From IMG/VR virus record IMGVR_UViG_3300022935_000018, positions 1-59,527 of that record: DNA of 59,527 nt. One strand, 5' to 3'. The DNA is from a virus (Duplodnaviria > Caudoviricetes). This document shows positions 1 through 59,527 of the stretch, one piece after another. Every line of letters begins with the position of its first letter. Positions within the stretch are counted from its first letter, which is position 1. The position numbers were made by a program, and so were the translations under genes. The notes under the pieces were generated by a model. That model did no database searches, was not told where the DNA came from, and saw nothing but the letters and a program-made list of their open reading frames with translations.

Positions 1-533
1 CAGGCAATCCAGTAGGAGCACCTACAGATGGCGATTCTAACGCTGATACAGCGTCAACAAGCGGTGGTCAAGGTGGCGGTGCTACTGCAACAGCATCTTC
101 AGGAGAAAGACGTGCTACTAAGGACGAAATTGCAAAATGGGTTAGAAAAGATGCCGGCTTAGTTGATCCTAAGAATCCTGCACTTGATGGTGCTATTGAA
201 GCAAATAGAGATGGTCGCAATATTGGACTTGTTAGACAAGCAAATGGTCAGGATCATATTTGGTTAGGCCAGTCGTGGGTTGATATGTCAACTGGCAAAT
301 CTGTAAGTTCTGATACACAAGGACTAGGCAGACCTGATCTAGAAGAACTTGCTAAAGAAATTCAAAAAGCAAATGTTGCTAAACTTGTAAAAGATCAATT
401 AACTTCACCCGGTGTAACAGCAGGTACTAAAGATGCTCAACAAGCAAAAGTGGGTAAAAAGTTAGTTTCTAAACAAGCACAAGCGGCAATGAAACGTCCA
501 GAACAAAGATTCCAAAAAGGAGCAACTGCCTAA
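1..533 (+). CDS. 5'-truncated hypothetical protein (frame open from base 3 to TAA 531-533)
   Basis: No stop in this frame from the window edge (GNPVGAPTDGDSNAD...) through the 285..533 ORF; product not recognised. Confidence 0.75.
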   Translation, partial: GNPVGAPTDGDSNADTASTSGGQGGGATATASSGERRATKDEIAKWVRKDAGLVDPKNPALDGAIEANRDGRNIGLVRQANGQDHIWLGQSWVDMSTGKSVSSDTQGLGRPDLEELAKEIQKANVAKLVKDQLTSPGVTAGTKDAQQAKVGKKLVSKQAQAAMKRPEQRFQKGATA

Positions 534-706
534 AAGAAAGGCATATTGCTCTTTTTAGTTGTTTCTAGATTATCTTCAACAATCTTACTAACTATTTCTC
601 GTTCTTCGGGACCAAAGTCGTATGCTTCAGTAATTGATACTCCGCCTCGCATATACCACACTATCTTTAACAAGTCGTGTTTTATCTGTTTGCATTCTTT
701 TTCCAT
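530..706 (-). CDS. gp51: gp51-like baseplate hub assembly catalyst / tail chaperone extension, 58 aa (absent from ORF track)
   Basis: Manual translation MEKECKQIKHDLLKIVWYMRGGVSITEAYDFGPEEREIVSKIVEDNLETTKKSNMPFF*; S-x-TE...P-x-EREI pattern recalls T4-like gp51; directly downstream of the gp26-like gene. Confidence 0.65.
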   Translation of the reverse strand: MEKECKQIKHDLLKIVWYMRGGVSITEAYDFGPEEREIVSKIVEDNLETTKKSNMPFF

Positions 707-747
707 TTCTTTAGAACGCTGGATAATCTTGTCAAGAGGCCAGTGTG

Positions 748-1680
748 TTATCTGCGAGCGAAAAAATTTGATTGATCAAACGTAATAGGCACTTCAAATT
801 TTAATGGTGCGCCTGCTTCTCGTTCCTCAACTGTTGTTTCCGTTTCAAACGGAGGTAGTGCAAAATCACTTCTAACTTTTTCAATATGATCTTTGATTCT
901 TTCAAAAATAATACTGTCTGCGTTAGCAAAAAAGTCTTTGATGTGTTTTGGATCTGTTACTGGTTCGTCATGTCCATATTGTACATAAACAACTTGATCT
1001 ACAACAATATTAAGATTCATTTCTGATAACAGTTTAAATGAAGCATCAAACTTCGACATTTTTTCTGAATCAGTCATCTTAGAATCTTGAATGGACGCAA
1101 CAACACGAGATTGTTCCATACTCTTGATAGACATTTCAGTAAATGTTTTATACGAAATAGGTCTTAGTTTAAATGTAAAACCTTCTGTAGTAAACGTTTC
1201 TGGAAACTTTCGTTCTACAATAGTATCTAATAATTGTACTAGATTAATATCAAAATCTTTTTCAATTTCGGTATTTGGAACTTTTGATGTAATAGCCATT
1301 GTTTCACCGTAAGTAGCAATACGAATTGCAATAAGAATTGCATCAAGATCGATACTTGGACAATGAAAAGCATTTTTAATGTTTGGTATACAACTTTGCA
1401 TTAAAGTTGCTGTTGCTTGGCCATTTATTAGTGCATCTGGAGTTTTTAGGACTAATTCGTCCTTGGCAGTCATTGAATAAACTGGTAACTCACCATTTTC
1501 AGGCATATCAATTGATCCTTCTGGCCACCATTTACCACCAGATGGCAACCTTAGATAGATCTTTGCCTGTCTAAAGTGTTTTGCCAATGGGTTGGCGCCG
1601 GCTGGTTGAATAGGTGTTCCACCCTGTGGATTCATACCTATTGTATTGTTATAACCTCCGGACATAGTATTATCTGCCAT
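748..1680 (-). CDS. gp26: T4 gp26-like baseplate hub subunit / tail assembly protein
   Basis: LPSGG..., MTAKDEL.LKTPDAL, DLDAILIAIRIATYGE motifs; start moved to ATG 1680, which has an AGGAG SD. Confidence 0.75.
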   Translation of the reverse strand: MADNTMSGGYNNTIGMNPQGGTPIQPAGANPLAKHFRQAKIYLRLPSGGKWWPEGSIDMPENGELPVYSMTAKDELVLKTPDALINGQATATLMQSCIPNIKNAFHCPSIDLDAILIAIRIATYGETMAITSKVPNTEIEKDFDINLVQLLDTIVERKFPETFTTEGFTFKLRPISYKTFTEMSIKSMEQSRVVASIQDSKMTDSEKMSKFDASFKLLSEMNLNIVVDQVVYVQYGHDEPVTDPKHIKDFFANADSIIFERIKDHIEKVRSDFALPPFETETTVEEREAGAPLKFEVPITFDQSNFFARR

Positions 1681-1695
1681 GTTTTCTTCTCCTGC

Positions 1696-1701
1696 TAAAT
1701 A
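1696..1701 (+). promoter_or_regulatory. T4-type late promoter (TAAATA) for tape measure gene
   Basis: Core of the T4 late consensus TATAAATA, intergenic. Confidence 0.6.
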
Positions 1702-1714
1702 ATAGTAGCACAAG

Positions 1715-1722
1715 TATTTATA
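1715..1722 (-). promoter_or_regulatory. T4-type late promoter TATAAATA for gp26-like gene
   Basis: Exact TATAAATA on the minus strand upstream of SD and ATG 1680. Confidence 0.7.
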
Positions 1723-1749
1723 GTGTCTTATAAAGTGAGTAGTTAATTA

Positions 1750-4253
1750 ATGGCAGTAAATGTTGATATTCCAGGCGTAGGTAACGTACAAGCCCAAAAT
1801 GCCGCAGAAGAAGCCACTCTTAAAGAGATATTAAGAGTTTTAAAAGGCCAAGGCAAAGGCGGTTTGGGTGGTGGCGGAGCAAGTAGCGGCGGTGGCGGAG
1901 CCGGCGGTAACCCCTCTCAGGTACTTACAGGACTTACTAAAGATCTAGGCAAGTTTAGTAAAGGTATCAAAGGCACTACTAATGCATTACAAGATTTTCA
2001 AGCAGGACTAAAATCTATAGGCGGTGCAATCCTTGACGGATTTATGAGTGTTGCTAGTTCTGCAATGAATTTGGGTAAAGAACTACTTGTTGGCGGAAAT
2101 AGACTTAGTGACTTTGCCCAGCATATTCCGCTTGTTGGAAATGCACTCTCTGGATTACTAGGGATACTCGAAGGGCAAATCGACACTTGGCGAAGTTTAT
2201 CTGAAGTAGGTGCTTCGTTTGGTAACGACATTGCAAAAATGAACCTTGCCGCGGCCAATGCAGGTCTGGGCATGGAAAATTTGCAGAGTTTGTTGGTGGC
2301 AACTCTGAAAGAATGCAGTTCTTAGGAGGCACAGTTACTGAAGGTGCTAGTCAATTTGGTTCGTTAATTAAAAATGTAAGAAACAGTGAAAAAGGATTCT
2401 TTGGTATGGGTTATACCATGGAATCATTAAACGAACACACTGCTGAATATATTGAAATGCAGGCACGTCAAGGTAGACTTGCTGGAATGAGCCAAGCAGA
2501 ACTACAAGCAGGATCAGAAGCATATCTAGAACAAATTGATCAACTTGCTAAAGTAACAGGTAAATCACGTAAAGAAGCAGAAGCACTATTAAAACAACAA
2601 CAAGAAGAAGCAAATATACTTGTTCTTAAATCAAAGTTAGAAGGACAAAATCTTAAAAACTTTGAAAATAATATGGCTTTTGTTCAATCAGAACTACCAG
2701 GTTTCGCTAATGCGTTCGGCGACTTAGCAGACGGTGTAGCACAAACACCATTAGGTCAAATGTTAGCGGCCAACGTTGATGGGTTGAGTGAACTCCAAGA
2801 ACAAATGGGCCGAGGTGAAATTGGTCAAGAAGAATATCAAAAGAGATTAAAAGATTTAATGCCACGAATTGTAGAATTTGCTGATGGCATGGGAGCGGCT
2901 GGTGTATCTGCACTAGCAGGCAAAGCAGGCATGGGCGAGTTGCTTAATGGTTTAAGTGACACTAAAAAATTCTTAAGTAAATCCTACGATTTTAAACAAG
3001 CAGAAAAAGAACAAAAGGATAGAGAAAAAGTTACAGAAAATCTTGCTAACATGGAAAACGCCATTGAAGGTGCAAGAGCCCAGTTAATGAAAACTTTCCT
3101 TGAAAGTGGGTTGTTCCAAAACTTACAAAAATACATGGGCGACTTCTTAGGTTGGTTTACTGACAAAGGCGAAAACGGCATGAGCAAGATGGACGAATTC
3201 TTGCAAGAAGGATTAAAATGGGCCGAGGACTTTATGAAGTGGGTTAAAGGTGCTTGGGCAGATGCTGAAGGAACTAACATTGTACAAAAATTACAATCGT
3301 TCCTAGGTAAACTTTGGGAAGAAAAAATTAGTCCAGGTCTAGGAGCGATGTGGGACGGATTAATGGAGTCAATAGGTCCTAAACTTAGTGAATACTTTGT
3401 TAGTGCTATTGTTGGACTACTTGGTGCGTTTGCCGGGGTTGCGTTATCTATGATGTTAGGTGCTGTCATTGGCCCAATAATTGCACCATTCCTTGCTATT
3501 GCTGGCGCACTAGCCGCAATATTTGGTTGGGAAACTATTAAAGAATGGTTTGGCGCGGCATGGGATATGTTGAAAGGTGTATTCGAATGGATTGGAAATA
3601 CTGCATCAGCACTCTGGGACGTAATCAAACCTTTGATTAGTGCAATCTGGGATATTTACAAAGGAATGTTTGGATGGATTGGAGATACATTCAGTTGGTT
3701 ATGGGATAAAATTGAGCCAATTATTAGTCCAATTGTAGACGGATTAATGACTATGTTTGGTTGGATTGGCGATACCATTGGTTGGGTTTGGAACAAATTG
3801 AAAAAACTAAATCCGTTAAATTGGTTTGGCGGCGATGACGAAGACGAACTTGAAAAAGCCGAAGAGAAGAAAAGGAAAAAATTATCAGAATCTGTAGGTG
3901 GTAAACCAAGAGCCCTTACAATGGACGAAGTAGCAGGTATGTCTCCGGCGGAGATTAATGCACTAGTTGACCAAGGGTATACTGTACCAAAAACTGGAAA
4001 TGATAGACCTACTAGACCAACAGCAAATGCAAATACAGTACTCGCAAAAGATGAAACTAAAATGCCTGAGGTTAAAAAACCTTCAATGCCAGATAACAGC
4101 CAGACTGGAGCCGAGGCTATACAAACTGCGGTAAATAGTAATGCAGATTTATCACAATTGGTTGCATTAATGGCTGAATCCAATAGATTATCAGCAAAAA
4201 ATAACGCTTTAACAAGAGCATTGATGAACGATATGTTAAAAGGCGCACTATAA
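1750..4253 (+). CDS. Tail tape measure protein, split by a -1 frame break near 2276 (ORFs 1750..2325 and 2313..4253; 834 aa if joined)
   Basis: Helical Ala/Gly/Gln-rich sequence, hydrophobic segment (~3390-3530), periodic Trp repeats (~3530-3830); reads continuously as ...AGLGME|KFAEFVGGNSERMQFLGG... after a -1 shift. Confidence 0.7.
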
Positions 4254-6020
4254 ATGAGTTGGAAAAGATATTTTACAAATGCCCCTGTCGGTAATAATGG
4301 CATGGGGAATATGAGTCCATTTAGTGGACAAGGCGGAACCGAACCAGGTCCTGCACGATCAAATTATTCATCGTACCTACCGGACGTTTATGTAGGTTCA
4401 CCTAACCGTGTTGAACGTTACGGCCAATACAATGTAATGGATAACGATTCAGAAGTTAATGCGGCACTAGATATTTTAGCAGAGTTTTGCTCACAGAAAA
4501 ATCCAACTAACGAAACTAATTTTCATTTACACTTTAATAAACAAGCAACTAATTCAGAAGTAAAAATTCTAAGTCAATACTTGTTACAGTGGAGTAAACT
4601 GCAAAAGTTTGACACTAAAATGTTCCGCATTTTACGTAATGTATTCAAATACGGTGATGCATTCTTTGTAAGAGATCCAGAAACTAAAAAATGGTATCAT
4701 GTTGATCCTGCAAAAGTTTCACGTATTATTGTAAACGAATCCGACGGTAAAAAGCCTGAACAATATATTATTAAAGATATTAACTTTAACTTTAGAGATC
4801 AAGTAATTACTGATCCATATGTTACATCAGGAAATGTAACAGGCGGCGGTGCTTCACAACCAAGTACAGGTTATCAAGCAGGCGGATCACAAGGTATGGT
4901 AGGTAATGTTGGTTCGTCACAGTCCGGATCAAGATTTACAACAAATCAACAAGAGTATGCAATTGACGCAGAACACGTTATACACTTGTCACTATCAGAA
5001 GGATTAGATAACAACTATCCATTTGGTAACTCACTGTTAGAATCTATTTTTAAAGTTTACAAACAAAAAGAATTACTTGAAGATGCTATTATCATTTACC
5101 GTACACAAAGAGCACCAGAAAGACGTGTGTTCTACATTGACGTGGGTAATATGCCATCACACTTAGCAATGCAATTTGTTGAGCGTGTTAAAACAGAAAT
5201 TCATCAAAGACGTATTCCATCAGCAACTGGTGGTTCAACAAGTGTTATTGATAGTGCGTACAATCCATTATCAACAAACGAAGATTACTTCTTCCCACAA
5301 ACAGCAGAAGGTAGAGGTTCTAAAGTTGAAACATTGCCAGGTGGTACTAACCTAGGTGAAATTGATGACTTAAAATACTTTACTAATAAACTTATTAGAG
5401 GTTTACGTATTCCTAGTTCTTATTTGCCTACAGCGGCACAAGACGAAGGACAAAGTCAGTACAATGATGGTAGAGTTGGTACAGCATATATTCAAGAACT
5501 ACGTTTTAACAAATACTGTGAACGTTTACAAAATCTAGTTATTGAACAATTTAATCAAGAGTTTAAACGTTACTTGTTAGAAAAAGGTATGAACGTAGAC
5601 ATTAGTATGTTTGATGTTCAACTACAAGAACCAATGAACTTTGCTTCTTACAGACAATCAGAACTTGACAATGTAAGAATTCCAACCTTTACACAAATTC
5701 AAGCAGTACCTTTCTTATCTAATAGATTTGCACTACAACGTTTCTTAGGACTAAGTGCAGAAGAAGTTGCAGAAAACGAAAGACTATGGCGTGAAGAAAA
5801 TGATGAAAACTTAACTCCACTACCAACTGAAGCCGCTGGTGAGATGCGTGGCGTAGGTATTAGTGGTGCAGGTATGGATGCTGATGTAGGCGGCGCTGAA
5901 GATGTTGATCCAAATGCTGAACCGGCTCCAGTTGATGGCGGTGCAGGTGCTCCACCAGATACAACAACAGGTACACCATTAGGCGGTGGCGCAGGCGGCG
6001 CAACGCCTCCAGCACAATAG
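4254..6020 (+). CDS. gp20: Portal vertex protein
   Basis: LLEDAIIIYRTQRAPERRVFYIDVGNMP, EDYFFPQ..EGRGSKVETLPGG.NLGEIDD.KYF, LRIPSS motifs of the T4 gp20 family. Confidence 0.95.
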   Translation: MSWKRYFTNAPVGNNGMGNMSPFSGQGGTEPGPARSNYSSYLPDVYVGSPNRVERYGQYNVMDNDSEVNAALDILAEFCSQKNPTNETNFHLHFNKQATNSEVKILSQYLLQWSKLQKFDTKMFRILRNVFKYGDAFFVRDPETKKWYHVDPAKVSRIIVNESDGKKPEQYIIKDINFNFRDQVITDPYVTSGNVTGGGASQPSTGYQAGGSQGMVGNVGSSQSGSRFTTNQQEYAIDAEHVIHLSLSEGLDNNYPFGNSLLESIFKVYKQKELLEDAIIIYRTQRAPERRVFYIDVGNMPSHLAMQFVERVKTEIHQRRIPSATGGSTSVIDSAYNPLSTNEDYFFPQTAEGRGSKVETLPGGTNLGEIDDLKYFTNKLIRGLRIPSSYLPTAAQDEGQSQYNDGRVGTAYIQELRFNKYCERLQNLVIEQFNQEFKRYLLEKGMNVDISMFDVQLQEPMNFASYRQSELDNVRIPTFTQIQAVPFLSNRFALQRFLGLSAEEVAENERLWREENDENLTPLPTEAAGEMRGVGISGAGMDADVGGAEDVDPNAEPAPVDGGAGAPPDTTTGTPLGGGAGGATPPAQ

Positions 6021-6022
6021 GA

Positions 6023-6028
6023 TAAATA
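6023..6028 (+). promoter_or_regulatory. Late promoter TAAATA, 5 nt before ATG 6034
   Basis: gaTAAATAgttttATG. Confidence 0.6.
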
Positions 6029-6033
6029 GTTTT

Positions 6034-6273
6034 ATGATACTACGTGAGTTTTATTATTTTGATAAAGAAACAATGGAACCGGTCGAAGACAAGTCTTACG
6101 ATCCGAGAGATGACGAGTCTATTGTTGATGACTCTGACACACGTAAAACACGCCTAACGCTACGTCAAATTAACAAAGCAAGACGAGCATCAGAATACCA
6201 TAACGAAGAACAGAAAAAAGAATTACATTTTGTAAGACAAATGTATGGAATTGCATCTCAACCTGAAGTATAA
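6034..6273 (+). CDS. Small hypothetical head-module protein (79 aa)
   Basis: ATG 6034 preferred to GTG 5986, which overlaps the portal gene; MILREF...TRKTRLTLRQINK. Confidence 0.75.
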   Translation: MILREFYYFDKETMEPVEDKSYDPRDDESIVDDSDTRKTRLTLRQINKARRASEYHNEEQKKELHFVRQMYGIASQPEV

Positions 6274-6282
6274 GGTGATGGT

Positions 6283-6879
6283 ATGTCAACAGCGTTTGTG
6301 CTAGGCAACGGAACTAGCAGAAAACCTATACAGTTAGAACCCCTTAAACAGTTTGGAAAAGTATATGCCTGTAATGCAGTTTACAGAGACTTTGAACCCG
6401 ACTATCTAATTGCTGTAGATGCCAAAATGGTGCTAGAAATAGCAAAAACGGGTTGGCAACAAACACATAAAGTATACACTAACCACAGCAAAACCTTTAA
6501 AGATATCCGCGGATTACACATAATGAACCCGTCAAAAGGCTGGAGTTCAGGACCTACAGCACTAGACTTAGCAACAGAGCACGGACACGAAGTTATATAT
6601 ATTTTAGGGTTTGATTTTAAAGGAACTACAGGTAGCGGCGACGGTGGCGATAAAGTTAATAACCTATTTGCAGGCACTTTAAACTATAAAAGACCTACTG
6701 ATCCTGCTACATATTTTGGCAACTGGGAACGCCAAGTTGGCATTATATTGCAAAGAAATAGCAGAAAGAGATATATAAGAGTAGTACCAGAAGGAGAGAT
6801 TTTTATCCCTAAAAGTTTAACTAATTTTGGCAACTTAACACATATGACAGTAGATGAATTTATACGAAAATTCAACTAA
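6283..6879 (+). CDS. DUF115/Maf-type (sialyltransferase-like fold) hypothetical protein
   Basis: AFVLGNGTSR, YACNAVYR, SSGPTAL..A, IYILGFD motif series. Confidence 0.55.
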   Translation: MSTAFVLGNGTSRKPIQLEPLKQFGKVYACNAVYRDFEPDYLIAVDAKMVLEIAKTGWQQTHKVYTNHSKTFKDIRGLHIMNPSKGWSSGPTALDLATEHGHEVIYILGFDFKGTTGSGDGGDKVNNLFAGTLNYKRPTDPATYFGNWERQVGIILQRNSRKRYIRVVPEGEIFIPKSLTNFGNLTHMTVDEFIRKFN

Positions 6880-6889
6880 AATCACACTC

Positions 6890-6922
6890 GGGTTTCAAAA
6901 ACTCGCATTTTGAGCCTATTTT
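6890..6922 (+). terminator. Possible intrinsic terminator
   Basis: Imperfect hairpin ggtttcaaaa/ttttgagcc followed by tatttt. Confidence 0.35.
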
Positions 6923-6945
6923 CCACGTATATTTCTAATAATATG

Positions 6946-6951
6946 TAAATA
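6946..6951 (+). promoter_or_regulatory. Late promoter TAAATA for head operon
   Basis: Intergenic, upstream of AGGAGG SD and ATG 6996. Confidence 0.65.
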
Positions 6952-6995
6952 TTATTGACAGCCTTACCATATTTAAACTTATAGGAGGATCTAAA

Positions 6996-7988
6996 ATGGC
7001 AGACCGTAATAAATTCGAGGAAATGCTCGAAAAATTAGTCAATGAAGATCGCAAAGGTGCAGAAGAACTGTTCCATGAGATTGTAGTTGAAAAATCCAGA
7101 CAAATTTATGAAAATCTTTTAGAAGATGATCTAGAAGAGTTAGACGTTGCTGAAGAAAAAGACGAAGAAGTTGATGAGTCTTCAGACGACGAAGAAACTA
7201 ACGAAGCAACTGACGAAGAAGTTGATGAGTCTTCAGATGATGAAGAAGTTGATGAAGCAAAAGACGAAGAAGTTGACGAATCAGATGATGAAGAAGTTGA
7301 CGAATCTTCAGACGATGAAGAAGTTGCAGAAGATATTCCAGTAGAATTAACCCCTGAAGCAGGCGATGACATGGGCGGTGACCCAACAGATGACATGATG
7401 TCTGATATTGAAGGTGGTGACGAAGAAGGCGACGACGAAGGCGGCGAAGAAGAAATTGAAGACCGTGTTGTTGACTTAGAAGATGCTCTTGATGACCTTA
7501 AGGCAGAATTTGAAAAAATGATGTCAGATAAAGGCGGCGATGAAGATGAAGGCGAAGGCGACGACGCTGAAATGGACATGGGCGACGAAGAAGGTGATGA
7601 AGAAGCAGAGGAAGAGGCGATTGATCCTACTTCCGAACTTGCTGTAGACGCAGTACCAGCATATGAAGGAACTAAATCACAATCAGAAATGATGCGTGAG
7701 TACGTAAACAAAGTTTCTTCTCCTTCTAACTCAGAAGGTGCAGACAATAAAAAATCTGTAGTTGCTAATAAAAACGATATGGGCGGTACTACTGCTAATA
7801 TCGCAAAAGGTGAAGATGCAAAAGAATCTGCTAAAGCAGACTCTGCAAAAGAAGATAACGCAGGTAACGTAAACGTTCCAGGCGGCAAAGCATCTAAATC
7901 GATGACTGCAAACAGCAAAGGCCACGGCGCTGAGAAAAAAGGCGCAGGCGAAAAAGGTGTTGACAAGAAATCTGTTGTTGGCTCCTAA
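6996..7988 (+). CDS. Highly acidic prohead core / internal scaffolding-type protein
   Basis: D/E-rich 330 aa, immediately upstream of the prohead protease, strong SD. Confidence 0.6.
   Translation: MADRNKFEEMLEKLVNEDRKGAEELFHEIVVEKSRQIYENLLEDDLEELDVAEEKDEEVDESSDDEETNEATDEEVDESSDDEEVDEAKDEEVDESDDEEVDESSDDEEVAEDIPVELTPEAGDDMGGDPTDDMMSDIEGGDEEGDDEGGEEEIEDRVVDLEDALDDLKAEFEKMMSDKGGDEDEGEGDDAEMDMGDEEGDEEAEEEAIDPTSELAVDAVPAYEGTKSQSEMMREYVNKVSSPSNSEGADNKKSVVANKNDMGGTTANIAKGEDAKESAKADSAKEDNAGNVNVPGGKASKSMTANSKGHGAEKKGAGEKGVDKKSVVGS
7161..7330 (+). repeat. Coding tandem repeats of GA(C/T)GAAGAAGTTGA(C/T)GA (DEEVDE units)
   Basis: About seven imperfect 24-27 nt units. Confidence 0.85.
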
Positions 7989-8003
7989 TTGAGGACTTGT
8001 TAA

Positions 8004-8627
8004 ATGATGACAAACCATTTACGTGAGAACTTGACATTCGACCAGGCAAAATTGGTCATTGAGTCTACTAATGAAGGTAAAGACCTTCACTTAAAAGGCA
8101 TCTGCATTCAAGGTGGCGTTCGTAACGCTAACCAACGTGTATATCCTGTAAGCGAAATTAGTAGGGCTGTCAATACTCTCAACGATCAGATTAGCGGAGG
8201 TTATAGTGTTCTCGGCGAGGTTGATCATCCAGAAGGACTCAATATTAACCTAGACCGTGTTTCTCATATGATTACTGAGATGTGGATGGACGGTCCTAAT
8301 GGTTACGGAAAACTTAAAATATTACCAACCCCTATGGGACAACTAGTTAAAACAATGCTTGAAAGCGGAGTAAAATTAGGAGTTTCATCAAGGGGCTCTG
8401 GTAACGTTAATGAGGAGAACAATGTGAGTGATTTCGAAATAATCACTGTAGACATTGTTGCCCAACCATCTGCTCCAGGTGCGTATCCAACACCGATTTA
8501 CGAGCATTTGATGAATACCACAGGTGGGTATAAGGCATTTAATTTGGCTCGCGAAGTTCATGAAGATAAAAAGGCACAAAGATTTTTAAAAGAATCCTTA
8601 GTAAACATCATCAAAGGATTAAAATAA
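8004..8627 (+). CDS. gp21: Prohead core protease
   Basis: RNANQRVYP, LGEVDHP, INLDRVSH, TPMGQ, LGVSSRGSG, DIVAQPSAPGA motifs. Confidence 0.95.
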   Translation: MMTNHLRENLTFDQAKLVIESTNEGKDLHLKGICIQGGVRNANQRVYPVSEISRAVNTLNDQISGGYSVLGEVDHPEGLNINLDRVSHMITEMWMDGPNGYGKLKILPTPMGQLVKTMLESGVKLGVSSRGSGNVNEENNVSDFEIITVDIVAQPSAPGAYPTPIYEHLMNTTGGYKAFNLAREVHEDKKAQRFLKESLVNIIKGLK

Positions 8628-8637
8628 GGAGAACAAG

Positions 8638-9744
8638 ATGTTGGACGCACTGAAATCACTCTTTGAAAACAATGCTATTTCAGAAGAAGTTAAAGCCGAC
8701 ATCGAAGAGGCATGGAATAATAGGGTTACAGAAAACCGTATGCAGGTAACAGCAGAACTTCGCGAAGAGTTTGCACAAAAGTATGAGCACGACAAGGCCG
8801 TTATGGTTGAAGCCGTGGAAAAAATGCTTGATGACAAATTAAGTGAAGAAATTAAAGAATTTGCTGATGACCGTTCCAAACTTGCTGAAGCGAGAGCAAA
8901 GTACCATGTAGCAATGCGTGAAAACGCAGATCTACTTAAAAACTTTGTTGTTTCTCAACTTGGCAAAGAAGTCTCTGAACTACACGAAGACCAAAAAGCA
9001 ATGTCAGAAAAATTTGGCAAACTTGAGGAATTTGTTGTAGAGGCTTTAGCAAAGGAAATCGCAGAGTTCCACGAAGATAAAAAAGATCTTGCAGAAACAA
9101 AAGTTCGACTAATCCGTGAAGCAAAGAAACATCTTGACACTGTCAAAGAATCCTTCATCAAGAAGGGTGCTAAAGTTGTTGAATCTACAGTTGCTAAAAC
9201 GCTTTCTAAAGAGATTACTGCTCTTAAGGAAGACATTGATGCGGCTCGTAAGAACGACTTTGGACGTAAACTATTTGAAACATTTGCAGAAGAGTATTCA
9301 CATTCATATTTGAATGAGAAATCAGAAACTGCTAAATTGATGAAAGTAGTTGAGTTGAAAGATAAGCAATTAGCAGAAGCAAAAGCAACTGCTGAAGAAA
9401 AAACACGCTTAGTTGAATCTAAAGAAGCAGAAATTGCTTCTGAAAAAGATTCTGCAAAAAGAAAAGAATTAATTTCTGAGTTAACTGCACCTTTAAGCAG
9501 AGAACAGAAAGAGATTATGATAGACTTACTAGAGTCTGTACAAACTGCTAATATCCAAAAACAGTTTGACAAGTATCTACCATCAGTAATTGAAGGTAAC
9601 ACTCTGGCTAAGAAGAAGGCAACACTTACCGAGGCAATTGAAGTAACAGGCAATAAAGAAACTAACGTTAGTAACGGCGCAAGTAATTCTGCAACCATCG
9701 ACAATGTTGTAGACATTAGACGACTTGCAGGATTAAACATATAA
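8638..9744 (+). CDS. gp22: Prohead core scaffolding protein
   Basis: Coiled-coil, E/K-rich, between protease and major capsid gene. Confidence 0.8.
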   Translation: MLDALKSLFENNAISEEVKADIEEAWNNRVTENRMQVTAELREEFAQKYEHDKAVMVEAVEKMLDDKLSEEIKEFADDRSKLAEARAKYHVAMRENADLLKNFVVSQLGKEVSELHEDQKAMSEKFGKLEEFVVEALAKEIAEFHEDKKDLAETKVRLIREAKKHLDTVKESFIKKGAKVVESTVAKTLSKEITALKEDIDAARKNDFGRKLFETFAEEYSHSYLNEKSETAKLMKVVELKDKQLAEAKATAEEKTRLVESKEAEIASEKDSAKRKELISELTAPLSREQKEIMIDLLESVQTANIQKQFDKYLPSVIEGNTLAKKKATLTEAIEVTGNKETNVSNGASNSATIDNVVDIRRLAGLNI

Positions 9745-9754
9745 GGAGAAAAAA

Positions 9755-10918
9755 ATGTCAGAACTATTAGAAAGTCGCTGGCAGGAAACCAAGAGCGCAT
9801 TACTTGAAGGCCTTCAAGGCAACAAGAAGTCTGTTATGTCCGCTACTCTAGAAAATACTAAAAAGTATTTGGCAGAGACAGCAACAGCAGGCGCTACTTC
9901 AGCAGGTAATGTTGCAACTCTTAACAGAGTTATCCTACCAGTAATTAGACGTGTTATGCCAACCGTCATTGCAAACGAAATCGTTGGTGTACAACCAATG
10001 ACTGGCCCAGTTGGCCAAATTCACACTCTACGTGTACGTTATGCTGATACAGCAGACGACGCAACAGCGGGTGAAGAGGCTTTATCACCATTCAAGTTAG
10101 CCCTAGGCTACTCAGGTGACGCGGCTGGCTCAGACGCAGGTAAAGCAGATGCTACTGCTACTTTAGAAGGTACAGCAGGTAAGCGTTTGAACATCCAAAT
10201 CTTGAAACAAACAGTTGAAGCGAAAACTCGTAAATTGAGTGCTCGTTGGACTTTTGAATCAGCACAGGATGCTCAAGCACAGCAAGGCATCGACGTTGAA
10301 GCGGAAATTATGGCCGCTTTAGCACAAGAAATTACCGCAGAAATTGATCAAGAGGTGTTAGCATCTCTTAACTCTTTAGCACCATCTGAAGAGACTTACA
10401 ATCAAGCGGCAGTTTCAGGTACGGCTACATTCGTAGGCGATGAACACGCGGCATTGGCTGTTCTTATTAACAGAGCGGCTAACAAGATCGCACAGCGTAC
10501 AAGACGTGGCGCAGGTAACTGGGCTGTTGTGTCTCCACAGGCACTAACAATCCTACAATCTGCTACTACTTCAGCGTTCGCTCGTACAACAGAAGGTACT
10601 TTTGAAGCACCAACTAACACTAAGTTAGCAGGTACTTTAAACGGTGCTATGAAAATCTACGTAAACGCTTATTCAGCAGATGATACTGCTGTTCTAGTTG
10701 GTTACAAAGGTTCATCTGAAGCAGATGCGGCGGCATTCTACTGCCCATACATTCCGTTAATGTCTTCAGGCGTTGTACTAGATCCATCTACTTTTGAACC
10801 AGTAGTAAGTTTCATGACAAGATATGGTTATGTTGAGTTAAACAACACAGCATCATCACTTGGTAATGCGGCAGACTACTTGGCTAAAGTAGCGATCTCA
10901 AACGTAACATTCTCTTAA
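9755..10918 (+). CDS. gp23: Major capsid protein
   Basis: VIRRVMP..IANEIVGVQPMTGPVGQI, VEAKTRKL.ARWT.E.AQD, EITAEIDQE, AFYCPYIPL, FMTRYG. Confidence 0.97.
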   Translation: MSELLESRWQETKSALLEGLQGNKKSVMSATLENTKKYLAETATAGATSAGNVATLNRVILPVIRRVMPTVIANEIVGVQPMTGPVGQIHTLRVRYADTADDATAGEEALSPFKLALGYSGDAAGSDAGKADATATLEGTAGKRLNIQILKQTVEAKTRKLSARWTFESAQDAQAQQGIDVEAEIMAALAQEITAEIDQEVLASLNSLAPSEETYNQAAVSGTATFVGDEHAALAVLINRAANKIAQRTRRGAGNWAVVSPQALTILQSATTSAFARTTEGTFEAPTNTKLAGTLNGAMKIYVNAYSADDTAVLVGYKGSSEADAAAFYCPYIPLMSSGVVLDPSTFEPVVSFMTRYGYVELNNTASSLGNAADYLAKVAISNVTFS

Positions 10919-10941
10919 TAGAGAACACGTAGCAAAACGGG

Positions 10942-10969
10942 AAAGGGCGGCTTCGGTCGCCCTTTTTTT
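10942..10969 (+). terminator. Intrinsic terminator with C(UUCG)G loop after gp23
   Basis: aaagggcggc-ttcg-gtcgcccttt plus T-run. Confidence 0.9.
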
Positions 10970-11000
10970 ACGGTTGAATTCCGTGAACAAGGAAGCACAT

Positions 11001-11372
11001 ATGTTGGAGCATAAACATTTGATTATCAGAGCAGAAGTTGAAAAGCCAATAATTAATCGAAACAAGGCTCGCAAGTTTTTAAGAAGTCTAATTAAAAAAA
11101 TCAACATGAAAGAACTATACGGTCCAGTTGCAAGTTATTGTAAAATGGCAGGCAACAGAGGGATCACAGCATTTGCAGTTATTGAAACAAGTCATCTAGC
11201 AATGCACATTTGGGATGAAGACAATCCTTCTTTAATCCAACTTGACGTTTATAGTTGTAGCAGTTTTGATCCAAGAACAGTATTTGATCACTTAGAAATA
11301 ATGCAACCAGTTAAAGTAGATTATAAATTTTTGGACAGAGAAACGCAATTAATTCCTATTTTGGACAAATAA
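11001..11372 (+). CDS. speD: Pyruvoyl-dependent S-adenosylmethionine decarboxylase family protein
   Basis: KHLII, GITAFAVIETSHLAMHIW, QLDVYSC..FD; start at ATG 11001 with AAGGA SD. Confidence 0.8.
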   Translation: MLEHKHLIIRAEVEKPIINRNKARKFLRSLIKKINMKELYGPVASYCKMAGNRGITAFAVIETSHLAMHIWDEDNPSLIQLDVYSCSSFDPRTVFDHLEIMQPVKVDYKFLDRETQLIPILDK

Positions 11373-11376
11373 ACGG

Positions 11377-11405
11377 TTGCTTTTTTCACAAACATTTGTT
11401 ATATT
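11377..11405 (+). promoter_or_regulatory. Sigma70-type promoter (TTGCTT-17-TATATT, extended -10)
   Basis: TTGCTT 11377-82, 17-nt spacer ending TGT, TATATT 11400-05. Confidence 0.65.
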
Positions 11406-11445
11406 AGTATTATAAGCATTAGGAGATTAATTAACTCTTAATATT

Positions 11446-11626
11446 AGTGCAAGGAAGAGGCCTTTACCAGAAGGGTCTAACTTGACTAGCCAGGGGTGGT
11501 ACCCAGGGTTTGTACTAGAAATAGGCAGGCTCACATCGCAGTCACTAGCGGGGTTAGGTTGTGCGGTTTAGGAATGGTATTCCGGTCCGTGCTTGGAGGT
11601 GTAACCAAGTCCTCCCTAATTTGCTT
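11446..11626 (+). ncRNA. Structured non-coding RNA, manA-motif-like
   Basis: GC-rich non-coding island with several G-U-containing helices, a GAAA tetraloop and complementary loops; GCAAGGA, CTTGAC, GGGGTGGTACCC and GGTGTAA..CAAGTCC elements resemble my recollection of the manA RNA consensus. Confidence 0.65.
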
Positions 11627-11630
11627 TACT

Positions 11631-11668
11631 AAAAAGACTTGGCGGGGAGACTTTCCAAGTCTTTTTTT
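11631..11668 (+). terminator. Intrinsic terminator (bidirectional form) closing the ncRNA
   Basis: aaaaagacttgg...ccaagtcttttttt. Confidence 0.85.
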
Positions 11669-11673
11669 ATGAC

Positions 11674-11679
11674 TAAATA
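11674..11679 (+). promoter_or_regulatory. Late promoter TAAATA, 5 nt before ATG 11685
   Basis: acTAAATAttagtATG, no SD. Confidence 0.6.
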
Positions 11680-11684
11680 TTAGT

Positions 11685-12104
11685 ATGAGGGACGAATACA
11701 CATCGGCCTTTTACGACATTGTCCGAGAGGCACAATCAACTACTGGTTTTGATTTACCATTAGAAATCGAAGCCTACGTAGTAATGCTTCTTGCAGACAA
11801 GATAGACAAACCAAATTTTCTTCCACAAACTACATTTGCACAAGAGTTTTTAAAACTTAAACGTCCATACAATTACACAGCAAAAGAACTAGGTGATAGT
11901 TGCTTGTTTGTTACTGGTGTTTTTCCTGAATATGGAATAAGTGTGCGTTACTATTCAGATATAGGAAAAAGTTCGTATACGCTTGTACAAGAAGGTCTAA
12001 ATGCAGAACTATTTGGACTTTTAGCAACACGCTTTGATTTCATTAGAGATTTCATAAATTTAACAGTACGTAGAAATAAATCACCAATTACAGCATTGAG
12101 ATAA
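11685..12104 (+). CDS. Hypothetical protein
   Basis: 139-aa ORF with ELGDSCLFVTGVFP and YYSDIGKSSY; function not recognised. Confidence 0.75.
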   Translation: MRDEYTSAFYDIVREAQSTTGFDLPLEIEAYVVMLLADKIDKPNFLPQTTFAQEFLKLKRPYNYTAKELGDSCLFVTGVFPEYGISVRYYSDIGKSSYTLVQEGLNAELFGLLATRFDFIRDFINLTVRRNKSPITALR

Positions 12105-12107
12105 ATA
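12102..12107 (+). promoter_or_regulatory. Late promoter TAAATA ahead of a ~95-nt structured leader
   Basis: TAAATACTTGT, the same 11-mer as at 1710-1720(-) and 14571-14581. Confidence 0.65.
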
Positions 12108-12207
12108 CTTGTGTCAGATAGTGTGCCGCATAATGTGGCGGACTTATGCTGTTACCCACAGCGTACCGGATAGAACCCGGATAGGACTACTTTATAGGAG
12201 AAAACAA

Positions 12208-12660
12208 ATGGGAAGACCACTAAACAAAAGATACTTCGGCGAACCAACTGCTGGAGGCAACGAAATTAAAGTTAACTTCAACGACGGTTCATCTGTTGTA
12301 GAAGGTCACATTGTAAAACAAAAAGGTTCAAAGCGTTTTGTTGTTGCGCCTTTAGGTGCTTCGGACACTGAATATACTTGCGTTCTTACTACTGGTAAAT
12401 TACCAGCGGCATTAGCGGCAGGCGAAATGGCTATTTCAGTTAAAGGTGACGACGGCGAAACTTACGGTGTAAGCAAAATTGCAGGACATAAAGTTACTGT
12501 AGTTGCTCCAAGTGCAACTGGTTCAAACGCATTAGACGGAACATCAATTGCTTGGAATTATAGTACTTCGGCTGTTGACGGTGCAGTACAAGTTGAAGAG
12601 GCTGGTGAAACAGACGACGCGGCTTCAGTTACTGATGACGATTTCACAGACGACGCATAA
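12208..12660 (+). CDS. Probable virion structural protein (150 aa)
   Basis: ATG 12208 with AGGAG SD (MGRPLNKRYFG...); own late promoter and terminator. Confidence 0.65.
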   Translation: MGRPLNKRYFGEPTAGGNEIKVNFNDGSSVVEGHIVKQKGSKRFVVAPLGASDTEYTCVLTTGKLPAALAAGEMAISVKGDDGETYGVSKIAGHKVTVVAPSATGSNALDGTSIAWNYSTSAVDGAVQVEEAGETDDAASVTDDDFTDDA

Positions 12661-12667
12661 GGCACTT

Positions 12668-12695
12668 AGTGGGGGAGCAATCCCCCACTTATTTT
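12668..12695 (+). terminator. Intrinsic terminator with GCAA tetraloop
   Basis: agtggggga-gcaa-tcccccact then tatttt. Confidence 0.75.
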
Positions 12696-12706
12696 AAGGA
12701 TTTAGA

Positions 12707-13675
12707 ATGTCAAAGTTTTTAACAGTACCAAATGGTGATTATACAGTTAAAGTTCAAGAAAGCGGAACTATTACTTTAGATACCGGCGCAGGTCTTGGTG
12801 AAGTTCATATCACAGGCGACTTACGCATTGATGGTGAAACTACAACTGTAAACACTACAAACTTAGACATTGAAGATAATATTATTACGCTTAACAAAGG
12901 CGAAACTGGTAATGGTGTAGGTGAAGGTACGGCAGGAATTGAAATTGATAGAGGCACAGCAGATGATGCCCAATTAATTTTTGACGAAACATTAGAATAT
13001 ATTAATCCAAATGCTCCGGCAGTTCAATCTTTTGGTACATGGGTACTAAAGAAAACTAATGGCGAATATTTAGGTTTAAGAGCACCAAGTATTCAAACAG
13101 GTGGCAGTTCTTTATATATTAATACTAATGACAATCCTGTATTTGTTGTTGGCGATTCAGGACAATATGCACTTAATACAACAGATGAAGGCCATCTTAC
13201 TAACAAGCGTTATGTTGATGATTTAGTTAGTAGAACACTAGACGATTTACAAATTAGAAGAATTAATGACGGCAACACAATGGTTGAAGTTACTGACTCA
13301 GGTGACGGTACACTATTAAGCCGAGTTGATTTTATGATGGATAGTTCTATTATTGCAACATACTATCCAGACAGAATTGAATTAAACGATTTAAGAATTA
13401 CAGGACAAACTATTGCTGGTACTGTAAGTAACGGCGATCTTATACTAGATGCTCCAGGTACTGGTACAGTTAAAATTAACGATGTACTGCAAATTACAGA
13501 AACGCCTGGAACAGATGACCCTGTTACTGACCCATCGGCTCCAACTGACGGTGTTAAAATTTATGCTAAGTCAGAAGGAACAGGAAACACAGGCTTATAT
13601 TTTGTAAATACAAATAATACAAACGACGAATTAATTAGTAGAAATAGAGCCCTATTATATGGGTATCTACTATAA
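12707..13675 (+). CDS. Tail/baseplate fibre-type structural protein
   Basis: G.L.IDG.TTTVNTT.L.IEDN.I.LN and AGIEIDRG motifs typical of myovirus fibre repeats. Confidence 0.65.
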   Translation: MSKFLTVPNGDYTVKVQESGTITLDTGAGLGEVHITGDLRIDGETTTVNTTNLDIEDNIITLNKGETGNGVGEGTAGIEIDRGTADDAQLIFDETLEYINPNAPAVQSFGTWVLKKTNGEYLGLRAPSIQTGGSSLYINTNDNPVFVVGDSGQYALNTTDEGHLTNKRYVDDLVSRTLDDLQIRRINDGNTMVEVTDSGDGTLLSRVDFMMDSSIIATYYPDRIELNDLRITGQTIAGTVSNGDLILDAPGTGTVKINDVLQITETPGTDDPVTDPSAPTDGVKIYAKSEGTGNTGLYFVNTNNTNDELISRNRALLYGYLL

Positions 13676-13678
13676 GGA

Positions 13679-13684
13679 TAAATA
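13679..13684 (+). promoter_or_regulatory. Late promoter TAAATA, 5 nt before ATG 13690
   Basis: gaTAAATAttacgATG. Confidence 0.5.
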
Positions 13685-13689
13685 TTACG

Positions 13690-14037
13690 ATGGCTATAAA
13701 AAATATTTTAGTAGATAATACACAACAAGCAATTATTACTGTTCCAGCAGGTAAACAGTATGCAATCCTCACATTGGTTGTATGTAATACTGCCGCAGAA
13801 GATTTAACAGGGGCAAATGATTCAACTTTTGATTTATATTTTGTACCATCAGATGTTGCTAACGGTGCTATTACAGTTGGCGCACAAACACAAATTGCCA
13901 AACAAGTTAGTGTAGCAGGTTCAGATAGTTTTACGTTTGACACTGAAAAGATGGTTTTAGGTGAAGGCGATAGAATTATTCTTACAGGCCAAGCACCTTA
14001 CAACTTAGCGGCAACAGTAAGTTTCTTGGAAGTGTAA
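13690..14037 (+). CDS. Small beta-rich virion protein (paralog of 21301 and 35710)
   Basis: TVP...A....VCN...EK.VL..GD pattern shared with the two other small ORFs. Confidence 0.65.
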   Translation: MAIKNILVDNTQQAIITVPAGKQYAILTLVVCNTAAEDLTGANDSTFDLYFVPSDVANGAITVGAQTQIAKQVSVAGSDSFTFDTEKMVLGEGDRIILTGQAPYNLAATVSFLEV

Positions 14038-14564
14038 TGAAATTTCTAAAAGCACAAACCACAAATAGACGCGGAGTGTTTAGAGGCAAAGGTGCATTTT
14101 ATAATGCAAACGGTGTTTTTGAACTTAGATCGAAAGCGGCTATAACAGTACCAGTTGGTGCTGATGCTGATAGACCTAGTTCTCCAGCATTAGGTATGAT
14201 GCGTTTTAACACTACAAATAACAGTGTTGAATTTTATGATAACGGTGTATGGAAAGAAATTAGACTTAAAGAACCAACACCTATTACACAACAAGATTTA
14301 GGAACAGGCGACGGTGTTGAAACTGTATTTGGTCCTCTAAATGCAAATGACACTTCTTACCCAGTTCCAACATCTGCACAAGCAGTACTGGTGCTAGTTG
14401 AAAACGTACTACAAATTTCAACAACAAACTACACACTAGAACAAAGTTCATCAGGAAACTTAGCAGGTCCTAATTCACCATATGCTGATGGTTGGTATAT
14501 TAAATTCCTTTCAGCAATTCCAAACGGCAAATCAGTAACAGTCCTACATAACTTCGACAAGTAA
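14037..14564 (+). CDS. Virion structural protein
   Basis: VPVG....RP.....GMMRFNT....E.Y....W module shared with 14595 and 17586. Confidence 0.65.
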   Translation: MKFLKAQTTNRRGVFRGKGAFYNANGVFELRSKAAITVPVGADADRPSSPALGMMRFNTTNNSVEFYDNGVWKEIRLKEPTPITQQDLGTGDGVETVFGPLNANDTSYPVPTSAQAVLVLVENVLQISTTNYTLEQSSSGNLAGPNSPYADGWYIKFLSAIPNGKSVTVLHNFDK

Positions 14565-14570
14565 ATCCAA

Positions 14571-14576
14571 TAAATA
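14571..14576 (+). promoter_or_regulatory. Late promoter TAAATA
   Basis: Upstream of GGAGG SD and ATG 14595. Confidence 0.65.
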
Positions 14577-14594
14577 CTTGTATGGAGGGTTATA

Positions 14595-17447
14595 ATGTCT
14601 CTAGGTAAAATATCAGGTCCACTACTCAGTAGAAACCTATTAAGAGAAACAGATCTAGCATTTGAAACAGACTTGCTTTATATCGGACATACCGATGGCA
14701 AGATTGGTATCAATACGGTTACTCGCCCTCGTGATTTTACAGTTAACGGTACACTAAAAGCACGTAGTACTGGATATGACTTAGAAATTACAAATCAACT
14801 AAACATCGGCGACTTAACATTTGGTCCAAATGGCATAAGCACAATATCAGGAAACATTTATCTTAATCATGCCGGCGGCAGTGTAACAACAGGCGGCTTA
14901 CAAACTCCTACTATTGAAATTAATGACAACTATGTTGGAACTCATGTAACAAACGGTGATATTAATTTTGTTCCAAACGGAGTAGGTACTAATGAAATTA
15001 TTACAGCAGGTCAAACAGTTAATGTCAATGGCAGTGTTCATGCTACTGGTAACATTACATTTGATGGCAGTATCCTTATTGGTGGAGATGGTGATGAAGA
15101 CAATGTAGCATTTCGAGGCGACATTGAAGGTAATCTAACACCTGATGTAACAAACACTTGGGATATTGGTACAGACGCACAACGATTTAATTATAACACT
15201 ACAAATTTATTAGTTAATAATGTTATTAGTGCAGAAAACGTAACTATTGATGGAATTGAAGTTACACTTTCACAAGGAAATATATGGTATGTTGCTGTAA
15301 ATGGCGATAATACAAGACGTGGCACAAGTCCACAAGGTCCTTTAGGCAGTATTAAGTATGCGTTAAGTCAAGCACAAGCAGGAGATACTGTTTTTATTAA
15401 TACAGGAGATTACGAAGAAGAATTTCCATTAGAAGTTCCAGCAGGTGTTACTGTAAAAGGACAAGATTTGCGTAATGTAATTATTCGTCCTACAACAGAT
15501 AATCAAAGCGAAGACGCATTTTTACTAAATGGCGAAAGCACAGTTGAAAATGTAACTGTAAAAGATTTTTATTATGACAATGTAAATGATAAAGGTTATG
15601 GTTTTCGTTTTGCAGGTGACATGAGAGTAAGTACACGTTCACCTTATATTAGAAACGTAACTGTAATTACACACGGAAGTGCTACAAGTGCAAGTGACCC
15701 AAGAGGTTTTAATAGTGGAGATGCAGGCAAAGGTGCATTGTTTGACGGAAGTGTTTGCGACCATGAAACAAAAGAAGCAAGTGCATTATTCCATAGTGTA
15801 ACTTTTATTACACCTGGAGTAGATTGTATTACTCTTATCAACGGTGTTAGAGTTGAATGGTTAAATTCTTTTACATATTTTGCTAATCGTTCTTATTATT
15901 TGCAAAACGGAACAGGTAGATGGCGTTCAGATAGTACACTTGCTAAAGGAGCAGAACTACGATCAATAGGTTCAGCAAGTATTTACGGTAACTATGGTAT
16001 TGTTGCAGATGGTGATGAGTGTTTAGCATATCTTATTTCGCATAACTTTGCGTATATTGGTTCTGGCAATGATGTTAGTAATGATAATACAACAACAATT
16101 CAAAGTCAAGAAACAGTAGAACTAAACAACGGTAAAGTTTACTTTAACTCACAAGACCAAATGGGTAACTTTAGAGTTGGTAATAACTTTTATGTAAATC
16201 TAAAAGACGGAACTACTAGTATTGATGCTGATACCGTTGACGCATCAGGTCTTTCTAGTTTACGTGTAACAACTCCTCAAGGAGATACATCATATATTGA
16301 CGGTGCTAATGTCGAAACTGGTGCTATTAGAATAATTGCACCTAATAAAATTAAATCAGTATCTGGACCTATATACTTCGAATCGCCTTCAAACGTACAT
16401 AATATTAATACTGATGCAAGATTTGAAAAACTAACACTTACAGGAAATCTTACACTAGGAGGTTCGCTTGTAACTATTGGTAATGAAGCATCAGATACAG
16501 TAGATTTTAATACTCCGTTTGATCAAAATGTTTATCCTTCAGCAGATAACACATACGATTTAGGAACTGAAAACAAACGTTGGAAAAATGCTTACCTAAA
16601 TGAAATAGAAGTAGACAGTTTTACATTTAATGAAAACTATATTCGTGTTAATAACACAAATGAAAATCTAGAATTACGTGCTAACGCTTCTGGATATGTT
16701 AAATTTGACGATTTAAAATCTAAAACAAATATAATATCTACAGATACAGCAGACATTACTTTTACTCCAGGTGAAAATCTAAAAGTTACATCAACTACAA
16801 GACTACAATTACCTGTAGGAACTTCGCAACAGCGTTCAAACAATGTTGCTGATATTCGTTATAATACAGATTATCAAAATTTTGAAGGTTATAATGGTGG
16901 AACTGTAGTAATGCCTGGATTATATGACTCAGACAGAGACACATATCTTGACCTATCCAACAACGAATTTACATTTTACACAGGCGGAAATGCAAACAGT
17001 GTAATAAACGGAACAGCATTAACAACTAATCGTTTTGATTCGCAGAATTCTTTAAGTATTGACGGAAATACTCTTACAAGTGCTACACCGAATGCAGATA
17101 TTCAATTTGTTTCTAACGGAACAGGTAGTATTGGTCAGGAAGATCTAGACTTTAAAAACAGTACAATTACTAATACTTTAAATACTCCGTTTACTTTCCA
17201 ATTAGCAGACATATATTCTTATGTTAAATTTGATCAACCTAGTGGTTTAGTAGTTCCTTGGGGTACTTCTGCACAACGTCCTACAAATCCAGAGCCAGGA
17301 CATACACGTTTTAATACGGACCCTAGTAAATTGTTCCTAGAATCGTGGAACGGAACACAGTGGGTTTTAGCGGCAGGTGGCGGTGAATCTGTTACTGAAG
17401 AGTACGCTGAAGATGTGAACTTCCTTTGGAACATTATCCTAGCCTAA
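14595..17447 (+). CDS. Tail fibre/spike-like protein with pectin-lyase-like beta-helix
   Basis: WYVAVNGD...GDTVFINTG.YEE.FPL.VPAGVTV.G motif; paralog of 17586. Confidence 0.7.
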   Translation: MSLGKISGPLLSRNLLRETDLAFETDLLYIGHTDGKIGINTVTRPRDFTVNGTLKARSTGYDLEITNQLNIGDLTFGPNGISTISGNIYLNHAGGSVTTGGLQTPTIEINDNYVGTHVTNGDINFVPNGVGTNEIITAGQTVNVNGSVHATGNITFDGSILIGGDGDEDNVAFRGDIEGNLTPDVTNTWDIGTDAQRFNYNTTNLLVNNVISAENVTIDGIEVTLSQGNIWYVAVNGDNTRRGTSPQGPLGSIKYALSQAQAGDTVFINTGDYEEEFPLEVPAGVTVKGQDLRNVIIRPTTDNQSEDAFLLNGESTVENVTVKDFYYDNVNDKGYGFRFAGDMRVSTRSPYIRNVTVITHGSATSASDPRGFNSGDAGKGALFDGSVCDHETKEASALFHSVTFITPGVDCITLINGVRVEWLNSFTYFANRSYYLQNGTGRWRSDSTLAKGAELRSIGSASIYGNYGIVADGDECLAYLISHNFAYIGSGNDVSNDNTTTIQSQETVELNNGKVYFNSQDQMGNFRVGNNFYVNLKDGTTSIDADTVDASGLSSLRVTTPQGDTSYIDGANVETGAIRIIAPNKIKSVSGPIYFESPSNVHNINTDARFEKLTLTGNLTLGGSLVTIGNEASDTVDFNTPFDQNVYPSADNTYDLGTENKRWKNAYLNEIEVDSFTFNENYIRVNNTNENLELRANASGYVKFDDLKSKTNIISTDTADITFTPGENLKVTSTTRLQLPVGTSQQRSNNVADIRYNTDYQNFEGYNGGTVVMPGLYDSDRDTYLDLSNNEFTFYTGGNANSVINGTALTTNRFDSQNSLSIDGNTLTSATPNADIQFVSNGTGSIGQEDLDFKNSTITNTLNTPFTFQLADIYSYVKFDQPSGLVVPWGTSAQRPTNPEPGHTRFNTDPSKLFLESWNGTQWVLAAGGGESVTEEYAEDVNFLWNIILA

Positions 17448-17460
17448 TAACCAAAAACGA

Positions 17461-17466
17461 TAAATA
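17461..17466 (+). promoter_or_regulatory. Late promoter TAAATA ahead of a ~115-nt structured leader
   Basis: Intergenic gaTAAATActatta. Confidence 0.65.
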
Positions 17467-17585
17467 CTATTAATGCTACAATGGAAGACCAATCCGTAGC
17501 AGGACTTACTGTGGTCAACCCGCAAAGAGCCGAAAGGATGAAAATGTGGTTGGAGGGACAAGATCCCCGTTTATAGGAGAATAAA

Positions 17586-20500
17586 GTGGCAGTTGGTCGT
17601 ATATCTGGTCCGCTTTTGAAGGCAAACCTACTTCGCCAAGGAGTGGATCTCGCTTTTGAAACGGATTTATTGTACTTAGATGTTAATAATAGCCGAATAG
17701 GAGTTAACACTAACGCACCTGCGACCGCTCTCGATATAAACGGAACAGCAAGAATTCAAACATTAGATATTTTAGACACTACATTACCAATTGGTAATAT
17801 TACTATTGACGGTGCTACAAATACAATATCTACTACACAGCCTGTATTCACTATCACAACACCAAATCACGTTGTTTATCAAGACAAATTGATTATTGAC
17901 GATATTGAAATTGATAATGCTACTATTAGAGCAACAGGCACAAACCAGAATTTAGAGTTTAGACCAAACGGAACTGGTACTGTAAACTTCTTTGGTGACA
18001 CAAATATTACAGGTAATTTACACGCAACCGGCAATATTACAGCAGATGGCGATATTACAATTGGTGATAGCGACACAGATACTATCGTAATTAACGCTGA
18101 TATTAACTCAGATCTTATTCCAGATGTTACTAATACCTACACAATTGGTACTCCTACTAAAATTTGGTCACACGGTTACTTTAATGATCTAACAGCAACT
18201 AGTATTACAACTGCTGGATTAACAATTGGTGACTTAGATTTAACACTTACTCCGGGTAATGTTTATTACGTTGCTCAAAATGGAGACGATGCACATTCAG
18301 GCGAACACCCACAAGATCCGTTTGCTAGTTTGTCATATGCACTTAGCCAAGCAACTGCTGGAGATACTATTCACATTTACCCAGGGACATACGAAGAAAC
18401 GTTTCCTTTAACAGTTCCAACAGGTGTAACTGTTGTTGGTGAAAGTGTTAGAGGTGTAAAAATTGTCCCTACAGCAGGAACAAATAATAATGATGCGTTT
18501 TTATTAAACGGAGAAACAAGTGTAGTTAATTTAACTGTTGCAGATTTCTTCTACGACAGTATCAATAACACAGGATGGGCATTTAAATTTGCAAGTAACT
18601 TTGAAGTTACTACACGTTCACCATATATTAAAAATGTTAGTGTAATTACAGCAGGTAGTGTTACAAGTGCAAGTGATCCGAGAGGTTTTGATCAAGGTGA
18701 CGCAGGCCGCGGTGCATTTATTGATGGTGAAATAGCAACTGCTAACTCACGTGAAGCAAGTATGTTGTTCCACAGTGTAACATTTATTGTTCCAGGTGGT
18801 GTTGGTGTACTAGCAAAGAATGGTGCAAGGGTTGAGTGGTTAAACTCATTTGTATATTTTGCAGATAAAGCAATTATTGGTGAGAATGGTACTAACGGAT
18901 TAAAAGGTACAGGACGTACAAAAACTAAATTAAGTGGACTAGTTGGAACACCAACAGCAGGTGAAACATTTGTCTATACAGACAGTCAAGGCAATGCTGT
19001 AAATGCAACTGTTAATGAAGTTGATGGAAATTACATTTACTTGAATAATAATGTTTCTGGACTAGAAACAAAATATGAACGTGGCGGAAAAACTGTTGTT
19101 GCTGTTGACAATGCACAAATTGATACTGCAATTAAAAAGTTTGGTACAGGTTCGCTATTATTAGACGGTACTGGAGATTATATTTCTGTTGCTAACGATC
19201 CAGACTTTGGTTTTGGCACAGGTAATTTTACTATTGAAGGATGGTTTTATGCTAATGATGTTACAGGTACAAAATCATTAGTAGACCTAAGAGCAGGCAC
19301 AGCAGTTGATTCGGGATTATATATAAAATCAGATAGTGCTACTGTTAGTGTTACACACAACGGCACACAAATACTAAGTGGCGGCGTACTTTCAACAGCA
19401 ACATGGACTCACATTGCTGTAACAAGATCCGGTACAACAATTAATTTATATGTTAACGGTACTAGAGTAGACTCGGATAATACTTTTAGTGACGACTTAG
19501 GTTCTGCTAAACCGTTATTGATTGGTGCGGCATATGACGGATCGAGTGGATGGGACGGACAAGTTGATGATTTTAGAATTTCAACTGTTGCAAGATACAC
19601 ACTTGGTAGTTATACTCCACCATTAAATGAAGTTTCAAATGATGTTGACACACAAATTCTTTTAAGATTTAACGGAACAGACGGCTCGACAACTTTTGAA
19701 GATGATGTTATTGTTGAACAAGCAATTGGATTTGGCGGCGGTGCCTATGCAACAGGAATTGAACTAGCAGACTTTTCAGACTTTGGTTGTGAAGTTCGTT
19801 CAATTGGTAGTGCGTGTGTATATGGCAACTATGGTGCGTATGGTGATGGTAACGGTGTTATCATGTATCTTATTTCACAGAACTTTGCGTACATTGGCAA
19901 CGGTAAAGAAACAGATAATGATCCAACAACAGTATTACAAAGTCAAGAAGTTACAAAACTTAATAATGCAAACGTATATTACAGTTCAGTTGACCATAAA
20001 GGTGATTTTAGAGTTGGTGACATTTTCCATGTTAACCAAGCAGACGGTACAGTAAACTTTACTAATGCAAACTTTAACATTGATACATTACAAAGTGTAA
20101 GATTTAGTACAGGTTCATCAACTACAATTATTAATGGCGATCAAATTCAAACAGGCAATATTAGATTAAGCGGTAATACTATTGAAAGTTTAAGCGGAGA
20201 TTTAAACTTTGATGCACAAGCAGGAATGGTATATTTTAATGACGATGTTAATATTGCAGGTAACTTAGATGTTGTTGGTGACGTAACTATTGGCGGTAAT
20301 ATTACTATTGGTGATGAAGTTACAGACACTATTCAAATTGTTGCAGGTATTGCAAGTAATCTTGTTCCAAGCCAAGACGGTGTTTACACACTAGGTACTG
20401 TTTCAAACGAATGGCGTAAATTATACGCAAGAGAAATTCAAGTTGATGATATTAACATCAACGATAATGTGATTCAAACTACAAATACTAACCAAGACCT

Positions 20501-21296
20501 GGAGTTACGTGCTAGTGGTACAGGTAGTATTGTAATAGATGATTTAAGTTTTAAAACTAACATTGTTAGTTCTACTAATGATATTATATTATCTCCAGGT
20601 AGTGAAAGTGTAGACATTGACGCAACAGGAAGTTTACGCTTACCAAGAGGTACAACACTAGAACGTCCAGGCACACCTGAACTAGGTATGCTACGTTATA
20701 ACACAGATACTGATGTATTTGAAGGATATGACGGAAATTGGATTACACTAAACGGTATTAGAGACGTTGACCAAGATACATATATCCTTGCAGAGTCGAC
20801 ACCGGGTGCAGACGACGATACACTAACGTTTTTTGCCGCAGGACAGCAGGTTGCAGACGTTAATAGCACTAGATTTAATGTAAATAAGTTAGCAGTAGAC
20901 GATATTGAAATTGAAGGTAATACTGTTAGAACAGTAACCCTTAATACAGATTTAAACCTATTAGCAAATGGTACTGGTAAAGTAATCATTGAGAACTTTG
21001 GCTTTAATGCTAATTCGATAACTAATACTGTAGCAGGTGCAGTTACAACACTTGCCCAAACAGGTACTGGATACTTTAAAATTGAAGGTACTGGTGGATT
21101 TGTTATTCCAGTTGGTGATCTAACTAATAGACATCCGACACCAGAAACTGGAATGATGCGTTTTAACACAGCAGACGATCGTGTTGAAATTTATGATCCA
21201 TCAGGACAATGGGTATCAGTAGCAGGTAGTTCGGGTGCTGTGTCGGCACAAGATGCTGAAGAAATTGCAATTAAGATGGCGGTTACGATAGGATAA
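17586..21296 (+). CDS. Tail fibre/spike-like protein with beta-helix and LamG/concanavalin-like domain
   Basis: GTG start with AGGAG SD; FTIEGWF, WTHIAVTR, LYVNG, G.VDDFRIS..ARY LamG motifs at ~19090-19710. Confidence 0.75.
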   Translation: MAVGRISGPLLKANLLRQGVDLAFETDLLYLDVNNSRIGVNTNAPATALDINGTARIQTLDILDTTLPIGNITIDGATNTISTTQPVFTITTPNHVVYQDKLIIDDIEIDNATIRATGTNQNLEFRPNGTGTVNFFGDTNITGNLHATGNITADGDITIGDSDTDTIVINADINSDLIPDVTNTYTIGTPTKIWSHGYFNDLTATSITTAGLTIGDLDLTLTPGNVYYVAQNGDDAHSGEHPQDPFASLSYALSQATAGDTIHIYPGTYEETFPLTVPTGVTVVGESVRGVKIVPTAGTNNNDAFLLNGETSVVNLTVADFFYDSINNTGWAFKFASNFEVTTRSPYIKNVSVITAGSVTSASDPRGFDQGDAGRGAFIDGEIATANSREASMLFHSVTFIVPGGVGVLAKNGARVEWLNSFVYFADKAIIGENGTNGLKGTGRTKTKLSGLVGTPTAGETFVYTDSQGNAVNATVNEVDGNYIYLNNNVSGLETKYERGGKTVVAVDNAQIDTAIKKFGTGSLLLDGTGDYISVANDPDFGFGTGNFTIEGWFYANDVTGTKSLVDLRAGTAVDSGLYIKSDSATVSVTHNGTQILSGGVLSTATWTHIAVTRSGTTINLYVNGTRVDSDNTFSDDLGSAKPLLIGAAYDGSSGWDGQVDDFRISTVARYTLGSYTPPLNEVSNDVDTQILLRFNGTDGSTTFEDDVIVEQAIGFGGGAYATGIELADFSDFGCEVRSIGSACVYGNYGAYGDGNGVIMYLISQNFAYIGNGKETDNDPTTVLQSQEVTKLNNANVYYSSVDHKGDFRVGDIFHVNQADGTVNFTNANFNIDTLQSVRFSTGSSTTIINGDQIQTGNIRLSGNTIESLSGDLNFDAQAGMVYFNDDVNIAGNLDVVGDVTIGGNITIGDEVTDTIQIVAGIASNLVPSQDGVYTLGTVSNEWRKLYAREIQVDDININDNVIQTTNTNQDLELRASGTGSIVIDDLSFKTNIVSSTNDIILSPGSESVDIDATGSLRLPRGTTLERPGTPELGMLRYNTDTDVFEGYDGNWITLNGIRDVDQDTYILAESTPGADDDTLTFFAAGQQVADVNSTRFNVNKLAVDDIEIEGNTVRTVTLNTDLNLLANGTGKVIIENFGFNANSITNTVAGAVTTLAQTGTGYFKIEGTGGFVIPVGDLTNRHPTPETGMMRFNTADDRVEIYDPSGQWVSVAGSSGAVSAQDAEEIAIKMAVTIG

Positions 21297-21300
21297 AAGA

Positions 21301-21630
21301 ATGGCAACGTTTTTTAAAAATAAAGTAGTAAAAGAAATAGGAACAATTGATGTACCGATCTACGAAGTAGGTCCAAGTACTAGAGCAACTGTTATTGGTA
21401 TGAGTTTGGCTAATCTAACTAGTTCTGTTGTAAGTGCTAGTGTAAAAATATCCGACGATACATCAGTAACAGGGTTTTATTTAAAAGACATTCTTATTCC
21501 ACCTAACTCAACTTTAAAAGTTTTAAATGGTGGTGAAAAAATAATTTTAGCGGCAACAAATACGATTTATGTTGTTGCAGATATTGATGCAAGTTTAGAC
21601 TGCGTCATGAGTTTTGTGGAGATAGTGTAA
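21301..21630 (+). CDS. Small beta-rich virion protein (paralog of 13690 and 35710)
   Basis: ATVIGMSLAN...IPPNSTL...GEKIIL pattern. Confidence 0.65.
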   Translation: MATFFKNKVVKEIGTIDVPIYEVGPSTRATVIGMSLANLTSSVVSASVKISDDTSVTGFYLKDILIPPNSTLKVLNGGEKIILAATNTIYVVADIDASLDCVMSFVEIV

Positions 21631-21631
21631 T

Positions 21632-22093
21632 ATGTCATCTCAGTGGTTTACAGGTCAAACAATTACACAAACTATCGAAGATAATCTCGGCGAGCGTTAT
21701 TTCTACGGGTTACGTAGAACCGACGATGGAGAATTATTTTTAGGTAAACTTGACCAACTAAGCCTTAGTGACAATATTGTTATTAATAAGGAAGGTGATC
21801 CTGTTGATAACTTTGTTGAGTTTGACGAAGGTGTAGAATTTTTTGAAGGTAGAGATTCTGCACACAACTTAACTTATAAAAATTTAAATTATGAACAATT
21901 TCGTTGGGACGATGCTAATTTATTTTACTATGTAAATGAAGAAGGCGAACTAGTAGTTAGATTAAATCAAGGTCCAAACGATGGTGCTGTTGTTTATGCT
22001 GGTGATACAATTACAGTTACAGATAGTGATAGAGAATGGGATAACACTAACTTAACAATGGATAACAACAATATAACATTTGACCAAACATAG
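21632..22093 (+). CDS. Hypothetical virion protein (paralog of 23583)
   Basis: RYFYGLRR..DGEL, EFFEGRD, YEQFRWDD shared with 23583. Confidence 0.65.
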   Translation: MSSQWFTGQTITQTIEDNLGERYFYGLRRTDDGELFLGKLDQLSLSDNIVINKEGDPVDNFVEFDEGVEFFEGRDSAHNLTYKNLNYEQFRWDDANLFYYVNEEGELVVRLNQGPNDGAVVYAGDTITVTDSDREWDNTNLTMDNNNITFDQT

Positions 22094-22110
22094 GAGCGTA
22101 GGAGTAGCAA

Positions 22111-23571
22111 ATGACAAAACAAACAGTTAACGTAGGAGTGTTGCCCAACGATGGACAAGGTGATAACCTAAGGGCAGGCGCTACAAAAATTAATAATAAC
22201 TTTACCGAGTTATACGAAGCATTAGGAGATGGTGATCAACTTTCAGTTGTTAATGAAGGTGGTGTGTTAAATTCATTTCCTGCAACATCAGTAGGTAACA
22301 ACAAAGTTACCTTCTTATACGATGCATACGAAGATTTACCTAACCCTACTACCTATGATGGTATGTTAGCAAAAGTTAGTGCAGACGGTTGTGTTTACTA
22401 CGCTCATAACAACTCCTGGACTAAAATGCTAGACACTACATCGGACCTAACTGATATTGCTGATGTAAGTACTAGTGGCGCAACAGATGGTCAAGCACTA
22501 ATTTATACAGCCTCAACTCAAACATGGGGCCCAGGAAATGTTGCTACAGACGGCGGCTCAAGTGCATTTGTTGATTTATCAGATACACCTACAAACTTTT
22601 CAGGAGCAGGCGGACAAATTGTTAGAGTAAACTCGGGTGCAACAGCATTAGAATTTAGCAGTGCAATCACCGCTTCAGAAGTTTCAGGAATTGCTATTAG
22701 TGCATTAAGTAACGTTTCATCTTCAGCACCAAGCACAGGTGATGTTCTTAAATGGGATGGTGCACAATGGGCACCAGGTGCTGATATTGCATCAGGCGGC
22801 TCTGGTTTAGATGCTGACACACTTGACGGATTTGACAGTGCATACTTCTTAAACTATAGTAACTTTACAAACACTCCAACATTGTTTGGTGGTGCGTTTT
22901 TAGATTTGTCAGATACGCCAGCGGCATTTACAGGCGCGGCAAATAGATTTGTTAAAGTTAATTCAGCAGGTGATGGATTAGAATTTGTTGTAGACCAATC
23001 AACAGACCAAAACTTATGGGAAACATTTACAGCAGATACAGGTGCAACAAGTGCCGCTAGTTTAACAGACTCATTTGCAATTGAAGGCGGAACAGATATT
23101 TCAACTGAAATTACTGGAGATGTTTTAACAATTAATTGGACAGGAACTCCAGCACCAACTTTAATACAAGAGTTAACTAACGTTAGTGTAGCCAATGCAA
23201 GTATTGGTAACGCAATGACGTATAATGGTACAAGTTGGGAGCCAGAAAATGCTCCAAGTATTACTTGGACAATTGGTGCTAATGGTACATCAGACTACAC
23301 ATTTAGCGGACCTGGATTTCCAACAACAACAAACGATCCTGTACTATATTTGTATAGAGGTCACAAGTATTATTTTATAAACAACAGTGGTGGCGGCCAC
23401 CCATTCGAGATTAGAGTTTCAAACGGTGGAGCGGCATACAACACAGGAACAAGTAACAACAATGCATCAACGGGTGTTATTGAATTTACAGTTCCAATGA
23501 GTGCACCAGCGACATTATATTATCAATGTTCAGCACACAGCAACATGGGTAATGTTATTAATATTGTGTAA
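22111..23571 (+). CDS. Baseplate wedge / fibre connector with gp9/gp10-like N-terminus and C-terminal cupredoxin-like domain
   Basis: KQTVNVG..PNDG.GD.LR.GA.KIN.NF.ELY N-terminus; GHPF...LYYQCSAHSNMG C-terminus. Confidence 0.75.
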   Translation: MTKQTVNVGVLPNDGQGDNLRAGATKINNNFTELYEALGDGDQLSVVNEGGVLNSFPATSVGNNKVTFLYDAYEDLPNPTTYDGMLAKVSADGCVYYAHNNSWTKMLDTTSDLTDIADVSTSGATDGQALIYTASTQTWGPGNVATDGGSSAFVDLSDTPTNFSGAGGQIVRVNSGATALEFSSAITASEVSGIAISALSNVSSSAPSTGDVLKWDGAQWAPGADIASGGSGLDADTLDGFDSAYFLNYSNFTNTPTLFGGAFLDLSDTPAAFTGAANRFVKVNSAGDGLEFVVDQSTDQNLWETFTADTGATSAASLTDSFAIEGGTDISTEITGDVLTINWTGTPAPTLIQELTNVSVANASIGNAMTYNGTSWEPENAPSITWTIGANGTSDYTFSGPGFPTTTNDPVLYLYRGHKYYFINNSGGGHPFEIRVSNGGAAYNTGTSNNNASTGVIEFTVPMSAPATLYYQCSAHSNMGNVINIV

Positions 23572-23582
23572 GGAAATAGAAA

Positions 23583-23951
23583 ATGGCTAGTTTTTATCAA
23601 GGTACAGAAGCAGGAACACTACTAAAAACCGTAAAAGGTAGTAGATACTTTTATGGTCTAAGACGCAGTGAAGACGGCGAATTATATCTTGTAAAGTCAG
23701 ACCAAATGAAAAGTTCGGATGGTGTGCAAGTAAACAGACCTGGCGATCCTACACAGAACTATCCAGACTTTCAAAGAGGTATTGAATTCTTTGAAGGTAG
23801 AGATGAAGAACACGTTACAACATATGAAAACTTAAGATATGAGCAGTTTAGATGGGACGACAGAAATTTAGTTTATTATGTTGATGATGAAGGAAACTTA
23901 GTTATTAGAATAAACCAAGAATATGATTATCCTGAGGGGGTATCACCATAA
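23583..23951 (+). CDS. Hypothetical virion protein (paralog of 21632)
   Basis: Same three conserved blocks as 21632. Confidence 0.65.
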   Translation: MASFYQGTEAGTLLKTVKGSRYFYGLRRSEDGELYLVKSDQMKSSDGVQVNRPGDPTQNYPDFQRGIEFFEGRDEEHVTTYENLRYEQFRWDDRNLVYYVDDEGNLVIRINQEYDYPEGVSP

Positions 23952-23955
23952 TGGT

Positions 23956-23961
23956 TAAATA
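23956..23961 (+). promoter_or_regulatory. Late promoter TAAATA
   Basis: Intergenic, upstream of ATG 23991. Confidence 0.6.
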
Positions 23962-23990
23962 CAACAACAAAGCAGGAAACGGGAAAGTAA

Positions 23991-26900
23991 ATGGCTGAAT
24001 TTAAATTAGATCGAATTAGGTTTAGATGGACAGGCGTATGGTCTGCTTCTAAGCAATATATTAAAGACGACATTGTTTCATACGGTGGTAAAACATTTGT
24101 TTGTTTAAACGGACATACATCAGACCCGGATTTTTATATTGATTATCTAAATCAAGACCTACCTAAATGGACACAGATGACAGATGGTTATCAGTGGGTA
24201 GATCAGTGGACACCTGGAACATATTACAAAGTTAACGACATGGTTCGTTATGGTGGACAAGTTTACTCTGCTATTGTTGGCCATACTTCTGATGAGTATG
24301 TTCTTCCTGATACTGCAACTACGCTTCCTATTACTATCGGTTACGATACAGGCGAAAACAGAGCAGACGGGTTTTCACAATCAAGCACTGGTGCAATTTA
24401 CGTAGCAAATTTTGAAAGAAACAAGTTTACACTGCGTAAAGGTCATTCATATTATTTCGATCAAACAGATACTACTAATGCTACATTTGGCGGTCAAGAA
24501 CATCCGTTAGCATTTAGTTTATACGAAGACGGTATTAATGCTGATACTCCGCTTGTAGATTATTACACTAATGGAATTCAATATTTCTTAGATGGTGCAG
24601 AAGTAACAGACGCAGGCTATGTTGCAGGATTTGGAGCGGCAAGTTCACGTCAAATTAGATGGACTGTTCCGGAAAATGCACCTGATAAACTTTATTACTT
24701 TGATAGAACTGTTAACAGCACAGGTAAAGGTGCATATTTTAACATTGAAACACCTGGACAAATTGGAACTAACGATTTTGGTAACTGGAAATTAGTTGCT
24801 TCAGATCAAAACTGGAGATACGAATGGTTACCACAAGTTATTTACAGAATTGGTGATGTTGTAAAATATAACGGTATTCTTTATCAATGTAAAACTGAAC
24901 ATACATCATCAACTACAGTTACAGGTCTTGAACTTGATGTTGCTAAATGGGAAATTGTAACACGATCAGATGATTGGCGCAAAGATTGGCAACCGAGAAC
25001 ACGTTATAGACAAGACGATTTAGTACGCTATGGCGGTATTGTTTATAGATGTCTAATTGGCCACCAAAGTGCTAACGACGATGCACTTGGTCTAGAAGCA
25101 GACATGGACGGTACTCCTAAGTGGCAAGTTTTCCTTAGTGGTATTGAATACAAAGGTCATTGGGTAGGAAGTGCTACAGGAGTTACTGAAGGAATTGACA
25201 CAGGTGTTATTACAATAACAAGTCATGTTTGGCAAGATGGTGACATTGTACAATATACTACCGACGGCACTGCGGCTACTAACTTAACTAATAACACTTA
25301 CTACTATGTTAGCCTAGTTGACGGCAACAATTTTAAATTACATAGATCAAGAACGGATGCACTTGCACAAAGAAATCCAATAAATGCAGACGGTGGAACT
25401 GGAAATCAAAGTTTCACTAGACACTACCTATATAAACAAGGTGATATTGTACGCTTCGGACCTACATTGTGGTATTGTAATACAAGTCATGCGGCAGGTG
25501 CAGTTTTTGCAGAAAGTTTCTTTAACATTTGGCTTCCAGGTTATGAATACGAAACTCTTTGGAATGAAAATGAAATCTATCAACCAGGTGATATTGTTAA
25601 GTATGGCGGATATAGTTATACATCTTTAACAATTAATACAAACAGTGTTCCAAGTATTAACGGTATTACACAAGATACAGGTGATTGGGAATTACTAACA
25701 CAAGGTTATAGAATGGGTGGGCAGATTAATCAAAACCCAGACGTTCAAGAAGAGGCATCTTATTGGGATCAGGCTGTAGCATATAAAACAGGTGACGTAG
25801 TACGCTTTGGTGGTTACTTGTACATTTCTTTAAGAGATAATATTGGTGCAGAGCCCGACGATCAAGTAGAAACAGTTAATGTTGCAATCACTGTTGGTAA
25901 CACAGGAAACGGAAATCATTATTTTGTTAACGGTGTTGAAGATGGTGATATTAACTTCTATGAAGCGAACACATATATAATTGATCAAAGTGATAGTTCT
26001 AATGATACGCACCCATTGTATATTAGTACAACAGTTGACGGTCATCATGATGGCGGAAACTACAATGAACCCGACAACGGTGTAACATACTGGTTAGACG
26101 GTGTACAAGTTGCAGATAGAGCGGCATATGTAGCAGGTTTTGCAGGAGCAACTACTAGACAAGTAATTTACCTTGTACCACGCGATGCTTACAAAGCAAA
26201 CTATTTTGTTTGTGCGGCACATTCGGGAATGTATGATGGTACCGTTACAACAATTTATTCTAATAACTATTGGCAAACATTAATTGACGGTGACAGATTT
26301 AGAGGTAACTGGTCAGAAACTGTTACAGTAAATGCGGCACCGGCTGTTAACAATTATTTCTTAGGAGATATAGTAACATACGCAGGTACATTGTATCGCT
26401 GTATTAAAAGACATACATCATCTCAATCAGGAACAAGACCAGATTTAGATCAAGATTACACACAAGATAATTTCTGGATTCCAGTTATTGAAGGCGGTAA
26501 CACTAACGTCTTACAATATAGAGGCGATATGCGAACACACGACGGAACAGATCCGGTACGCCTTGGTATTAATGATGCAGGTGATGCTCTTAAAGTAATG
26601 CTTGATGATTCGCTAGACTGGGAAGCATTAGAAAAAACTGAAAATGTTTTCTTTGTTTCACCAGACGGTATTGATTCAACTGCACCCGGTAGAGGTCTAT
26701 CGCAGACATCTCCATTTAAAACAATTAAGTATGCGTGTAACTACATCTTTGAAGATGAAGGCACGAGAGCACCAGCAACAATTTTAGTTAAAACAGGGCG
26801 TTATAAAGAAGTATGTCCTATTAGTGTACCAGCAGGCGTTGCTATTGTTGGCGATGAACTACGTTCAACATTTATTGAGCCAACCCCTGAAACAACTGAT

Positions 26901-29900
26901 CAAGATATGTTCCGTGTTAGAAACGGTTGCGGTATTAGAAACATGACATTATCGGGATTAGTAGGTGAGTTAACTGATCCAGATGAGTACTTAATTAAGC
27001 GTGTAGACGCAGGGGCTTTCGTAGCACTTGATCCAGGTGATGGCCCAGATGATGAAAGTGTTTGGATTACAAATAAATCAACCTATGTACAAAACGTAAC
27101 AACGTTTGGTCAAGGGTGTATTGGTATGAAGGTCGACGGCGACCTACACAACGGTGGTAATAAATCTATTGTTGCTAACGACTTTACACAAATTATTCAA
27201 GACGGTATCGGATACTGGTGTAACGGTGACGGCTTATCAGAACTTGTATCTGTGTTTACATATTATTGTTACATTGGTTACTTGTGTACGCATGGTGGTA
27301 AAGTTCGTGCAACAAACGGTAACAACTCATATGGTGAATACGGGTCTGTTGCTATTGGATTTAATCAAAACGAAACTCCAATTACTGCTAAAGTAGACAA
27401 CTATTCCAAAGAAGCAGAAGTTGCAGAAGTTTACAACGACGAAAGCAAATTATTTGCTGTAGGTTACAGTAACACAGGTAAGCATTACACCACAGGTACA
27501 GTAACAATTACTGGTTCTGGTGCAGGTGCCGCTGGTAAAATTACTGAAACTAGACAAGGCTCTGTAACAGAAATTAGAATTACTGATCCGGGCGATTCAT
27601 CAATTGCAGGTGGCGGCGACTATACCTATGCTAACAATAGAGCACAAGGTGGCGGCGTAGATTATATTCAAATTGCTAACCAAGATGTTAACAATGAAGA
27701 CTACTACTTAAACAAACAAATTACTATTATCGAAGGTGAAGGTCGCGGACAATATGCCTATATTACAAGTTATAACTGGCTTATTGGTGGTGTTACACAA
27801 TTAACTAGAACTAGTGCGGACGATCTTACATTGATTCCTGGAAGTTATCCAGGTGTGGTTGGTATTAGCAGTGATGCCGATGCACAAGAACCAACAATAA
27901 CAGTTACTATTGATGCACAAGGTGCCGCAACAGCAGTTATTACTGCCCCGGGTAAGTTTAACAACGAAGGCGATATTATAACAGTTTTACCTACACAGGT
28001 TGGAAACTCAGGTAACCCTATTACATTCGAGGTCACAGGAAGAACAACAGGTGATAAAACCGTAACAGTCGCAAGACCAATTGACGGCGAGCCTGGCTGG
28101 CAACATTATTTGCCAGGAGAACCTATTGCTACTGTACTAGATGAAACTACACGTTACGAAATTACTCCAAGATTAGTATTTGACTCTCCGTCATTTACAC
28201 AAAACAGTGCTTCACTAGATGTAGGAAGTAATATCAAAGACACAGCATATCAAACAGTAAATGGTACTACATATTCAGTTGTTGTAGGTACAAATACTAT
28301 TTCTTATAGCACAGACGGAACACAATTTACTAATGCAAGTAACTATACAGATTTAAATTATGTTTCGGTTGCTCCAACAGCAACAGGATTTATGGCAATC
28401 GACGGCAACGGTAGAATTAAAATTTCAGGAGATGCAACAAACTGGGGAGATGCTGGTGCTAACTTGTTAGGTGAAGGTTTAACATTTACAAAAGTTGCAT
28501 ATGGTAAAGCACACGATGATACAAGTACTAACATTGCTATTGCTTCAGGAACATCAAATGTTTATGTTACAACAAACGGTGGATCGAGTTGGAACACAGT
28601 TAATGCAGGCGTAAGTAATGCACAGTTTATTGCATTTGGTAATAACAAATGGGTAGTTGCTAACGAGTCGGGAGATACTTGGGAAAGTATCGACAATGGT
28701 AACACTTGGACAGCAGGAACTAACATTGGTGATGTACAACACGATGTTTGTGATTTATGTTTTGGTAATGGACGCTTTGTAGCATCTTGTTACGACTCTC
28801 CAAATGATATTTCAACTGTAAACAATAAATTTTTCTACAGTTTTACTGATTCCGCAACAGCAAGTGGTAATACAACTTGGCTTCCAGGATCTGATACAAA
28901 CGTTGCAGACAATGTTTACATTAACTATGCTCAAGGTACTTTCTTAGGTGTAACTGAAAGTGGAAGTGTTATCCAGTCAGACGATGGTGTTTATTGGTCT
29001 GACAGAATTGCACTAAGCGGAACGTTTACAGGTATGGGGCATGGTTGGACGCAAGACGGTCCGGTGTTTTATCCGTTCACTGACGATTCAGTTTCATCAA
29101 TTGAATATATTACTTGTGGTGCTACAACAAGAGCAACACCTGTAATTGGCACCGGAAGAATACAAAGTTTCTTGATCCAAGAACCAGGTTCGGGTTACGG
29201 AACTAATCCACCGAATCTAACTATTATTGATCCGGATATTTCAAAGGCTGTTACATATGATGTTCGAATGGCAAATGGTACTGTAGGACAGATTGAATTT
29301 AGTAACAGAGGTACAGGATACATTAACATTGGTGTAACTATCACAGGTGATGGTTACGCAGATCTATATCAATTAGGGACAAGTTTAGTTGTTAAAAATC
29401 TAACACGTGAACCAGGACCTGGTGATAACTTATATATTTCTGGTATTAACGATGCGTATTATGCTGTTCAACAAATAAACGATGTTACTGGAACTGTTGG
29501 AAACTTACAAGCAACATTAACTATTACTCCAGCATTAGATAGAGCAGAAACACCAGAACACGAAACTGATTTAACAATTAGACAAAAATATTCGCAGGTA
29601 CGTCTAACAGGTCATGACTTCCTAGAAATTGGTAAAGGTAACTTATATACTTCACAGTATCCATTGTTAACTCCAATTGAAGGTTATGACGTAAGAGACT
29701 TCCAAGAAACAGAAAATGCTGGTGGTGGTAGAGTATTCTATACGTCCACTGACCAGGATGGTAACTTTAGAGTTGGTGAACTGTTTAAAGTTGAACAGTC
29801 AACAGGTATTGTATCGCTAAATGCTTCTTACTTCGAACTAGAAGGTTTGACAGAACTAAGATTAGGCGGTGTTACACTTGGTGGAACAAATGCTCTTATT

Positions 29901-30230
29901 AGAGAATTTAGTACAGATCCAACTTTTGCGGCAAACTCAAATGAAATTGTACCAACACAGAAAGCGATTGCTGGATACGTAGATAGTAGAATTTCAGGCG
30001 GTGGAACAAATGTTAACGTTAACGCTGTAATTGCTGGTGAAGTTAGAATTCAAGGTAATAATATTACTTCTGAAGCAAACAGAGCCATTAATATTAACAC
30101 ACAAATGAACTTCCAGAAGCCGATCGATGGCGATATGGCGGCTATGGCGTTCTTTACAGGAGCCACAAACTTTGGCTTAGTTGATGAGGGGGATCCTACA
30201 ACTCCACAAGAGATGGGAGCAGGGAAATAA
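23991..30230 (+). CDS. Giant virion protein (2079 aa): CBM5/12-like repeats, cupredoxin-like inserts, beta-helix, Asp-box propeller
   Basis: Eight W..Y..D.V.Y.G..Y.C...H-type repeats; VPAGVAIVGDELRS; S.D.G..W Asp-boxes; paralog of 30273. Confidence 0.75.
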   Translation: MAEFKLDRIRFRWTGVWSASKQYIKDDIVSYGGKTFVCLNGHTSDPDFYIDYLNQDLPKWTQMTDGYQWVDQWTPGTYYKVNDMVRYGGQVYSAIVGHTSDEYVLPDTATTLPITIGYDTGENRADGFSQSSTGAIYVANFERNKFTLRKGHSYYFDQTDTTNATFGGQEHPLAFSLYEDGINADTPLVDYYTNGIQYFLDGAEVTDAGYVAGFGAASSRQIRWTVPENAPDKLYYFDRTVNSTGKGAYFNIETPGQIGTNDFGNWKLVASDQNWRYEWLPQVIYRIGDVVKYNGILYQCKTEHTSSTTVTGLELDVAKWEIVTRSDDWRKDWQPRTRYRQDDLVRYGGIVYRCLIGHQSANDDALGLEADMDGTPKWQVFLSGIEYKGHWVGSATGVTEGIDTGVITITSHVWQDGDIVQYTTDGTAATNLTNNTYYYVSLVDGNNFKLHRSRTDALAQRNPINADGGTGNQSFTRHYLYKQGDIVRFGPTLWYCNTSHAAGAVFAESFFNIWLPGYEYETLWNENEIYQPGDIVKYGGYSYTSLTINTNSVPSINGITQDTGDWELLTQGYRMGGQINQNPDVQEEASYWDQAVAYKTGDVVRFGGYLYISLRDNIGAEPDDQVETVNVAITVGNTGNGNHYFVNGVEDGDINFYEANTYIIDQSDSSNDTHPLYISTTVDGHHDGGNYNEPDNGVTYWLDGVQVADRAAYVAGFAGATTRQVIYLVPRDAYKANYFVCAAHSGMYDGTVTTIYSNNYWQTLIDGDRFRGNWSETVTVNAAPAVNNYFLGDIVTYAGTLYRCIKRHTSSQSGTRPDLDQDYTQDNFWIPVIEGGNTNVLQYRGDMRTHDGTDPVRLGINDAGDALKVMLDDSLDWEALEKTENVFFVSPDGIDSTAPGRGLSQTSPFKTIKYACNYIFEDEGTRAPATILVKTGRYKEVCPISVPAGVAIVGDELRSTFIEPTPETTDQDMFRVRNGCGIRNMTLSGLVGELTDPDEYLIKRVDAGAFVALDPGDGPDDESVWITNKSTYVQNVTTFGQGCIGMKVDGDLHNGGNKSIVANDFTQIIQDGIGYWCNGDGLSELVSVFTYYCYIGYLCTHGGKVRATNGNNSYGEYGSVAIGFNQNETPITAKVDNYSKEAEVAEVYNDESKLFAVGYSNTGKHYTTGTVTITGSGAGAAGKITETRQGSVTEIRITDPGDSSIAGGGDYTYANNRAQGGGVDYIQIANQDVNNEDYYLNKQITIIEGEGRGQYAYITSYNWLIGGVTQLTRTSADDLTLIPGSYPGVVGISSDADAQEPTITVTIDAQGAATAVITAPGKFNNEGDIITVLPTQVGNSGNPITFEVTGRTTGDKTVTVARPIDGEPGWQHYLPGEPIATVLDETTRYEITPRLVFDSPSFTQNSASLDVGSNIKDTAYQTVNGTTYSVVVGTNTISYSTDGTQFTNASNYTDLNYVSVAPTATGFMAIDGNGRIKISGDATNWGDAGANLLGEGLTFTKVAYGKAHDDTSTNIAIASGTSNVYVTTNGGSSWNTVNAGVSNAQFIAFGNNKWVVANESGDTWESIDNGNTWTAGTNIGDVQHDVCDLCFGNGRFVASCYDSPNDISTVNNKFFYSFTDSATASGNTTWLPGSDTNVADNVYINYAQGTFLGVTESGSVIQSDDGVYWSDRIALSGTFTGMGHGWTQDGPVFYPFTDDSVSSIEYITCGATTRATPVIGTGRIQSFLIQEPGSGYGTNPPNLTIIDPDISKAVTYDVRMANGTVGQIEFSNRGTGYINIGVTITGDGYADLYQLGTSLVVKNLTREPGPGDNLYISGINDAYYAVQQINDVTGTVGNLQATLTITPALDRAETPEHETDLTIRQKYSQVRLTGHDFLEIGKGNLYTSQYPLLTPIEGYDVRDFQETENAGGGRVFYTSTDQDGNFRVGELFKVEQSTGIVSLNASYFELEGLTELRLGGVTLGGTNALIREFSTDPTFAANSNEIVPTQKAIAGYVDSRISGGGTNVNVNAVIAGEVRIQGNNITSEANRAININTQMNFQKPIDGDMAAMAFFTGATNFGLVDEGDPTTPQEMGAGK

Positions 30231-30239
30231 CAGATATGA

Positions 30240-30245
30240 TAAATA
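30240..30245 (+). promoter_or_regulatory. Late promoter TAAATA
   Basis: Intergenic, upstream of AGGA SD and ATG 30273. Confidence 0.65.
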
Positions 30246-30272
30246 GTATTAACACAAGGTTAGGAACTAAAA

Positions 30273-33200
30273 ATGGCTGAGTTTAAACTAGGTAGAATTA
30301 GATTTATTTGGAAGGGTGCATGGACATCCGCTAAACAATATTATAAAGACGATGTAGTTCGCTATGGTGGACGCACATACATTGTTAATGCAGGCCATAT
30401 CAGTTCTAACACATTTACAACAGATATTGCAAATTTTGACCTATTAGCAGACGGTACTGAATGGAAGGGCGATTGGGCACTTACTACAGTATACAAGCCA
30501 AACGATATTGTAAAATACGGTGGCTACTTATATGTTTGTAATACAGGTCATACATCAGCGTCAACTGAAGCAGATGGTCTTGAACTAGATCAAACCAAAT
30601 GGGATTTATTTGCAGAAGGGTTTGATTGGCAAGGCGAATGGGGTGTTAGTACACGTTATAAAGTTAATGACATTGTTCGTTATGGTGGTGTTATGTACTT
30701 GTGTACAGAAGCACACACATCAGCGGCAGACCTTGCAGACGGTTTAGAATTAGACGAAACCAAGTGGGATATTTTTGCCAACGGCATGACATGGCGTAAT
30801 GTTTGGACAGCAACTTCTCGTTATAGAACAGGTGATGTTGTTCGTTATGGTGGCCAAGTTTATGTTTGTAATACAGGACACACTGCCGCGGACACTGATG
30901 CATTAGGTTTAGAAGACGATCAAGCAAAATGGGATTATGTACACAAAGGTATTGTATACTTAGGTGATTGGACAACTTCAACACGTTATAAAATTAATGA
31001 CGTTGTTAAGTATGGTTCAGATATTTGGATTTGTACAGCATTTCATACTTCAGGTGCAACACTTGCGGCTGATGAAGCAAACTGGTCAATCTTTGTACCA
31101 GGATTAGAATTTGAAGATAGTTGGCAGAACAATGTAAACTATCAACCAGGCGATGTTGTAACATACGGTGGTTACTCTTATGTTGCTATCACAAACAACT
31201 ACGGACAAATTCCTTTTAATAATCCAACACATTGGGATTTGTTTACAACAGGATTTACATTCCGAGGCGACTACGACAACAACTATGCATACAAGATTGG
31301 TGATGTTGTTCGCTTAGGCGGTTGGACATTTATTGCACTCGCAGACGGTACAGGTAACCGTCCACCAGATGCAGTTTATTGGGACAAATTAAATGAAGGA
31401 TTGTACTGGAAAGGTGCATGGCAAAACGCTGTCTACTACGACAAAGGTGACGTTGTTAGAGGTATTAACGACGTAAACTCATATGTTTGTATCGCTCCTC
31501 ATACATCAGAACAAGTTGGTGCAGGACAAAACAGACCAGATCAAGACATTGCAGGTAACTTTTGGAACTTATTAAGTGGCGGCGCTGAAGTTGGTAACTT
31601 AACTACACTAGGTGATTTAGTTTACTACAGTGGTTCAGGTCCTACTAGACTACCAGTTGGTTCACCAGGACAAGTATTAAAAGTTAATTCGGCAGGTAAT
31701 GCTCCTGAATGGGCATACTTTGGTCAGTTAGATGCAGTGTATTATGTTTCACCAGAAGGTGAAGATAATGATGCTCCAGCGGCTGGTGTTACATTAGATA
31801 AACCATTTAAAACTGTACAGTTTGGTCTACAACAGATTGAAAAAGGCGCAAGAAATCCTTACGCAACACGACTTCTAAGACGAAACAAAGCATTTATTGT
31901 TGCTGAAACTATTGCTTGGGTTGACACACAGGTTATTAATTCAAGTGCTCCGTTTACAGGCTCGTTTACATATACAGCAAGTAACTGGAAAAGAGATTTA
32001 CGTTTCTTACTTGACGCAGTTGAATGGGATTTAAGCCACGGTGGTAATAGAAAAGTAAGACAAGTTGCTTATGATTTTTTCCGAGTAAATTCATCAAGTT
32101 CTTATGTAACTGTTGACGGAATTACAGCAGAATTTGCGGCGACACTAGCATACATTAAAACTTTAATTGATGATGTTATTACACAAGACACTCCGGCAAC
32201 TGATTATCAAACTGCAAGAAGCGTTTCGCCATTAACATTACAGGTCACTGATTCTACTATAGTAGAAGAAGCGGCCGCTCAAGGAATTATTGAAAATTTA
32301 ATTGAAATTCCAAGAGCCGCACTTGCTTCAAACAGTGCAACAAGTACAAACTTTACTGTAAGTGATGCAACATATGATCCAATTGAAGGTACACTAGAAA
32401 TGACAATTGGTAATCACAGTTTAGCAATTAATCAAAAAGTTATTTTAAGAGATCAAGGTATTACATTTACTTGTGCTTCTGATAACCATGCTACACCACT
32501 TGCATATCCAAGAGCAACTGACCCTGCTTATAGCACTCCGTTGTCAATTATTGGAACAACAGATATTAAAATTACAGTAAACGTTGGTCCTAGTCCAGAA
32601 ACTTCAGAACACTTGTTTGTAAGTGCATTAACAAATACAGTTTCACTAGCAACCGGCGGCGGCATTCCAGCAGAGATTGTTGCAAATGATACATTATTCT
32701 TAAAAACAGGACAATTTACAGAAGTATTACCGATGGTAATTCCAGAAAGTTGTGCTGTTGTTGGTGACGAATTACGTTCAACAAGAGTTCAACCAGCAGG
32801 TTCACTAATTGCTTCAGCAGATGTTCCATACTCACTAGCGGGTATTTTACATATGAAGTCAATCGTTGATGATATTATTTTAAACAATACTGTTACAGCA
32901 CAATCAGGTAACACAGTAACACAAAACACAGCATATCCAGCAGGTGATGCGGCGGCAGTTACTAAAGCAGAAGGTGTTTGTGATGCAATACATAATTACA
33001 TCGATTGGAATTTAAATTCAAACGGCACTAATCCTACTATGGAAGGTCAAATGAGTCCCAACAAGGAAGATGGTGTTGTTAATGCTGTACTAAGACTTGA
33101 AGAAAACAAAGACTTTATTGCAGAAGACGTAAACAGATATATTATTGCTACATATCCTGCATACACAGATTATATTTCAGGACCTAATGCGGCGGCATTA

Positions 33201-35696
33201 CAAGCAAGTTGTAAGCGTGACGTAAGACGTTACGTTGAAGCAATTCAACATGACATTGTATACGACAGCACTTACAAAGCAATTAGAGCCGCACAACTTT
33301 ATGTTAACAGTGTTAACGGTTCAACATTAGAAAATATGTTCTTTGTACGTAATGGTACTGGTATTAGAAATATGACACTTAATGGACTTAATGGTACACT
33401 AGGTTCTGCTAATACATATGGTACAAAACGTCCAACAGCCGGTGCTTATGTTTCACTTGATCCAGGTTGGGGTCCTGCACACGAAGATGTATGGGTTAAG
33501 AATAAATCATGTTATGTACAAAACGTAACTAACTTTGGTAACGGATGTACAGGTCTTAAAATTGACGGCGACTTACACGCAGGCGGTAATGATTCTGTTG
33601 TTGCTAACGACTTTACACAAGTACTAAGTGATGGTATTGGTGTTTGGTGTACTAACTTAGGTAGAACAGAACTTGTTTCTGTGTTCTCATACTACGGACA
33701 CATTGGATACCTAGCAGAAAACGGTGGTAAGATTCGTGCTACAAACGGTAACTCATCTTATGGTACATTTGGTTGTGTGGCAGAAGGTGTTGACGATACT
33801 GAAGTTCCAATTATTGCTTTTGCAGATAACAAAGCACAACAGGCAGTTGTTAGTAATGTACTAACTGACGGCGACAGGGTGTTAGCATTAGAATATACTA
33901 ACGCTGGTAGAGAATATGACACTAACGGCGGCAATGCTGTTATTACAATTACTGGAACAGGTTTTCAGATTGGTACTGTAACTCCAGTAACAAGAACCGC
34001 AGGTGTTATGGAAGTAAGACTTCTTAATACTAACGACGAATGGGGCGGTGCTGATTATGTAAGTGCAGGTAACGCGGCACAGATTGGTAACGCAACAAGC
34101 ATTACAATTTCAAACACTGATACAAACTCATCAGGTGCATTGGTAGGTATGGGTATTTGGCTTGTAGCAGGTTTAGGTGCAGGTCAATATGGTTACATTG
34201 ACACATATAATGCAGGTACTAAACAAGCAACAATTAGAAAATATTCAGACGGTAGCCCAGGTTGGGATCATATTTTAGGTGAGCCTATTTTATCATTACT
34301 TGATAGTACAACAACATATTCAATTGAACCAAGAGTTACTTTCTCAGCACCAGTAGGTGATGGTTCAAGTACTTCAATTAGAGCATTAGGTAGAGCAAGA
34401 GTAAGCGATGGGCAAATTGTTGAAATTAAAATATTAGAACCAGGACAAGGTTATGATAACACTGCAACAGTTACCATTACTGATCCAAACAACACAGTTG
34501 ATGCTCCGTTAGAAATTAGAATTGCTGATGGTGTACTAGCACAACCTACATTTGCTGGATCAACTAATGCAGGTAGAGGAACAGGTTATGAAACTGCATC
34601 AGCAGACATTACTGCTACAAAAATTGAAGAAACTATTACTGGAATTTCACAAGCAAGTCCAGCAAGAGTTACAATTGGTGCAGGACACAGTATTACACTT
34701 GACGGAACTAAAGTTGAAATAGCGGCAGTAACAGGAATGATTCGATTCTTTGATGCAACTACTTTCTACGCAAAAGTTATCGACGCTAATAATATTGATT
34801 TATATAGCGATCCTCTTTTAAATGTCCCAATTGATACAACTCTTGAACCAGCATACACTAGTGGCGGAACATTAACACACGGTGGTGGCTTTATGGACAG
34901 ATATCAACCAGGAAAATATATTCAGGTTTCTGGTTTACGTGCTGTTCCAAGAGCAGGGTCAAACATTGAGTTTTCAGGACAACCAAACGTATTCTACAAA
35001 TTGGTTGCAGTAACTAATTTAAGAGGTTCCGATGATGGACCATTTACAGCACAACTTCAAATTTCTCCGGAAATTCCAATTAACAATGCACCGGAGCATG
35101 AAGAAGATGCTGAAGTAAGAATTAGATATTCACAAGTACGTCTAACAGGACACGACTTCCTAGACATCGGTACTGGTGACTTTACTAATACAAACTATCC
35201 AAACTTACCATTACAGGATCCAGACCCGGATGCTGAAACTGTTGAAGGCGGTGGCGGTAGAGTATTCTACACATCAACTGACCAGGATGGTAACTTTAGG
35301 GTTGGTGGCTTGTTCAACGTTGAACAGTCCACTGGTGTTGCGACATTGAATGCTGATGCATTTAATATTTCAGGCTTGCAAGAACTATCACTAGGTAATA
35401 TTGCACTTGGACAAACAGGAGCAACAATTAACGAGTTCAGCACCGACGGTACATTTGCCGCTAACAGCGACAGTATTGTACCGACACAACGAGCAATTAA
35501 AACATATATCACGTCACAGATTGGTGGTGGTGCAAGTACTCTTAACGTTAACCAAATTATTGCTGGTCTAGTACAAATTGACGGGCAACAAATTACTACA
35601 ACTACTGTAGTGCCGATTAATGTTAAGGCCCAATTCAATTTCCAAGGTGGAATAAATGGGGCACCTGTGGCGCTAAATATGTTTTTGATGGGATAA
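30273..35696 (+). CDS. Giant virion protein (1807 aa): CBM5/12-like repeats, beta-helix, two phycobiliprotein-like helical inserts
   Basis: Shares MAEFKL.RIRF.W start and YSQVRLTGHDFL.IG / GGGRVFYTSTDQDGNFRVG blocks with 23991. Confidence 0.75.
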   Translation: MAEFKLGRIRFIWKGAWTSAKQYYKDDVVRYGGRTYIVNAGHISSNTFTTDIANFDLLADGTEWKGDWALTTVYKPNDIVKYGGYLYVCNTGHTSASTEADGLELDQTKWDLFAEGFDWQGEWGVSTRYKVNDIVRYGGVMYLCTEAHTSAADLADGLELDETKWDIFANGMTWRNVWTATSRYRTGDVVRYGGQVYVCNTGHTAADTDALGLEDDQAKWDYVHKGIVYLGDWTTSTRYKINDVVKYGSDIWICTAFHTSGATLAADEANWSIFVPGLEFEDSWQNNVNYQPGDVVTYGGYSYVAITNNYGQIPFNNPTHWDLFTTGFTFRGDYDNNYAYKIGDVVRLGGWTFIALADGTGNRPPDAVYWDKLNEGLYWKGAWQNAVYYDKGDVVRGINDVNSYVCIAPHTSEQVGAGQNRPDQDIAGNFWNLLSGGAEVGNLTTLGDLVYYSGSGPTRLPVGSPGQVLKVNSAGNAPEWAYFGQLDAVYYVSPEGEDNDAPAAGVTLDKPFKTVQFGLQQIEKGARNPYATRLLRRNKAFIVAETIAWVDTQVINSSAPFTGSFTYTASNWKRDLRFLLDAVEWDLSHGGNRKVRQVAYDFFRVNSSSSYVTVDGITAEFAATLAYIKTLIDDVITQDTPATDYQTARSVSPLTLQVTDSTIVEEAAAQGIIENLIEIPRAALASNSATSTNFTVSDATYDPIEGTLEMTIGNHSLAINQKVILRDQGITFTCASDNHATPLAYPRATDPAYSTPLSIIGTTDIKITVNVGPSPETSEHLFVSALTNTVSLATGGGIPAEIVANDTLFLKTGQFTEVLPMVIPESCAVVGDELRSTRVQPAGSLIASADVPYSLAGILHMKSIVDDIILNNTVTAQSGNTVTQNTAYPAGDAAAVTKAEGVCDAIHNYIDWNLNSNGTNPTMEGQMSPNKEDGVVNAVLRLEENKDFIAEDVNRYIIATYPAYTDYISGPNAAALQASCKRDVRRYVEAIQHDIVYDSTYKAIRAAQLYVNSVNGSTLENMFFVRNGTGIRNMTLNGLNGTLGSANTYGTKRPTAGAYVSLDPGWGPAHEDVWVKNKSCYVQNVTNFGNGCTGLKIDGDLHAGGNDSVVANDFTQVLSDGIGVWCTNLGRTELVSVFSYYGHIGYLAENGGKIRATNGNSSYGTFGCVAEGVDDTEVPIIAFADNKAQQAVVSNVLTDGDRVLALEYTNAGREYDTNGGNAVITITGTGFQIGTVTPVTRTAGVMEVRLLNTNDEWGGADYVSAGNAAQIGNATSITISNTDTNSSGALVGMGIWLVAGLGAGQYGYIDTYNAGTKQATIRKYSDGSPGWDHILGEPILSLLDSTTTYSIEPRVTFSAPVGDGSSTSIRALGRARVSDGQIVEIKILEPGQGYDNTATVTITDPNNTVDAPLEIRIADGVLAQPTFAGSTNAGRGTGYETASADITATKIEETITGISQASPARVTIGAGHSITLDGTKVEIAAVTGMIRFFDATTFYAKVIDANNIDLYSDPLLNVPIDTTLEPAYTSGGTLTHGGGFMDRYQPGKYIQVSGLRAVPRAGSNIEFSGQPNVFYKLVAVTNLRGSDDGPFTAQLQISPEIPINNAPEHEEDAEVRIRYSQVRLTGHDFLDIGTGDFTNTNYPNLPLQDPDPDAETVEGGGGRVFYTSTDQDGNFRVGGLFNVEQSTGVATLNADAFNISGLQELSLGNIALGQTGATINEFSTDGTFAANSDSIVPTQRAIKTYITSQIGGGASTLNVNQIIAGLVQIDGQQITTTTVVPINVKAQFNFQGGINGAPVALNMFLMG

Positions 35697-35709
35697 AGGA
35701 GAAAAACAA

Positions 35710-36027
35710 ATGGCAACTGGAAGACTAGGAGCAAGTGATTTAACAGCGGCTTCTAATACCACCGTATATACAGTGCCAACTGACAATTACGCAGTTGTTA
35801 CATTATCGGTGTGTAATAGAGGTAATCAAGCAATAAGTGTGCGTGTAGCAGTAGCATCTGCAGATACGCCAATTGCCGCTGAATGGATCGAGTGGGAGAC
35901 AGAAGTTCTCGCACACGGTGTTTTAGAAAGATCAGGTATCGTAATGGATGCCGGCAAGAAATTGGTTGTAAGATCAAGTTCTGCGAACGTAAGTGCAGTC
36001 GCGTTCGGTATTGAGACTGCGGCATAA
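35710..36027 (+). CDS. Small beta-rich virion protein (paralog of 13690 and 21301)
   Basis: VYTVP...AVVTLSVCNR...VLERSGIVM. Confidence 0.65.
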   Translation: MATGRLGASDLTAASNTTVYTVPTDNYAVVTLSVCNRGNQAISVRVAVASADTPIAAEWIEWETEVLAHGVLERSGIVMDAGKKLVVRSSSANVSAVAFGIETAA

Positions 36028-36030
36028 ATA
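36025..36030 (+). promoter_or_regulatory. Late promoter TAAATA overlapping stop codon; heads the adhesin cluster
   Basis: caTAAATAcatatagaagga. Confidence 0.6.
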
Positions 36031-36049
36031 CATATAGAAGGATAACACA

Positions 36050-36376
36050 ATGGGAAGATATATTACTACAACTGGAACCGCTGGTACTGTACTCAGAACC
36101 GTTGGGTCGAGTTACACGGCTGAAGTTAATGATAGAATTTTGTGTACATCGGGTGGTATCACTATTACCCTACCAATTAGTACAAGTTTGTTGGAAAATG
36201 ACACAGTTCAGATCATTGATGCAACAGGTGCGTTTAGTTCGTCTAACGTAACAGTAGCACGTAACGGTGCGAAAATCCAGAATTTAAACGAGAATTTAAC
36301 ACTAGATATTAACAACTCAGCAGTTACATTAGTTTACACAGGTGCAACATACGGTTGGATTATTAGTGGTACATAA
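36050..36376 (+). CDS. Small tail fibre protein resembling a T4 gp34 proximal repeat
   Basis: ITITLP....DTVQIID..G.F....VTV.RNG..I......L......V.LVY....GW. Confidence 0.6.
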   Translation: MGRYITTTGTAGTVLRTVGSSYTAEVNDRILCTSGGITITLPISTSLLENDTVQIIDATGAFSSSNVTVARNGAKIQNLNENLTLDINNSAVTLVYTGATYGWIISGT

Positions 36377-36394
36377 GATAAGGTAGAAATAGCA

Positions 36395-37126
36395 ATGGCG
36401 ACACTTAGAAGTTTACTATCAGATGTAGAACCAGCAAAGTCAGGTGTTCAACGTCAATTCTGGGTGTGGAACGATAACACAGGCATTGGCAACGGTGGTA
36501 GATGCTGTTTGTGGACTGTTCCATCAAACACAGTTAACGTAACATTTGAACTTTGGGGTGGCGGCGGTGGCGGCCATGGTGGTTGTTGCTGTCAGTTTCC
36601 GAATAGACCGGCGGCTGGTGGTTCGTATGCTATTAGAACAGTTCAATCTCAAACAGGATGTCAATACACAATCTGTGCAGGCGGTTCAACAGTATGTTGC
36701 TGTTTCGGATGTATTGGCGGAAACGGATATCCAAGTTTCGTAACAGGATCTGGTATTCCAACTACTTGTGCGCCAGGTGGATGTGCAGGTAAGGCTTGTT
36801 GTTTCACAGACGCATACACTTGTCACCCAAGTTTTGTATGGCAATGTGGTACAGGAGATTGGGGACTTCCACAAATTACAGGAAGTGCAAAAAGAAGTCA
36901 ATATTGTCACAATCAAATGTGGTCATTCACTACTGGTCCGGCAATGTTTGGCGTTTCAAGAAGAGGAAAAGACTGGTGTGCTGGTAACTTTACCAACACT
37001 GGTGCCTGCTTTGGTTGTTTAGCGGCTTTCCCAGGAGGCGGTGGACCAGGCGGAGCGGCCTGCGGAGAACCTTGCTGTTGGGGCGGCTGGGGACAAGCAG
37101 GAGCGGTAAAAGTTAGTTATAGTTAA
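36395..37126 (+). CDS. Cys/Gly-rich adhesin-like tail protein 1
   Basis: WTVP...FELWGGGGGG glycine-rich scaffold; 24 Cys in 243 aa. Confidence 0.6.
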   Translation: MATLRSLLSDVEPAKSGVQRQFWVWNDNTGIGNGGRCCLWTVPSNTVNVTFELWGGGGGGHGGCCCQFPNRPAAGGSYAIRTVQSQTGCQYTICAGGSTVCCCFGCIGGNGYPSFVTGSGIPTTCAPGGCAGKACCFTDAYTCHPSFVWQCGTGDWGLPQITGSAKRSQYCHNQMWSFTTGPAMFGVSRRGKDWCAGNFTNTGACFGCLAAFPGGGGPGGAACGEPCCWGGWGQAGAVKVSYS

Positions 37127-37147
37127 TAAGGAATGGAGAAATAGAAT

Positions 37148-37861
37148 ATGCCTAGCAATACAATTATTACAAAGACATTTACATATGATCTTCCTGATGA
37201 CTATCTAGCCCAGACAAATGCAGATGGTAAAACCGCTACTGCCAATTACGAAGGGCCAGATAAGATTTGGGTATTCATTAACAGAGATACTGGACGTTCA
37301 GATACATCAAGACTAGTATTAACTGAAGAAGAAAATGGTGCAGATTTTCCTGTACCAGAAGATCAATTTAAAGTCGAAATTAACTGCGACACTGATCCTA
37401 TGCTTTGCTCATTATTTGATGCAAAAGTTGAATGGGACACTGTTGTAGGACAAACAAACATTGTTGTTAATCTTCCAGATGGAACAACATACGAAAGACC
37501 AGATCCAACAGATGTTGATCACACTTATGAATTAGATGAGTGTGCATACAATATGGACGGTACAATTAGCGAAGACGGTACAACTTATACAGGCGGTACT
37601 TGGACAATGCAATGGAAGCAACCATGGACTTCATGGGAACAGTTGATTATTGTAAGAAACAATGGTCTTACTGCTTCAGATTCTAAAATTGCAGACGATA
37701 TGCCAGAGGCAGTTAAGCAAAAATGGCTTGACTATAGACAGGCATTACGCGATTTACCAGCAACATTTGGTTATGGAACTGATAATGAAATTCCGGCCTA
37801 TATGGTAAACTTTCCAGTAGAACCGGGTGCTAATATTTTACAAGTAGAGGACGACGAATAA
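37148..37861 (+). CDS. Tail fibre assembly chaperone-like protein 1
   Basis: C-terminal R..L..SD....D.P....W..YRQALRDLP motif. Confidence 0.7.
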   Translation: MPSNTIITKTFTYDLPDDYLAQTNADGKTATANYEGPDKIWVFINRDTGRSDTSRLVLTEEENGADFPVPEDQFKVEINCDTDPMLCSLFDAKVEWDTVVGQTNIVVNLPDGTTYERPDPTDVDHTYELDECAYNMDGTISEDGTTYTGGTWTMQWKQPWTSWEQLIIVRNNGLTASDSKIADDMPEAVKQKWLDYRQALRDLPATFGYGTDNEIPAYMVNFPVEPGANILQVEDDE

Positions 37862-37862
37862 G

Positions 37863-38603
37863 ATGTCTAGTTTAAGAACCTTGCTACAATACGGAACTTC
37901 ATCAAGCGGCTCTACACCATTGAGAAGTTTACGTGTATACAATACAAATATTACTTCTGTAAATAATGGTGGACGATGCTGTCAATGGACAGTTCCAGCA
38001 GGCGCTACTTGGGCGGCATTTGAAGTTTGGGGCGGCGGTGGTGCCGGCGCAGGCGGATGCTGTTGTCAACAAGGTTGGGCAGGCGGCTCAGGTTCTTATG
38101 GTAGACGAATTATTGAAGTAACACCAAGCGACCAATTTACAATTTGTGCAGGTGGTACAACCTGTTGTCACTCAACGTGTTACGGTTGTAGAGGATTTCC
38201 AAGTTGGGTATGTGGACCGGGTGGTTTTTGTATGTGTTCATCAGGTGGTGCAGAACCAGCAACAAAATGTTTCTTCAGTCAAAACTGTTCGTACAGTGGA
38301 TGTCAGATGTTCAACTGCGGATGTGTTAACGGTGCTACACTAGCAATTTGTGGTACAACAGGTGGCGGACATGGATCTGCTCACTGTGCTTCAGATATGC
38401 ACCAGTTTATCCCAAGTGCACCATTTACGGGTGTAACAAGAATGTCACGTTCAGGTTGTTATAGATCATCTGGTCAGGATCAAGGGGATCATGGTGTATT
38501 CCCAGGAGGCGGTGGTGCATCAACAACTACACACAACGAAGTATGTTATTGCGGAGCAAAAGGAATGGGCGGACTAGTAACAGTATACTATACGTCAACA
38601 TAA
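37863..38603 (+). CDS. Cys/Gly-rich adhesin-like tail protein 2
   Basis: Paralog: NGGRCC.WTVP, GGCCCQ, FTICAGG, FPGGGG; 23 Cys. Confidence 0.6.
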   Translation: MSSLRTLLQYGTSSSGSTPLRSLRVYNTNITSVNNGGRCCQWTVPAGATWAAFEVWGGGGAGAGGCCCQQGWAGGSGSYGRRIIEVTPSDQFTICAGGTTCCHSTCYGCRGFPSWVCGPGGFCMCSSGGAEPATKCFFSQNCSYSGCQMFNCGCVNGATLAICGTTGGGHGSAHCASDMHQFIPSAPFTGVTRMSRSGCYRSSGQDQGDHGVFPGGGGASTTTHNEVCYCGAKGMGGLVTVYYTST

Positions 38604-38607
38604 GGAG

Positions 38608-38613
38608 TAAATA
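38608..38613 (+). promoter_or_regulatory. Late promoter TAAATA, 5 nt before ATG 38619
   Basis: aaggagTAAATAgtagtATG. Confidence 0.5.
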
Positions 38614-38618
38614 GTAGT

Positions 38619-39341
38619 ATGTCAACTTTAAGAGATTTTTTATTCGGATACGACGACCCTAAAGCAATTCCTACTGAATTTGCTGTATACAATACAAGTA
38701 CTACTTCTCCAAATAATGGTGGTAGATGTTGTTTGTGGACAGTTCCAGCAGGTATAGCATACGCAGTATTTGAAATTTGGGGCGGCGGCGCCGCTGGCGA
38801 TGGCGGATGTTGTTGCCAAATGGGATATCCATCAACTGGTGGATCCTATGGACAAAAAGCATTAGACGTTACACCAGGTGAGCAATTTACAATTTGTGCG
38901 GCTGGTTCAACGTGTTGTAGACAAAAAGGAAACTGTCAACTAGGTTACGACTCATACGTTTGTAAAAGCGGAAACTGGTGTGCTAGAGCGTGTGGCGGAC
39001 GAGTTATGCGTACAGAATGTTTTATGTACAGAACTTGTTATTCATGTTGTAGAATGAGATATTGTGTTCACGGACACAGTGGTATGGACTTTGGTATTGG
39101 TTCAACTAACTCAACTGCACAATTAAGTCAATACTGTCACGATAGAGGTAACATGATGATTGCTGACTCTTACGGACGTGGCGGGTTTAGAAACGGACCA
39201 AACGGCTGTTGCGAATGGGGCGGATCACAAGGATTTGGTTTATTCCCAGGCGGTGGCGGTATGTCAGCACAAGCATACGGTGAAGTATGTTGTTGTGGAT
39301 CACCAGGTGCTGGCGGATTAGTATATGTAGTTTACTACTAA
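38619..39341 (+). CDS. Cys/Gly-rich adhesin-like tail protein 3
   Basis: Paralog with the same blocks; 23 Cys. Confidence 0.6.
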   Translation: MSTLRDFLFGYDDPKAIPTEFAVYNTSTTSPNNGGRCCLWTVPAGIAYAVFEIWGGGAAGDGGCCCQMGYPSTGGSYGQKALDVTPGEQFTICAAGSTCCRQKGNCQLGYDSYVCKSGNWCARACGGRVMRTECFMYRTCYSCCRMRYCVHGHSGMDFGIGSTNSTAQLSQYCHDRGNMMIADSYGRGGFRNGPNGCCEWGGSQGFGLFPGGGGMSAQAYGEVCCCGSPGAGGLVYVVYY

Positions 39342-39351
39342 GAGGAAAACG

Positions 39352-40314
39352 ATGACAATTATTAGAAAACAATTTAACTATCCTAAGCCCGACGAATATT
39401 TGGGTCAGTTTGATAATAATCAATTGATGGGAAGTCATGTTTATGAAGGCCCAGAAACTATGTGGGTATTTGTAGATAATGCCACAAATAAAATTGCACC
39501 TATGGCACATATGGACGAAGAAGAAGGCATGGAGTTTACTCCTCCAACAGGAGTAAGAAAAGTTTTTGTTGACTGTAATGAAAATCCAATTATTTGTTCG
39601 CTTATGGAATGCGATTGCGATGACGAAGAACACGAACTAGTTTCAGAAGAATTACCAAACGGTGTAACATACTTAACATACAAGGATCCACCACCAGATC
39701 ATACTTACGAAAAGTTTGATATTGAATGTAACTCAAACAACGAGTGGGTAAAAGTACCAAGTTCAAGTAAAGGTGGACAACCGCATTATCCTTGGAAACA
39801 ACCACACGTTAAATGGCCACATTTACGTAGACATAGAACTTCACTATTAGGTTGGAGCGACGATAAAACAAATCCAGATATGCCAGCAAGTCTACAAACA
39901 GCATGGGCAGAATATCGTCAAGCACTAAGAGATATGCCAGTATCATACGGTGACAGTTTTGATGTTGAAATTACTACTGCTGGTACAGGTTATGAAGTTG
40001 GTGACAAAATTAAATTTGCAAACGCAGATTTAGAAGAATGGATTGTTGCTGATGAATTAGTTGCTACTGTAAAAACAGTTGGTACTAGTGGTGAAATTAC
40101 AGCATTAACACTAAGTGGTAACCAAGCAATTAATGACGGTCAAGACATTGTTGTAGGTAGAGAAGCAAAAGAATTTGCTAATCCTACATACACATATGAA
40201 GCAGTTGCAGACGGCGCAAACGCTGGTGCAGATGCTACATTTAGAGTACATAAGTGTCAACGTTATGCGGCTTGGAAGGTAGACGTTCCACGTTCACCTT
40301 GCGGTACTGCGTAA
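39352..40314 (+). CDS. Tail fibre assembly chaperone-like protein 2 with extra C-terminal beta domain
   Basis: YEGP..WVF, DHTYE, WKQP, YRQALRDMP shared with 37148. Confidence 0.7.
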   Translation: MTIIRKQFNYPKPDEYLGQFDNNQLMGSHVYEGPETMWVFVDNATNKIAPMAHMDEEEGMEFTPPTGVRKVFVDCNENPIICSLMECDCDDEEHELVSEELPNGVTYLTYKDPPPDHTYEKFDIECNSNNEWVKVPSSSKGGQPHYPWKQPHVKWPHLRRHRTSLLGWSDDKTNPDMPASLQTAWAEYRQALRDMPVSYGDSFDVEITTAGTGYEVGDKIKFANADLEEWIVADELVATVKTVGTSGEITALTLSGNQAINDGQDIVVGREAKEFANPTYTYEAVADGANAGADATFRVHKCQRYAAWKVDVPRSPCGTA

Positions 40315-40347
40315 TCCAAATCTAAACTATCTAAGCACCCCCAAACT

Positions 40348-40353
40348 TAAATA
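40348..40353 (+). promoter_or_regulatory. Late promoter TAAATA, 5 nt before ATG 40359, inside a long hairpin
   Basis: ctTAAATAattgcATG, no SD. Confidence 0.6.
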
Positions 40354-40358
40354 ATTGC

Positions 40359-41192
40359 ATGAGCAATAAAGTTAGGTTTGCGGGTGCTCAAATCCCCGTA
40401 ACACAAAGTCTAGAAGAAAATAAGAAAAGCATTTTAAAGGCTATTGACTGGGCCGCAGAGAATAACTGCGACTGGCTTCTTACACCAGAAGGATCACTAA
40501 CTGGTTACTTTCCTAGTTTTGATTTAGAATTAACTAATGGTCAAACAGACATCTCCAAAGCAACGTTTGAAGTAGTAAGTTATGCTAACAAAAAAGGTAT
40601 GGGTATTGCTCTTGGTACTTTATGGGTTGATGTTGAACATCGAGGAATGATTAGACGCAATCAAATAAGATACTACGATAAACAAGGACAACTGTTAGGT
40701 ACAACAAATAAACAGTATATTGTAGGTGGTGAAGACTCGCCACACCATAGTTGGGATCAAGTTTTAGCAGATCCTCCAGGTACAACAAAAACACACTATT
40801 TAGACGGTGTAAGAACTTGCGGAATGATTTGTAATGATTTTTGGGGAAATGGTTTTAGATTTAATGCCCCGAGTTTACCATTATTGGCAAGTATTCATCA
40901 AGTAGAAGTTATATTACATAGTACTAATGGTGACAGAGGAAATGATGCCGACGAACTATGGATGGAATGGCATGATATACATCTAAGAATGATGAGTCAT
41001 ACATATGGTATTCCTATTATTACTGTAGATAGTTGCTGTGATAAATTTGGTAACAATAGAGAACTACCTACAAGCAGTCCTAGCGGAGTTTTATTAAACG
41101 GTAAGTGGGCCGTACAAGTTCCACGTACAGGACAACAGCATTTCTATTGGGACTATGTCAGACCTACGCCTAATGAAATGCCACACGAATAA
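40359..41192 (+). CDS. Nitrilase / carbon-nitrogen hydrolase family protein
   Basis: E-K-C triad contexts LLTPEGSLTGY, TNKQY, GMICNDFW. Confidence 0.85.
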   Translation: MSNKVRFAGAQIPVTQSLEENKKSILKAIDWAAENNCDWLLTPEGSLTGYFPSFDLELTNGQTDISKATFEVVSYANKKGMGIALGTLWVDVEHRGMIRRNQIRYYDKQGQLLGTTNKQYIVGGEDSPHHSWDQVLADPPGTTKTHYLDGVRTCGMICNDFWGNGFRFNAPSLPLLASIHQVEVILHSTNGDRGNDADELWMEWHDIHLRMMSHTYGIPIITVDSCCDKFGNNRELPTSSPSGVLLNGKWAVQVPRTGQQHFYWDYVRPTPNEMPHE

Positions 41193-41218
41193 GTATTTGA
41201 AACAAAGGAATATAATAA

Positions 41219-42184
41219 ATGTCTAAAAGAAACACAGCCTTTTTTATTAACGGTGGAGCAGGAAGAGTTATTTCAAGTATTCCTGCGTTAGAACTATTTG
41301 CAGAAGAAAATCCAGATAACGATTTTATTTTAGTATGTGAAGGAGGTACAGAGTTTTACAAAGGACATCCTGTACTACACAAAAAAGCATACGATGTATG
41401 GCACAAAAACTTGTTTGAAGACAAGTTAAAAGATATGGAATTAGTAACTCCAGAGCCATATCGTATTTGGGAATATTATAATCAAAAAGGTAGTCTAGCA
41501 CAGTGTTATGATATTGAAATTAATGGCAAGGGACTAAGAGAACTACCACGTCCAACCCTTAAATTAAATTCACAAGAAATGATGACTGGACAAAAACTTG
41601 TTACCGAAGTTAAAGAAAAAACTAAAAAAGACAAAGTAATTGTATTCCAACCATTTGGTAGAGGAACTATCCACGAAAATGGAATGATCATTGATCCAAG
41701 TGGTAGAAGTTTTGAACCTGATAATGTTGTAAACATTGTAAACAAATTAAGTAAAAAGTACGGTGTAATCTTTATGAGTGAGATTGCTATCGAGTTTAAC
41801 AAACATGGTGTAGAAGAACCTATTGCTATTCCTCAGAATATTGAATTACGTTACTGGTCTGGTATTATTAATGCCGCAGATCACTTTTTAGGTTGTGATA
41901 GTGTAGGACAGCACATTGTACACGCATTAGATAAAACAGCAACAGTTGTTGTAGGTTCTACATTTAAAGAAAATATTTCTTATCCAGAAAACGAAAAGTT
42001 TGACATTCTTGATATGGGCGAAGGCGCTAGGGTATATTCACCGATTAGAATTACTATAGACGAATGGTCAGACAGAACTAACGAAGGTATCATGCATATG
42101 AATGATAAAATTGAAGATATCGTTGTTGAGTCTGTTGACAAAATGATTAAGAATGGCAAACGTGACAAAGCAAAAAAAGAGTAG
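41219..42184 (+). CDS. GT-B glycosyltransferase, GT9 (heptosyltransferase)-like
   Basis: GGAGRVI...PAL N-terminus; IINAADHFLGCDSVGQHIVHAL...VVVGST resembles the GT9 'F.G.DSG..H.A.A' signature. Confidence 0.65.
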   Translation: MSKRNTAFFINGGAGRVISSIPALELFAEENPDNDFILVCEGGTEFYKGHPVLHKKAYDVWHKNLFEDKLKDMELVTPEPYRIWEYYNQKGSLAQCYDIEINGKGLRELPRPTLKLNSQEMMTGQKLVTEVKEKTKKDKVIVFQPFGRGTIHENGMIIDPSGRSFEPDNVVNIVNKLSKKYGVIFMSEIAIEFNKHGVEEPIAIPQNIELRYWSGIINAADHFLGCDSVGQHIVHALDKTATVVVGSTFKENISYPENEKFDILDMGEGARVYSPIRITIDEWSDRTNEGIMHMNDKIEDIVVESVDKMIKNGKRDKAKKE

Positions 42185-43046
42185 ACTCTTTACATTTGGA
42201 TGTAGTTTTACAATGTATGCGTGGCCCACGTATGCAGATTTCCTAGCACACAATTTTGATCATTATGAAAATTGGGCGTATCCTGGTTTAGGCAATCGTG
42301 CGATTGCAGAACGTATTGCAGAGTGTCATACAAAAAATATTTTTACAGAAAATGACACTGTGATTGTACAATGGAGTACACACATTAGGAATGATTATCA
42401 TACATTTGTTCCGATGCAATTTGATCCTAATAGTTTTTTACACGTATGGTTTAGAAAAAACAATAACATAGGTTGGAAAACACAAGGCAGTATTTTTAAT
42501 CCTAATAATAGACAGTTTGTATATGACGATAAATGGGTACAAACATTTTGGGACGAACAAAGTTACCTAATGTACAGTCTAAACGATATGTTACTTACAC
42601 AAGGACTATTAGAAAGCACAGGTTGTATTTGGCGTATGACTAGTATTGGAGACTTTAGTAAGATGTGTACAGACATTCCTAATGCTACAGACGAAAATAT
42701 TTCAGATCAAGATAACATTTATAATAATGAAAACTTTAAAATTTACAAAGATGTACTTGAACACAAAAACTTTTTAGAACCAATTGGAACTTTTAGTTGG
42801 AAAGATCCTAGTAAAAGTTATGAGTTTGTTAGTCAGCAAGGTCCTTGGCTAGAAGTACACCCTAGTCACACACAACACTTAGATTATGTTAAGGAAGTAC
42901 TAGCACCTAGTTTAAATTTAGAAGTTAGTAACGAAGCACTAGAGTGTAGTAGTAAAATTGATAGTATAACTGAACGTGATTTTATTTTATTTGAAGAAGA
43001 AGTTGTAAACAAAACAAAACACACTCCTGTGTATAGGGGATTTTAA
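42153..43046 (+). CDS. SGNH-like fold hypothetical protein (FGCSFT family), copy 1
   Basis: FGCSFT, N.A.PG.GN..IA, VIVQWS...R, late HPS. Confidence 0.55.
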   Translation: MANVTKQKKSRLFTFGCSFTMYAWPTYADFLAHNFDHYENWAYPGLGNRAIAERIAECHTKNIFTENDTVIVQWSTHIRNDYHTFVPMQFDPNSFLHVWFRKNNNIGWKTQGSIFNPNNRQFVYDDKWVQTFWDEQSYLMYSLNDMLLTQGLLESTGCIWRMTSIGDFSKMCTDIPNATDENISDQDNIYNNENFKIYKDVLEHKNFLEPIGTFSWKDPSKSYEFVSQQGPWLEVHPSHTQHLDYVKEVLAPSLNLEVSNEALECSSKIDSITERDFILFEEEVVNKTKHTPVYRGF

Positions 43047-43942
43047 TGAAACGTTTGTTTGCCTTTGGATGTAGTTTTACAATGTATGCGTGGCCTACGT
43101 ATGCAGATTTTCTTGGATACGAATTTGACCATTATGAAAATTGGGGATTTCCGGGTTTAGGAAATAGAGCAATAGCACAACGAGTAGCAGAATGTCATGC
43201 TAAAAATAAATTTACAAAAGACGATGTTGTAATTGTACAATGGAGTACACATACACGTAACGACTGGCATACATTTAGAAGTGCAAATTTTGAAAAAGGT
43301 AGAGGCGATCCTATTAGAAATACTGATGAAATAGGTTGGAAAACTAAAGGCAGTATTTTTAATTACATGAATAGAGAAATATGTTATAACGATCATTGGA
43401 TTAATACTTTTTGGAATGAAGAAAGTTATTTTATGCACGGCATGAATAGCATTGCACTAGTACAAGGACTGCTAGAAAGCACAGGCTGTACTTGGCGTAT
43501 GACTAGTATTGGAGAAATGAACAAGTTAGGTACTGATATGCCTGATGCTCCAGAGTTTGGCGAAAAGACACAAGAAACAGCAGATGTATTTGTTGACAAT
43601 GAGCAGTTAAAAGTGTATAATAAATTGTTTAGTCATAAAAACTTTTTAGAACCTTTAGGATTATTTGCTTGGAAATTACCAGAAAAAACTTATAAATTTT
43701 GGGATCCAAAAAATAATGATTACTGGACAGAAATGCACCCAAGTCACTGGCAACATTGGGAGTATTTAAACACTGTACTAAAGCCAAGTTTGGGTCTTAA
43801 TACAGAAAATAACGATAAACAATTACGTACAATGAAAAAATTAGATCAATTAAAAGAAGCAAATAGAGATCTTGTTAGTTTTGAAGAAGGTATTTTATCA
43901 AACATTGTCGAATATAAACACATTGGATATGTAGGATTTTAA
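43046..43942 (+). CDS. SGNH-like fold hypothetical protein (FGCSFT family), copy 2
   Basis: Tandem paralog of 42153. Confidence 0.55.
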   Translation: MKRLFAFGCSFTMYAWPTYADFLGYEFDHYENWGFPGLGNRAIAQRVAECHAKNKFTKDDVVIVQWSTHTRNDWHTFRSANFEKGRGDPIRNTDEIGWKTKGSIFNYMNREICYNDHWINTFWNEESYFMHGMNSIALVQGLLESTGCTWRMTSIGEMNKLGTDMPDAPEFGEKTQETADVFVDNEQLKVYNKLFSHKNFLEPLGLFAWKLPEKTYKFWDPKNNDYWTEMHPSHWQHWEYLNTVLKPSLGLNTENNDKQLRTMKKLDQLKEANRDLVSFEEGILSNIVEYKHIGYVGF

Positions 43943-43943
43943 A

Positions 43944-45758
43944 ATGAAGAAACCAGATTTATGGATCGCCGCTATTGCAAGAGGACACAACGCAGGTGTT
44001 TGTCTTTTAAAAAATGGCGAAGTAGTATTTTCAATTGAAGAAGAAAGATTAAGTCGTCACAAATACGATGGCGGACCATTGGCTTCTATGATTAAAATTT
44101 TAGAGTATACAGATAAGTTAGATTATCTAGTTGTAGCACATACACAAAGTTTAGAACATACAGCAGGTAAAATTGATTTTACAGGCGACGATATGTATAC
44201 AGGTTTAGCACGTAAACTTGGTTTAATTAGCAGAGACCCTAAACTATTACCTAAGCATCCTCAGGTAATTGATGCAAGTCGTTATCATCATCAATGTCAT
44301 GCGGCACTTGCATTTTATAATTCAGGATTCAAAGATGCTGTTGCTGTTATTGTCGACGGAGCCGGCACTTTTTTTGATGCACATCTAGAAGGTGAACACA
44401 ACCCTCCGACAACATTATGGGAAACAGAAAGTTTTTATAATTGTTCTTATCCTCATACCTTTGATCTGTTATATAAACATTTAGGAACAAGAGGTCCTTT
44501 GGTTGGTGCTGAGTTTGCTGACTTTGATGGCGGATTCTTTGGTCAAAAAAGTTCTATTCCTAAAGTAGTAATTTCAGAAACTGCTGGTATTGTTAAGACA
44601 TACGAAGCAGTAACAGACTACTGCGGATTTAGTTTTATCGAGGCAGGAAAGACTATGGGACTATTTCCATATGGTGAAGAAAACAACGAAAACATTCCGC
44701 AACTTTTTACAAGTAACCAAACAAGTGCATTGTCAAATAGAAATGTAATTATTCCAACATATCCTAATGGCGCATATGTTAATAGAAACTACTTTGAAAC
44801 GCTTCGTGATAGACAAGGTCAAGAAGAAGATGTAACACTTCTTAAAAATAGAAGAGATATGGCGTATGCTGTACAAACTCAAACACAAAAACAAGTTGCT
44901 AACTTAATTCGTGAAGCAGTTAAAATGTCTGGCAATAAAAATGTTGTTATTTCCGGAGGATACGGATTAAATTGTGTTGCAAATTACTATTACTTAAAAG
45001 AATTAGAAGATGAAGGTCTCAACATTTACGTAGAACCTGTTTCAAATGATGCAGGTACAGCAATGGGTGCGGCACTGATGCAACATAGAATGGTAACACA
45101 AGATACAACAGTACCTTCACAAAAAGAAACATTGTATAACGGACCTGCATATTGTTATTCGGATACAGAAATCCATAATATTGCAGAACAGTATGATGCT
45201 GTAGTGTCAGATGCTACACACGACAATGTTGTAGACTTAATTTCTAATAGAAATATTGTTGCTATTTTCCAAGGTCGAAGCGAAAACGGTCCTAGAGCAT
45301 TAGGTAACAGAAGTTTCTTATACGATCCAACAGATCCGAATGGTAAAGATCACGTTAACAAAGTCAAACGTAGAGAATATTTTCGTCCATTTGCAGGTAG
45401 TATCTTAGAAGAAGATGTACATGAGTGGTTTGATCTACGTGGCATGAAGTCATCACCTACAATGATGTATGCTGTAAACTGTCAGCCAGGTATTGAAGAA
45501 AAGATTCCTGCTATTATTCACGTAGACGGAACCTGCAGAATCCAGACTGTTAACGAAAAACAGAACCCACATTACTATAATCTAATCAAAGCATTTAAGG
45601 AAAAAACAGGTATTCCTATGGTGTTTAATACTAGTTTTAATTTAGGCGGAGACCCATTGGTAGAAACACTAGATCATGCTGTTGCGACCCTTGCTAAAAG
45701 TGACGTAGAATACCTATATTTGCCAGAATATAACAAGTTAATTACAGTTAAAAATTAA
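43944..45758 (+). CDS. O-carbamoyltransferase, NodU/CmcH/TobZ family
   Basis: EEERLSR.K, HH.CHAA.AF, VDGAG, GKTMGL.PYG, GG..LNCVAN, NDAGTAMGAA, E.GPRALGNRS, FRPFA, HVDGT.RIQTV, NTSFN. Confidence 0.95.
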   Translation: MKKPDLWIAAIARGHNAGVCLLKNGEVVFSIEEERLSRHKYDGGPLASMIKILEYTDKLDYLVVAHTQSLEHTAGKIDFTGDDMYTGLARKLGLISRDPKLLPKHPQVIDASRYHHQCHAALAFYNSGFKDAVAVIVDGAGTFFDAHLEGEHNPPTTLWETESFYNCSYPHTFDLLYKHLGTRGPLVGAEFADFDGGFFGQKSSIPKVVISETAGIVKTYEAVTDYCGFSFIEAGKTMGLFPYGEENNENIPQLFTSNQTSALSNRNVIIPTYPNGAYVNRNYFETLRDRQGQEEDVTLLKNRRDMAYAVQTQTQKQVANLIREAVKMSGNKNVVISGGYGLNCVANYYYLKELEDEGLNIYVEPVSNDAGTAMGAALMQHRMVTQDTTVPSQKETLYNGPAYCYSDTEIHNIAEQYDAVVSDATHDNVVDLISNRNIVAIFQGRSENGPRALGNRSFLYDPTDPNGKDHVNKVKRREYFRPFAGSILEEDVHEWFDLRGMKSSPTMMYAVNCQPGIEEKIPAIIHVDGTCRIQTVNEKQNPHYYNLIKAFKEKTGIPMVFNTSFNLGGDPLVETLDHAVATLAKSDVEYLYLPEYNKLITVKN

Positions 45759-45772
45759 ATCCTCTTAGGCGA

Positions 45773-45778
45773 TAAATA
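45773..45778 (+). promoter_or_regulatory. Late promoter TAAATA in the loop of an SD-sequestering inverted repeat
   Basis: tcctctt-aggcgaTAAATActaca-aagagga. Confidence 0.65.
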
Positions 45779-45795
45779 CTACAAAGAGGACTGAA

Positions 45796-46215
45796 ATGTT
45801 TGATATAAGAAAATTTTTTGGCAAAGGTTTAAAGAATACAGTATTATTAAAGAACGGCACTAATTTCAGTTACCACGGACCATGGAAGAAAATTACTGAA
45901 GATACAGTATTAGATCGATGGTTAGTTGGTGATTTTTGTGCCGCTGAATATACTATTGTAGCAGATCTGTCCACCTTCCAAAAAGAAATTATCAAGTGTC
46001 TAGTAGTTGCCGGGCCTAGTACTGCTGAATTAGTGGTATACGGTAGATCAAATCTTGGAAATCAAATTATAGATTTATCAGTAAATGTTAATGATAGTTA
46101 TGTTAACGTTATCTGTAATGCAAAACCATTAGATGATTCTGCTCCAGGACGCGGCGCTAAAGTTGTTTTTAGTGCAAACTACTTCCAAACACAAAACGTT
46201 TTAGTGCCGGCATAA
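45796..46215 (+). CDS. Probable virion structural protein
   Basis: 139 aa, beta-rich, late promoter and SD. Confidence 0.55.
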   Translation: MFDIRKFFGKGLKNTVLLKNGTNFSYHGPWKKITEDTVLDRWLVGDFCAAEYTIVADLSTFQKEIIKCLVVAGPSTAELVVYGRSNLGNQIIDLSVNVNDSYVNVICNAKPLDDSAPGRGAKVVFSANYFQTQNVLVPA

Positions 46216-46223
46216 AATTGTGA

Positions 46224-46229
46224 TAAATA
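46224..46229 (+). promoter_or_regulatory. Late promoter TAAATA
   Basis: Intergenic, upstream of GGAG SD and ATG 46251. Confidence 0.6.
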
Positions 46230-46250
46230 TGCATAACTGGAGCAACATTA

Positions 46251-47300
46251 ATGGCTGTAACTTATAATCCTTTTGAGTCAGAATACGGGTTTAAAAGTCC
46301 GGGATTCATTGTCGACGACGAAGGCAACGTAACTGTAAAAAGTTTAACTTACCTTGTTACAGAAGAAGAAGTAGTTGCAGATCGACTTTACTTTAATCAA
46401 GAAGGTACAGGCAGTTCGTCTTATTTTACACAAGACGGTGTACTAACACCTGGCTCAGATGTATTAGCACCAAATCCAACACTGTCGTTTACTAGAGGTG
46501 ATACGTACAGTTTTAATCTAAACAATTTTGGATACTTAACTTGGAATATTTGGCAAGAAGATCCAAACGGAAATTCGCAAACTACAATTACTGTAGGCTC
46601 AGAAACTATTCCAGTAATTTTATATAACGAAGGTATTACTTATAAAATATCAGATGACGATACACAAGTACTAGGTGGATTGTCTGCACAAGGTAAAAAT
46701 ACAGGAGTATTTTTCTTTGAAGTTCCACCATTAGCACCAGATAGATTGTATTATGGTAATGGTACTGGTGCTCCATACGGTATTATTAATACAGCAGATC
46801 CAACTATTACTGGTGTAGGTAGTTTTAGTTCCTTAAATGTTATCGGCGATGCAACCTTTAGAGGCCAAGATGCAGAAATTACTATTGCCCCACAAGGAGC
46901 ATATGGAACTGTAACTATTAATCCGCAAGGTGCTGGAACAATTAATAATATGTATGCTAGTGTTTTAACATTAACAGCAACAGAAACAGTTAATTTAAGT
47001 CCGGTAAATCAAAATGTTACTATTAGTCCTAGCGGTTCGGGGAAACTAGTATTATCATCAGGTGTAGAAGGGACTATGGAAAATATTGCTATTGGCCAAA
47101 CGTCACCACAGGATGCCTCGTTCAAGGCTCTAAATGCCGAGAATGGGTTAAATAATACAGTTATTGGGAACGTTGTTCCTCAAGCGGCAACATTTACACA
47201 AGTAACAGGAAAGAATGCACCAGTGAGCGGAAAACACTTAACAAACAAACAGTATGTAGACAATACAGTAGCCGCATTGGCTATTGCATTAGGAGTATAA
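46251..47300 (+). CDS. Virion fibre-type protein with degenerate cupredoxin-like domain
   Basis: L.F.RG.TY.F...F.VP..AP..LYY module lacking Cu ligands; LTNKQYVD; AIALG C-terminus. Confidence 0.6.
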   Translation: MAVTYNPFESEYGFKSPGFIVDDEGNVTVKSLTYLVTEEEVVADRLYFNQEGTGSSSYFTQDGVLTPGSDVLAPNPTLSFTRGDTYSFNLNNFGYLTWNIWQEDPNGNSQTTITVGSETIPVILYNEGITYKISDDDTQVLGGLSAQGKNTGVFFFEVPPLAPDRLYYGNGTGAPYGIINTADPTITGVGSFSSLNVIGDATFRGQDAEITIAPQGAYGTVTINPQGAGTINNMYASVLTLTATETVNLSPVNQNVTISPSGSGKLVLSSGVEGTMENIAIGQTSPQDASFKALNAENGLNNTVIGNVVPQAATFTQVTGKNAPVSGKHLTNKQYVDNTVAALAIALGV

Positions 47301-47306
47301 AGGCAG

Positions 47307-50300
47307 ATGGCAAAACGTAAAATTAACGATTATATATTTCACCAAGGTATTCCTTACAGCGAAAACTTGATGCCTAATGCCTATTGGCTAATTCAAAACA
47401 ATGTTGAGTTTATTGTTGACGAAGTTCGCGAATGGATTAACTACAAGATTTTAAACGCAAATTCTTATACCCCAACTGATGTAGTTTATACACCAGGAAC
47501 CGGTGTAATGGTAATAACAATCGGCACACACAATATTATTCCGGGTGATGCTATTAGAATTGCTACAAACGGATTAACATTTACTTGTGCTAGAGATAAT
47601 AATGCATCAACCCATTCTTATCCAAGAGCCACTGGCGTGCCTAATTCTACTGGACACGATCCTTCATACAACACACCTGTAGAAGTTCTTGCTACAACAA
47701 GCACAACTATTACAGTTAATGTAGGTATTTCATCAGACAGTACTGTTCACACGTTTGTAGGAGCATTACCAAATGCTATCACAGACAACTTTGACGGCTA
47801 TGTAAACGATAGCGACGACAAGTGTGAACGTGATATGCGTTATAACCTAATTGGCGGCGACGAATATAATACAGTTACAGATCAGCCAGGCGGTTTATTA
47901 CACGATATAAGATATGGCGGTAACGAACAAGCACGTTATCTTGCTTCTAAATATTGGGATAGAGCAATTCCACAAATTGACGGAGACCGCTGGCCTGAAA
48001 AAGCGGCAAAAGCCTTTGCTAGACTTTTAATTAACGATTACATTTTAACTAACACAGCATTTCCATCAAGACAAAGTGTAACTACACAAACAATTAACAG
48101 TGAATACATTGCTGAATCAGGTGCAGGCGATCAAGTAACAAAAGTTCTTGTAGATACAATTGGTAAAGTAATTGTAGAAGGTACTTCCTTTATGCCCGAC
48201 CTAGAACACGCTAAAATTAGTAGATGTTTATTTCCAACAAAGGTCACGCAGGATAACTTATTATTAATTACAAATACTACAAACAATAATGTATTGTTTA
48301 ACTTTAGTGATCCTTCAAAAGGTGCAAGTACAAAATATGTTTATGACAGTGTTGAATTTACACCAACATATGAATATTTTAGTAAGTTCTTAGAAACTAC
48401 AGATACTATTACACAGGTTTTATTTGATGTTGATACTAGAAACAACGAGTATCTACCAAATTCTAGATCATTAATTGCTAATAACAAAGAATTTTTAAAA
48501 GACGAAGTACGTGCTTGGATTGCAGATAATGTAGCAAATGCTAGTGCGTTTACACCAACTAATGTAGTTTACACACCTTTGACAGGTGTAATGGTAATTA
48601 CACTAGGCGCAGGCCACGGTTTAGACACTGGAGATTATATTAGAATTGCTCCTAACAGTTTAACATTTACTTGTGCAATGGATAATCATGCTACAGAACA
48701 TAACTATCCAAGAGCAAGTGGTTCAAATGCTCCAGGCGGACGCGATTATGCCTACGATTCTGCGTTACCTATTTTAGCCGCAGACGCAACAACTGTTACA
48801 GTTAACGTAGGTGTTTCTACTAATAAGTCAGAACATATTTTTGTAGAAGCAGACACGAATTCGGTTTATGATATTTGGTACAACTACACATACAATTCTG
48901 CTAAGTGTGAACGTGATACAGGTTTTAACTTAGATGCTATTGCACTTGATTTACAATATGGCGGTAACACAAATGTTAGAGATACAGCATCTAAATATTG
49001 GGTAGGACCTACTCCACAAATTGACGGAAGTAGAGTACAAGAAATTAAAGCCAAAGAGTTTTTAAGAGATTTAATTAATAATTTCATTTTACCTAAATCA
49101 GTTTGGCCAACAAAGCAAACAGGAACTCCAGAAACAACACAATACTTTGGTAACGGTGTAGCAGAATTAGGAACTGGAGCAAGAATTACAGAATTAATTG
49201 GAATCATTACTACTGTAATTGAAAACGGATTAGGATTTTTACCGACCGAAGAACAGTCTACGATTTGGAGTGAAAACGATACTTTATCAATATTTGTTGA
49301 CCAAGGTGATTTGAAAACAAGACCATATGACTTTGGTACTGACGCTATTGAAAGACACAGAGTTGCAAACGCTCTATCAATGCTTGATGCTGACTTTGAG
49401 TATGGATTACAACCTACTAAGTGGCAGGCGATTGGTACAATGCGTGGTTATCCTTCAACATACGAAGTACCAGGAACAGACACAGCAGTACAAGACGTAG
49501 TAACAGACGCATCAGATGGCTCAAGCGGAGTTGGTCAATCATTAATTACAGTTACAACAGTTGGCCCACACGGTGTCGAACCAGGCCAACCTATTACTAT
49601 TAGAGGTTTAGACGGTGCTGTACAAGGTAACGGTCGTGCTGAAGGTACATTTATTGTAAACACAGCACCAACTAATAATACATTCACTTACTATGCAAAA
49701 GCAAAAGTTGGTACAGTTGCTGGAACATCGTTAGTAACATTCTATACAATTTTAAGACAAGCGGCATTTTATACAGGTGCTGATATTCAAGGTGATACTC
49801 CATCTTATGAAGTAACAACTCAAGGTTCAGCAGGCTCGTTTTCACTAGCACTTGGTTCTGCTTCAGGACAAGATAGACTAGCAATTCAAGGAAACCCACC
49901 AGAACTCGGTGCTCCACTTGTATCAACTGGTGGCGGTATTCCTTTAGGTTCTCAGGTAACTGGTTCTGTGGGTGCAGGTGGAATTATTACAACACCAACT
50001 ACAACGTCAGATACTCCACAGGGGTCGTTTACAATTGATGTAGAAAATGCTTCCGCAGTTGAGATTGGTTCTGCTGTCGATAGAGGTGATGCTACTGCGG
50101 CTTTCGTTACACAAGTTGTAGGAAATACATTAACAATTGACACTGCGACAACTAGAGAATTGATTGGTAATAATGTTACGTACACAGGACTAACAGGAGC
50201 AAATGATAGTTCAATTGGTAACGGTGCTACATTTGATGTAACAAGAACAACTGGCGTATACAATGTTACTATTGCCGACACTGGTCAAGATTATCAAATA

Positions 50301-53300
50301 GGTGACAACATTGTAATTAGCGGTGGTCAAGTTGGCGGAGCAGACGGAATAAATGATATACGTATTATTATTGAAACTGTTGATACTGGAGGCGAAGTTT
50401 TAACATTCACTTTCTCAGGTGACGGCTTTGATGGCAACGGAACATTCTTTACACAGAGCGGAGAATTACAAGGCGGTACAGGTACTGGTGGTAATTTTGA
50501 TGTTACATATACAAACAATGTATACACAGCAACAATTTCATCTCCAGATACATCCTCTGGTTACACAATCGGTGACGTATTAAGAATTGACGGTTTCGAA
50601 CTAGGTGGTACTTCTGTAACTAACGATCTTACAATGACAGTTGACGCCATTGGTGTTGGTGGATCTATTACTAGTGTTGTAAGTTCAGGTACAGCAGTTG
50701 ACGCAGATGTTTCTTATCCTTCGCCGACACGTACATCAAATACAGTTGCAGGTGTTGATGCAGACTTTAACATTCAACGAATTGGAACTTCGTATTTTGT
50801 TACTATAACAAATGGTGGTTCAGGTTATTTGGCCGCTGAGACATTTACAGTACTTGGCTCAGAATTAGGTGGTACCGATGGTATTAACAATGCTACTGTT
50901 ACTATTACATCAGTTGGTGTAAGTGGTGATATTACTGGCGCTTCAGTTGCTGGTACTGCGGCTAACACCAAAGCATATCCGGTAATCACTACAGCACAAC
51001 GAGTTGTTGGTAATGGAGCAGAATTTACAGTTGATTTGGCAAACGGGACATATACATTAACATTAGAGTCAGCAGGACAAAACTATGGCGTTGACCAAGA
51101 ACTTATTATTAGAGGTACAAATCTTGGAGGTGCAAGTCCTACTAATGACGTAACTATTACAGTTACAGCAGTACAAGCCGACGGCGGAATTACTACATAT
51201 ACATTTGCTGGCACAGGTGCAACAGGTAGTGGAAGTTATAATGCAGTCATTGGACAAAATGACTCTAACGCAGGATCTAATGCAGTATTTGACATAACAC
51301 GAAGTGGTGGAAACTATACATTAGTGATAGCAACTGATGAAGGTAGTGGATATAAAGTAGGTGATAGAATTATTATCCCTGGAGACGAACTTGGAGGCGC
51401 AACACCTACAAACGATTTAACATTGCGTTGTACACTTGAGTCAACTGAAGGAAATTTTGTTGGTATTAGTGCTAGTGGTACAGCAGTTTCAGGCGACACT
51501 TTAGACCTTTATAGTTCTGTAACAATGTCAGAAGAAACTACTTCAACTATTGCACAGTCAACTGTTATTACGTACAGTGCATTAGCAAGTATTAGAATTA
51601 CATTTAATACACCACACGGACTTGTTCCTGGTGATTCGTTTGCTGTTACAGTAGGATCAGACGACGGATCAAATAACCATGCACTTGCGGCTGGACCTTT
51701 TAGTGCAACAGCAGTTCCAAGTTTAACAACTTTAGAATATCAATGTAGATCGCCAGGCTTTATTGATACTGGTACAAACAACGATACTCCTATCATTGGT
51801 AACGTTTATCCAAGACCAGATTCGTTCTTTATTCACAGACCATATGACGGTGGTGTACAGTTAGGAACGGGAGGACCGCAACACGGTGCTCAGGCAATTC
51901 GTCAGAGTAAAAAATACATTCGTTACCAATCAGGTAAGGGTATTATGTATACCACTGGTGCTCTATTTGCACCAAGTTACAATATTCTTAATATTACCTC
52001 TGACGGTACAGTTCCCGGTTCTACTATTACTGTTACTACAGATGAAACAGAACACGGTTTACAAGTTGGCGGTATAATTAAAATTATTGGTGTTGACACA
52101 TTAGGATACAATGGAACATATACTGTTACAGATGTTAATGACGAAAACGAATTTGAAGTAATTGCACACACTACACTAGGATCAACTAATCCAGAACTAA
52201 GTTCAGAGTGTCAAGTATCATTAAGCAAGTTCCATGGTGCAACTGTGCGTTCAGGCGCATTTGATGATCAAAATGGTATCTTCTTTGAATATGATGGTAC
52301 ACAATTTAGTGCTGTACAAAGAACTGCTACATTGCAGTTAGCAGGTGTTGTGGATATCGAAGTAGATGCAAACACTGTTACAGGTAGTGGAACAAGATTT
52401 AGAGAACAATTAAAAGCAGGCGACAGAATTGTGCTTAAAGGTATGACACACGTTGTAACAAATGTTGTTAATAATACTACTATGTATGTTGCACCTGACT
52501 TCCGTGGTGTTACAGATGTTAGAGCAAGTAAGATTTGTTTGGTTAGAGACAAGAAAACAGAACAAAAGAACTTTAACAAAGACCGAGGTGACGGTACTGG
52601 ACCAAGCGGATACAACATTGACATCAGTAAGATGCAGATGGTTGGTATTCAGTATTCATGGTATGGTGCTGGTTTTATTGACTATATGCTACGTGGTTCA
52701 AATGGTGAGTTTGTATTCATGCACAGAATGAGAAACTCAAACGTAAACACAGAAGCATTTATGCGTACAGGTAATATGCCGGTGCGTTATGAAATTACCA
52801 ATGAAGGACCAAGTGGCAAACTATCACAAGATATGGATGATTCACAGCAATTTATTCCATTGCAAGAGGCTAGTTTCTTCCCACCAGATGGTGGCGTTGT
52901 TTACATTGATGGTGAAATGATTAGATTTACTGGTATAAGTGGTAAAAACTTAACTGGTTGTACTAGAGCCGCAACAATGACTAACTTTGCATCAGGTGCT
53001 ACAAGAACATATTCCGGTGGTGGAGCAGAAGCACATACAAGAAACACAGGAGTTGTGTTAATTAGTAACACTGCTTCTCCAAATATTTCACACTGGGGTT
53101 CTGCATTTATTACAGATGGTGGTTTTGACAGTGATAGAGGATACTTATTCTCATACAAATCAACCGGAGTTCAAGTTACTACAACAAGAACAACATCATT
53201 CTTGCTTAGACTAGCGCCATCAGTGTCCAACGCACTAGTTGGAGACTTAGGTGAACGTGAACTTCTAAACAGAGCACAGTTACTACTTGAAGGTCTTGAG

Positions 53301-54293
53301 ATTACAACAGACCAACCTACAACAGGGGACACGGGCGGTATTGTTATTGAAGGTATTTTGAATCCACAGAACTATCCACTTAACCCATCAGACGTTGGTT
53401 GGCAGGGGCTATCAGGACTTGCACAAGGTGGACAGCCAAGTTTTGCACAGGTAGCACCAGGTGGTTCTACTAACTGGAACTCAGGTGACATTCCGACTAC
53501 TGCTGACGTTACTACCCAAGCACCAATTACTGCAAGTATCACAGGTGTTGATAGAGGATATAGAAGCAATAACGATTACTGGGATAATGCTGTAAGAACA
53601 GGAAGAAACTTCTTCTGGATTCAAGAGTCATTTTATTCTGCTAACACAGATTTATTCCAAACTGGTATTGAAATTGATTCTCCAACATACTTCCCTGCAG
53701 GAACTACTATTACACAGATTGGTTCATGGACAACTTCTTCTGCTTCTTCTGGAACAATTAGACCAATCTATCTAAGTTCAAATGGGTTACAAAACGTTAC
53801 TAGTGGAAATGTTAACTTAACATTTAAGAGAACATTTAAAGATGCACCTACTAACAACATCTTCTTTAATAAGACTAGTTTTGAAAATGCTGGTGTAGCA
53901 CAAGGTACAAACGTAAGTGACACTAGATTCCCAGCAGGAACACAGGTAACGTCATTAACTTTAGAAAGTTATAACAGTACTGAATATTACAGTGTTGTGT
54001 TTAACCAAACTTCAGACAACAGTGCTATTACTGCAGGTACTACAACTATTGAATTTGAATTTGTGCAACCACCGTTTGCTCAACCAGGTGAAACAATCTT
54101 CTCATTCATTGCACAACCTGGAGAGCGTTCAACACTAGACTTGTCGTTCATTAAAGAATTGACCAACACTACACTAGGTGGTAGAGGTACATTCCCGAAC
54201 GGGCCAGACGTACTAGCAATTAACGTGTATAAGACGTCAGGCGCGGGTATTACCAGTAATATTGTACTACGTTGGTCGGAAGCACAGGCTTAA
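47307..54293 (+). CDS. Giant virion protein (2328 aa) with two phycobiliprotein-like domains and five beta repeats
   Basis: Thr/Gly-rich and modular; KCERD twice; lectin-like block (IRYQSGKG, QYSWYGAG). Confidence 0.75.
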   Translation: MAKRKINDYIFHQGIPYSENLMPNAYWLIQNNVEFIVDEVREWINYKILNANSYTPTDVVYTPGTGVMVITIGTHNIIPGDAIRIATNGLTFTCARDNNASTHSYPRATGVPNSTGHDPSYNTPVEVLATTSTTITVNVGISSDSTVHTFVGALPNAITDNFDGYVNDSDDKCERDMRYNLIGGDEYNTVTDQPGGLLHDIRYGGNEQARYLASKYWDRAIPQIDGDRWPEKAAKAFARLLINDYILTNTAFPSRQSVTTQTINSEYIAESGAGDQVTKVLVDTIGKVIVEGTSFMPDLEHAKISRCLFPTKVTQDNLLLITNTTNNNVLFNFSDPSKGASTKYVYDSVEFTPTYEYFSKFLETTDTITQVLFDVDTRNNEYLPNSRSLIANNKEFLKDEVRAWIADNVANASAFTPTNVVYTPLTGVMVITLGAGHGLDTGDYIRIAPNSLTFTCAMDNHATEHNYPRASGSNAPGGRDYAYDSALPILAADATTVTVNVGVSTNKSEHIFVEADTNSVYDIWYNYTYNSAKCERDTGFNLDAIALDLQYGGNTNVRDTASKYWVGPTPQIDGSRVQEIKAKEFLRDLINNFILPKSVWPTKQTGTPETTQYFGNGVAELGTGARITELIGIITTVIENGLGFLPTEEQSTIWSENDTLSIFVDQGDLKTRPYDFGTDAIERHRVANALSMLDADFEYGLQPTKWQAIGTMRGYPSTYEVPGTDTAVQDVVTDASDGSSGVGQSLITVTTVGPHGVEPGQPITIRGLDGAVQGNGRAEGTFIVNTAPTNNTFTYYAKAKVGTVAGTSLVTFYTILRQAAFYTGADIQGDTPSYEVTTQGSAGSFSLALGSASGQDRLAIQGNPPELGAPLVSTGGGIPLGSQVTGSVGAGGIITTPTTTSDTPQGSFTIDVENASAVEIGSAVDRGDATAAFVTQVVGNTLTIDTATTRELIGNNVTYTGLTGANDSSIGNGATFDVTRTTGVYNVTIADTGQDYQIGDNIVISGGQVGGADGINDIRIIIETVDTGGEVLTFTFSGDGFDGNGTFFTQSGELQGGTGTGGNFDVTYTNNVYTATISSPDTSSGYTIGDVLRIDGFELGGTSVTNDLTMTVDAIGVGGSITSVVSSGTAVDADVSYPSPTRTSNTVAGVDADFNIQRIGTSYFVTITNGGSGYLAAETFTVLGSELGGTDGINNATVTITSVGVSGDITGASVAGTAANTKAYPVITTAQRVVGNGAEFTVDLANGTYTLTLESAGQNYGVDQELIIRGTNLGGASPTNDVTITVTAVQADGGITTYTFAGTGATGSGSYNAVIGQNDSNAGSNAVFDITRSGGNYTLVIATDEGSGYKVGDRIIIPGDELGGATPTNDLTLRCTLESTEGNFVGISASGTAVSGDTLDLYSSVTMSEETTSTIAQSTVITYSALASIRITFNTPHGLVPGDSFAVTVGSDDGSNNHALAAGPFSATAVPSLTTLEYQCRSPGFIDTGTNNDTPIIGNVYPRPDSFFIHRPYDGGVQLGTGGPQHGAQAIRQSKKYIRYQSGKGIMYTTGALFAPSYNILNITSDGTVPGSTITVTTDETEHGLQVGGIIKIIGVDTLGYNGTYTVTDVNDENEFEVIAHTTLGSTNPELSSECQVSLSKFHGATVRSGAFDDQNGIFFEYDGTQFSAVQRTATLQLAGVVDIEVDANTVTGSGTRFREQLKAGDRIVLKGMTHVVTNVVNNTTMYVAPDFRGVTDVRASKICLVRDKKTEQKNFNKDRGDGTGPSGYNIDISKMQMVGIQYSWYGAGFIDYMLRGSNGEFVFMHRMRNSNVNTEAFMRTGNMPVRYEITNEGPSGKLSQDMDDSQQFIPLQEASFFPPDGGVVYIDGEMIRFTGISGKNLTGCTRAATMTNFASGATRTYSGGGAEAHTRNTGVVLISNTASPNISHWGSAFITDGGFDSDRGYLFSYKSTGVQVTTTRTTSFLLRLAPSVSNALVGDLGERELLNRAQLLLEGLEITTDQPTTGDTGGIVIEGILNPQNYPLNPSDVGWQGLSGLAQGGQPSFAQVAPGGSTNWNSGDIPTTADVTTQAPITASITGVDRGYRSNNDYWDNAVRTGRNFFWIQESFYSANTDLFQTGIEIDSPTYFPAGTTITQIGSWTTSSASSGTIRPIYLSSNGLQNVTSGNVNLTFKRTFKDAPTNNIFFNKTSFENAGVAQGTNVSDTRFPAGTQVTSLTLESYNSTEYYSVVFNQTSDNSAITAGTTTIEFEFVQPPFAQPGETIFSFIAQPGERSTLDLSFIKELTNTTLGGRGTFPNGPDVLAINVYKTSGAGITSNIVLRWSEAQA
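50217..51480 (+). repeat. Five ~87-aa coding repeats (G.GA.F......Y...I...G..Y..GD...I.G..LGG....ND)
   Basis: Visible in the translation; diverged at DNA level. Confidence 0.8.
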
Positions 54294-54694
54294 TCTAAAG
54301 TCGGCGGTGGATTATTTTTCTTTATAACGTCTTTTTGACTGTCACCTGGTATAATGCGGTAGTTATCTTCAACACTATCAGGTGTACTTACTTCACTAAT
54401 AGAACTATTAGGCTCTAATGCTATAAGTTGGTGTGGTTGTAATGGAGGATTATGCCAAGTGTCGCCAGGAGCAAGTTCTTTTGTATATAAAACAGCATCT
54501 TTTGTATCAATCCATTTAACTTCAAAGCGTCCACTGTTAACAAACCACGTTTCGTCCTTCTCTTTATGAAAATGCATGGAAAATTTTGAGCCTGCTTTTT
54601 CAAATACCATAATTTTACCACAGTACTTGTCGTTGGTTGCCCAGATTAACTCGTAACCCCAGCCTTTTTCTACTTTACCTTCAAGTCGACTCAT
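54290..54694 (-). CDS. Cupin, sugar isomerase-like (mannose-6-phosphate/lyxose isomerase type)
   Basis: KGWGYE, SMHFHKEKDETW, PPLQPHQL, EVSTPD. Confidence 0.75.
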   Translation of the reverse strand: MSRLEGKVEKGWGYELIWATNDKYCGKIMVFEKAGSKFSMHFHKEKDETWFVNSGRFEVKWIDTKDAVLYTKELAPGDTWHNPPLQPHQLIALEPNSSISEVSTPDSVEDNYRIIPGDSQKDVIKKNNPPPTLD

Positions 54695-55398
54695 TTTTTA
54701 CTCCATTTATCTCTAAATTTTTTATATGCACCTCGAAATTTACTTTGAAATATCATATTACTGATAAAACTTGCTTCATATTTTTCTTTATCTTCGTCTT
54801 GTACCGAAAAATTCATGTCTGCAAGTTTAATTGGCACATACATTGCTAAAGGTGTACCTTTTTCTATCAAAAATTCACCTTCTTTTTTAATTAGTAGTTG
54901 TTGATTAACCTGATGGCTCCATTCGGTATGTGTTACACCGGGCATACACTCAAAAATTTCATTAAAATCATAAAACATTGGTAATTGCATCATTGCCCAA
55001 CCTGGACTTGTGCGTACACGCCAAGGGCAATCTGTTTTTGCAACACATAAAAACTGATTTTTTACATTTTCTGGTAAATGATTTCTAAATTGCTCACCAT
55101 AATGTAAACTCATGGTAAAATCTTCATTACTTGAATGCCATGCAAAGTTATCTTTATCAACTTTTATGTGAAAATCACACCACATAGTAACTACATAGGC
55201 ATTTTTAAAATAATCTACAAAGCCAGGACAATTTTTTAGTGTACCTTTGTCAGTGTAATTGTCCTCTTGTAAAAATTGAGGCATATTTTTAAACCAGTTA
55301 GGTAAAAATTTAGTGGCTGGTTGTATTGGTTCTACTTTTGATAACCCCGGAACTACACTCCACCACTCAACTTTACAATTATTTTTATTTTGACTCAT
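54691..55398 (-). CDS. Hypothetical protein (possibly DUF6065 / dUTPase-like fold)
   Basis: TLKNCPGF.D, PW...TSPGW, IEKGTPL..Y.P pattern; function unknown. Confidence 0.5.
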   Translation of the reverse strand: MSQNKNNCKVEWWSVVPGLSKVEPIQPATKFLPNWFKNMPQFLQEDNYTDKGTLKNCPGFVDYFKNAYVVTMWCDFHIKVDKDNFAWHSSNEDFTMSLHYGEQFRNHLPENVKNQFLCVAKTDCPWRVRTSPGWAMMQLPMFYDFNEIFECMPGVTHTEWSHQVNQQLLIKKEGEFLIEKGTPLAMYVPIKLADMNFSVQDEDKEKYEASFISNMIFQSKFRGAYKKFRDKWSKK

Positions 55399-56209
55399 GT
55401 ATCCATTCTTCCGGTCTGATAAAGGAATGATCGATGTGTGATAGAGTATTTTTCATATCAGCACAAGTGTATTCTTGATATTGACCACGTAAATTCTCAG
55501 GCATAGGAATTTGTACAATTTTTGCATTGTATTTTTTAGCCACTGCTTCAGCAATACTCTTAAAAGAACGTGCTACACCAGTGCCTACGTTAAAAATACC
55601 ACTTTCATCAACCTCTAACATCTTTTCGTGAATTAAGCAAACGTCTTGTACGCTAATGAAGTCACGAAGATAGTTTTCACTGTTTTCAAAAAGTAAAATT
55701 TCGCCTGTTTCTTTGGCTTGTTTTGTAAATTTAGTTACTGGACTGGCTTGATTAGCCTTGTGACCTTCACCGTGACCGTAAACATTAAAATATCTAAATC
55801 CCTGGATGCTGATTTTAAAATCGTTTTTAAATTCGTTAATCCATCTATCGATCAAATACTTGCTCCAAGCATACGGACTCTGAGGGAAACATTTTGAATC
55901 CTCACAAAATCCGTCATAACCAGGACCGTATACACTTGCTGAACTAGCATATTGTATGCTGGTACCCATCATATCACAGATTTCAATTAGTTTCATTGTA
56001 AATTCATAGTTTTGCTTTAATACTTTTTCTACATCATGTTCAGTAGTACTTGAAATAGCACCTAAATGGATAACACGATCGTATAATGAAGCATCCGGGT
56101 ACTTGTTTTCTTGCCATTCCCAACCTTCTACATCGTGCCCTTTATACTTTAGGTATGAAGCAAGATTACTTCCAATAAAACCTTTGTTTCCTGTTACTAA
56201 AATTTTCAT
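55385..56209 (-). CDS. hldD: ADP-L-glycero-D-manno-heptose 6-epimerase
   Basis: VTG..GFIGSNL, HLGAISSTTE, YASSASVYG, YAWSK, GFRYFNVYG..E.HK, RDFISV.DV, IP.PE.L.G.YQ.YT.AD. Confidence 0.9.
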   Translation of the reverse strand: MKILVTGNKGFIGSNLASYLKYKGHDVEGWEWQENKYPDASLYDRVIHLGAISSTTEHDVEKVLKQNYEFTMKLIEICDMMGTSIQYASSASVYGPGYDGFCEDSKCFPQSPYAWSKYLIDRWINEFKNDFKISIQGFRYFNVYGHGEGHKANQASPVTKFTKQAKETGEILLFENSENYLRDFISVQDVCLIHEKMLEVDESGIFNVGTGVARSFKSIAEAVAKKYNAKIVQIPMPENLRGQYQEYTCADMKNTLSHIDHSFIRPEEWIHESK

Positions 56210-57456
56210 TCTTTTATTTTCTCTATAATGCTTGTTGTCGAACTACCTTCAACTGTTGGAAAAATTTCAACAGGATACAGTTCATGACCGACAACTGTTT
56301 CAATTGTATAATCTCCGCCTTTAATAATCAAGTCCGGATTTACTCGTTTTAGTGTTTCGAGTGGCGTGTCTTCGTCAAATATAATAACTTCATCAACCCA
56401 TGGTAACAACTCGAGGTTGATTTTACGTTGCAGTTGATTATTAATAGGACGGTTTTCACCTTTTAGTCGTTTTGTACTGTTATCACTGTTAATACCAACA
56501 ATTAATTTTTTACCTTTTGACTTGGCAAATTTTAATAGTTGAAAATGTCCTTCATGTAATAGGTCAAATACTCCATTAGTCCAAACAACTTTAGGTTTCA
56601 AATCATCTTTTGTTATTACTGCAACACCTCTATGTTCAACAGTGCGTGCCGCGGCATAGCAAGCCATTTGACAACTATCAAAAATTGACATTCCTTGCTC
56701 TAACCCATAAGCAATAACAGCAAGAACAGTATCACCTGCACCGGTAACATCTGCAACTTCGTGTACAGGTTCTTGAAAATGTTTATATTTTAAATCATCA
56801 GCCAAAACATGAATACCTCGAGGACCATCTGTTACTACAAAGTACTTCCACCCGTATTCTTTCATTTTTAAAAGTGCAGTTTCTTTTTTAAATTCGCCAA
56901 ACCAATCCTTATACTCTTTCATGTTAGGTTTAACAAGATATGCACCTTTATAAAACTCGGGTGTTTGTTTGGGATCAACTAAAACTTTCTCAGTTTTTCT
57001 TAAAATATTACTAATTGTGTCTTTTTGAATAGTTCCTTTATTGTAATCACTAACACAAACAATATCACTGCTAGTTAATGAACTGTTAAGTTTTTCAAAA
57101 GCACCAAATCCGTTATATTTTTCTTCTCTGTCCCATCTTAAAATATGCTGTCCACCCTGACCAACTAGTCTTGTTTTTGTTGTAGTTGGATAATTTTCTA
57201 CTGATGTGTTAACTTCTAAATTAGTATCTTTTAAAAGTTCTAAAATTTTGTATCCTTCTTTGTCAGCACCAATAAAACCATATAAGCCTACTTCTCCGTT
57301 TATAGAAGAAATGTTTAATGCTAGATTTCCAGCACCACCGATACTGTATTTTTGTTCTGTTTCTCGTAAAACTGGAATAGGGGCTTCAGGACTTACTCTA
57401 TCTGCTACTCCGTGAATCCAGCGATCTAACATAATATCGCCAAAAACTTTAATCAT
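56206..57456 (-). CDS. hldE: Bifunctional heptose-7-phosphate kinase / heptose-1-phosphate adenylyltransferase
   Basis: GDIMLDR, RVSPEAPIPV, SDYNKG, DVTGAGDTV; TNGVFDLLHEGH, GINSD.S..RLKG..RP, KGGDY, GSSTT. Confidence 0.92.
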   Translation of the reverse strand: MIKVFGDIMLDRWIHGVADRVSPEAPIPVLRETEQKYSIGGAGNLALNISSINGEVGLYGFIGADKEGYKILELLKDTNLEVNTSVENYPTTTKTRLVGQGGQHILRWDREEKYNGFGAFEKLNSSLTSSDIVCVSDYNKGTIQKDTISNILRKTEKVLVDPKQTPEFYKGAYLVKPNMKEYKDWFGEFKKETALLKMKEYGWKYFVVTDGPRGIHVLADDLKYKHFQEPVHEVADVTGAGDTVLAVIAYGLEQGMSIFDSCQMACYAAARTVEHRGVAVITKDDLKPKVVWTNGVFDLLHEGHFQLLKFAKSKGKKLIVGINSDNSTKRLKGENRPINNQLQRKINLELLPWVDEVIIFDEDTPLETLKRVNPDLIIKGGDYTIETVVGHELYPVEIFPTVEGSSTTSIIEKIKE

Positions 57457-57457
57457 A

Positions 57458-57898
57458 TTAATTCTCTAACAAATCAATTAAATCAAAGACTGTTTTTAAT
57501 TTGGTTTGGTTTGTTTTGTTTTGAAGGGTATTGCGTAATCCTTGATGCAATGGTTTAGGCCATTTATTAAATGATGCCCAAGCATAACCGTCGTGTTCTT
57601 TATTTAGACTAGGAAGAAACTCTTGTTTAACAACCACCAAATAGGTATGAAAGTTAAACTGCTCATCTGTGCTTACAAAAGTTTCTAAAGGTATTGTTTT
57701 AAGGATTTTTGGAGTATCACCAACTTCTTCTTTGATTTCTCTTTTAAGAGCAACAATAGGAGTTTCGTCAGCCGTACCAGTACCGCCTACAAGGCCCCAA
57801 ACATTATTTTGTTTGCTTTGAGTCCTGTGTAAGAATAAGAATCTTTTGGTATCTAGTGCATAAAATAATGCACCACTGCACGAAATCTTCTGGCTCAT
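57458..57898 (-). CDS. Nudix hydrolase
   Basis: Nudix box G-TGTAD-E-TPIVALK-REIKEEVG. Confidence 0.9.
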   Translation of the reverse strand: MSQKISCSGALFYALDTKRFLFLHRTQSKQNNVWGLVGGTGTADETPIVALKREIKEEVGDTPKILKTIPLETFVSTDEQFNFHTYLVVVKQEFLPSLNKEHDGYAWASFNKWPKPLHQGLRNTLQNKTNQTKLKTVFDLIDLLEN

Positions 57899-57903
57899 AC
57901 TAA

Positions 57904-57909
57904 TAATTA
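57904..57909 (-). promoter_or_regulatory. Variant late promoter TAATTA, 5 nt before the Nudix ATG
   Basis: acTAATTAttagtATG on the minus strand; same flanks as 11674. Confidence 0.45.
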
Positions 57910-57910
57910 G

Positions 57911-59341
57911 TTAGAATTCTATGCGCCAAGTTCCGTTTCGATATTCGCCTTCAAAAGAAAGTACCCATTCACTGCCAGTCCATTTATACTGAACTCCGGT
58001 GTTTAGATTAGTAGTGTATTTGATTGTGGTTTCTGTACTTGCATCAAACAAGATAACCCATTTTGCGCCATCCCATTCAATAATGTCATTTTCACTTGCA
58101 ATAAAGTCTGTATTGTCATTGTTTTTCCAAGCAGTAGGACCACTAGCATTACTAGGATCACCAATACTATCTAACAATAATATTCTTATTCCTGCTTGTT
58201 TAACACTTGCTGGGTTCCATGTTTTAGGATCAATAATATAATCAATTTTATTTCTATCACCTGTGCTACCTGTAATAACAGTGTCGCTTGGAATAGTATC
58301 TTGGTCCCAAGTAATTGCAAGTTTAGTAGGATCATTTGGATTAATAGCAACAGCGCCATTAATACTACTTGATAAATCTGATCTAGTTAATTGTAGTTGA
58401 CTTAACCCTGGTCTAAATTGTCCAGGCATCGAGTCAATAAATTGTGACCATAGTGTGGAACCTACAACACCTCTGTAAATTAACTGTGCCTCATTTCCTA
58501 ATACTAATAGTTCGTAATCTTGGTAAGCACTAATAGCAATACTTGAAGCATCTTTCTTAGTAGATTCGGTTCTATTATCAGAAAGTGTATCTGCTTGTGT
58601 GACCTGCTCATCATAACTATCAGCGTAGCGTTTGTATTCAGGTGTTGCCTCGCCTAGATCAATAGTACCGTCTTCTTCGTTAAAAATACTCATAATAACA
58701 CTTGTAATGACACCTAACTTTTTAACCTTAGCAGGAGGAGAAATCCAAATGGGTGTTTTAAATGTTAGTGTGCCTACGTCAATTTCACTTTCTGTACCCA
58801 TCGGAATACTTCTGCCACTCCAATTAACACTTTCTAAATCTACAACACTTAAACTAGTCCAGTCAACATAGTTGTCTGTAGTTTGTATTTCCAAACTTGG
58901 ATTAAACAGCATTAAAATTTGTTCCATAATTTGTAATTTTTGATCTGTATTAGTTGACCAAATATCACAATTAACTGTTAATATGTAAGGTGTTGGCATT
59001 AGTCTTTCAACAGTAACATTTTTACCTTGTGTGTTTAAATATTCTTGATTATTAGAGTCATATTCTCTTTCTCTAATATGAACTTTACTAACGTGTGTAG
59101 CATCTGCTAAACGATCTCTGTCTAATTCTAAACCAGTCATATAGATTGCCATACGTGGCGCACTTGGAACTTTGTTCTCAGAATTATCTCTAAGAATATG
59201 ACCAACTTGACGGGTGATATCTCCATACATTACAGGAACTTGTTTTAAATCACCGTCGCCGTCTTTATAAGAAAAATTACTCATCATTCTAATTAACTGA
59301 GTAATATATCTTCTTATCTGACCGTCATAAAAGTGTTGCAT
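57911..59341 (-). CDS. gp15: Tail sheath stabiliser / tail terminator with C-terminal extension
   Basis: FYD.QIRRY, VPV.YG, PRM, MP.PY.L, DQKLQI.EQIL..FNP motifs. Confidence 0.85.
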   Translation of the reverse strand: MQHFYDGQIRRYITQLIRMMSNFSYKDGDGDLKQVPVMYGDITRQVGHILRDNSENKVPSAPRMAIYMTGLELDRDRLADATHVSKVHIREREYDSNNQEYLNTQGKNVTVERLMPTPYILTVNCDIWSTNTDQKLQIMEQILMLFNPSLEIQTTDNYVDWTSLSVVDLESVNWSGRSIPMGTESEIDVGTLTFKTPIWISPPAKVKKLGVITSVIMSIFNEEDGTIDLGEATPEYKRYADSYDEQVTQADTLSDNRTESTKKDASSIAISAYQDYELLVLGNEAQLIYRGVVGSTLWSQFIDSMPGQFRPGLSQLQLTRSDLSSSINGAVAINPNDPTKLAITWDQDTIPSDTVITGSTGDRNKIDYIIDPKTWNPASVKQAGIRILLLDSIGDPSNASGPTAWKNNDNTDFIASENDIIEWDGAKWVILFDASTETTIKYTTNLNTGVQYKWTGSEWVLSFEGEYRNGTWRIEF

Positions 59342-59527
59342 TAGTTATCCGCCTTTGGTCTAAGTACTTTAGACAAACTCTGTCTTTCTTCAACAGTTTC
59401 GCCACCAATAGTGGTTGATTTTGTATTGTTAACAAAATCTGTTTTATAAGTTTTGCGATCGTTTGTTTGAGTCATTGTCATTCTTACGTTATCTTCTTGT
59501 TTAACCCAACGCTGTCCGTCATATCTA
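59341..59527 (-). CDS. 3' end of a truncated gene, probably gp14-like neck protein
   Basis: Open frame ...RYDGQRWVKQEDNVR...ERQSLSKVLRPKADN*; TAATG overlap with the gp15 start; identity from synteny only. Confidence 0.55.
   Translation of the reverse strand, partial: RYDGQRWVKQEDNVRMTMTQTNDRKTYKTDFVNNTKSTTIGGETVEERQSLSKVLRPKADN

Follow-up and report, generated by a model that had tools for sequence, protein, structure and literature searches.

A predicted small RNA gene of a divergent manA subgroup, with conserved promoter and terminator, in a Caudoviricetes genome

Introduction

Does a structured phage RNA that lies between a promoter and an intrinsic terminator control the gene behind it, or is the RNA itself the product? 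The question is raised by a locus in IMG/VR record IMGVR_UViG_3300022935_000018 (Duplodnaviria; Caudoviricetes), whose 59,527 nucleotides are referred to here as the window. An earlier note on this DNA, made from the letters alone, had described a stand-alone structured RNA at this locus and pointed to a likeness to the manA motif. Since 2010 that motif has stood as a candidate cis-regulatory riboswitch without a ligand (PMC2864571), and in 2026 RNA-only manA decamers and a 60-subunit cage were described in vitro, outside any biological context, in a preprint (doi 10.64898/2026.07.01.735769).

Results

A divergent member of the manA family

On the evidence of sequence, positions 11412-11668 (plus strand) are the gene for a small structured non-coding RNA of a divergent manA subgroup (Rfam RF01745); what is new is the divergent variant, the manA family itself being already known. 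The manA model matches at 11419-11625 over its full length (model positions 1-192) with 51.2 bits, at an E-value of 2.6e-12 in a 451-nt search and 8e-14 over the whole record. This score lies below the Rfam gathering cut-off of 55.2 bits, and an Rfam scan of the window at gathering level lists no family at the RNA site, the match being seen in the E-value scan only. The same pattern recurs among relatives: manA was found at E<=0.001 in 13 of the 14 relatives' loci scanned, with scores of 40.2-62.4, and five of the 14 passed the cut-off, so that nine of these loci, together with the window, fall below it. A relative in Pelagibacter phage Mosig, the one cultured carrier (host HTCC1062), in which the RNA has the leader-type arrangement ahead of rubrerythrin and gp32, reached 64.0 bits, and the canonical manA RNA of P-SSM2 scores 181.6 bits. 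With a full-length match in the window and scores of up to 64.0 bits among relatives, the likeness to manA named in the earlier note proved correct.

In its capsid protein, too, the window departs from the known manA setting, with about 70% identity to the capsid proteins of jumbo phages (285-350 kb), not cyanophages. Two cultured relatives by capsid, Vibrio phage 2.275.O (MG592671) and PA5oct (MK797984), showed no match to RF01745, and neither did Syn9 or S-PM2. Protein coding by a 58-aa ORF at 11496-11672 was considered and rejected, as 30 relatives carry an in-frame TAG, with TTGTAGG at the place of the window's TTGGAGG, on a reading of the alignment.

Covariation and the helices of the fold

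Folded as a single sequence, 11410-11670 reaches -83.5 kcal/mol, where its shuffled versions give -73.0 +/- 4.95 (z -2.12) and three in 200 of them fold equally well. Taken alone this energy is modest support for a structure, the strength of the case coming from the Rfam match and from covariation. For the latter we aligned with MAFFT 60 sequences, comprising the window and 59 distinct IMG/VR relatives among the matches listed for two exact search words taken from it, both of which are invariant in this set by construction. In the alignment 90.0% of cells are paired versus 73.2% in shuffles, a level that none of 500 shuffles attained; 51 of the 70 pairs show double-sided changes, and slid controls are 36-48% paired. 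Two of the checks that the earlier note had proposed, an Rfam search and a covariation analysis, returned manA below the cut-off and strong covariation for ten helices, and the structured RNA that it had placed here is borne out by both. The window RNA aligns with the manA motif (RF01745; Weinberg et al. 2010, PMC2864571) over the whole architecture, with the 5' hairpin, the pseudoknot, P3, P4 closing three hairpins, P8 and P9 all present.

All helices lie on the plus strand. A closing helix, P0, which is absent from the Rfam model, pairs AAGCA (11414-11418) with 11622-11626 and changes on both sides in three of four counted pairs (e.g. U-A in 30 sequences and A-U in 28). It is followed by the P1 hairpin TTAGGAG/CTCTTAA (11419-11441; 92.9% paired, double changes in six of seven pairs) and by ATTAG (11443-11447), which pairs with CTAAT (11616-11620) at the positions of the manA pseudoknot. 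These strands are kept paired, with three of the five pairs never varying and a U-A in the window standing against A-U in 56 of the 60 sequences; the pseudoknot is supported mainly by its position and by this one U-A/A-U swap. The P3 hairpin (aggccttt/aagggtct, 11459-11477; 99.4% paired, double changes in four of six pairs) presents the loop L3, UACCAG (11465-11470). P4, CTAGCC/GGTTAG (11486-11557; 99.7% paired, double changes in all six pairs), closes a junction of three hairpins, namely P5 (11493-11504; 100% paired) with loop L5, GUGGUA; P6 (11506-11532; 89.8% paired, double changes in nine of 11 pairs) with the GAAA tetraloop L6 (11518-11521); and P7 (11536-11551; stem 100% paired) with loop L7, AGUCACUA. 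P8 is a two-part hairpin (11561-11592) with loop L8, UGGUA (11575-11579), the outer stem of which is 92.5% paired with double changes in all six pairs; the figure for its inner stem (53.5%) reflects misalignment by MAFFT. Finally, P9, GGAGG/CCTCC (11595-11615; 100% paired, double changes in three of five pairs), carries loop L9, UGUAACCAAGU.

Among the helices listed in the earlier note, those corresponding to P3, P6 (gggtttgt-cta-GAAA-tag-gcaggctc), P8 (gtgcgg/ccgtgc) and P9 stand, and two do not: ctaactt/gggttag is 63.3% paired, no better than shuffles, the real partner of GGTTAG being the CTAGCC of P4, and gcttgg/ccaagt is 76.7% paired with zero double changes. P0, P1, the pseudoknot and P7 were absent from that list. 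Long unpaired stretches, such as AGTGCAAGGAAGAG and GAACTTG, are invariant, the former by construction in the loci found with that search word.

Several features separate this RNA from canonical manA. Its pseudoknot is AU-rich (AUUAG/CUAAU versus GGGAG/CUCCC), its L3 is a conserved ACCAG, and its L8 and L9 carry UGGUA and ACCA where the P-SSM2 RNA has CUGUA and UACAG. It resembles manA in the GNRA loop L6 on the middle hairpin (GAAA in the window), in a GUGGU-type L5 complementary to L7 and in its occurrence in marine T4-like phages.

Pairing between hairpin loops

Loops were analysed by combining the MAFFT alignment with hairpin folds of each sequence. The loops themselves are as the earlier note had them, with TACCA in L3 (11465-11469), gggTGGTAccc at L5 and ggaaTGGTAttcc at L8, but it had wired L5 to the TACCA loop, and L5 covaries with L7 instead. 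In the window, ACUA of L7 (11544-11547) is complementary to UGGU of L5 (11497-11500). Of the 60 sequences, 47 have a 4-nt L7; the three core pairs of the contact are of Watson-Crick type in 47, 45 and 42 of these, and they switch between G-C and U-A (27/20), G-C and A-U (43/2), and U-A and C-G (40/2); this degree of pairing was reached by none of 2000 partner shuffles, and other registers gave 23-43%. Where L7 is longer, ACUA or UACC is present in all 13 sequences, and in three close relatives L5 is GUAGUA, turning the G-U of the contact into A-U. At the level of the alignment, these compensated switches show that L5 pairs with L7. L3-L5 pairing was also tried and rejected: five base pairs can form in 32 of 60 sequences but at most three in 18, while L5 tracks L7. 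A scheme in which one donor loop serves two acceptor loops, as formerly suggested, is unsupported.

Two further candidate contacts involve L8. Seven of the eight sequences with UGGAAU in L8 have AUUCC in L9, which occurs in none of the other 52, and the P-SSM2 RNA adds to the case for this partnership with CUGUA and UACAG in the places of the window's UGGU and ACCA. L3 and L8 can form 4-5 base pairs in 48 of the 60; this complementarity exceeds nothing that conservation explains (118 of 500 shuffles score as high) and rests on one compensated change, in a single relative (L079); the UGG of L8 and the CC of L3 are invariant across the 60 sequences. Since ACCAG is conserved in L3 even where L8 and L9 pair over 6-7 bp, L3 may have another partner. 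The sequences fit loop contacts within one molecule and between molecules alike.

Promoter, terminator and the following gene

Upstream of the RNA lie a -35 element, TTGCTT (11377-11382), and, after a 17-nt spacer, an extended -10 element, TGT-TATATT (11397-11405). With the flanks read by eye, TTGACA, TTGACT or TTGCTT occurs at equal distance upstream in all 60 sequences, and TGn with TATATT or TATAAT is kept in relatives 5-7 nt before P0; a sigma70-type promoter is thus present by homology in all 60, as it is directly upstream of the P-SSM2 manA. A generic promoter scan was uninformative (5 promoter-like sites versus 4.7 expected). Transcription would start at about 11412, giving a predicted transcript of about 257 nt (11412-11668) that encloses the Rfam match.

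Its 3' end would be set by an intrinsic terminator at 11631-11668, consisting of A5, a GACUUGG stem, a 12-nt top, CCAAGUC and a run of seven U (-17.0 kcal/mol; z -4.67; matched by none of 200 shuffles), which a generic terminator scan passed over as its loop exceeds 8 nt. It lies wholly downstream of P0 and has no overlap with the fold. A terminator within 50 nt of the RNA is found in 22 of the 29 close relatives (window included), as 18 different hairpin sequences, and the first gene beyond it is one of at least nine different ones while the RNA module stays constant. Two close relatives, L041 and L073, are also without one, and there is a second arrangement, in 31 of the 60, in which the RNA has no terminator and leads gp32-type operons, 20-100 nt ahead of the gene; the canonical P-SSM2 copy likewise has no terminator and lies 20-100 nt ahead of its gene. 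No antiterminator was detectable: over 22 terminators, the terminator 5' arm forms duplexes with the fold at energies no different from those that shuffled arms give (mean z -0.24; p<=0.01 in one of the 22; z -0.10 and p 0.44 for the window), and pairing of CCAAGUC in L9 with the arm GACUUGG, a candidate antiterminator, was rejected as no better than chance.

The next ORF (11685-12104, plus strand; 139 aa) has no family match and is preceded by CTAAATA (11673-11679), a late-promoter-like motif that resembles the T4 late promoter TATAAATA. Most close relatives have it after their terminator as well. In the window, [AC]TAAATA occurs 14 times on the plus strand and four times on the minus strand, and nine of the 14 plus-strand copies lie 5-40 nt before a gene-starting ATG (read by eye); some relatives have a full sigma70-type promoter between terminator and downstream gene. 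Of the elements that the earlier note had proposed here, a sigma70-type promoter of the RNA's own and a strong terminator are found, and for the late promoter of the next gene a motif of that kind. Four points give the RNA the look of a separate transcription unit: the conservation of its promoter, the terminators of 22 of 29 close relatives, the CTAAATA ahead of the next gene and the lack of a detectable antiterminator. It may act in trans, as that note proposed; 31 relatives have the same RNA as an mRNA leader without a terminator.

Representation in RNA libraries

Four metatranscriptomes contain exact contigs of 180-215 nt that lie wholly inside the RNA (11430-11643, 11446-11625, 11430-11644 and 11448-11646), which counts as a weak hint. 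These cover the RNA only; none of the four runs has any depth in bins 10951-11409, absent cover not being counted as evidence, and from 11665 on the sole cover comes from a relative with 17-29 differences. Depths, which are not a measure of expression, were 7-19 for the exact contigs versus 189-506 for a relative's manA. One 492-nt contig of a relative extends about 245 nt past that relative's RNA, and therefore read-through or overlapping transcripts do occur somewhere in the group.

Discussion

Our best reading, to which we give an even chance, is that the locus encodes a separately transcribed, early manA-class phage RNA whose loops engage in kissing contacts and which acts as a closed homo-oligomer. 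Host RNA polymerase would start near 11412 at the strong extended -10 promoter and stop near 11668 at the intrinsic terminator, releasing an RNA of about 257 nt that would be made early in infection. P0 would close the molecule by pairing its 5' end with the segment that immediately precedes the terminator, and the manA core (P1, the pseudoknot, P3, the P4-P5-P6-P7 junction, P8 and P9) would fold so as to turn six loops outward, with L5 paired to L7, UGGUA of L8 to ACCA of L9 or UACCA of L3, and a GNRA tetraloop in L6. Judged by the homologous manA RNAs that have cryo-EM structures, these contacts would most likely be intermolecular and build closed homo-oligomers, the RNA then acting as an assembled particle and not as a switch on the next gene.

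The structural precedent is the preprint cited above, which reports manA pentamers, decamers and a 60-mer by cryo-EM, held together either by kissing loops (L5-L7' and L8-L9') or by an L6-P6' GNRA-receptor contact with L5-L7' and L3-L8' (doi 10.64898/2026.07.01.735769). As reported there, the oligomers were shown in vitro only, at about 3 mg/mL RNA and 10 mM Mg. We matched our loop numbering to that of the preprint through L6, the sole GNRA loop, and through which loops are complementary. Compared in this way, by sequence only, the window RNA keeps the complementarity of the interface loops and the GNRA L6, and the multimerisation that the earlier note had raised fits these structures. The solved constructs bear Photobacterium names or codes, none of them from the window's subgroup as far as the text shows. 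GOLLD and ROOL offer a broader parallel as phage- and bacteria-borne non-coding RNAs that form RNA-only homo-oligomeric complexes (Nature 2025, PMC12286853); they are several times larger than the window RNA, no sequence relation to them was seen, and the Rfam scan of the window gave no GOLLD or ROOL match.

Everything that speaks for a transcription unit of the RNA's own would fit equally well if the RNA worked as a monomer, with its loop pairs formed internally and a conserved single-stranded core that binds a host or phage protein or a metabolite, for instance as a decoy or sponge. Adjacent arms of a single junction carry L5 and L7, which makes an internal contact conceivable; GAACTTG and AGTGCAAGGAAGAG (the latter with its invariance built in for loci found by that word) suggest a binding surface or core; and the persistence of ACCAG in L3 alongside a 6-7 bp L8-L9 pairing leaves room for another L3 partner. 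We nevertheless consider a monomer unlikely, if a serious contender, as L5-L7', L8-L9' and L3-L8' are reported to be intermolecular in the solved manA RNAs (doi 10.64898/2026.07.01.735769) and the window keeps complementarity in exactly those loop pairs.

The two remaining explanations are weaker than an assembling RNA. A cis-acting riboswitch or attenuator, in which a ligand-dependent fold sets read-through of the terminator into 11685-12104 and beyond, has the classic order of promoter, aptamer, terminator and gene in its favour, and manA was proposed as a candidate in 5' UTRs (Weinberg et al. 2010, PMC2864571) and is filed in Rfam as type 'Cis-reg'; the RNA stands directly before a gene in 31 relatives and P-SSM2, and the terminator arm GACUUGG can pair with CCAAGUC of L9. 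That pairing, however, is matched by shuffled arms, in the window and over the 22 terminators alike. Unlike terminator-type riboswitches, the window's fold and its terminator, which stands downstream of P0 and keeps the RNA from lying directly ahead of the ORF (-17 kcal/mol, U7), neither overlap nor compete for pairing. The gene beyond is preceded by a promoter-like motif and, in some relatives, by a full sigma70-type promoter, the gene itself changes behind a constant module, and the literature found reports no ligand for manA; we judge this account improbable. Still less credible, and to our mind very improbable, is the binding of tRNA ACCA 3' ends by the UGGUA loops in the manner of a T-box, which the earlier note had entertained, or mimicry of a tRNA end by the ACCA loop. 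The invariance of UGG in L8 and CC in L3 and the complementarity to NCCA are facts of the sequence, but UGG is missing from L5 in 20 of the 60, L5 changes together with L7, and for each loop that shows CCA or UGG there is a partner within the RNA, that of L8 being L9 and L3. In contrast to T-boxes, the UGG motifs here lie in hairpin loops with such internal partners, a specifier-like element, an antiterminator and its bulge are absent, and the window has no tRNA gene.

A wider and more doubtful proposal may also be considered, which we put forward tentatively: manA RNAs in general might be early phage genes for self-assembling particles and not riboswitches, reduced here to a bare promoter-RNA-terminator gene that is expressed in the field, with a kissing-loop code (L5 with L7, L8 with L9 or L3) that co-evolved for assembly and a subgroup-specific ACCAG loop, L3, left free for a cargo or host factor.

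The Rfam manA model and its cut-off leave out part of the family, as the nine scanned loci and the window illustrate, and manA RNAs are still filed as regulators of a neighbouring gene despite the RNA-only cages. The same fold in a self-contained, terminated gene with an early promoter speaks for the RNA as the actual product, a view with which the co-variation, in this lineage, of the interface loops of the solved structures is in keeping. The lineage offers a concrete way to approach the role of a natural RNA cage during infection.

A divergent manA RNA missed by the Rfam threshold

The earlier note's description of the sequence at the site was borne out on inspection. Folding 11410-11670 alone gave -83.5 kcal/mol (z -2.12, with 3 of 200 shuffles as stable), an energy that is only suggestive of a structured RNA. 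An Rfam scan at curated thresholds returned no match at the site. When 11300-11750 was scanned by E-value, manA (RF01745) aligned over its full length (model positions 1-192) to 11419-11625, at 51.2 bits where the gathering score is 55.2 (E 2.6e-12), and a search of the whole record gave a single copy at E 8e-14; manA had no match in 14 control genomes. The likeness to manA pointed out in the earlier note is therefore real, with a score just below the family cut-off. When 14 relatives' loci were scanned with Rfam, 13 gave manA at E<=0.001 (40.2-62.4 bits) and 5 cleared the cut-off; the group straddles the boundary of the family.

The one match that blastn found among 50,697 phage records was Pelagibacter phage Mosig EXVC030M, at 73.6% identity and 71% query cover; its copy scores 64.0 bits as manA. 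Further relatives were gathered by scanning IMG/VR with two exact words from the window (at least 119 stretches and 50 stretches), and the invariance of AGTGCAAGGAAGAG in loci found with that word is by construction, because AGTGCAAGGAAGAG was a search word. The window RNA matched 73 of the fetched loci by blastn; removal of seven cut by the locus end and seven identical to another left 59 distinct full-length relatives, which together with the window make up alignment A2.

For the window we took over the manA structure and extended it by a closing helix, P0, seen in the flanks; helices are numbered 5' to 3', with the pseudoknot second. In A2, 90.0% of cells are in standard pairs versus 73.2 +/- 0.4% in shuffles, 51 of 70 pairs show changes on both sides, and none of 500 shuffles reaches any of five covariation measures; as a control, shifting the 3' strands by 1-3 columns left 36-48% paired. 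Pairing stands at 90-100% in P1, P3, P4, P5, P6, P7, the outer P8 and P9, and each of these helices has between two and nine pairs changed on both sides; the inner P8 stem (53.5%) was misaligned by MAFFT and is hence uninformative. One pair of P0 (11414-11418 with 11622-11626) alternates between U-A (30 sequences) and A-U (28). Three pairs of the pseudoknot (11443-11447 with 11616-11620) are invariant; another, A-U in 56 sequences, is U-A in the window. Two helices proposed earlier, ctaactt/gggttag (63% paired) and gcttgg/ccaagt (77%), behave like shuffles and show no covariation; the actual partner of the strand GGTTAG is CTAGCC. The window element is a real, conserved, structured RNA, a divergent manA that the Rfam threshold misses.

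A probable self-contained transcription unit in the window's lineage

Immediately upstream of the RNA, all 60 sequences carry a TTGACA-like element, 17 nt and a TGn-TATAAT-like element, with the -10 lying 5-7 nt before P0 in our reading of the flanks. Aligned with its relatives, the window has a -35 of TTGCTT (11377-11382, +) and an extended -10 of TGTTATATT (11397-11405, +); the start is predicted at about 11412, so that the RNA begins in P0. Its other end is closed by a strong terminator, as the earlier note had claimed (11631-11668; -17.0 kcal/mol, z -4.67, none of 200 shuffles as good, ending in U7). The neighbourhood is like the window's in 29 sequences, window included, and in 22 of these a hairpin with four or more consecutive U lies no further than 50 nt from the pseudoknot, in 18 different sequences; the terminator is about 100 nt away in two, the U run is broken in two, two have none and one locus is too short to show the region. 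Because an A5 mirrors its U7, the window's terminator would look like one on the - strand as well; no convergent gene lies nearby.

The virus record is estimated to be 19% complete, the window being a 59.5-kb fragment. On the + strand, a Gp23-type major capsid gene (9755-10918; PF07068, 328 bits) is followed by an S-adenosylmethionine decarboxylase gene (10974-11372; PF02675), the 312-nt gap containing the RNA, a 139-aa ORF (11685-12104), a freshwater-2 RNA motif (RF02980; 12124-12210, 78.7 bits) and a 150-aa ORF with its ATG at 12208, both ORFs being without family match. The decarboxylase gene stands between capsid gene and RNA, within the structural module; the window has no tRNA genes. Its capsid protein shares about 70% identity with the counterparts in jumbo phages of 285-350 kb (Vibrio phage 2.275.O, Pseudomonas phage PA5oct, Serratia BF), and manA had no match in the two searched, Vibrio 2.275.O and PA5oct. 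Within 12101-12210, the freshwater-2 motif starts about 15 nt past a late-promoter-like GATAAATAC and ends at the ATG of the 150-aa ORF; in nine relatives a freshwater-2 unit comes directly after the manA-type RNA with no intervening gene, seven times past the terminator and twice without one.

Downstream of the terminator stands (G/C)ATAAATA or CTAAATA, and in some relatives a complete TTGAC-N17-TATAAT. [AC]TAAATA occurs in the window at 14 sites on the + strand and 4 on the - strand, and by our reading 9 of the 14 lie just upstream of gene starts; the CTAAATA at 11673 is a late-promoter-like motif ahead of the next gene, for which the earlier note had proposed a late promoter of its own. At 6022, 11673 and 13678 (+) the ATG follows only 5 nt on without a Shine-Dalgarno sequence, which hints that late mRNAs there may be leaderless or have very short leaders. 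At least nine different first genes lie past the terminator, among them the 139-aa, cold-shock-like, cytidylyltransferase-like and freshwater-2 genes (putative names, read from N-termini).

The stretch 11300-11800 was found in 14 runs listed as DNA and 6 listed as RNA, from salt-marsh or marine samples. We aligned contigs of four RNA runs, which give neither ends nor strand, on 10900-12400; each run has one difference-free contig entirely inside the predicted RNA (11430-11643, 11446-11625, 11430-11644 and 11448-11646), its length equal to that of the match, a weak hint of transcription. A relative's manA contigs are also present in RNA runs, one of 492 nt reaching about 245 nt past that RNA.

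Leader-type copies ahead of gp32

The remaining 31 of 60 sequences have no terminator, and the RNA continues into a gene 20-145 nt away: gp32 in 21 (PF08804, 152 bits, tested in one), redoxin in 5 (PF08534, tested in one, with gp32 after it), rubrerythrin in 4 (named as in Mosig) and another gene in 1. Prochlorococcus phage P-SSM2 likewise carries its manA as a leader, with a TTGACA-N17-TATAAT of its own. At the terminator-less loci (L076 508-1715, L134 2906-4642, the Mosig locus L002 2995-4622 and 28 more) the RNA heads an operon of gp32, the ssDNA-binding protein, with a rubrerythrin or redoxin gene sometimes inserted ahead of gp32. Where gp32 comes directly after the RNA, the spacer is 60-90 nt long and rich in ACAAAUACAA-like repeats, reminiscent of the T4 gene 32 translational operator with its structured and unstructured parts.

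At the P-SSM2 locus (L176, 1000-1260), AUAUU and AAUAU could form a closing pairing beyond the limits of the Rfam model, and seven U in a row stand between the pseudoknot and the next ATG. Three relatives' loci (L006 2812-2861, L073 742-791, L028 1573-1622) carry a glutamine riboswitch aptamer (RF01739, 47-60 bits) on the RNA's strand, some 150-300 nt upstream of it; the window has none at gathering level. Alpha-proteobacterial or permuted tmRNA genes (84-96 bits) lie a few kb from the RNA on two leader-type contigs (L061 2105-2378, L163 4934-5218).

Co-evolving loops and a proposed mode of action

Hairpin loops were extracted sequence by sequence from the 60 sequences, and L5 and L7 co-vary: GUGGUA accompanies UACC in 22 sequences, GUUGU(A/U/C/G) accompanies GACA in 16, GUUAUA accompanies GAUA in 2 (one of them having a near-identical relative that carries GUUGUA/GACA) and GUUGCA accompanies GGCA in 2. 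In the 47 of 60 with an L7 of 4 nt, L5 positions 3, 4 and 5 pair with L7 positions 4, 3 and 2 in 47, 45 and 42 (pair types G-C/U-A, G-C/A-U and U-A/C-G); the observed 89.4% pairing is reached by none of 2000 partner shuffles, and other registers give 23-43%. The longer L7 of the other 13, window included, always contains ACUA or UACC. In the window, L5 UGGU (11497-11500) stands opposite L7 ACUA (11544-11547), and a GUAGUA L5 in three close relatives turns the G-U of this contact into A-U.

The partner of L8 is less clear-cut. Between L8 UGGUA and L3 UACCA, 29 of 60 sequences could form 5 bp and a further 19 could form 4 bp, with no covariation above conservation (118 of 500 shuffles reach it) bar one compensated change, UACCU with AGGUA (locus L079). 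Pairing of L8 with L9 is possible as well: UGGAAU in the former accompanies AUUCC in the latter in 7 of 8 sequences, versus none of 52 others (6-7 bp; 0 of 500 shuffles). P-SSM2, a canonical manA (181.6 bits), has L8 CUGUA and L9 UACAG where the window has UGGU and ACCA, which on our reading would amount to two compensated L8-L9 pairs between the window subgroup and P-SSM2. Given the L5-L7 covariation and the two options for L8 (L3, L9), the proposal that the TACCA loop serves both TGGTA loops is half correct: TACCA may be the partner of L8, and it is not that of L5.

Weinberg et al. (2010) presented manA as a candidate riboswitch in the 5' UTRs of genes from marine phages and gamma-proteobacteria (PMC2864571), and a 2023 cyanophage paper still said its role needs verification (PMC9964418). 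According to a July 2026 cryo-EM preprint (doi 10.64898/2026.07.01.735769), manA RNAs assemble into pentamer-based decamers, into octamers and into a cage of 60 subunits. Molecules are joined either by kissing loops (L5-L7' and L8-L9') or by L5-L7' and L3-L8' together with a GNRA-receptor contact, L6-P6'; 'in vivo' and 'terminator' are absent from the preprint's searched text. Under our numbering L6 is the GNRA loop, and L5/L7 and L8/L9 are complementary in P-SSM2, which fits the preprint and suggests that the two numberings correspond. The literature searched held no description of manA copies closed by their own terminator, a point on which the 2010 paper's supplements may bear.

Were the RNA an attenuator, its terminator should be a switch, and the window's 5' arm GACUUGG can indeed pair with L9 CCAAGUC, yet at z -0.10 (p 0.44 versus shuffles). 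Comparing the best duplex of the 5' arm with the fold against 300 arm shuffles for 22 terminators gave a mean z of -0.24, with p<=0.01 in one only, and the window's terminator lies wholly beyond P0. Hence nothing points to an expression platform, and we regard attenuation as improbable. A monomeric RNA that binds a protein or ligand is somewhat more plausible, though still doubtful, and binding of tRNA ends is very unlikely indeed. The manA-type RNA is arranged as a self-contained gene in the window's lineage, and the most likely mechanism, held with about as much doubt as confidence, is that of a separately made early RNA that would assemble through its co-evolving loops.
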